Virus record (IMG/VR): IMGVR_UViG_3300025084_000176
Location: 1-26,922 of that record
DNA: 26,922 nucleotides
Direction: 5' to 3' (one strand)
Source: a virus
Lineage: Duplodnaviria > Caudoviricetes
Below the pieces are notes generated by a model, which searched no databases, was not told the DNA's origin, and saw nothing but the letters and a program-made list of their open reading frames with translations. Below, piece after piece: positions 1 to 26,922 of the stretch. Each line of letters opens with the position of its first letter. Position 1 is the first letter of the stretch. A program made the translations under genes and the position numbers.

Positions 1-1040
1 AGTTGAAGGTCGGAGATTAAGTCATAAATACTCAGACCGTAAAACTTATGAGGCATTGGTATAGGTGTAAGGGAGGAGAAGGGAACACTATCCACAGCCT
101 CATTATCTAACAGTTCATCTCCAACCTTCGTTACTTTTCTTAGTTCAGCAATGCCATCGTTGTCATAGTCAACACGCATGTAGCATTCTGTAACCCAAAT
201 TCCGTCATCAATATCACCTTCTGGTGCATTGTCTTGTTCTTGTGAGAATCTAGAAAGTCTTTCAGCTTTATAGTCAGCTTCATCATTACTAAATACATTC
301 TCTATTTTACTCTTAGGGTAGCCTTGTTCTATTAGTTCAGACTTAGTTCTTTTTACCCTGTGTCCTACAAAACGAGCATCCTCTATTGTCTTGGCATACT
401 TGTTTATTAAAAATTCTTCTGGTGGTACAGCTTCTATTCTAACTTGGCCATCATCATATGTTCTACTAACTACAACATCATGTGTTACTTGTTGTGGCTG
501 TAATGAAATAACATCGCTAGCTTCTAATCCATTAGGAGTGTGCTCTAGTACCTCTACATTATCTTCTAATAGTAATGCAGTAAACTCTTCTTCTGTTAAG
601 TTCTTGTACTCTTCTCGTAATGTTTCACTACTGTCATCCCAATAGTGTTTTACTATACCATTCTTTTGTAGCAGTGCATCCTTAAACCATTGATATATAA
701 TAGAAAATCCTGGGTTTTGTCTCATAATGACATGGTTCACATAATCTGTGGACTGCTTTGCCATTGTAACATCTTCAGGTCCCTGTGGTTCAAATTGTAC
801 TACCTTATCGCCCGAAGTAAATATCTTCATAAGGCTAGGCATAATCCATTCGATTACATCTGCTACATCTCTTGTGACAATCTGTGAACGACCTTCTTGC
901 TCATTACCATACTTTTTGCCATAGTAACGGTCTAACGCATCAGAGCGTTGTTCTGTCAGCTTTCCGTCTTTGTACCCTAGAGCTGAGTTAATTTCTTGCT
1001 CTAGGTGAGCAGATAGCTCACGCTTTGTCATTTTAGCCAT
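1..1040 (-). CDS. Portal protein, P22-like (5' part; runs off window start)
   Basis: Not in the ORF track (open-ended). Manual translation from ATG at 1040: MAKMTKRELSAHLEQEINSALGYKDGKLTEQRSDALDRYYGKKYGNEQEGRSQIVTRDVADVIEWIMPSLMKIFTSGDKVVQFEPQGPEDV...QWFKDALLQKNGIVKHYWD. This is a typical P22-like portal N-terminus, and it lies downstream of TerL. Confidence 0.88.
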   Translation of the reverse strand, partial: MAKMTKRELSAHLEQEINSALGYKDGKLTEQRSDALDRYYGKKYGNEQEGRSQIVTRDVADVIEWIMPSLMKIFTSGDKVVQFEPQGPEDVTMAKQSTDYVNHVIMRQNPGFSIIYQWFKDALLQKNGIVKHYWDDSSETLREEYKNLTEEEFTALLLEDNVEVLEHTPNGLEASDVISLQPQQVTHDVVVSRTYDDGQVRIEAVPPEEFLINKYAKTIEDARFVGHRVKRTKSELIEQGYPKSKIENVFSNDEADYKAERLSRFSQEQDNAPEGDIDDGIWVTECYMRVDYDNDGIAELRKVTKVGDELLDNEAVDSVPFSSLTPIPMPHKFYGLSIYDLISDLQ

Positions 1041-1043
1041 AAA

Positions 1044-1181
1044 TTATTTACCTTTATTTATAGGGTATTTTGTTTCTTTAGGTGGTGGCGTGGACATACT
1101 GACTGTTTTCATAATGTGTTTGAGGTCTTTAATGTCCTGTGCCATTTCTAATATTTTATTTTCTAACCATTTCGGATTCAT
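1044..1181 (-). CDS. Small hypothetical protein (45 aa) between TerL and portal
   Basis: MNPKWLENKILEMAQDIKDLKHIMKTVSMSTPPPKETKYPINKGK; AAGGAG SD upstream; fills the TerL-portal gap almost exactly. Confidence 0.7.
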   Translation of the reverse strand: MNPKWLENKILEMAQDIKDLKHIMKTVSMSTPPPKETKYPINKGK

Positions 1182-1191
1182 ATACTTCTCC

Positions 1192-2481
1192 TTATATTAT
1201 CCAACTTAAATCAGTCTTAGGAAGTTCCTTTCCCCAAGCACTGTCATTACCTGTGAACACTACATCTGTTATACACAAGTACCTAAAAGCATCGCTGGCG
1301 TGTGATGTCCAGTCATGCACTGGTCGTTGTGACCATATCTTTTTCTTGTCATCATAGCTACTTCTATATTGTAGTAATGCTTCCAATCCTTTCTTGGTAG
1401 TGCTTTCATCAAACCAGCACTTGTTTAAATAAGTTCTAGTAGTATCAATACCATCCATAACCTTTAACTTTGGTGCTACTTGAAAGTCTATGCCTAGGTC
1501 AAATGCTAGGTCTCGTCTTGACTTACCAGTAGAAAATTCTCTAACTACTATATCGTGTGGTGCTATGTGTGCACCATAATGATAACCCTTCCTGTTTAGT
1601 ACCTCTATATAGTGAGGTAGTCCTTCATTAGAGTTTTCATAATAATCTATAACGTGTACTGCTTTACCAACAAATTGTACAAACCATATACTGGTTGCGT
1701 CTGATACCCCAAGGTCCCATGCTGTTACTACTTGTTTAGACGGGTCATAAGGGACTTTCCCCACTCGGTCTTCTTCATAAGCAGTTTCAATCTCTTTAGC
1801 ATAATACGCACCTCTAAGTGCAGCAGACCAAGAACACTCGTATTCTTGTTCAAATTCAGTCTCTGCCATATCCTGTTTCGCAAGCTCGAGTTCCTCATCA
1901 TCTAATATCCCTGTTTCACTCGCCTTGTATAAGAATCTAGCCCATCCCTTCTTCTCTGGGGCAGAGTGGTATAAATCATAAAATTCGTTTTTCCCTTTAG
2001 GTGTACCAATAAATATGGCATAACCTTTCCTATCTGAGAGTGCCGGCCTTATAACCTCTGAGAACATCTTAGGGTTCATCTGGGCATACTCATCTAATAC
2101 TACACCGTCAAGATAAATTCCACGGAGAGTGTCATAGTTATCAGCTCCGTACAGTTGTATCCTAGCTCCCATGAAGTCGGCTCTTAGTTCTGCCTCATTA
2201 AACTTAATATCAGGAAATACAGCACATAGTCTTTTTAATTCATCCCAAGCAACTGTTTTAGCTTGCTTAAATAGTGGTGCTATGTATGCATATCTAGGTT
2301 GTCTCTTACCAGCTTGTATATCTTCTACAGAACTTTTGATTAACTGATTAATAGCAAATACAGTTTTACCAAATCTTCTGTGACATACTACAACATTAAA
2401 TCTATCTAAAGTTGTGTGTAGATGTCTTTGTAATTCCCTAGGTGTGTAGGGTATTACTATAGGTTTTCTCTCCTCTTGCAT
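1192..2481 (-). CDS. terL: Terminase large subunit
   Basis: Walker A-like HRRFGKT, Walker B VVLDEYA, IGTPKG coupling motif, nuclease WDLG and C-terminal HDWTSHASDAFRY. Confidence 0.96.
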   Translation of the reverse strand: MQEERKPIVIPYTPRELQRHLHTTLDRFNVVVCHRRFGKTVFAINQLIKSSVEDIQAGKRQPRYAYIAPLFKQAKTVAWDELKRLCAVFPDIKFNEAELRADFMGARIQLYGADNYDTLRGIYLDGVVLDEYAQMNPKMFSEVIRPALSDRKGYAIFIGTPKGKNEFYDLYHSAPEKKGWARFLYKASETGILDDEELELAKQDMAETEFEQEYECSWSAALRGAYYAKEIETAYEEDRVGKVPYDPSKQVVTAWDLGVSDATSIWFVQFVGKAVHVIDYYENSNEGLPHYIEVLNRKGYHYGAHIAPHDIVVREFSTGKSRRDLAFDLGIDFQVAPKLKVMDGIDTTRTYLNKCWFDESTTKKGLEALLQYRSSYDDKKKIWSQRPVHDWTSHASDAFRYLCITDVVFTGNDSAWGKELPKTDLSWII

Positions 2482-2486
2482 AAATA

Positions 2487-3074
2487 CTAGTGTATCTTGC
2501 CTTCCTTATTCTTTAGTAATTGATTAGCATCAGCAATATCAGCCTCATCGTTAGCCCATTGTATATCAAACTGTCTATCCTCTACAACAACGTGGTGTTT
2601 CGGGGACCATCCGGCCTGTGTCTTTAACCAAAACGTAGTCATGCTAGGAGATTCCCCACTGACCGCCATTTCGTAAGCAACACCGGCAACTCTTGCGGTA
2701 CGCTTCTCTTTACCTACTAATAAATTATGAGAATAATATTTAGTTAGAGTAGCATTAGAAATACCCATAATTTTAGCTATAGTATGCTGGTCTAATCCTA
2801 TACATACCATCTCTTCTACTTTAGCATAGTCATCATCAGTAGGTTTATAAGTTTGTCCACGCTTGATTCTAGACTTTTTACCCCCAGCTTTCTTAGATTC
2901 TGCACTAAGTCCACCAGTTGGTCTACCTTTTTTACGCTCAATCTTAATTACAGCATCAGCTGGGACCACACCCTTTGCAGATGCTACCGCATATCTCAAC
3001 TCTTCTTCTAATTCTTTTTCTATTTCTCTAATCTCGTCTTCTGAGTCTACAGAAATTTCACCTTTATTTGCCAT
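2487..3074 (-). CDS. terS: Terminase small subunit (HTH type)
   Basis: Directly upstream of TerL; HTH GLDQHTIAKIMGISNATLTKYY and FWLKTQAGW motif typical of TerS; acidic/basic N-terminal extension. Confidence 0.8.
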   Translation of the reverse strand: MANKGEISVDSEDEIREIEKELEEELRYAVASAKGVVPADAVIKIERKKGRPTGGLSAESKKAGGKKSRIKRGQTYKPTDDDYAKVEEMVCIGLDQHTIAKIMGISNATLTKYYSHNLLVGKEKRTARVAGVAYEMAVSGESPSMTTFWLKTQAGWSPKHHVVVEDRQFDIQWANDEADIADANQLLKNKEGKIH

Positions 3075-3082
3075 ATACTATT

Positions 3083-3091
3083 ATTATACCA
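3083..3091 (-). promoter_or_regulatory. Extended -10 promoter (TGGTATAAT) immediately upstream of terS
   Basis: Perfect TGnTATAAT on the - strand, 8 nt before the terS ATG; no canonical -35 and no SD. Confidence 0.6.
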
Positions 3092-3118
3092 TAAATTTAA
3101 ATTAGTTATCCCTTCATT

Positions 3119-3193
3119 CCTAGAATTCTTACAAAGTTTTCTTTTACCAGTATATATATACTATTAGTTTGGTTCTTTGGGGCTCATTCTAGG
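3119..3193. repeat. Nested inverted repeat centred on palindrome AGTATATATATACT
   Basis: CCTAGAAT (3119-3126)/ATTCTAGG (3186-3193), CAAAG (3132-3136)/CTTTG (3175-3179) and the palindrome at 3149-3162 share a centre near 3155-3156. Confidence 0.7.
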
Positions 3194-3197
3194 TACT

Positions 3198-3206
3198 ATT
3201 ATACCA
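3198..3206 (-). promoter_or_regulatory. Second extended -10 promoter (TGGTATAAT) for the packaging/late arm
   Basis: Identical TGGTATAATA on the - strand, directly followed by the 3193-3119 inverted repeat. Confidence 0.55.
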
Positions 3207-3372
3207 GATAATATCTAAGTAATTATGCATAGTGCCGAAAATAGTTGGTTATGCAAGGTACTACATTGAAAAAATAAGAATTTTATATGTGGGTTCCTTT
3301 GCCCGATGGAGAAATTTTCTCAGAAGGGTGGGTACCCCTCGCCTTTCCACGCTTTCCGCCCACGCATATTCT

Positions 3373-3487
3373 GGGATTGATGGGATGGGATTGGCTTTCT
3401 GGGATGGAAGACATAGGCTGGACCAGATAGGATGGAAATCTGTGCCAGTAGCTGGGATGGGATGGATAGAAAAACCAGAGCGGATGG
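3373..3487 (+). repeat. Array of short GGATGG/GGATTG repeats in the non-coding region between the arms
   Basis: GGATGG at 3383, 3402, 3430, 3455, 3460, 3482 and GGATTG at 3374, 3388, all on the same strand. Confidence 0.7.
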
Positions 3488-3564
3488 ATTCGTGGTTTTC
3501 ATATATTCCTTGACATAATATCCCAGCCTCTCAAAGTTTTATTATCCATTGATTAAATTAATTG

Positions 3565-3593
3565 TTGACATATGGAATACATGCTGTCATACT
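3565..3593 (+). promoter_or_regulatory. Early sigma70 promoter
   Basis: TTGACA (3565-3570), 17-bp spacer, TGt-CATACT (3588-3593); AT-rich UP-like sequence upstream; precedes the first early gene, which has an AAGGAGG SD. Confidence 0.75.
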
Positions 3594-3637
3594 ACGGGTA
3601 CTGGAATTGACCAGCACTTGCCAAGGAGGCACACAAA

Positions 3638-3862
3638 ATGAATGACCTAATAAAAGCAATCAAAGAAGTAGAGCAAAGAACTAATACGCTAGGCTATGCA
3701 CTAGTAGAGACATTGAATGGTAACTATGTGCTCAAGCCACTAGCCAAAGCAGAGGCCAGAGGCGATAGCATAGAGATGGAATTCTGGGGCCCAGATATGG
3801 ACAGTATCAAGGCTCAGAAAAAAGAGCATATTGCTCAAATGAAAGCCGATGGCTTACTATAA
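3638..3862 (+). CDS. Early hypothetical protein (74 aa)
   Basis: Strong CCAAGGAGG SD; first ORF after the early promoter. Confidence 0.8.
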   Translation: MNDLIKAIKEVEQRTNTLGYALVETLNGNYVLKPLAKAEARGDSIEMEFWGPDMDSIKAQKKEHIAQMKADGLL

Positions 3863-3880
3863 TTAATGGAGGATAATAAA

Positions 3881-4240
3881 ATGGAAAACAAGGAAATTAG
3901 AACAATGATTAGCAAGATACCAGCACCTAAAGAACTACACTTCTGGACAGGTGATGGGAATACATACTATTGTGAATGGAACTCAGTCCGCAAGGGATAC
4001 CCTCAAGGATGTATTGATATTAAATGCAAGGGCGGTCATATGACATACCTATTTCATCTCACTGAGGTTGAGACTGATGAGTATGAGATAAAACCAGCCT
4101 TTAACTGGAAGCAAGGCACTCCATCCCTTGAGATTGTTGAAGCCTATGTTGAGAACTGTGCAGATAGTATCTGGAAGACTATGTATTACTTCAAGCATAT
4201 GCAGGATGTAGCCAGAACGATAATGAGAAGCAGTAAATAG
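3881..4240 (+). CDS. Early hypothetical protein (about 119 aa)
   Basis: The ORF track starts at 3866, but GGAGG at 3868-3872 favours the ATG at 3881. Confidence 0.75.
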   Translation: MENKEIRTMISKIPAPKELHFWTGDGNTYYCEWNSVRKGYPQGCIDIKCKGGHMTYLFHLTEVETDEYEIKPAFNWKQGTPSLEIVEAYVENCADSIWKTMYYFKHMQDVARTIMRSSK

Positions 4241-4256
4241 GCCTTAAAACGGTCCA

Positions 4257-4290
4257 ACCTACCAAGCCCCTACCAAGGGGCTTTCTAGGT
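4257..4290 (+). terminator. Conserved early intergenic stem-loop, copy 1 (terminator-like or RNA processing site)
   Basis: ACCTA-CC-AAGCCCC-TACCAA-GGGGCTT-TC-TAGGT; U tract is short. Confidence 0.6.
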
Positions 4291-4345
4291 GAAAAAAGGG
4301 CAAGTTTGGACCCCTCAAGAGCCAAGCGAAATATAAGGATATAAC

Positions 4346-4576
4346 ATGACACAAAAAGAACTAGAACAAGCCTTGATAAGGCTAGCAGAAATTGAGCCTA
4401 CTGGAGTAGTAGCTGGGCTCATCTATGAGAGTGAGCCGGAAGATACATACTGTGAGCACTGTGGCCAGCCTACTGGCTATGGTAAAGGCTCAGAGCCTAG
4501 CCGATATGATACGATGGTATGCTCTACAGAGTGTGCCAAGGAACTCTTCCCTAATGACTATAACTGGAGCAAATAA
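4346..4576 (+). CDS. Small Zn-finger protein (CxxC...CSxxC, treble-clef/YacG-like spacing)
   Basis: YCEHCGQP...VCSTECAKE; AAGGA SD. Confidence 0.75.
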   Translation: MTQKELEQALIRLAEIEPTGVVAGLIYESEPEDTYCEHCGQPTGYGKGSEPSRYDTMVCSTECAKELFPNDYNWSK

Positions 4577-4920
4577 TGAAAGCATGGAAAAACAGAACTA
4601 CACTACCAATAGATAATTACACTGGGACTATCTTTAAAATTCAAATGAGATTACCGCATAAGCATGTTAATCATTTATACACTGTAAACATGGGTGCTCA
4701 TTTAATGACTAATGAAGATACGGAAGAGGTTACAATCTGCACATTTGATGATAGAACTGTAACCTATAAAATGGGCCATACTTACTCAAGCCCTGCCACT
4801 CTTCAAGAGATTGCAGACTGGGTAGCTGAAAAGATTGATGAGAATGCCCGAATTAATGCGGAGTATGACAGAGAGATGATTGAGGAGGAATACCTGCAAA
4901 GGAGCGGTAATATTTACTAG
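4576..4920 (+). CDS. Early hypothetical protein (114 aa)
   Basis: TAATG stop/start coupling to the previous gene; GGAG SD. Confidence 0.75.
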   Translation: MKAWKNRTTLPIDNYTGTIFKIQMRLPHKHVNHLYTVNMGAHLMTNEDTEEVTICTFDDRTVTYKMGHTYSSPATLQEIADWVAEKIDENARINAEYDREMIEEEYLQRSGNIY

Positions 4921-4933
4921 GCCCTAGGCCTGC

Positions 4934-4965
4934 CCTACTAAGCCCCTTAATTGGGGCTTTTTAGG
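4934..4965 (+). terminator. Conserved early intergenic stem-loop, copy 2
   Basis: CCTA-CT-AAGCCCC-TTAATT-GGGGCTT-TT-TAGG; same architecture as 4257-4290. Confidence 0.65.
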
Positions 4966-4987
4966 TAACTAAACCAAGGAGGTAAAA

Positions 4988-5602
4988 ATGTATAAAAAAG
5001 ATAATAAAATAATCGCAGATTTTTTGCTGGCCAGCCCAGACAATATGGTAAGGGGTTTTACTTTTGTGTTGCTATCAATCCAGCAACCAACTCAAGGCCT
5101 AGCAGATAAAATGTTTGAGGTAGACCAGCAGGGCCCAGAATGTAGGCATTTAAACTATGGCTTAAAGCGTGCAGGCTTTGAGTATGTAGAGGCTCATAAA
5201 CAGGCCATATTTGAGAGATTAACTGAATATGTAGGCCAAGGCCTTGATGATGTAGAAAACATCTCAAAAGCCCTGCTTTATGTTTACGATACGCCAAACC
5301 TAGGAATGGTTAAATCTGCATTTGTGCTCCAGCTACTAGGATTTAATGTTTCTTGCATTGATAGTCATAATCTTAAACGCCTAGGCTGGAAACAATCGCA
5401 AGTATCATTGCCTAAAACCTTAAAGCATGAGTCCAAAATGCGAAAGATTAGAGCCTATGTATCCCAGACTCAACAAAAAGGGACCGCTTACTGGTGGAAT
5501 AGCTGGTGCCATTATGTAGCAGGAAACATAGCCAATAAGAAATTGACTACAGGCCAGCAGGTTAGTAATTATCACATTGAGGCCATTTTACCCAAGGCCT
5601 AG
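4988..5602 (+). CDS. HhH-GPD superfamily DNA glycosylase/AP lyase-like protein
   Basis: TPNLGMVKSAFVLQLLGFNVSCIDSHNLKRLG resembles the HhH plus catalytic Asp segment of EndoIII/Ogg-type glycosylases (G.G.K.A...D.H); N-terminal FVLLSIQQ helix; AAGGAGGT SD. Confidence 0.65.
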   Translation: MYKKDNKIIADFLLASPDNMVRGFTFVLLSIQQPTQGLADKMFEVDQQGPECRHLNYGLKRAGFEYVEAHKQAIFERLTEYVGQGLDDVENISKALLYVYDTPNLGMVKSAFVLQLLGFNVSCIDSHNLKRLGWKQSQVSLPKTLKHESKMRKIRAYVSQTQQKGTAYWWNSWCHYVAGNIANKKLTTGQQVSNYHIEAILPKA

Positions 5603-5708
5603 GTATTACCCAACCAATAAAAGTCGCTAGAATAGAAGATTTGGAGCCCAGTTATCCAAGCTGGGCCAGGATTTCCCATTTATTTTCAATTTATTTGCAT
5701 TTTAGGGG

Positions 5709-5738
5709 TTGACAGGATTTATAGATTCGTGCTAAAAT
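5709..5738 (+). promoter_or_regulatory. Second early sigma70 promoter
   Basis: TTGACA (5709-5714), 18-bp spacer, TGc-TAAAAT (5733-5738); T-rich UP-like tract upstream. Confidence 0.75.
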
Positions 5739-5777
5739 TCTTACCAGAAATTAAATAATAATACCAAGGAGGTAAAA

Positions 5778-5942
5778 ATGTCGTTTAGAAAAATGTTTAC
5801 AGAACACTTAGTAATAGAGGGATGGAGCAATTGTTGTGATGCTCCAGTATATACTCCCAATACAGATGGGATAGGGCTTTGCTCACATTGTGGTGAGTGG
5901 GCTGAAATTGTACAAATTGAGGAGGAGGATGCTGATGAGTAA
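5778..5942 (+). CDS. Small Zn-ribbon protein (54 aa), missed by the ORF track
   Basis: MSFRKMFTEHLVIEGWSNCCDAPVYTPNTDGIGLCSHCGEWAEIVQIEEEDADE; AAGGAGGT SD; first gene after the promoter. Confidence 0.8.
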   Translation: MSFRKMFTEHLVIEGWSNCCDAPVYTPNTDGIGLCSHCGEWAEIVQIEEEDADE

Positions 5943-6168
5943 AGAAAAGACTATAAAAATTATGGGTTATTTTGACAAGGAAGTTGAGAAAACCAAGGAA
6001 CAATATATAAATATATGGATTGAGAATGCCTCTCTATCCAGATTGTGTATTTGTGATGGAGGTGAGGCCTTTGACCATACCTATGAGAAAGTAAATTTTC
6101 TTAAGGATGAGATAAAGAAACTTGCTGAGTTTAACTGGGATTATATGTACAAGGAGCAACATGGATAA
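5935..6168 (+). CDS. Early hypothetical protein (77 aa)
   Basis: In frame with track ORF 5890-6168; GGAGGAGG SD favours the ATG at 5935. Confidence 0.75.
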   Translation: MSKEKTIKIMGYFDKEVEKTKEQYINIWIENASLSRLCICDGGEAFDHTYEKVNFLKDEIKKLAEFNWDYMYKEQHG

Positions 6169-6346
6169 TTATACTAAAATGAATAGAGAAATCAATGACT
6201 TAGCTAAGAAACTATCTAAGATAGATAATACAGAGGCTAAGCAAAAGCTAACATTTCATGGTAAGAGACAATACAGAAACTCCAGAAGTCCTCTTGACAT
6301 GACACCAGCACAGGAAAATGCATGGTTAAGAAGTGGAGGATTTTAG
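6161..6346 (+). CDS. Early hypothetical protein (61 aa, basic)
   Basis: AAGGAG SD before ATG 6161; overlaps the previous stop. Confidence 0.7.
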   Translation: MDNYTKMNREINDLAKKLSKIDNTEAKQKLTFHGKRQYRNSRSPLDMTPAQENAWLRSGGF

Positions 6347-6748
6347 GTGCCTAAGAATTTACATAAGGAATATGTTTTAGCTGATAGGTCTATTGTTACT
6401 ATTGCTAGAATTATGGAGGCAACTGGGCTCAGTTATGTTGGTGCTTATAGCAGGCTCCAGCGTTCTGCCCAGCCAGATTACATATGGGCTGAGATGGGGC
6501 ATGGAGGCAAGCAACTGCAGACTTCAACAAAGAAATGGAAAAATGAGCCAGATGAGGTCGTTGCAGGGATACAATTGAAAGCCAGCTGGATGGATGGCAT
6601 GTTGCATACTCTTGCTGGCCCTCCACATGATAGACATGGGCTTGTGATGACCAAAAAGGATGTTAGGTCTTTGCTAGCCTATCGTGAAGAGATGCGTCAG
6701 CAGTGGCGTGATGGTAATAATAATATAAAAAATAGGGAGGATGTATGA
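6347..6748 (+). CDS. Putative HTH DNA-binding protein
   Basis: GTG start with GGAGG SD; N-terminal TIARIMEATGLSYVGAYSRLQR is HTH-like. Confidence 0.6.
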   Translation: MPKNLHKEYVLADRSIVTIARIMEATGLSYVGAYSRLQRSAQPDYIWAEMGHGGKQLQTSTKKWKNEPDEVVAGIQLKASWMDGMLHTLAGPPHDRHGLVMTKKDVRSLLAYREEMRQQWRDGNNNIKNREDV

Positions 6749-6966
6749 GTACATTTAAATGGTTAAATGAATTAGAGAAAGAAATAATTAGGAAAAATAC
6801 TGTAAAAAAAGCCCTAAGAAAAGAGATTGATGCTAAAATAGAGCAACTAAGGGCCCTTGAAATTGACTTAGAAAAGACAGTTGAAAAGGCGTTAGCTACA
6901 GGCCAGCCCAGTCGAGAGGATGTAGAGTGGGACTTGATGGATAAACGAATAAATGGAGGAAAATAA
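6745..6966 (+). CDS. Hypothetical coiled-coil protein (73 aa)
   Basis: ATGA overlap with the previous gene, GGAGG SD, heptad-like K/E/L pattern. Confidence 0.75.
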   Translation: MSTFKWLNELEKEIIRKNTVKKALRKEIDAKIEQLRALEIDLEKTVEKALATGQPSREDVEWDLMDKRINGGK

Positions 6967-7127
6967 TGAAAGTAATAATTGAGACAATAAATGAGTCCGG
7001 TGAAAAAGAATTCCAACTGTCAGATGGCGAAGTTGGTAAAAGAACATACTCTATTGACTTTGAAAGTATGGATGATTTAGAAAAATATATAACGGAGGAA
7101 AATGATGGATGCACTAGAAACACTTAG
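6966..7127 (+). CDS. Small hypothetical protein (53 aa)
   Basis: MKVIIETINESGEKEFQLSDGEVGKRTYSIDFESMDDLEKYITEENDGCTRNT; GGAGG SD; TAATG coupling. Confidence 0.7.
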   Translation: MKVIIETINESGEKEFQLSDGEVGKRTYSIDFESMDDLEKYITEENDGCTRNT

Positions 7128-7272
7128 AGAGTTAGGAATGAATGTATATGATGGCTCAGATATTGAGTTCTTCTTGAAATATGGTATAACATTAACAATG
7201 TTGATGGGTGACGAGCCTATACCAGAAGAAACACTTAAAAAAATACAGGAGGATTATGCCAAATCCAAATAA
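7102..7272 (+). CDS. Small hypothetical protein (about 56 aa)
   Basis: MMDALETLRELGMNVYDGSDIEFFLKYGITLTMLMGDEPIPEETLKKIQEDYAKSK; GGAGG SD. Confidence 0.7.
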   Translation: MMDALETLRELGMNVYDGSDIEFFLKYGITLTMLMGDEPIPEETLKKIQEDYAKSK

Positions 7273-7465
7273 TAATAAACATTTCAATGATGAGGCCCTA
7301 AGGATTAATAGGTCTTTGAAAAAAGAAAATGACGCTTTAAGCGAGATTGTAGATGAGTTTGAACACTATCTATTAAACTATAATGTAACTAGTTCTGCAG
7401 ATGATAGAGAGATTGGCAGACTACAAGATATGATATATAAAGTAAGGAGTAGAGATAATGATTAA
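7256..7465 (+). CDS. Small hypothetical protein (69 aa)
   Basis: AGGAGG SD favours ATG 7256 within track ORF 7208-7465. Confidence 0.7.
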   Translation: MPNPNNNKHFNDEALRINRSLKKENDALSEIVDEFEHYLLNYNVTSSADDREIGRLQDMIYKVRSRDND

Positions 7466-7631
7466 GAGAGATATTAATGGTGTACCTTATACCTATGAAA
7501 ATAAGGATGAGCTGGCCTTTGGCACAGACTTTGAGGATAGTTGGGATAATGCTATAGCATACGCCCACTATGTTATGACTACGCCAGAGTTTGAGAAAGA
7601 TATGAAAGAATGGCTGGATAAGAATGACTGA
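7458..7631 (+). CDS. Small hypothetical protein (57 aa)
   Basis: MIKRDINGVPYTYENKDELAFGTDFEDSWDNAIAYAHYVMTTPEFEKDMKEWLDKND; AAGGAG SD. Confidence 0.7.
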   Translation: MIKRDINGVPYTYENKDELAFGTDFEDSWDNAIAYAHYVMTTPEFEKDMKEWLDKND

Positions 7632-7830
7632 TATTAATAGTATGACTGGAAGAAATTGGGAAGTGGACCATGAACTGGTAGATGTAGCATTAATGCTTAA
7701 GAAGTACAGAAATCTACAATATGATGCAGACTTTGAAGAAAATATAAAAGATTATAACTTCTACAAAGCTAGGGCAGATTACTACCAAGAACTTGTTGAC
7801 AAAGGACAGGAATATGACCCACAATTTTAA
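7624..7830 (+). CDS. Small hypothetical protein (68 aa)
   Basis: Track ORF; overlaps the previous stop; tight operon packing. Confidence 0.7.
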   Translation: MTDINSMTGRNWEVDHELVDVALMLKKYRNLQYDADFEENIKDYNFYKARADYYQELVDKGQEYDPQF

Positions 7831-7851
7831 TTACATAGGGAGGTAAATAGG

Positions 7852-8016
7852 ATGTATCATTGTAATAAATGTTATTATAAACCAAACGAACAAGAGGGAT
7901 GTTTTACTAATGATGTAACTAAGTTTATTATGGAAAACATACCGCCCTGTTTGGATGGAACTTGGCATAAATTTAAGCCAGAATTTAATAAAATAAAATT
8001 GCATAACATAAAATAG
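7852..8016 (+). CDS. Small Cys/His (Zn-finger-like) protein (54 aa)
   Basis: MYHCNKCYYKPNEQEGCFTNDVTKFIMENIPPCLDGTWHKFKPEFNKIKLHNIK; GGAGGT SD. Confidence 0.65.
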   Translation: MYHCNKCYYKPNEQEGCFTNDVTKFIMENIPPCLDGTWHKFKPEFNKIKLHNIK

Positions 8017-8026
8017 TTGGTACAAT
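7999..8026 (+). promoter_or_regulatory. Sigma70-type promoter for the replication module
   Basis: TTGCAT (7999-8004), 16-bp spacer, TGg-TACAAT (8021-8026). Confidence 0.6.
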
Positions 8027-8094
8027 ATATCTATGTATGGTTACTATGAAGTTGTTAAGTATATATATACTACTAGTAATTCATACATAGATAT
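8027..8094. repeat. Long inverted repeat enclosing palindrome AGTATATATATACT
   Basis: ATATCTATGTATG (8027-8039)/CATACATAGATAT (8082-8094) is a perfect 13-bp pair, extended by TTACTA/TAGTAA; palindrome at 8058-8071. Confidence 0.8.
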
Positions 8095-8105
8095 TCTTAG
8101 TATTT

Positions 8106-8154
8106 CTAAGAGTGCATTGAGTTTTTACTTCCATTTTTCTTAATGCACTTTTAG
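8106..8154 (+). ncRNA. Candidate structured RNA: 16-bp hairpin with a pyrimidine-rich anti-RBS loop
   Basis: CTAAGAGTGCATTGAG/CTTAATGCACTTTTAG with two G.U pairs (consistent with a + strand RNA); loop TTTTTACTTCCATTTTT. Confidence 0.5.
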
Positions 8155-8215
8155 TAGTATTAAGCTACTAGGTAGCCCAGCCTTTGGGTAGAATGTTAAC
8201 TATAAGGAGTTAAAT

Positions 8216-8602
8216 ATGAGTGAGATGTTACCACTAACAGGTGAAGTTGTTTTCAATAAATTAACTACACCAGATGTCTTTATGGGTACGAGTAAGTACA
8301 CACTTACAATTGCCTTAGATAAGGATGGTAAGAAACTAGCAGAGAAGAACGGTCTTAAGACTAATGATTATGAGGGTAAGACACAGATTACTTCTAAGCG
8401 TAAGATAGACTTTGGTCAGCCCAAGGTTTACAATGCTGATAAGGAGGAAGTTGATGCCTCTCATGTATCTTTATTTGGTGATAAGGTTACGATGCTAGTC
8501 AAGAAAGGTAAAGCACCTTACGATGCTTACACATACCTAGAGAGAATCCGAGTGGATGAAAAGGCTGAGGGTGTGGAGGAGTACGACCAAAGCGAATTCT
8601 AA
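8216..8602 (+). CDS. Single-stranded DNA-binding protein, T7 gp2.5-like
   Basis: Precedes the primase-helicase; KYTLTIAL, ITSKRK and PKVYNA motifs; acidic C-tail ending in Phe (EEYDQSEF). Confidence 0.75.
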   Translation: MSEMLPLTGEVVFNKLTTPDVFMGTSKYTLTIALDKDGKKLAEKNGLKTNDYEGKTQITSKRKIDFGQPKVYNADKEEVDASHVSLFGDKVTMLVKKGKAPYDAYTYLERIRVDEKAEGVEEYDQSEF

Positions 8603-8618
8603 CTGGTCGTAAAGTCAT

Positions 8619-8644
8619 GGGCTACTATCATGGTAGCCCTTTTT
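8619..8644 (+). terminator. Rho-independent terminator/attenuator after SSB
   Basis: GGGCTACTA-TCA-TGGTAGCCC followed by TTTTT. Confidence 0.75.
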
Positions 8645-8665
8645 ATTTAAAGTAAGGGAGTTAAA

Positions 8666-10306
8666 ATGGATAATAAACTAATCCGAAAGGAGCAGTGCCC
8701 CGACTGTGCAAAGATGGGGAAAGATACAAAAGGTGATAACCTTGCTGTCTATGATGATGGCCAAACTCACTGCTATGCTTGTGGCACACATGGTCATGTA
8801 ACACACAAGAGCAAGCCAATACAAATCAAAGATGCCAGCTGGATGAAAAACTACAGAGGGGATTACTATTCTCTTCCAGATAGAAAGCTAAGGGCCGAGA
8901 CTTTAGAGAAGTATAAGGTTAAATGTGAGAAGAATAACAAGGGTGAGATAATTAAGCACCACTACCCATACCACAACCAGAAAGGTGAGATGGTGGGTAT
9001 CAAGACTAGGACCGTAGCTAACAAATCATTTCGAGGATGGGGTGATACTAGTAATACCAACATGCTATTCGGTCAAAACTTATTTAAAGCTGGAGGCAAA
9101 TTCCTTACCATCGTAGAGGGTGAGTTGGATTGTTGTTCGGCCTATGAAATGTTTGGTAGTAGATGGCCTGTTGTTTCTATTAACAATGGTGCTAACTCTG
9201 TATCGAATATAAAAAATAATTTAGAGTGGATAGATTCTTTTGAGACTGTGGTCCTATGCTTTGATGATGATGAGGCAGGCAGGGATTCAGCTAAGCAGGT
9301 GGCACCAATACTGGGACCAAACAAGTGTAAGGTATTGACACTAGCCAAGCATAAGGATGCAAGCGATTACCTAGCTAATGGGGATAGTAAAGCATTCTAT
9401 GATGAGTGGTGGAATGATGCCAAAGAGTATACAGTTAGCGGTGTAGCTACCATTGAAGAGATGAGAGAGGCTTTGCTTGACTATCAGAATACAGAGCTGG
9501 TGCCATTGCCAGATTCCTTTGGGGATTTGAATCACATGATGCGTGGTGGCATAGCCAGAGGAGAGCTAGTATCTATTGTGGCACACACTAGTATCGGTAA
9601 GACTACTATACTTAACGAGCTCATCTACCACTTTGCCACACAAACTAATGAGAGGATTGGATGTTTCATGGTAGAGGATAACATTGATGAGACAATCCGA
9701 AAGGTTGTGAGCGTGCACACTGCAGAGAATTTACAACTGGTCAAGCCAACAGATTTAAATGTGGATGTCATCATGGAGTCTGCAATTGATATTGGCTTTG
9801 GCTCAAAGATACAACTACATAATGATGGTGGTGGTAGTATTGATATTGATGAGATGTTTTCTAAGATAAGATACTTTGTAAAGGGATTGAATTGTGGTAT
9901 TATTTTGGTGGACCCATTGCATACTGCAATCAAGAACTTAAGCAACGAGAATATCGAAGAGGTTATGGACAGATTCATTAAGCTATGTAAAGAGACCAAG
10001 TGTGCAGTGATACTCAGTACACATACTAGAAAGCCAGACGATGGCTCTCATCCTCACAAAATTAGCGAATATGATGTGAAAGGTAGTGGAGCAATACCGC
10101 AGGCTTGCCATACAAATATATTATTCTCTAGGGATAAGCTAGCTGAGGATGAGTACACAAAGAACTCAACAAGGATAAGGGTGCCTAAGCTAAGAAGAAC
10201 TGGACAGACTGGTGAGGCTGGATGGGCCTACTTCAATCCAGAGACTGCCAGACTAGAGAAAGGAATCAATCCAGATATGGGAGGGTCAGATGCCTCAGAC
10301 TTTTAG
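8666..10306 (+). CDS. DNA primase-helicase, T7 gp4-like
   Basis: Zn finger CPDC...CYAC, TOPRIM IVEGELD/FDDDEAG/KDASDYL, SF4 helicase Walker A AHTSIGKTT, DVKGSGAI, KLRRTGQTG. Confidence 0.95.
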   Translation: MDNKLIRKEQCPDCAKMGKDTKGDNLAVYDDGQTHCYACGTHGHVTHKSKPIQIKDASWMKNYRGDYYSLPDRKLRAETLEKYKVKCEKNNKGEIIKHHYPYHNQKGEMVGIKTRTVANKSFRGWGDTSNTNMLFGQNLFKAGGKFLTIVEGELDCCSAYEMFGSRWPVVSINNGANSVSNIKNNLEWIDSFETVVLCFDDDEAGRDSAKQVAPILGPNKCKVLTLAKHKDASDYLANGDSKAFYDEWWNDAKEYTVSGVATIEEMREALLDYQNTELVPLPDSFGDLNHMMRGGIARGELVSIVAHTSIGKTTILNELIYHFATQTNERIGCFMVEDNIDETIRKVVSVHTAENLQLVKPTDLNVDVIMESAIDIGFGSKIQLHNDGGGSIDIDEMFSKIRYFVKGLNCGIILVDPLHTAIKNLSNENIEEVMDRFIKLCKETKCAVILSTHTRKPDDGSHPHKISEYDVKGSGAIPQACHTNILFSRDKLAEDEYTKNSTRIRVPKLRRTGQTGEAGWAYFNPETARLEKGINPDMGGSDASDF

Positions 10307-12023
10307 TTGTGATATAGAAACTGATGGTATCGAGGCTACTACAATCTGGTGCGTGTGTGTGCATAATACATACACTCAAGAGACAAAGGTATTCTATAAG
10401 GCTGAGGAGTTTAAGGAATGGCTGGAGGATAGGAGTATATGTCATACCCTAGTCTTTCACAATGGCATAGCTTTTGATGTGCCTGTGCTGGAAGAACTTT
10501 GGGGCATAGATTTTAAGGATGTCTTTATACATGATACTCTTTTACTGAGTCAGCTGGACAATCCAAGAAGAGAGGGCGGTCATTCCTTATCTAGCTGGGG
10601 TGAGTACCTAGACTATCCTAAAGGGGAGCATGAAGACTGGTCCAAGCTCAGCACAGAGATGGTAGATTATTGTATTACAGATACAGAAATAACTAGCAAA
10701 GTATATAAGATACTAATGCAGAAAGGATTAAGTAAGGATGCTATTGAACTAGAGTATTCTACTAAAAGACAATGCTCAATACAAGAAAAAAATGGGTGGT
10801 TGTTTGATGAGCATGGTGCTATGCATTTACAACAAAGAGTTAATGAGGACCTAAGAAAAGCAGAGCAGGAAGTACATAAGACTTTTGCACCTTTGCCTGT
10901 ATGGGTCAGCAAGAAACCAGTAGAAAATAGATTTAATGCAGATGGTAGGAGGTCTAAGTATTACCAAGATGAGGTAGACCTTGGTTGTTATACTAATGAT
11001 GACGAGGACTATGGGTATTGGACTTATCCGGAATTAAATTTAGGTAGCAGGCAACAAGTAGGCAGACATCTTATGCATTATGGCTGGAAGCCTAGTATAT
11101 TTACAGAGACTGGTAAGCCTAAGGTAGATGAGTCCACACTTAAGGATGTGGATATTCCAGAGGCACAGCTGATAGCTAGATACTTAATGCTACAGAAAAG
11201 ACAGGGCCAGATTAAAGGATGGTTGGATGCTCTGGATGAAAGAACTGGTAGAATACACAGTCGAGTTCATACTATGGGCACTGTCACACACCGCATGTCT
11301 AGTAGTAATCCTAATTTACAGCAGGTAACAGCTAGTAGTAAAGAATATGGTCCAGAGATGAGAGCATTATTTACTGTGCCAGAGGATAAGGTACTGGTAG
11401 GTGCTGACTTATCTGGTCTGGAGCTAAGATGTCTAGCACACTATATGAATGACAAGAACTATACAAAAGAAATACTGACTGGTGATATACATTCTGCCAA
11501 TCAAAAGTCAGCTGGTCTGGATACAAGGGATAAGGCCAAGACATTTATATATGCATTCTTATATGGTGCAGGAGATGCTAAGATAGGTAGCATTGCTGGT
11601 GGCGGTGTACCAGAGGGAAAGGAACTTAAAGAGAACTTCTTAAACAATACACCAGCCTTAAAGAAACTAAGATACAGGGTGAATAAGGCATCTGATAAAG
11701 GATACTTGAATGCTTTGGATGGTAGGAAAGTTAGGGTTAGGAGTGAGCATGCATCCCTTAACTTCCTGCTCCAGAGTGCTGGTGCTATCATAGCCAAGAG
11801 AGCTTGGGATATTTTTCATGGTCTTGCACAATATGAGGGTTTAAAGTACAAGCAGATTGGTGTCATTCATGATGAGATTCAGATTGAATGTAATCCAAAT
11901 GATGCAGACTACATTGGTATGCTTATTGTAGATGCCATGAAAGAGACAACAAATTATTATAAACTAAACTGTCCAATAACTGGGGAGTATAAAATAGGGA
12001 GGAGCTGGAATGAAACGCACTAA
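10290..12023 (+). CDS. DNA polymerase family A, T7 gp5-like (3'-5' exonuclease plus polymerase)
   Basis: ExoI DIETDG, ExoII HNGIAFD, ExoIII YCITD; motif A DLSGLELR, motif B RDKAKTFIYAFLYG, motif C IHDE. Confidence 0.96.
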   Translation: MPQTFSCDIETDGIEATTIWCVCVHNTYTQETKVFYKAEEFKEWLEDRSICHTLVFHNGIAFDVPVLEELWGIDFKDVFIHDTLLLSQLDNPRREGGHSLSSWGEYLDYPKGEHEDWSKLSTEMVDYCITDTEITSKVYKILMQKGLSKDAIELEYSTKRQCSIQEKNGWLFDEHGAMHLQQRVNEDLRKAEQEVHKTFAPLPVWVSKKPVENRFNADGRRSKYYQDEVDLGCYTNDDEDYGYWTYPELNLGSRQQVGRHLMHYGWKPSIFTETGKPKVDESTLKDVDIPEAQLIARYLMLQKRQGQIKGWLDALDERTGRIHSRVHTMGTVTHRMSSSNPNLQQVTASSKEYGPEMRALFTVPEDKVLVGADLSGLELRCLAHYMNDKNYTKEILTGDIHSANQKSAGLDTRDKAKTFIYAFLYGAGDAKIGSIAGGGVPEGKELKENFLNNTPALKKLRYRVNKASDKGYLNALDGRKVRVRSEHASLNFLLQSAGAIIAKRAWDIFHGLAQYEGLKYKQIGVIHDEIQIECNPNDADYIGMLIVDAMKETTNYYKLNCPITGEYKIGRSWNETH

Positions 12024-12270
12024 TGAATTTAAGGTTGACTGGAATGAACACAGAATCCCAGACAAAATTAACCCAGAGCATTACACACAGGGTATAGAAT
12101 GTATTGATTATATTACCTCAAAGAACATGAGTTTTCTTGAGGGCAATGTGGTAAAATATGTCACTCGATACAGAATGAAGAACGGACTAGAGGACCTAGA
12201 AAAAGCTAAGTGGTATTTAGACCGTTTAATAAGGGATTATAACAAGGGAGAAAAGAATGAAAGTATCTAA
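12010..12270 (+). CDS. DUF3310 family protein (T7 gp1.7-like nucleotide kinase domain)
   Basis: INPEHY...IECIDYI...FLEGNVVKYVTRY..KNGLEDLEKAKWYL signature. Confidence 0.85.
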   Translation: MKRTNEFKVDWNEHRIPDKINPEHYTQGIECIDYITSKNMSFLEGNVVKYVTRYRMKNGLEDLEKAKWYLDRLIRDYNKGEKNESI

Positions 12271-13096
12271 GAGCTCAATGCTGAGCCCCAGTAAAAGCAT
12301 TCATACATTAATACCAGATGTGTATGAAGTAATGAAGTCAAAGGAATACTCTGGAGACTTAAGTTCTATAGCTATGCAAGCAGGTCGTGAGGTAGAGGAT
12401 GCAATTAAGAATGCATTTGAGCCATACGAGCAGAAGAACGAGTTAAGAATGTCTGGTATAGGAAGATGCGAAAGAGCACAATGGTATGGAGTTAAGGGTT
12501 ACACACCAGAAGAGATAGATGGTAATGTATACTTGACTTTCTTACAAGGCCATGTGCTTGAGGCTGTGCTAGTGGCCTTGGTAAAACTAGCAGGACACAC
12601 TGTCGAGGACCAACAGAAGAAACATACTGTTGAGGGTGTCAATGGCTCACAGGACTGTACTATTGATGGTGAGCTAGTAGACATAAAGACAGCGAGTGCT
12701 TGGTCTTGGGATAACAAGTTTACTGAGACAGGTATAAAAGATGATGGCTTTGGATACATTAAACAGCTATCAGCTTATGGTAAGAATGACAACAGAAAGC
12801 ATGGATACTTCCTAGCTTTGAATAAAAACAAATCAACTCTTAAGTTGTGCAAGCAAGAACTAGAGCAGGATGTTGATACTTTTATTGTTGACTTAAAAGA
12901 TAAGATGGAATCTGATACACCGCCAATGCGAATAGCTAACGCTACTACCTTAACTAAGAATGGTGAGGAAAAGTTATGCATGACTTGCTCATTCTGTGGA
13001 TTTAAGGAAGACTGTTATGGGAGTCTAATAGCTAAGCCTATTCCGTCTGGCAAGATAACTAATTATTTTGTTGACAATACAGGAGCCAGCTTTTGA
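12257..13096 (+). CDS. Cas4-like PD-(D/E)XK exonuclease with probable Fe-S cluster
   Basis: LRMSGIGRC, GSQD...VDIKTAS, QLSAY, and C-terminal CSFCGFKEDC (one N-terminal plus three C-terminal Cys). Confidence 0.8.
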   Translation: MKVSKSSMLSPSKSIHTLIPDVYEVMKSKEYSGDLSSIAMQAGREVEDAIKNAFEPYEQKNELRMSGIGRCERAQWYGVKGYTPEEIDGNVYLTFLQGHVLEAVLVALVKLAGHTVEDQQKKHTVEGVNGSQDCTIDGELVDIKTASAWSWDNKFTETGIKDDGFGYIKQLSAYGKNDNRKHGYFLALNKNKSTLKLCKQELEQDVDTFIVDLKDKMESDTPPMRIANATTLTKNGEEKLCMTCSFCGFKEDCYGSLIAKPIPSGKITNYFVDNTGASF

Positions 13097-13254
13097 AACA
13101 GCTACCAGAGTTAAAGGCTTACATTGCAAAGACATATGACACTTGTCTTATATGCGATGAGTTAGAGATAGAGCCAGAGGATTTACTAGATGCATTTGAA
13201 AATAAACTAATAGAAAAGAAAGATAGATTTCTAGAAGATTTTGAGGAGATATAA
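13093..13254 (+). CDS. Small acidic hypothetical protein (53 aa, TTG start)
   Basis: MKQLPELKAYIAKTYDTCLICDELEIEPEDLLDAFENKLIEKKDRFLEDFEEI; AGGAG SD; fills the gap exactly. Confidence 0.75.
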   Translation: MKQLPELKAYIAKTYDTCLICDELEIEPEDLLDAFENKLIEKKDRFLEDFEEI

Positions 13255-13464
13255 ATGGGAATAGAATATATAATAATATGTAGTGTACTAATAATAGCAG
13301 GAGCTGTTACTGTATATTTTACAAACAAACAATCATATGAGAAAGGTATTACTACTGCTGTGTTGTTACACAGGAATGGAAGACTAAAGTATTATGATTA
13401 CTACGATGAACAAGGCGAAAAAATGGTTGACATTGAAATCGCACCACTAGAGGATGAAGAATGA
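13255..13464 (+). CDS. Small membrane-anchored protein (69 aa)
   Basis: N-terminal hydrophobic helix IEYIIICSVLIIAGAVTVYF; GAGGAG SD. Confidence 0.75.
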   Translation: MGIEYIIICSVLIIAGAVTVYFTNKQSYEKGITTAVLLHRNGRLKYYDYYDEQGEKMVDIEIAPLEDEE

Positions 13465-15407
13465 ATACACTACCAAATGACTACCAAAATTTTATAGCAC
13501 TGAGCAGATATGCTAGATGGCTACCAGAAAAGAATAGAAGAGAGACATGGAAAGAAACAGTAGCTAGGTACTTTGACTTTATGGAAGTACACTTGAAAGA
13601 GAATACTAACCAAGAGCTAATACCTAAGACAAGAAAGATATTAGAGGATGCAGTATGTAATCTAGAAGTTATGCCAAGCATGAGAGCTTTGATGACAGCA
13701 GGTAAGGCACTGGAAGATAATAATATAGCTGGATACAATTGTGCTTATCTAAGTGTTGACCACCCCAAGTCATTTGATGAGGCCCTATATGTATTGATGC
13801 ATGGTACTGGTGTAGGCTTTAGTGTAGAGAGACAGTTTGTTACCAAGCTACCAGAGGTACCAGAAGAGATGGTAGATGTTGATGATGTCATTGTTGTACA
13901 GGATAGCAAAGAGGGATGGCAGTCTGCTTTCCGTAAACTTATTACATACCTGTATGATGGTGAGATGCCTAAGTGGGACTTCTCAAAGATAAGACCAAAG
14001 GGCTCAAGGCTTAAGACATTTGGTGGCAGGGCTAGTGGACCAGAGCCCTTGCTTGACCTGTTTAATTTTGCTACTAATTTATTTAAGGATGCAGTAGGTA
14101 GGAAGCTAACAAGTTATGAGTGTCATCGCATGATGTGTAAGATTGCAGAGGTTGTTGTCGTTGGTGGTGTTAGACGTAGTGCATTGATTTCCCTCAGTAA
14201 TTTGACTGATGAGCGTATGCGTAATGCTAAGTCTGGACAGTGGTGGTCAGAAACACCAGAGATGGCACTCAGTAACAATAGTGTATGCTATACAGAGAAG
14301 CCAGACATAGGAATCTTTATGAAAGAATGGACTTCATTGTATGAGTCTAAGTCTGGTGAGCGTGGTATCTTTAACAGAGAAGCGGCAATTAAACAAGTAG
14401 CATCTATAGGCAGACGTGACACAGACCATGACTTTGGATGTAATCCTTGCAGTGAAATCATCCTCAGAGATGGCCAGTTTTGTAACTTAACAGAGATAGT
14501 AGTACGGGCAGAAGACACACAAAGAGATATACTCCGTAAGGCAAGATTAGCCACCATACTGGGCACATTTCAAGCAAGTCTTACAAACATTAAAAGACTT
14601 CGACCTAAGTGGGTTAAAAATACAGAAGAAGAATCTTTGTTAGGAGTGTCATTAACTGGTATAATGGATAACAGTTTCATGAATGGCTCTGTGGACAAGG
14701 AAGCCTTACCTAAATTCCTTGAGAAAGTTAGAAAAGAAGTAGTTGAAATTAATGCTCATTGGTCAGAACTACTAGGCATTAACCAAGCTACTGCAACCAC
14801 AGCCATTAAACCTAGTGGCACAGTCAGTCAGTTAGTTGACAGTGCTAGTGGTATACACACTAGACATAACGATTATTACTTTAGAAGAGTAAGAGCAGAT
14901 GCTAAGGACCCTATTGCACAGTTAATGGAGGACCAAGGCATCCCTTGTGAAGCTGATGTAATGAAACCCAATAGTGTCAAGGTCTTTACTTTTCCAATGA
15001 AAGCACCAGAGGGTGCTGTGCTTAGGAATGAGAGGACTGCTATTGAACAGCTAGAACTATGGCTCATATACCAGAGACATTATTGTGAGCATAAGCCTAG
15101 TGTTACGGTCAGTGTAAGAGAACACGAATGGATGCAGGTAGGTGCATGGGTGTATGAACATTTTGATGAGGTAAGTGGAGTTAGTTTCTTGCCACACTCA
15201 GACCATTCATACCAGCAAGCACCTTATGAAGACTGTACCAAGAAAGAATACAACGAGCTTGCTAAGAAAATGCCTAAGTCTGTTGACTGGGATTTGATTA
15301 GTGAATATGAATTAACAGATACTACTGTAGGAACTAAGACACTGGCTTGTACTGGTAGTGTGTGTGAGTTAGTTGACTTGGTAGAAGAAGAAAGAGAAAT
15401 AGAATGA
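13461..15407 (+). CDS. nrdJ: Ribonucleotide reductase class II, adenosylcobalamin-dependent (monomeric RTPR-type)
   Basis: YNCAY, GTGVGFSV, SGPEPL, GGVRRSA, catalytic NPCSE, FCNLTE, IKPSGT, C-terminal CTGSVC dithiol; no NrdB radical subunit gene in the arm. Confidence 0.88.
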   Translation: MNTLPNDYQNFIALSRYARWLPEKNRRETWKETVARYFDFMEVHLKENTNQELIPKTRKILEDAVCNLEVMPSMRALMTAGKALEDNNIAGYNCAYLSVDHPKSFDEALYVLMHGTGVGFSVERQFVTKLPEVPEEMVDVDDVIVVQDSKEGWQSAFRKLITYLYDGEMPKWDFSKIRPKGSRLKTFGGRASGPEPLLDLFNFATNLFKDAVGRKLTSYECHRMMCKIAEVVVVGGVRRSALISLSNLTDERMRNAKSGQWWSETPEMALSNNSVCYTEKPDIGIFMKEWTSLYESKSGERGIFNREAAIKQVASIGRRDTDHDFGCNPCSEIILRDGQFCNLTEIVVRAEDTQRDILRKARLATILGTFQASLTNIKRLRPKWVKNTEEESLLGVSLTGIMDNSFMNGSVDKEALPKFLEKVRKEVVEINAHWSELLGINQATATTAIKPSGTVSQLVDSASGIHTRHNDYYFRRVRADAKDPIAQLMEDQGIPCEADVMKPNSVKVFTFPMKAPEGAVLRNERTAIEQLELWLIYQRHYCEHKPSVTVSVREHEWMQVGAWVYEHFDEVSGVSFLPHSDHSYQQAPYEDCTKKEYNELAKKMPKSVDWDLISEYELTDTTVGTKTLACTGSVCELVDLVEEEREIE

Positions 15408-15550
15408 ATACTATAATATTAATAATAGCCTTGCAGATTGTTGTTGTCACCTTAGCAGGATGTACTACACTACAAGACAAGATGGAAGAGCAGAGACATT
15501 TAACTTGTAACCCACCACACGATACTTTGTGTATAGGTTGGCATATATGA
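15404..15550 (+). CDS. Small lipoprotein (48 aa), missed by the ORF track
   Basis: MNTIILIIALQIVVVTLAG-CTTLQDKMEEQRHLTCNPPHDTLCIGWHI: hydrophobic signal plus canonical LAGC lipobox; ATGA overlap with nrdJ. Confidence 0.7.
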   Translation: MNTIILIIALQIVVVTLAGCTTLQDKMEEQRHLTCNPPHDTLCIGWHI

Positions 15551-15675
15551 GAGTAAGTCTAATGCGTAAGCTATGGAAAGAAAAGGTAGAGGTGCCTGCT
15601 CTAGAGAAAAAGATAGAGAAAATCCTCAAGGCGATAGATGTTAAACTAAAAGAAAGGAGTAAAGATGTTAGATAA
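15547..15675 (+). CDS. Small basic hypothetical protein (42 aa)
   Basis: MRVSLMRKLWKEKVEVPALEKKIEKILKAIDVKLKERSKDVR; ATGA coupling; fills the gap. Confidence 0.5.
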   Translation: MRVSLMRKLWKEKVEVPALEKKIEKILKAIDVKLKERSKDVR

Positions 15676-15907
15676 AATCAAGAACGGAGCTGATGGTGCG
15701 ATAGATGTTGGTATCAAACTAATTAGCCTGTCTATTATACTGCAGATTATCTTTGGACCAAAGGTAGCATTCCTAACCGGAGATGTAATCGGCTCTATAC
15801 TAGGCATAGTTTGGACTTTAGGAAACGGTGGACTGGCTGGCATAATCGCAGCTGTCATAATCTGGAGACTACTCGACAAAGACATAGTCGATGAACTCAA
15901 AGACTAA
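15665..15907 (+). CDS. Small integral membrane protein (2-3 hydrophobic helices)
   Basis: AAGGAG SD; hydrophobic Gly-rich helices (IKLISLSIILQIIFG; GLAGIIAAVIIWRLL). Confidence 0.75.
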   Translation: MLDKIKNGADGAIDVGIKLISLSIILQIIFGPKVAFLTGDVIGSILGIVWTLGNGGLAGIIAAVIIWRLLDKDIVDELKD

Positions 15908-16025
15908 AGCTAAAACAACTTGGGGTCTTGTCCGCATGGATGGGACTTCCAAGTTGTACCTAGAACTTAAGAAGAAAAAGAAAGAAACTAACCCACGACT
16001 TTGGCAATCAGACTGGAGAAAGTAA
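15891..16025 (+). CDS. Possible small basic protein (44 aa)
   Basis: MNSKTKAKTTWGLVRMDGTSKLYLELKKKKKETNPRLWQSDWRK; TAATG coupling to the next gene, but no SD and it overlaps the hairpin. Confidence 0.4.
   Translation: MNSKTKAKTTWGLVRMDGTSKLYLELKKKKKETNPRLWQSDWRK
15915..15957 (+). other. Long RNA hairpin right after the membrane-protein gene
   Basis: ACAACTTGG/CCAAGTTGT perfect 9 bp, continued by GGTCTTGTCC-GCAT-GGATGGGACT(T) with 4 G.U pairs and one bulge; no U tract. Confidence 0.6.
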
Positions 16026-16438
16026 TGAAGCACAAAGGTATATTACCACTACCTGTATTTAGCAAGGGTAGGGGTGAGAAGAAAAGGGAACTCATGGTTA
16101 GTCTAAACAATTTCTTTCCTATGCATTACATACAAAAGAATAATGTAAAGCAGGCGTACCACGCAACAGTGAAAGAATGGGTAAAGACATTACCCAAGTA
16201 CAAGACAATACAACCAACCTACAAATTATTTTTTAATAACAAAAGAAAGAAAGACCTAGATAACTATACATTTCCTATGCATAAGTTTCTTATGGATGCT
16301 TTAGTAGAGAATAATATTATTGAAGATGACCACTATGAATATGTTACCAAGATTACTACTGAGTTTGGTGGCCTAGATACGGACAACTATGTTGTCGTAG
16401 AAATAAAAGGAGAAGAGCATGGGACTGAACAAGAGTAA
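16025..16438 (+). CDS. RusA-like Holliday junction resolvase
   Basis: KKDLDNY...KFLMDALVENNIIEDD catalytic motif; ATG 16025 (GGAG SD) preferred over TTG 16001. Confidence 0.8.
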   Translation: MKHKGILPLPVFSKGRGEKKRELMVSLNNFFPMHYIQKNNVKQAYHATVKEWVKTLPKYKTIQPTYKLFFNNKRKKDLDNYTFPMHKFLMDALVENNIIEDDHYEYVTKITTEFGGLDTDNYVVVEIKGEEHGTEQE

Positions 16439-16814
16439 GGATATAAAAGAGATGCGTAAGTTTGATGTTGACTTAGAGTTTGGTCAGCAATGGGAAAAGC
16501 ACATAGATGAAATGTTTTCCGGGGCCAAGACTTGCGAGATAAAAACAGAGAGAGATAAGTGGGCGAGTACAGGTAACATCTGTATCGAGATTGAAAGCTA
16601 TGGTAAACCATCCGGACTAACCAGTACAGAGGCAGAGCTCTGGGTCCATAACTTGGTAAAGGATGGTGAGTTGTGCTGTAGTCTAGTCTTTAATACTGAC
16701 AAGCTAAGAAAGATAATGTCAGATATGAAACCTTATACTGTCATGGGCGGAGACCACAAAGCCTCTAAGCTATATTTAGTTAATATTCAAAAGTTACTAG
16801 CTAACTGCTCTTGA
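16419..16814 (+). CDS. PD-(D/E)XK/restriction-endonuclease-fold phage protein
   Basis: FDVDLEFGQQWE...CEIKTE...TGNICIE...GKPSGLTSTEA pattern with an E-x-K core. Confidence 0.6.
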   Translation: MGLNKSKDIKEMRKFDVDLEFGQQWEKHIDEMFSGAKTCEIKTERDKWASTGNICIEIESYGKPSGLTSTEAELWVHNLVKDGELCCSLVFNTDKLRKIMSDMKPYTVMGGDHKASKLYLVNIQKLLANCS

Positions 16815-18283
16815 ACAATTCTATCAGCTGTTTGTGCGAACTGTCTAGAAATACCAGTGGTACCTTTTAATCTACTGTAAGCAGTATCTTCTATGGTGGC
16901 TACCTGTTGTCCATTCTCATAAATCCTAGCCACCATTACCGGTCCTACCTGTAGCACTTCTGGTGATGTAAGTATTTTCTGACCAGTAGATTTGATATAG
17001 AAATAACCAAACTTGTTAGGATTCATACCTACCTCTGCCCATTCCGGGTCTTTTAAATATTGTTCTACTCTTTCAGATGTAGTTTCTACAGACTCATTGA
17101 CCCAAGCACCAGTGAATACAGCAAAAGGATATTTATTAATTCTTTTCCCCTTTGCATTCTTACCTGCTGATATTTGCTCAGAATCTGCAGGGCTATCACT
17201 AAATGTAACCGGACCCCTGTAATCTCCAATAAGGACAGCTGACTTAGCATATCCTATAACTGGACCAGCTTTACTTGGAGCTGGGTCTGGCTCGTGAACA
17301 GTAACAACCCATGTATTAGCTCTTGTGTATGCAGGTATATCTAATCTAGATGCTACACGCTTATCATTAGGCACCATTTTGTATGCTTTATTTCTAGGCT
17401 GTTGTAATGTCACAGGTTTAATTAGACCCTTAAGACTTTTAGCACCTAAAGCACCAAGCATTTCACCATAGCTAGGTATTTTCTGTACCTCTCCTATAGG
17501 CTCAATAGGATTCCATGTTAGTACAGACTCGGCCCATTGCTCTTCTGATACATTACGCTCATCAATTCTTTGCTCTGCTATTTTCTTTAATACAGGATGC
17601 TGTAAAAATTCATTCTTTTCTTGTGCCTTTGTCCAGTCTTTTATTTTTTCTTCAGATATTCCCATAGTATTTCGCATTCTTCCAAAGTCTTCTTTACTTG
17701 CCTCAGCTGTCTTTTGCTTTGTTACTGGTAATACTTCCCATATACTAGCTTGTAGTCCAGAACTATTGTCAGCCCATACACCAGCATACCCAGCCTCTTT
17801 TAATACTTGGGCCATAAACAATCCATTGTAGTCCTGCACCTCTCCAGCTTCAGCTGCTCTTGCGTTAGCTTTCTCTCTAAAATTCTTAGAGTCTGCACTT
17901 ACATTATACAACTTGTTAGCTGGTATCTTTGTAGTGTACCTCTCCTTGCCAAGACCGGGTTCTTTTTTGTACCCCTTAGGCTTACCCATGTCAATACCAT
18001 AAGATGCAAAGGGCACAAAATTTGAGCCTCTGTTTACCCTTGCATTACTACCCTGTAATCCTTGACCATAAAATTCTGGGTCAACAACATCTAGATTGTC
18101 AGCTTCACTGAAATGAGTTAAGGTTATGTTACCATCTTTATCTACATTTGGACCAGTAGGATTATCATCCTGTTCAATATCATCTATATTTTTAAAGAAA
18201 TCATTGAGCTCTTTATTAGTTGCAGCTAGAGTTCCTCCGGGTAAAAACCCATTGCCCGGTCCCATTCCACATTGTCTAGGCAT
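16787..18283 (-). CDS. Putative internal virion/ejected protein: N-terminal ART-like domain plus uncharacterised C-terminal domain
   Basis: Last gene of the virion operon; AAGGAGG SD; ITLTHFS...DPEFYGQG...EPGLG..Y...LYN...LKEAGYAGV pattern of ADP-ribosyltransferase-like domains of phage polyvalent proteins. Confidence 0.55.
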   Translation of the reverse strand: MPRQCGMGPGNGFLPGGTLAATNKELNDFFKNIDDIEQDDNPTGPNVDKDGNITLTHFSEADNLDVVDPEFYGQGLQGSNARVNRGSNFVPFASYGIDMGKPKGYKKEPGLGKERYTTKIPANKLYNVSADSKNFREKANARAAEAGEVQDYNGLFMAQVLKEAGYAGVWADNSSGLQASIWEVLPVTKQKTAEASKEDFGRMRNTMGISEEKIKDWTKAQEKNEFLQHPVLKKIAEQRIDERNVSEEQWAESVLTWNPIEPIGEVQKIPSYGEMLGALGAKSLKGLIKPVTLQQPRNKAYKMVPNDKRVASRLDIPAYTRANTWVVTVHEPDPAPSKAGPVIGYAKSAVLIGDYRGPVTFSDSPADSEQISAGKNAKGKRINKYPFAVFTGAWVNESVETTSERVEQYLKDPEWAEVGMNPNKFGYFYIKSTGQKILTSPEVLQVGPVMVARIYENGQQVATIEDTAYSRLKGTTGISRQFAQTADRIVQEQLASNF

Positions 18284-18285
18284 CC

Positions 18286-21200
18286 TTAATCCTCCTTAAA
18301 TGCTTCGGCACCAAGAGCACCGACAGTAGCTCTTAATATAATATCAAAAAATTGTTCTGGCGTTTCAGCTAAGGTTTCAGCCAAGCCATTACCATAAGCT
18401 GATGCTAAGAAATCATCTACTATACTAACAGCAGGACCACCTATATATCCAGATAATGAAGTCTCACCCACCAAGGGTAAACCTATTGCAGATATTAAAT
18501 CGACAAGAGTGGTCTCTCTTTCTGAGCCTCTAATCTCTTTCTTTATTTCCATAGCCAATGCTGCTAGACCAAGTGCTGCACCTGTCGCAGCTATTGTACT
18601 CATCTGAGACATTAACGCAGGGGTACAACTCTTAGGATTAAGTTTTCTTATAACTCTTCTAGCAATTGTATTACCAAACAAAATAGGAAAAGACTTAAGC
18701 TGTGCTAATAATTGCATGTCAGGATTAGACATCCACAATGGTCTATTAGTAGCAGTAGGTTCTAGTGCCACGTCTGTAGTTAGCTTACGCAACCAAGGCA
18801 CTAACAAATCTCTTACTCTTGTCTGAGTACCATCGCTCTTAGTTATCATTGTTTCTAAGAAAGCGTCATTCATTACATCTATTTTATTACCACCAGCTCT
18901 ATAGATAGCATTGAAGTCATCTATAGTCATACCATTCTCTCTTAGCTCTTGTACTAGTCTCTGCTTTCTAGCACCTTTCATATTCTTTAATCTTCTAGCT
19001 TCACTTTCTATTCTTTTTAATCCAGCAGCAGCAGCCCATGTACGCACAAAGTTTGTGTATTGTGTCAGGAACGCACCAGCAGGTGTACGAAAGTAAACCC
19101 CTAAGAATTCGTTTCTGTCACCAGCAAATAATTTCTCTACTCTCTCGTTCATTGCAGGGTCTACAGCAAATCCCATAAGTCTAATTAGGTCTCGGCCAAA
19201 GGAAGAGGTAGGTGCTGTTCCAACTCCGCCTTGGTATATAGAACGCTTAATACCTTTTAAGAATGTACCTGCTAATATAGGAGCAGCTTTCATGGTATTT
19301 ATTATACCATTTCTTTGTATTATCCAAGCAGGTTCTGTAATAGAAGATATGGTAGCCATGCCTAGATACTTAACAGCTGCTGCAGTAGCAATAGTCTTGT
19401 ATGCTTTTTGCCTTGTTCTTCCTGTCTCGTCTTGTGGCCTCTTGTATACATTATGTAATGCATCATACATATCCCACATTTTTTGAGCTTGTGGGTTTGT
19501 AATAATATTTTTCTTTAATAGATGGTTTATGTCATCATTGTACCTGTTAGCACTGTTGGCACCAAAAGATTCAGCAGAGGCTAAACGAGTAGAAGCATTA
19601 AGTAAATAATCCCCTACAGATTCAAAAGGACTTTTCTTTCTAAATCTGTCATTAAGTCTATTCCACCTACCATCTCTTGACTTTTCAAATGATGGTCTTC
19701 CTGTGCCAGTTCTTGTCTTTACCTTTCTTATTTGTTCGGATGTAAGTATAGCAGGGTCAATGTCATTTAAAATATCATTAAGTATATTCTCTCTTACCTC
19801 TTGTGCTGTTTGTACTACATTGCCGGCTTCGTCTAGTTTGTCTTCTACAAGTTTAACATCATTCTCTAACGAATCTAAGAAACCTTGAGGGTCTGCTTTA
19901 ATTGAATCTTTATCTAAACCACGAGTTAGATAGTTCTTATGAAAAGTAATTTTTAAACCATCCTTACCTAAAGCCTTAGCTAACAAATCATATACTTTAT
20001 TCTGTATACCTCGTATTGTTTTAGCATCCTGCTCAAGCTCTCTCATTTGCTTGCTGCCTATTTCTTTGGTAAGCTCGGCTTTTAACTTAGGGTCTATTTT
20101 ATTTTCTAATGATTGGCCCACAAACTTGTCAATGTTTTCTCCAATCTTACTACCAAATTGTCCCATTAAAGGATATGCAGTAGACCACTTATCTCTTATA
20201 TCTCCAAAGGGTGCCAGTAATTCTCCGACATAGTTGTGCTTCTTAGTATTAAAAGACGGTGTTGTTTGATACTCACCTGTCTCAGACTCCACATCAATTA
20301 GAGGTCTCAATGCTCTATCAAATCTAAAAGCATCCTCACCTGTCATTACATTATCTCTTCTTACATCACCAAGAAAATCAGTAGATTTATTTAGTAAACT
20401 GTCACCAATAATATTAGTATATTTAGACAAACCACTAAGTGCAGGCGTGTCACCTAACTCAAATAAATTTTCTGGGGCAACATCTTCTATAGGTCCTAGC
20501 TCTTTTATCTTAGCATCTAACTCCTCACCTTCGTATGTGTCTACTAGTTCTTGGTATTTCTTATCGTAGTCTTTTACATTAACAGTAAACTTTTCTTGTG
20601 CCTTTTCTATCTCTTGTGCATTGCTTGCTTCTAATAATTTTCTATCTTTCTTTAGTTGTCTATTAAAAGCACCTGCTTCCATACCAGCTGGACCAGAGCC
20701 CATGATAGCACCACCGGTAGCACCAACTGCAGCTGCACCTACTAGCTGTTCACCAGATTTCAATCCTTCAACACCTGTAGCAGAAGTAAGTTCTGATACT
20801 GCTGTCTGCCCTGACTCAGTAAGCATTTCCCTGAATGATGTACCCATGGTTCTCTTAGCAAACACCATCATAGACTGAACAAACTCTTGTTTCTCTGCCT
20901 TACTAAATCTTTCGTATATTTCTTTTATGCTTTTCTTGTCGTAAGTCTTACCACCCATTCCTTTGATTGCAAAGTTTCTAGGTAGTTGGTCAAGTAAAGC
21001 ATTAATTGTACTTGCTCCAAATAATTTGGCTCTCTCTTCTGCAGTAAATTCTGATAAATCTTTGTTGGCGTTTGCTGTATGTACACCTACATTCTCATTA
21101 AACTGCAGTAGCCAGTTCATACCAAAAGTTCCTGACTGTCCAACTACTCCCATACCCTTAGTTAATGGCATGGGTGACTTCATCATAGACTGACTAATAC

Positions 21201-21561
21201 CACTAGCTAGTAATAGCCCGGCATTAGTTGCAGCACCTTCTGAAGTTCTTTCTAAGACCCAACCTAACTTATCATTAGCACTATATAAACCAGTAGGATA
21301 CTCTGGGTAGTAATCTTCTAATCCCTCAGCACCTGACTCATATAATGCACGACCAGCATCCGCAAGAAAATCTGGCATATATGAGTCATACAACTCGTTA
21401 AAGTTTTCAAGACCTGCTCCAAGATTCATCTTGAAGAAGTCCCAGCTGGAAATTATAGAATCATCTTTGACTCTGCTATCACTATATAAATTATCATCAA
21501 ACTGAAACGTGTTAGCATTATCTAAGTCGAACTCATCTTCGTCTAAGAAATTAGTTGCCAT
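18286..21561 (-). CDS. Large internal virion (DNA ejection) protein, 1091 aa
   Basis: Size, position at the end of the virion operon, helical A/G-rich segments (AAAVGATGGAIMG), C-terminal hydrophobic stretches and LLAQLKSFP pattern. Confidence 0.7.
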   Translation of the reverse strand: MATNFLDEDEFDLDNANTFQFDDNLYSDSRVKDDSIISSWDFFKMNLGAGLENFNELYDSYMPDFLADAGRALYESGAEGLEDYYPEYPTGLYSANDKLGWVLERTSEGAATNAGLLLASGISQSMMKSPMPLTKGMGVVGQSGTFGMNWLLQFNENVGVHTANANKDLSEFTAEERAKLFGASTINALLDQLPRNFAIKGMGGKTYDKKSIKEIYERFSKAEKQEFVQSMMVFAKRTMGTSFREMLTESGQTAVSELTSATGVEGLKSGEQLVGAAAVGATGGAIMGSGPAGMEAGAFNRQLKKDRKLLEASNAQEIEKAQEKFTVNVKDYDKKYQELVDTYEGEELDAKIKELGPIEDVAPENLFELGDTPALSGLSKYTNIIGDSLLNKSTDFLGDVRRDNVMTGEDAFRFDRALRPLIDVESETGEYQTTPSFNTKKHNYVGELLAPFGDIRDKWSTAYPLMGQFGSKIGENIDKFVGQSLENKIDPKLKAELTKEIGSKQMRELEQDAKTIRGIQNKVYDLLAKALGKDGLKITFHKNYLTRGLDKDSIKADPQGFLDSLENDVKLVEDKLDEAGNVVQTAQEVRENILNDILNDIDPAILTSEQIRKVKTRTGTGRPSFEKSRDGRWNRLNDRFRKKSPFESVGDYLLNASTRLASAESFGANSANRYNDDINHLLKKNIITNPQAQKMWDMYDALHNVYKRPQDETGRTRQKAYKTIATAAAVKYLGMATISSITEPAWIIQRNGIINTMKAAPILAGTFLKGIKRSIYQGGVGTAPTSSFGRDLIRLMGFAVDPAMNERVEKLFAGDRNEFLGVYFRTPAGAFLTQYTNFVRTWAAAAGLKRIESEARRLKNMKGARKQRLVQELRENGMTIDDFNAIYRAGGNKIDVMNDAFLETMITKSDGTQTRVRDLLVPWLRKLTTDVALEPTATNRPLWMSNPDMQLLAQLKSFPILFGNTIARRVIRKLNPKSCTPALMSQMSTIAATGAALGLAALAMEIKKEIRGSERETTLVDLISAIGLPLVGETSLSGYIGGPAVSIVDDFLASAYGNGLAETLAETPEQFFDIILRATVGALGAEAFKED

Positions 21562-21573
21562 ATTAAATTTTAA

Positions 21574-23862
21574 TTATTTCTTTAATGAAAAGTAACCTGA
21601 AACAGCGACACCACTAGCCCTGTCTGTCTCTGCTTTTTTAATTATTTTTCTTAATTCAGGCTTTGGTAAAGAAGCTAATCTTTTTTCTTCCGCACTTACT
21701 TGTCCAGTTGAAGATATAACCGGTCTACCTGATGCTATTCTTATTGAATATAATCCCTCAGCAACATCCTTGCTAGGAGGCACACCAGCCATAGCTAGCT
21801 CAGTCATTATCTGATTAATTTGAATTGCTGTCTGATAAGATTGTGCTTGTTTTTCTTCACCTGTTAAGCCATCACCAAATGTTCTCTTAAACCAACTATC
21901 AGACTTAGTATCTGTTAAATAGCTATTCTGTAATGTCTCTGGCTTTATTACCATTCCTTTTAATCTAGTGTAAGCAGCGTTGTTACCAGCCTGTAGTGCT
22001 GTCTGCCTAGAAGCAGCAGCATCCATTAGATTATTAGAATGTTGTATTTTTCTTTCCTGCAAAGTTTCCATAGGAGTTTTAGCTGGTCTGTACTTGAGAG
22101 GTGTACCAATATAAGCTAGTGCGTTAAAGAATTCAACTGCTCTATTGTTACCCGGTATGTCTCCCGGCCTCTGTCCAAACCACCAAGCTTTATTCTCTGG
22201 TGATAGTGGGTTAGTTAGCCTGTCCATGTTAAATCCACCCTCAGGAGCGAATGTCTTTTTAACAACTGCTGTTGCTTGGGCACTCGTACCGACCTGTCCA
22301 TTACTACCTTGATTACTATCTGTACTTGTTGTTACTGCATTAGTCTTAACATCAGTAGTCTTACCATCAGTAGTCTTGCCCTCATCAATAGCCATATCCT
22401 CACTTGAACTTCCATCTGCTGGGTCATCTGCTAATAGACTTTGAGTTTTAGCAATTGCTGCATCTGAAGCACCTTGGAACAAGTTTGATATTGCAGGAAT
22501 AGCTTCATCTTGCATATAAGTTATAGCTTGATTACCAAGAATCTCAGCTTGTTCCATACCCTGCTCTACCAGTGGTCCTAGTGTTTCAATAGCACCTGCT
22601 GTAATTTCAGACACATCTTCTCCTAGTGTAGTGCCCGCTTCAATAGTAGCTTCTATAGCATTTGAAAGAGCATTATCAATTTCATTGTTACCAGTAATCT
22701 GATATTTAACAAAACCACTTTCCATCTCATCATTTTGTGCTATATTACTTTGCATGTTTGCAAGTCTTTGTTGTCTTTCCTCTTCTAGTCTTGCCTCTTC
22801 TTGTAAAATAGCTTGCTCAGCTCCGTATGCAGGTGCTGCTGATGCATCGGCAGACATCCTTTCATCAAGAATTCCTCTAACTTGTCGTTCTCTTTCTGCA
22901 TCATCTATTGCTTTTTGTTGTAGGAACAACTCATCTTCCATATTGTTATACAATTGGTCTGAGCTTTTACCTAAAACATCCCTCGCTTCTGCCTGTCTTA
23001 TAGCATCATCAAATATACTTTTATTTGCAATAGCATTCTCTGCATACCTGTCAGGGTACCTATTCATCATCTGCTCGCTAGTAAGAAGTCCATCAGTCTG
23101 TAATCCATATGGAGCAGCATTTCCTACAACATTCTCTGTTGTTGGAATATCTCCTTGTTCAGATATAAGATAATTTTTACCACCTTGTCCCGGAAGCATA
23201 CCATATTGTGTATAAAAGTCCATAACTTTAGGAGTCATCTCTAACCCTAATGCTTGCATTCTATTATCAAATGCACCAGCTTCGGTAGCATCTTGTAGTT
23301 GACCAACCTGTCCACCTATTAATTTAGCCATTCCCGGTATTCCAACATCAAAGTTTAAAAAACTATCATTGTCTTGTCCGGCTTTTATCTGCTCAGCTTT
23401 TACAGTAGATGGGTCGCTGTATGTTCCCCCTACTGCATCACATTCTACTCTGCTCATCTGCTGCGTTACCATTCCATTAGGTAACACACAAACGCCTTTA
23501 AATGGACTATCAAGGTTTTTCATGTATGTGCTAGCACCTTCTAATGCATTCATAAGAGGATAATTCTGTGGTTTAGAATACTTGCTTGCTGTTTCTCCTT
23601 GGGTTGTGCCACTATTAAATACATTCATAGCATCGGAAGTATTGAAAGGAAAATTCTTTGGTAAACTATTAAAGTCAAAAATGTTTTCGTTAAACCAATT
23701 GTTAGCTCTTTCCCAATTACTAGTATTTAATAAACCTGCAGGTGGTTGTTCAATGTATTCAGACGAAGAAACTTCACCTGATAATGGCATACTTAATCCC
23801 ATCTTTCTAAGTTCTTCTTCTTCTCTTAATCTTTGCATTGCTTGTGCTCTTGGAGTTGCCAT
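21574..23862 (-). CDS. Putative internal virion/ejection protein, 762 aa
   Basis: Acidic, low-complexity and coiled-coil segments; located among ejection-type genes. Confidence 0.6.
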   Translation of the reverse strand: MATPRAQAMQRLREEEELRKMGLSMPLSGEVSSSEYIEQPPAGLLNTSNWERANNWFNENIFDFNSLPKNFPFNTSDAMNVFNSGTTQGETASKYSKPQNYPLMNALEGASTYMKNLDSPFKGVCVLPNGMVTQQMSRVECDAVGGTYSDPSTVKAEQIKAGQDNDSFLNFDVGIPGMAKLIGGQVGQLQDATEAGAFDNRMQALGLEMTPKVMDFYTQYGMLPGQGGKNYLISEQGDIPTTENVVGNAAPYGLQTDGLLTSEQMMNRYPDRYAENAIANKSIFDDAIRQAEARDVLGKSSDQLYNNMEDELFLQQKAIDDAERERQVRGILDERMSADASAAPAYGAEQAILQEEARLEEERQQRLANMQSNIAQNDEMESGFVKYQITGNNEIDNALSNAIEATIEAGTTLGEDVSEITAGAIETLGPLVEQGMEQAEILGNQAITYMQDEAIPAISNLFQGASDAAIAKTQSLLADDPADGSSSEDMAIDEGKTTDGKTTDVKTNAVTTSTDSNQGSNGQVGTSAQATAVVKKTFAPEGGFNMDRLTNPLSPENKAWWFGQRPGDIPGNNRAVEFFNALAYIGTPLKYRPAKTPMETLQERKIQHSNNLMDAAASRQTALQAGNNAAYTRLKGMVIKPETLQNSYLTDTKSDSWFKRTFGDGLTGEEKQAQSYQTAIQINQIMTELAMAGVPPSKDVAEGLYSIRIASGRPVISSTGQVSAEEKRLASLPKPELRKIIKKAETDRASGVAVSGYFSLKK

Positions 23863-23864
23863 AG

Positions 23865-24461
23865 TTATCTTCCTAAGTATGTATTAAATCTTTTGTAATA
23901 GTCGGGGTCTTCTTCAATTGTCTTACCCCTCCATGCTTCTATAAAACTTTGTACTGGGTTTTCTTTATTCTTATTTTTGTTCCACATATCCTGCATCATG
24001 TCTTGTGCAAAATCTTTATATTCAGCTTGCAATCCGCTATGCATTTTAGAGCCTTCACCACCATAGTCATATGCTTCCCGTATTCCTTCACCACTGCCTA
24101 TACCAAAATTACCTAAGAAATCTTGTATTGCCATTATTCCTCTGTATGGTGCAGCATACAATCCTGCGTGCTTTTCATGGTAAGGTAAATCATCACCTTC
24201 GTTACCATAGTATTTAAATAGCCCTGCTTGTTCCATTAGCTTGTTACCTACGTTACTGTGCTTGCTGTATATTCCCGGCTCATTGTCCCTGTAATCTTCA
24301 AGTAATCCTAAAGTTATTTGAACTGGTCCATATGCTGTACTACCACCATCTGCTTTTCTGTTTGTTGTTCGTATCCATGGATTATCGAAAGAACCTGTCT
24401 CTGCAAACTGGTATGCATTATAAATATCTTCTAGGTTAAAGTTACCAAATAATGTTTCCAT
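23865..24461 (-). CDS. Lysozyme-fold/lytic transglycosylase-like virion protein
   Basis: AYQFAETG (catalytic Glu helix), STAYGPVQIT (G-x-x-Q motif), C-terminal AWRG...DYYKRF. Confidence 0.65.
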   Translation of the reverse strand: METLFGNFNLEDIYNAYQFAETGSFDNPWIRTTNRKADGGSTAYGPVQITLGLLEDYRDNEPGIYSKHSNVGNKLMEQAGLFKYYGNEGDDLPYHEKHAGLYAAPYRGIMAIQDFLGNFGIGSGEGIREAYDYGGEGSKMHSGLQAEYKDFAQDMMQDMWNKNKNKENPVQSFIEAWRGKTIEEDPDYYKRFNTYLGR

Positions 24462-24466
24462 ACTAA

Positions 24467-25570
24467 TTATGCAAAAAGATTTCTAACATCTCTTCGTGTT
24501 GAGAAATTGTTGTTCATACTTGTTGTACTGTATCCTCCTGCTGGAGCAGTAGGCCTAGGGGCTAGTGTTGATTTTTTATTTGAATAAGAAGTAATTGCTT
24601 TTGCTGCACTAGCTTGCTTAGCTGGTGCTGCATAGTTTCTTCCCGGAGGACCCGATGCTCCTGTGCCTGCACTTGGTATACTAGAAGTTCTTGTTACTTT
24701 CTTTTCAACTTTAGGTCTTTGGTCTTGGCTTAACAACATCGCTTGACTCTTTGCAATTTGTGCTGCATTCTCTGCCGGAGTCAAAGTAGGATACTTTAAA
24801 TTAAATGCTTGCTGTGCAGCCATGGCTTCTTGCATGTTATTGTACCTGCCCATTTCAACATTTCTTCTGGCTGCATCTAGCATTACTTGTGCATTAGGAG
24901 CTGAGTCTCTCATGCTAGGAGGAACATTGTTTTGCATTGGAGCTGTTCTGCCTGTGTAACCATAGTCTCTAACTATTTGCTCTGGAGTTCTTGGTACAGG
25001 AGCAGGAGTAAACGCACTAATGTCAGCACCCTTGTTAGGCATATTATTGGGTAATGTTACTGGGTCTAATCCTATAATTCCCGGTGTATAATCTGCTGGT
25101 GTACTTAATAAGTAAGGATTCTCTCCCGGCTTAGAGCCCCAGATGTCATATGCTGCACCTGCATTGCTAAGCCCATCACCATACACATAAGCTGGTGCAG
25201 TTGCGTAGTCATACGGAACTGGTGTTGCCGGTGTTGGTGGAGTATATGTACTCTCATACGGTGCAAATGTTTGAGGTGTCAATGAAACATTAGGCCCTGC
25301 TGGTGCAGAACTTCCTCCGCCTCCGCCCCCAAAAGAAAAACTAAGTCCTCCTGTTGGTCTGCTAGTAGGTGGCTTTAAAGTTGGAAAAGTAGGGCTAATA
25401 ATTGGTGCATTTCCTACTGGCCCTGTTGGTGGGTTGTATGTTACAGTAGTAACTGGAGCTGGGCTAGGTTTGTCAAATGAAATAGTAGGCGATGCTATAG
25501 GAGCATTTCCTATTCCAAACCCTTGAACATCATTTACACTTCCATACATTGAGCCATAATCTATTGCCAT
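24467..25570 (-). CDS. Pro/Ala/Thr-rich low-complexity virion-associated protein
   Basis: AGGAG SD; Pro-rich; duplicated GNAPI(A/I)SPT; poly-Gly linker. Confidence 0.65.
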   Translation of the reverse strand: MAIDYGSMYGSVNDVQGFGIGNAPIASPTISFDKPSPAPVTTVTYNPPTGPVGNAPIISPTFPTLKPPTSRPTGGLSFSFGGGGGGSSAPAGPNVSLTPQTFAPYESTYTPPTPATPVPYDYATAPAYVYGDGLSNAGAAYDIWGSKPGENPYLLSTPADYTPGIIGLDPVTLPNNMPNKGADISAFTPAPVPRTPEQIVRDYGYTGRTAPMQNNVPPSMRDSAPNAQVMLDAARRNVEMGRYNNMQEAMAAQQAFNLKYPTLTPAENAAQIAKSQAMLLSQDQRPKVEKKVTRTSSIPSAGTGASGPPGRNYAAPAKQASAAKAITSYSNKKSTLAPRPTAPAGGYSTTSMNNNFSTRRDVRNLFA

Positions 25571-25578
25571 ATTATCTC

Positions 25579-26376
25579 CTATTGAAAGCCAGCTATTGTA
25601 GAACCAAGCACACCAATTGTGTTAAGCATACTAGGGCCCGGTGTTCTCTCTGTTGACGAACCTGCTGCACCCATTGCTGGCTGGAATCCTGCAATACCTG
25701 ATTGGTAGTTCTGGAATTTCTGGTAAGGGATATTCATATTAAAGTTGTGAGCTGCTTGTGCATCAGCAATCAACGCTTGTTCTCTAGCTTGTTGCTGACC
25801 ACCTGATGTACCCAAAGCAGAATATGGACTAAACCCTGCACCCATCAGAGCACCCGTCTGTCCTAAAGTACCTAACTGACTACTAAGTCCTCTTCCATAT
25901 GCATCACTATAAATACCAGCTGCTGCTTGGTTAGCTGAATCTGCTGCTGCTGCAATAGCATTACCTTCTGCAATACCTTGTCTGCCACCACCGTAGCCAC
26001 CTGACATAATAGCACCACCTCTAATGTCAGCTAAGCTATCATATACACCTCCCATAGCCCTGTCTGCTGCTGATTGTGCCATGTTATTTACATATGGGTT
26101 GTTAGCTACATCAAGTCTTGACGGACTCATAGCATCTTGGTATGCACTAATAGCAGGGTTCATTATTTGAGGAGCACCCTCTACTGCAAAGTCTCTTATG
26201 CCCTGTTGTGCTGTTAATTGGTCCGGGCTAAAGTATGCCTGAGTTGGCCCACTATAATAAGTAGGGTTAAAATTGTTGTATAAATTAGACGCTTCCTTGA
26301 AGCCTTCCGTAATGTAAGGCGAGGCTTGACTCCAAGGTTCGTTTTCTTTTGTTTCTACATTGTCACCTTTTGACAT
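25579..26376 (-). CDS. Putative DNA transfer/pilot protein
   Basis: EPWSQASPYI N-terminus, GGYGGGRQGIAEG, A/G/Q-rich, C-terminal IGVLGSTIAG helix; follows the GNAT-like gene as in other podoviruses. Confidence 0.65.
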   Translation of the reverse strand: MSKGDNVETKENEPWSQASPYITEGFKEASNLYNNFNPTYYSGPTQAYFSPDQLTAQQGIRDFAVEGAPQIMNPAISAYQDAMSPSRLDVANNPYVNNMAQSAADRAMGGVYDSLADIRGGAIMSGGYGGGRQGIAEGNAIAAAADSANQAAAGIYSDAYGRGLSSQLGTLGQTGALMGAGFSPYSALGTSGGQQQAREQALIADAQAAHNFNMNIPYQKFQNYQSGIAGFQPAMGAAGSSTERTPGPSMLNTIGVLGSTIAGFQ

Positions 26377-26783
26377 TATGTTATCTCCTTAGCAAATAAT
26401 CTTGTTTGTTCTTTATAGTTAATATCCTCAAGTACCTTTCCCCATCCTTTTCTACCAAATAGTTCTACATACTCACAATCATTTTCTTTTCCAAATGCAT
26501 TTAGGAGTGCATCTGCTTCATCTCTCCATGTCATAAATTCTTTTCCACCTAATAACAGCACACATAGTATATTCTTTTGTGGGTACATACTAATCTTTGT
26601 AATAAAAGCACCCTCTACTTCTGTACCTATTTTTACCCAGAGCTGCATATTCTTTGATATACAGGACTTTTTTATGTCAGCAATACTATACTCGCCTAGA
26701 CTGTATTTCATGGCTGCATTCAAGTATTCTTCAACGAGAGGCCACCAAGCCTCAATCTCCCCCGACCTTATCCCTTCAATCAA
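26376..26783 (-). CDS. GNAT-fold (acetyltransferase-like) virion-operon protein
   Basis: TTG start with GGAG SD; QLWV...LCVLLLGG...FGKENDCEYVELFGRKGWGKVL pattern. Confidence 0.6.
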   Translation of the reverse strand: MIEGIRSGEIEAWWPLVEEYLNAAMKYSLGEYSIADIKKSCISKNMQLWVKIGTEVEGAFITKISMYPQKNILCVLLLGGKEFMTWRDEADALLNAFGKENDCEYVELFGRKGWGKVLEDINYKEQTRLFAKEIT

Positions 26784-26922
26784 AGTTTACTCCATGCTCC
26801 TGTACTCAAGTATAAATACAACCCCTCACCACTACCCGGATTCCAGTTAGTACCATCTGCGTACCTAACATCTCCAGCTCTTGGCTTTGATGGAACTGCA
26901 TTAGATTCATCATAATGTCCAT
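26780..26922 (-). CDS. C-terminus of a conserved podovirus tail-region protein (partial)
   Basis: ...GHYDESNAVPSKPRAGDVRYADGTNWNPGSGEGLYLYLSTGAWSKL*; stop overlaps the TTG start of the next gene; runs off the window end. Confidence 0.7.
   Translation of the reverse strand, partial: GHYDESNAVPSKPRAGDVRYADGTNWNPGSGEGLYLYLSTGAWSKL

Follow-up and report, generated by a model that had tools for sequence, protein, structure and literature searches.

A conserved structured RNA in the ssb leader of uncultured marine phages that may pair with the primase-helicase translation start

The DNA analyzed here, referred to as the window, comprises positions 1 to 26,922 of the IMG/VR record IMGVR_UViG_3300025084_000176. 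It comes from an uncultured marine phage whose podovirus-type genome is organized in two gene arms, one on the + strand that carries the early and replication genes (3638-16814) and one on the - strand that carries the structural genes. PHROGs assignments in the window include a primase-helicase, a family A polymerase, a Cas4-like exonuclease, a ribonucleotide reductase (RNR; marked as B12-dependent by Pfam), RusA, terminases, and a portal protein. Related records are 41-47 kb in length. There was no DNA match among 50,697 phage records and no close cultured phage; the nearest proteins are 33% (primase), 53% (terminase), and 62%-64% (RNR) identical. A GTDB scan gave a single weak Streptomyces match, and neither a host nor a prophage was found. 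Searches of five records for a T7-type RNA polymerase returned no match, as did the controls, and no large early ORF was found in the gene calls of the complete record G004.

The hairpin of interest lies within a 199-nt gap (8017-8215) upstream of a 128-aa gene. The structure model of the encoded protein (pLDDT 84.9) matches the single-stranded DNA-binding proteins (SSBs) of phage Enc34 and T7 (gp2.5), with Foldseek hits to 5odj (E 5.5e-6) and 1je5 (E 3.3e-4), and the protein has both the OB fold of solved phage SSBs and an acidic tail with a terminal Phe. Upstream of the ssb Shine-Dalgarno (SD) sequence, the motif UGUUAA(C/U) (window 8194-8209) is kept across the loop-bearing clades and is similar to the T7 g10 enhancer. 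A TATAAT box directly precedes the ssb terminator hairpin (window 8590-8640) in many relatives, suggesting that the primase may have its own promoter, and one relative (L008) carries, between the ssb and primase genes, an additional ORF of 135 aa that has a promoter-like sequence to itself. On the other side of the gap, a 54-aa gene (7852-8016) is absent in close relatives, and X1 and X19 contigs without it show a 168-nt skip (window 7829-7996). At some distance, the small terminase gene (window 3075-3096, - strand) looks leaderless, with GGTATAAT 8 nt before the ATG and without an SD, and its start is similar in the four relatives examined. Upstream of it (3120-3260, - strand) there is a TTGCATAAC box and a AGTATATATATACT palindrome, like those at the ssb promoter and at the hairpin H1 described below; the fold of this region is not significant (z 0.85).

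Table 1. Features at the ssb leader and sites considered as targets of the hairpin loop
Feature	Position	Strand	Basis or remark
RBS of a 204-aa early gene (Ogg-HhH-like lead)	4978..4988	+	match not conserved
RBS of a 54-aa Zn-ribbon-like early gene	5768..5778	+	-13 to -15.6 kcal/mol, 5/5 clade A
Predicted host sigma70-type promoter (TTGCAT, 16 nt, TG-extended TACAAT)	7999..8026	+	sequence reading
H1, long irregular hairpin at the leader 5' end	8027..8094	+	z -4.3
H2, 25-bp hairpin	8096..8164	+	folding, covariation
H2 lower stem, a with b	8097-8111 with 8149-8163	+	
H2 upper stem	8112-8121 with 8139-8148	+	
Single-stranded U/C-rich loop, CUUCC core (anti-SD-like)	8122..8138	+	unpaired probability 0.99
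Alternative helix b:c, 8151-8158 with 8164-8171	8151..8171	+	excludes lower stem
Predicted RNase III cut or reverse-transcriptase stop, 5' edge of ssb contigs	8164..8165	+	stem foot
ssb initiation region UGUUAAC...AAGGAG...AUG, poor pairing with loop	8194..8218	+	
ssb, 128-aa single-stranded DNA-binding protein, Enc34/T7 gp2.5 fold	8216..8602	+	structure model
Intrinsic terminator-like hairpin 3' of ssb	8619..8645	+	terminator scan
Primase-helicase initiation region GGGAGUUAAAAUGGA, predicted main target	8656..8670	+	phrog_239

The predicted promoter at the head of the leader (Table 1) is absent from the consensus-scan list. Its TG-extended TACAAT (8018-8026) has a -10 core, TA[C/T/A]AAT, that is kept in all 10 aligned leaders, which suggests that transcription would start near 8032. 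The first hairpin, H1, is variable in sequence among relatives. For the second, H2, the initial annotation had described a 16-bp stem with two G.U pairs and a 17-nt loop, UUUUUACUUCCAUUUUU; both are present as described (-19.0 kcal/mol, z -7.5 on the + strand; -10.5 on the - strand). The hairpin is longer than first noted, however, extending to 25 bp with one U.U mismatch (-27.4 kcal/mol, z -9.0 on the + strand; -11.6, z -2.8 on the - strand), and its structure is far beyond chance. Model R1 gives a single H2 copy per record. H2 does not fit an intrinsic terminator, with its GC-rich short stem, small loop, and U-tract: the terminator scan did not call it, and clade E has CCUU in place of the UUUU that follows the upper stem. 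A promoter within the stem was also rejected, as the candidate, TAGTAT, reads TGGGAT in clade E. The 3' arm can also form the alternative helix b:c, in which 97.9% of cells are paired and two pairs have changed on both sides; it is less stable, by a median of 5 kcal/mol.

Homologous loci were collected by SSB and primase scans (35, 43, the best 80 of 267, and the best 80 of 89 loci, with much redundancy), and 221 of them had enough upstream DNA for a hairpin check. The hairpin was flagged automatically in 201 (in three of which H1 was picked instead), inspection or identity added another eight, and the element is missing from 12. In a quick tree built with IQ-TREE from SSB and primase together (61 rows, SH-aLRT support only, midpoint root), loop-bearing phages form one group of 55 rows with support 95. 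The loopless phages fall outside this group, and their leaders carry other long stems: those of the outgroup (L028-L032, L157, L202, L300) have one to three long, irregular, CUUAG/CUAAG-rich stems.

An alignment of 35 distinct, hand-chosen hairpins (related rows, not independent ones; L274, with a hairpin inserted in its loop, was left out) bears out the earlier suggestion that a + strand RNA is under structural selection. Stem cells are paired in 96.1% of cases, 11 of the 23 pairs show compensatory changes, and the covariation score is 0.380 versus 0.190 in shuffles (reached in 0 of 500), while controls in which the arms were slid had at most 56% of cells paired. The upper stem is 99% paired, with compensatory changes in eight of nine pairs. 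G.U cells number 121 versus 14 for A.C, and two wobble pairs are kept in 34 of the 35 rows. The stem varies freely in sequence, and the exposed loop (unpaired probability 0.99), 13-20 nt long, is conserved, with CUUCC in 31 of 35 rows; in 21 distinct loops, 315 of 359 bases (88%) are pyrimidines. Two members (L271 and L280) keep the stem and have lost CUUCC, and L274-L277 carry a hairpin inserted within the loop. Searches of Rfam 15 with the window and 13 loci gave no match at the gathering score, and the matches by E-value were generic hairpins. Of 119 matches to the exact loop in IMG/VR, 14 close a stem of at least 11 bp, and all 14 belong to this phage group. Among 30 matches to a 5'-arm pattern, L318 and L325 were rejected as chance matches without ssb context. 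The element is a real, conserved, structured phage leader RNA that is absent from Rfam.

Optional sequences occur nearby. A 175-nt insert lies between the hairpin and the ssb RBS in three loci (L188:2268-2450, L240:3268-3450, L263:5305-5490), and its near identity across different clades suggests a recently mobile cassette; no Rfam match was found for it, and its exact motif has one match in IMG/VR. At the same site, other loci have optional inserts of 55-80 nt (L208 at ~1225-1305, L173 and L184 after the hairpin, and L180) with pseudoknot-like complementarity by eye, possibly ribozyme-like, for which no Rfam match at the gathering score was found.

RNase III processes stems in T7-like phage leaders, and the stem here, at 23-25 bp, compares with the helix of at least 11 bp needed for an RNase III substrate. 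We examined Logan contigs from eight of 24 listed runs, which had been chosen using this stretch of DNA. In six RNA runs from six studies, ssb contigs start at 8165 and 8166 (X14, depth 47 and 12), 8171 (X4), 8171 (X18), 8177 (X1, which covers all bins and may contain DNA), 8179 (X15), and 8192 (X17). Among the contigs listed, positions 7800-8149 are uncovered in X14 and X17; runs without hairpin cover were not counted as showing absence of the RNA. The hairpin RNA itself was in none of the contigs examined as a discrete species; a single 2049-nt contig from X19, a run whose kind is not on record, spans the hairpin, and X21 yielded short foreign pieces only. At the other end, contigs in four runs stop at 8581-8643, near the ssb terminator at 8619-8639. 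The edge at 8165-8192 is a weak hint of processing, and contigs cannot fix a 5' end: a reverse-transcriptase stop would predict the same edge as an RNase III cut. When the arms are compared with the weak RNase III consensus WNAGWGNNCWUNNN^ (PMC5141509), the best-fitting of the 20 registers along the 3' arm places the cut at 8164^8165 (mean 6.3 of 8; 2.7% of window 14-mers reach 6 or more), with the consensus C absent in 35 of 35 rows. On the 5' arm, the best register implies cleavage at 8120^8121, with a mean of 6.1 of 8 and the full score of 8 for the window sequence. Because the rows are related, each of these fits amounts to about one observation. The distal box is described as having no conserved sequence (PMC3867540). 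Cleavage at the 3' foot likely separates the hairpin from the ssb message, and the nuclease is probably host RNase III.

What might the loop bind? The initial annotation had proposed that its two halves pair with the RBS and start codons of early genes, shutting off their translation. The complementarities are in place: GGAGGTAAAAA at 4978 and 5768 (11 nt), GGAGGTAAA at 7839, AAAATGGAA at 3878-3886, and AAAATGGA at 8663-8670. Within the window, though, they are no better than those of shuffled loops. Runs of at least 11 nt occur in three of 39 initiation regions, versus a mean of 4.0 in 300 shuffles (P 0.72), and the mean duplex energy is -7.4 versus -7.0 kcal/mol (P 0.26). Nor do relatives support a general early-gene shut-off via GGAGGUAAAAA, as clade B has the loop core of clade A, yet GGAGG in only three of 61 early SD windows. 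The match at the glycosylase-like RBS is lost in four of five relatives with the same ACUUCCA loop core (L004, L007, L008, and L009). The Zn-ribbon RBS fared better, being kept in five of five clade A members, and is a possible secondary target in that clade, judging from these matches; it is also kept in L155, whose loop differs. Swapping loops at the early starts gave p 0.036 by loop type and p 0.085 by clade.

The best comparative target is one that the initial annotation had named in passing, the primase-helicase start. For this comparison, a simple gene-calling script was applied to 11 long records and 40 loci, and loop-start duplexes were scored without accessibility. The primase start ranks first of 25 orthologue groups (clade-averaged), at -10.9 kcal/mol with the phage's own loop versus -9.3 with shuffled loops and -7.3 in the loopless outgroup. 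Pooled over rows that are not independent, it pairs with its own loop at -11.3 kcal/mol, 2.9 beyond the prediction from SD strength, and the ssb start falls 1.9 short of the corresponding prediction. The ssb start also pairs more weakly than it does in loopless phages (-5.8 vs. -8.1). It should be noted that loopless phages pair worse at the polymerase and exonuclease starts too, so the contrast with them is not primase-specific.

Swapping loops among phages gave p 0.051 and 0.011 for the primase in the first tests by loop type, and p 0.003 over eight clades (symmetric 0.0025; a later run 0.0033), some of which (C, F, H) hold only one or two sequences each. All eight diagonal residuals are negative, and leave-one-out p values are 0.0002-0.010. 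With clades merged to five loop states, p is 0.017. Taken as the best of 25 groups, the primase swap has p 0.0021, or ~0.05 after Bonferroni. By side, the SD alone gives p 0.011 and the start alone p 0.095. The fit can be seen in individual clades, with a pairing register that shifts between them, being on the SD side in some and at the start codon in B. In clade B, all 18 loop bases find a partner in AAAAAGUGGAAAGUAAAAA, with a single bulge, the clade D sequence UGGAGGAGGAA forms an 11-nt pairing, the clade E primase GGGAGGA pairs with loop UCCUUCC, and in L025 AAGGGAAG pairs with CUUCCCUU. Where the anti-AUG CAU is lost from the loop (L025/L201, L274, clade E), the primase SD is GGGAAG or GGGAGGA. 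In the window, the loop forms only a modest duplex with the primase start, at -8.9 kcal/mol and in rank 11 of 37. In a genome-wide scan, coding-region sites are as strong or stronger, the top 12 include the primase start in only six of 15 records, and a single near-perfect conserved target was not found. The exonuclease start, also considered (swap p 0.005, 0.019), was set aside as SD-driven and only 0.4 kcal/mol beyond shuffled loops. Taken together, the comparative evidence for a specific primase target is modest.

The reading we prefer, with a probability of roughly 0.45, is that H2 belongs to an antisense RNA processed from the ssb leader, the loop of which pairs with the SD/start region of the primase-helicase gene and damps its translation while sparing ssb. 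Transcription would start at ~8032, the leader would be cut from the ssb message at the 3' foot, probably by host RNase III, and a stable RNA (8033-8164 or 8098-8164) would be released. Pairing of the loop with the primase-helicase SD/start region in vivo would keep primase scarce. As ssb RNA accumulates, the leader would accumulate alongside, giving a high SSB-to-primase ratio. In phages that have them, strong GGAGG(U) early messages may also be trimmed, as lineage-dependent extras. More tentative is the evolutionary form of this proposal, that a lytic-type marine podovirus lineage gained an RNase III-excised ssb-leader antisense RNA that tunes replisome stoichiometry; the loop would then co-evolve with, and repress, the start of the primase-helicase gene, along with early genes that have a strong SD. 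At its boldest, the proposal gives the stem two RNase III half-sites that face outward; only pairing of the loop with a target would complete the upper one, so that target binding would trigger cleavage, and an a:b/b:c switch would gate release.

Several other explanations have to be weighed. That H2 is a processing or stability element of the ssb mRNA, with a loop that serves as a protein-binding site (for S1, Hfq, a nuclease, or some phage factor) or that switches between a:b and b:c, and with incidental SD complementarity, is somewhat unlikely. It would accommodate the RNA edge at the stem foot, the conserved b:c helix, the long stems in leaders of loopless relatives, the chance-level pairings in the window, and the two members without CUUCC, but leaves the clade-matched fit of loop and primase, and the poor pairing at the ssb start, unexplained. 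The broad anti-SD mimic of the initial annotation, which would silence early mRNAs, and those of the host, at the early-to-middle switch, we regard as improbable. GGAGG is indeed common in early SDs and rare in late ones in clades A (51/94 vs. 3/55) and E (76/158 vs. 1/60), the phage's own loop beats shuffled loops on early starts in seven of eight clades (z -2.0 in A, -2.4 in E), and the clade E loop CCUUCCUUA is close to the 16S tail. Against this stand the scarcity of GGAGG in clade B, the unconserved glycosylase match, the early swap by clade, and early starts that pair alike in loop-bearing and loopless phages (-8.0 vs. -7.8).

The remaining two are very unlikely. An operator through which SSB would regulate itself, as in the leader of T4 gene 32, with SSB nucleating on the U-rich loop and repressing its own translation, would fit the position upstream of ssb, and structured RNAs upstream of gp32 genes are reported in PMC10690425; however, the loop is 70-115 nt from the AUG behind structured RNA, inserts of up to ~175 nt are tolerated, the hairpin is missing from the RNA contigs, and no pseudoknot with the ssb RBS is predicted. 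Slimmer still are the chances of a DNA element at the head of the replication module (an origin, a cruciform, or a CTTAG/CTAAG operator array). There are AT-rich palindromes by ssb, primase, and polymerase, and repeated CTTAG/CTAAG boxes, but the one-strand asymmetry of G.U over A.C, the two kept wobble pairs, the 13-20-nt loop, and the RNA edge at the foot speak against such an element.

As an antisense RNA, the element would work like C4 of phages P1/P7 and looks like the cuckoo sRNAs, and fails the defining features of both. C4 is described as leader-encoded and processed by host RNase, with a loop that occludes an RBS (PMC5320573, PMC8198154). Both are phage operon-leader RNAs, and in the present case loop pairing with an RBS and cutting from a longer transcript are predicted. 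In those accounts, C4 is built of three stem-loops with two loops that target, is processed by RNase P, and acts in lysogeny, unlike the one long stem, one pyrimidine loop, putative RNase III-type processing, and replication-gene context here; no match to the C4 family RF01695 was found in the window and 13 loci. The cuckoo (RSs0680/CcsR) sRNAs of Alphaproteobacteria likewise combine variable, covarying stems with a conserved anti-SD-like loop (PMC4615179). As described there, they are chromosomal and have two to four short hairpins with the motif CCUCCUCCC, unlike the single 23-25-bp stem with U4-6 [A/U/C]CUUCC N U4-6 here. That motif occurs in none of 21 distinct loops, and each record has one motif hairpin rather than two to four adjacent ones.

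The T4 gene 32 leader and the csRNAs upstream of gp32 genes share with H2 the placement of a structured RNA upstream of a phage ssb gene. By the account in PMC10690425, these RNAs belong to gp32-type genes, form a pseudoknot, and lie within 25 nt of the gene; the hairpin here is distant, precedes a gp2.5/Enc34-type ssb, and is apparently absent from ssb RNA contigs. The pseudoknot and the unstructured tract to the RBS of the T4 gene 32 operator were not found. T7-like RNase III leader stems are similar in having a long stem and consensus-like boxes ~11 bp from the predicted cut, going by the descriptions in PMC5141509, PMC1540722, and PMC3867540. Unlike those, the predicted cuts here are at the helix ends, and there is a sequence-conserved 17-nt terminal loop. 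Among published motif collections, the relevant portions of Weinberg 2010 place only STAXI, a pseudoknot repeat, near ssb genes. Fremin 2023 lists gp32-upstream RNAs; in four of its supplementary tables there was no match to the motifs and contig ids compared, and its alignments may already list the hairpin.

According to PMC4933390 (2016), functions have been assigned to few of the small RNAs from virulent phages, and our literature search found no phage RNA described as controlling primase-helicase translation. Even if the target proposed here is wrong, a well-supported structured RNA that is absent from Rfam remains, for which sister lineages without the loop and members with a degenerate loop provide natural controls. 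If the preferred reading is true, this would be a compact case, testable with reporters, in which a processed ssb leader sets the SSB-to-primase output in a widespread uncultured marine phage group.
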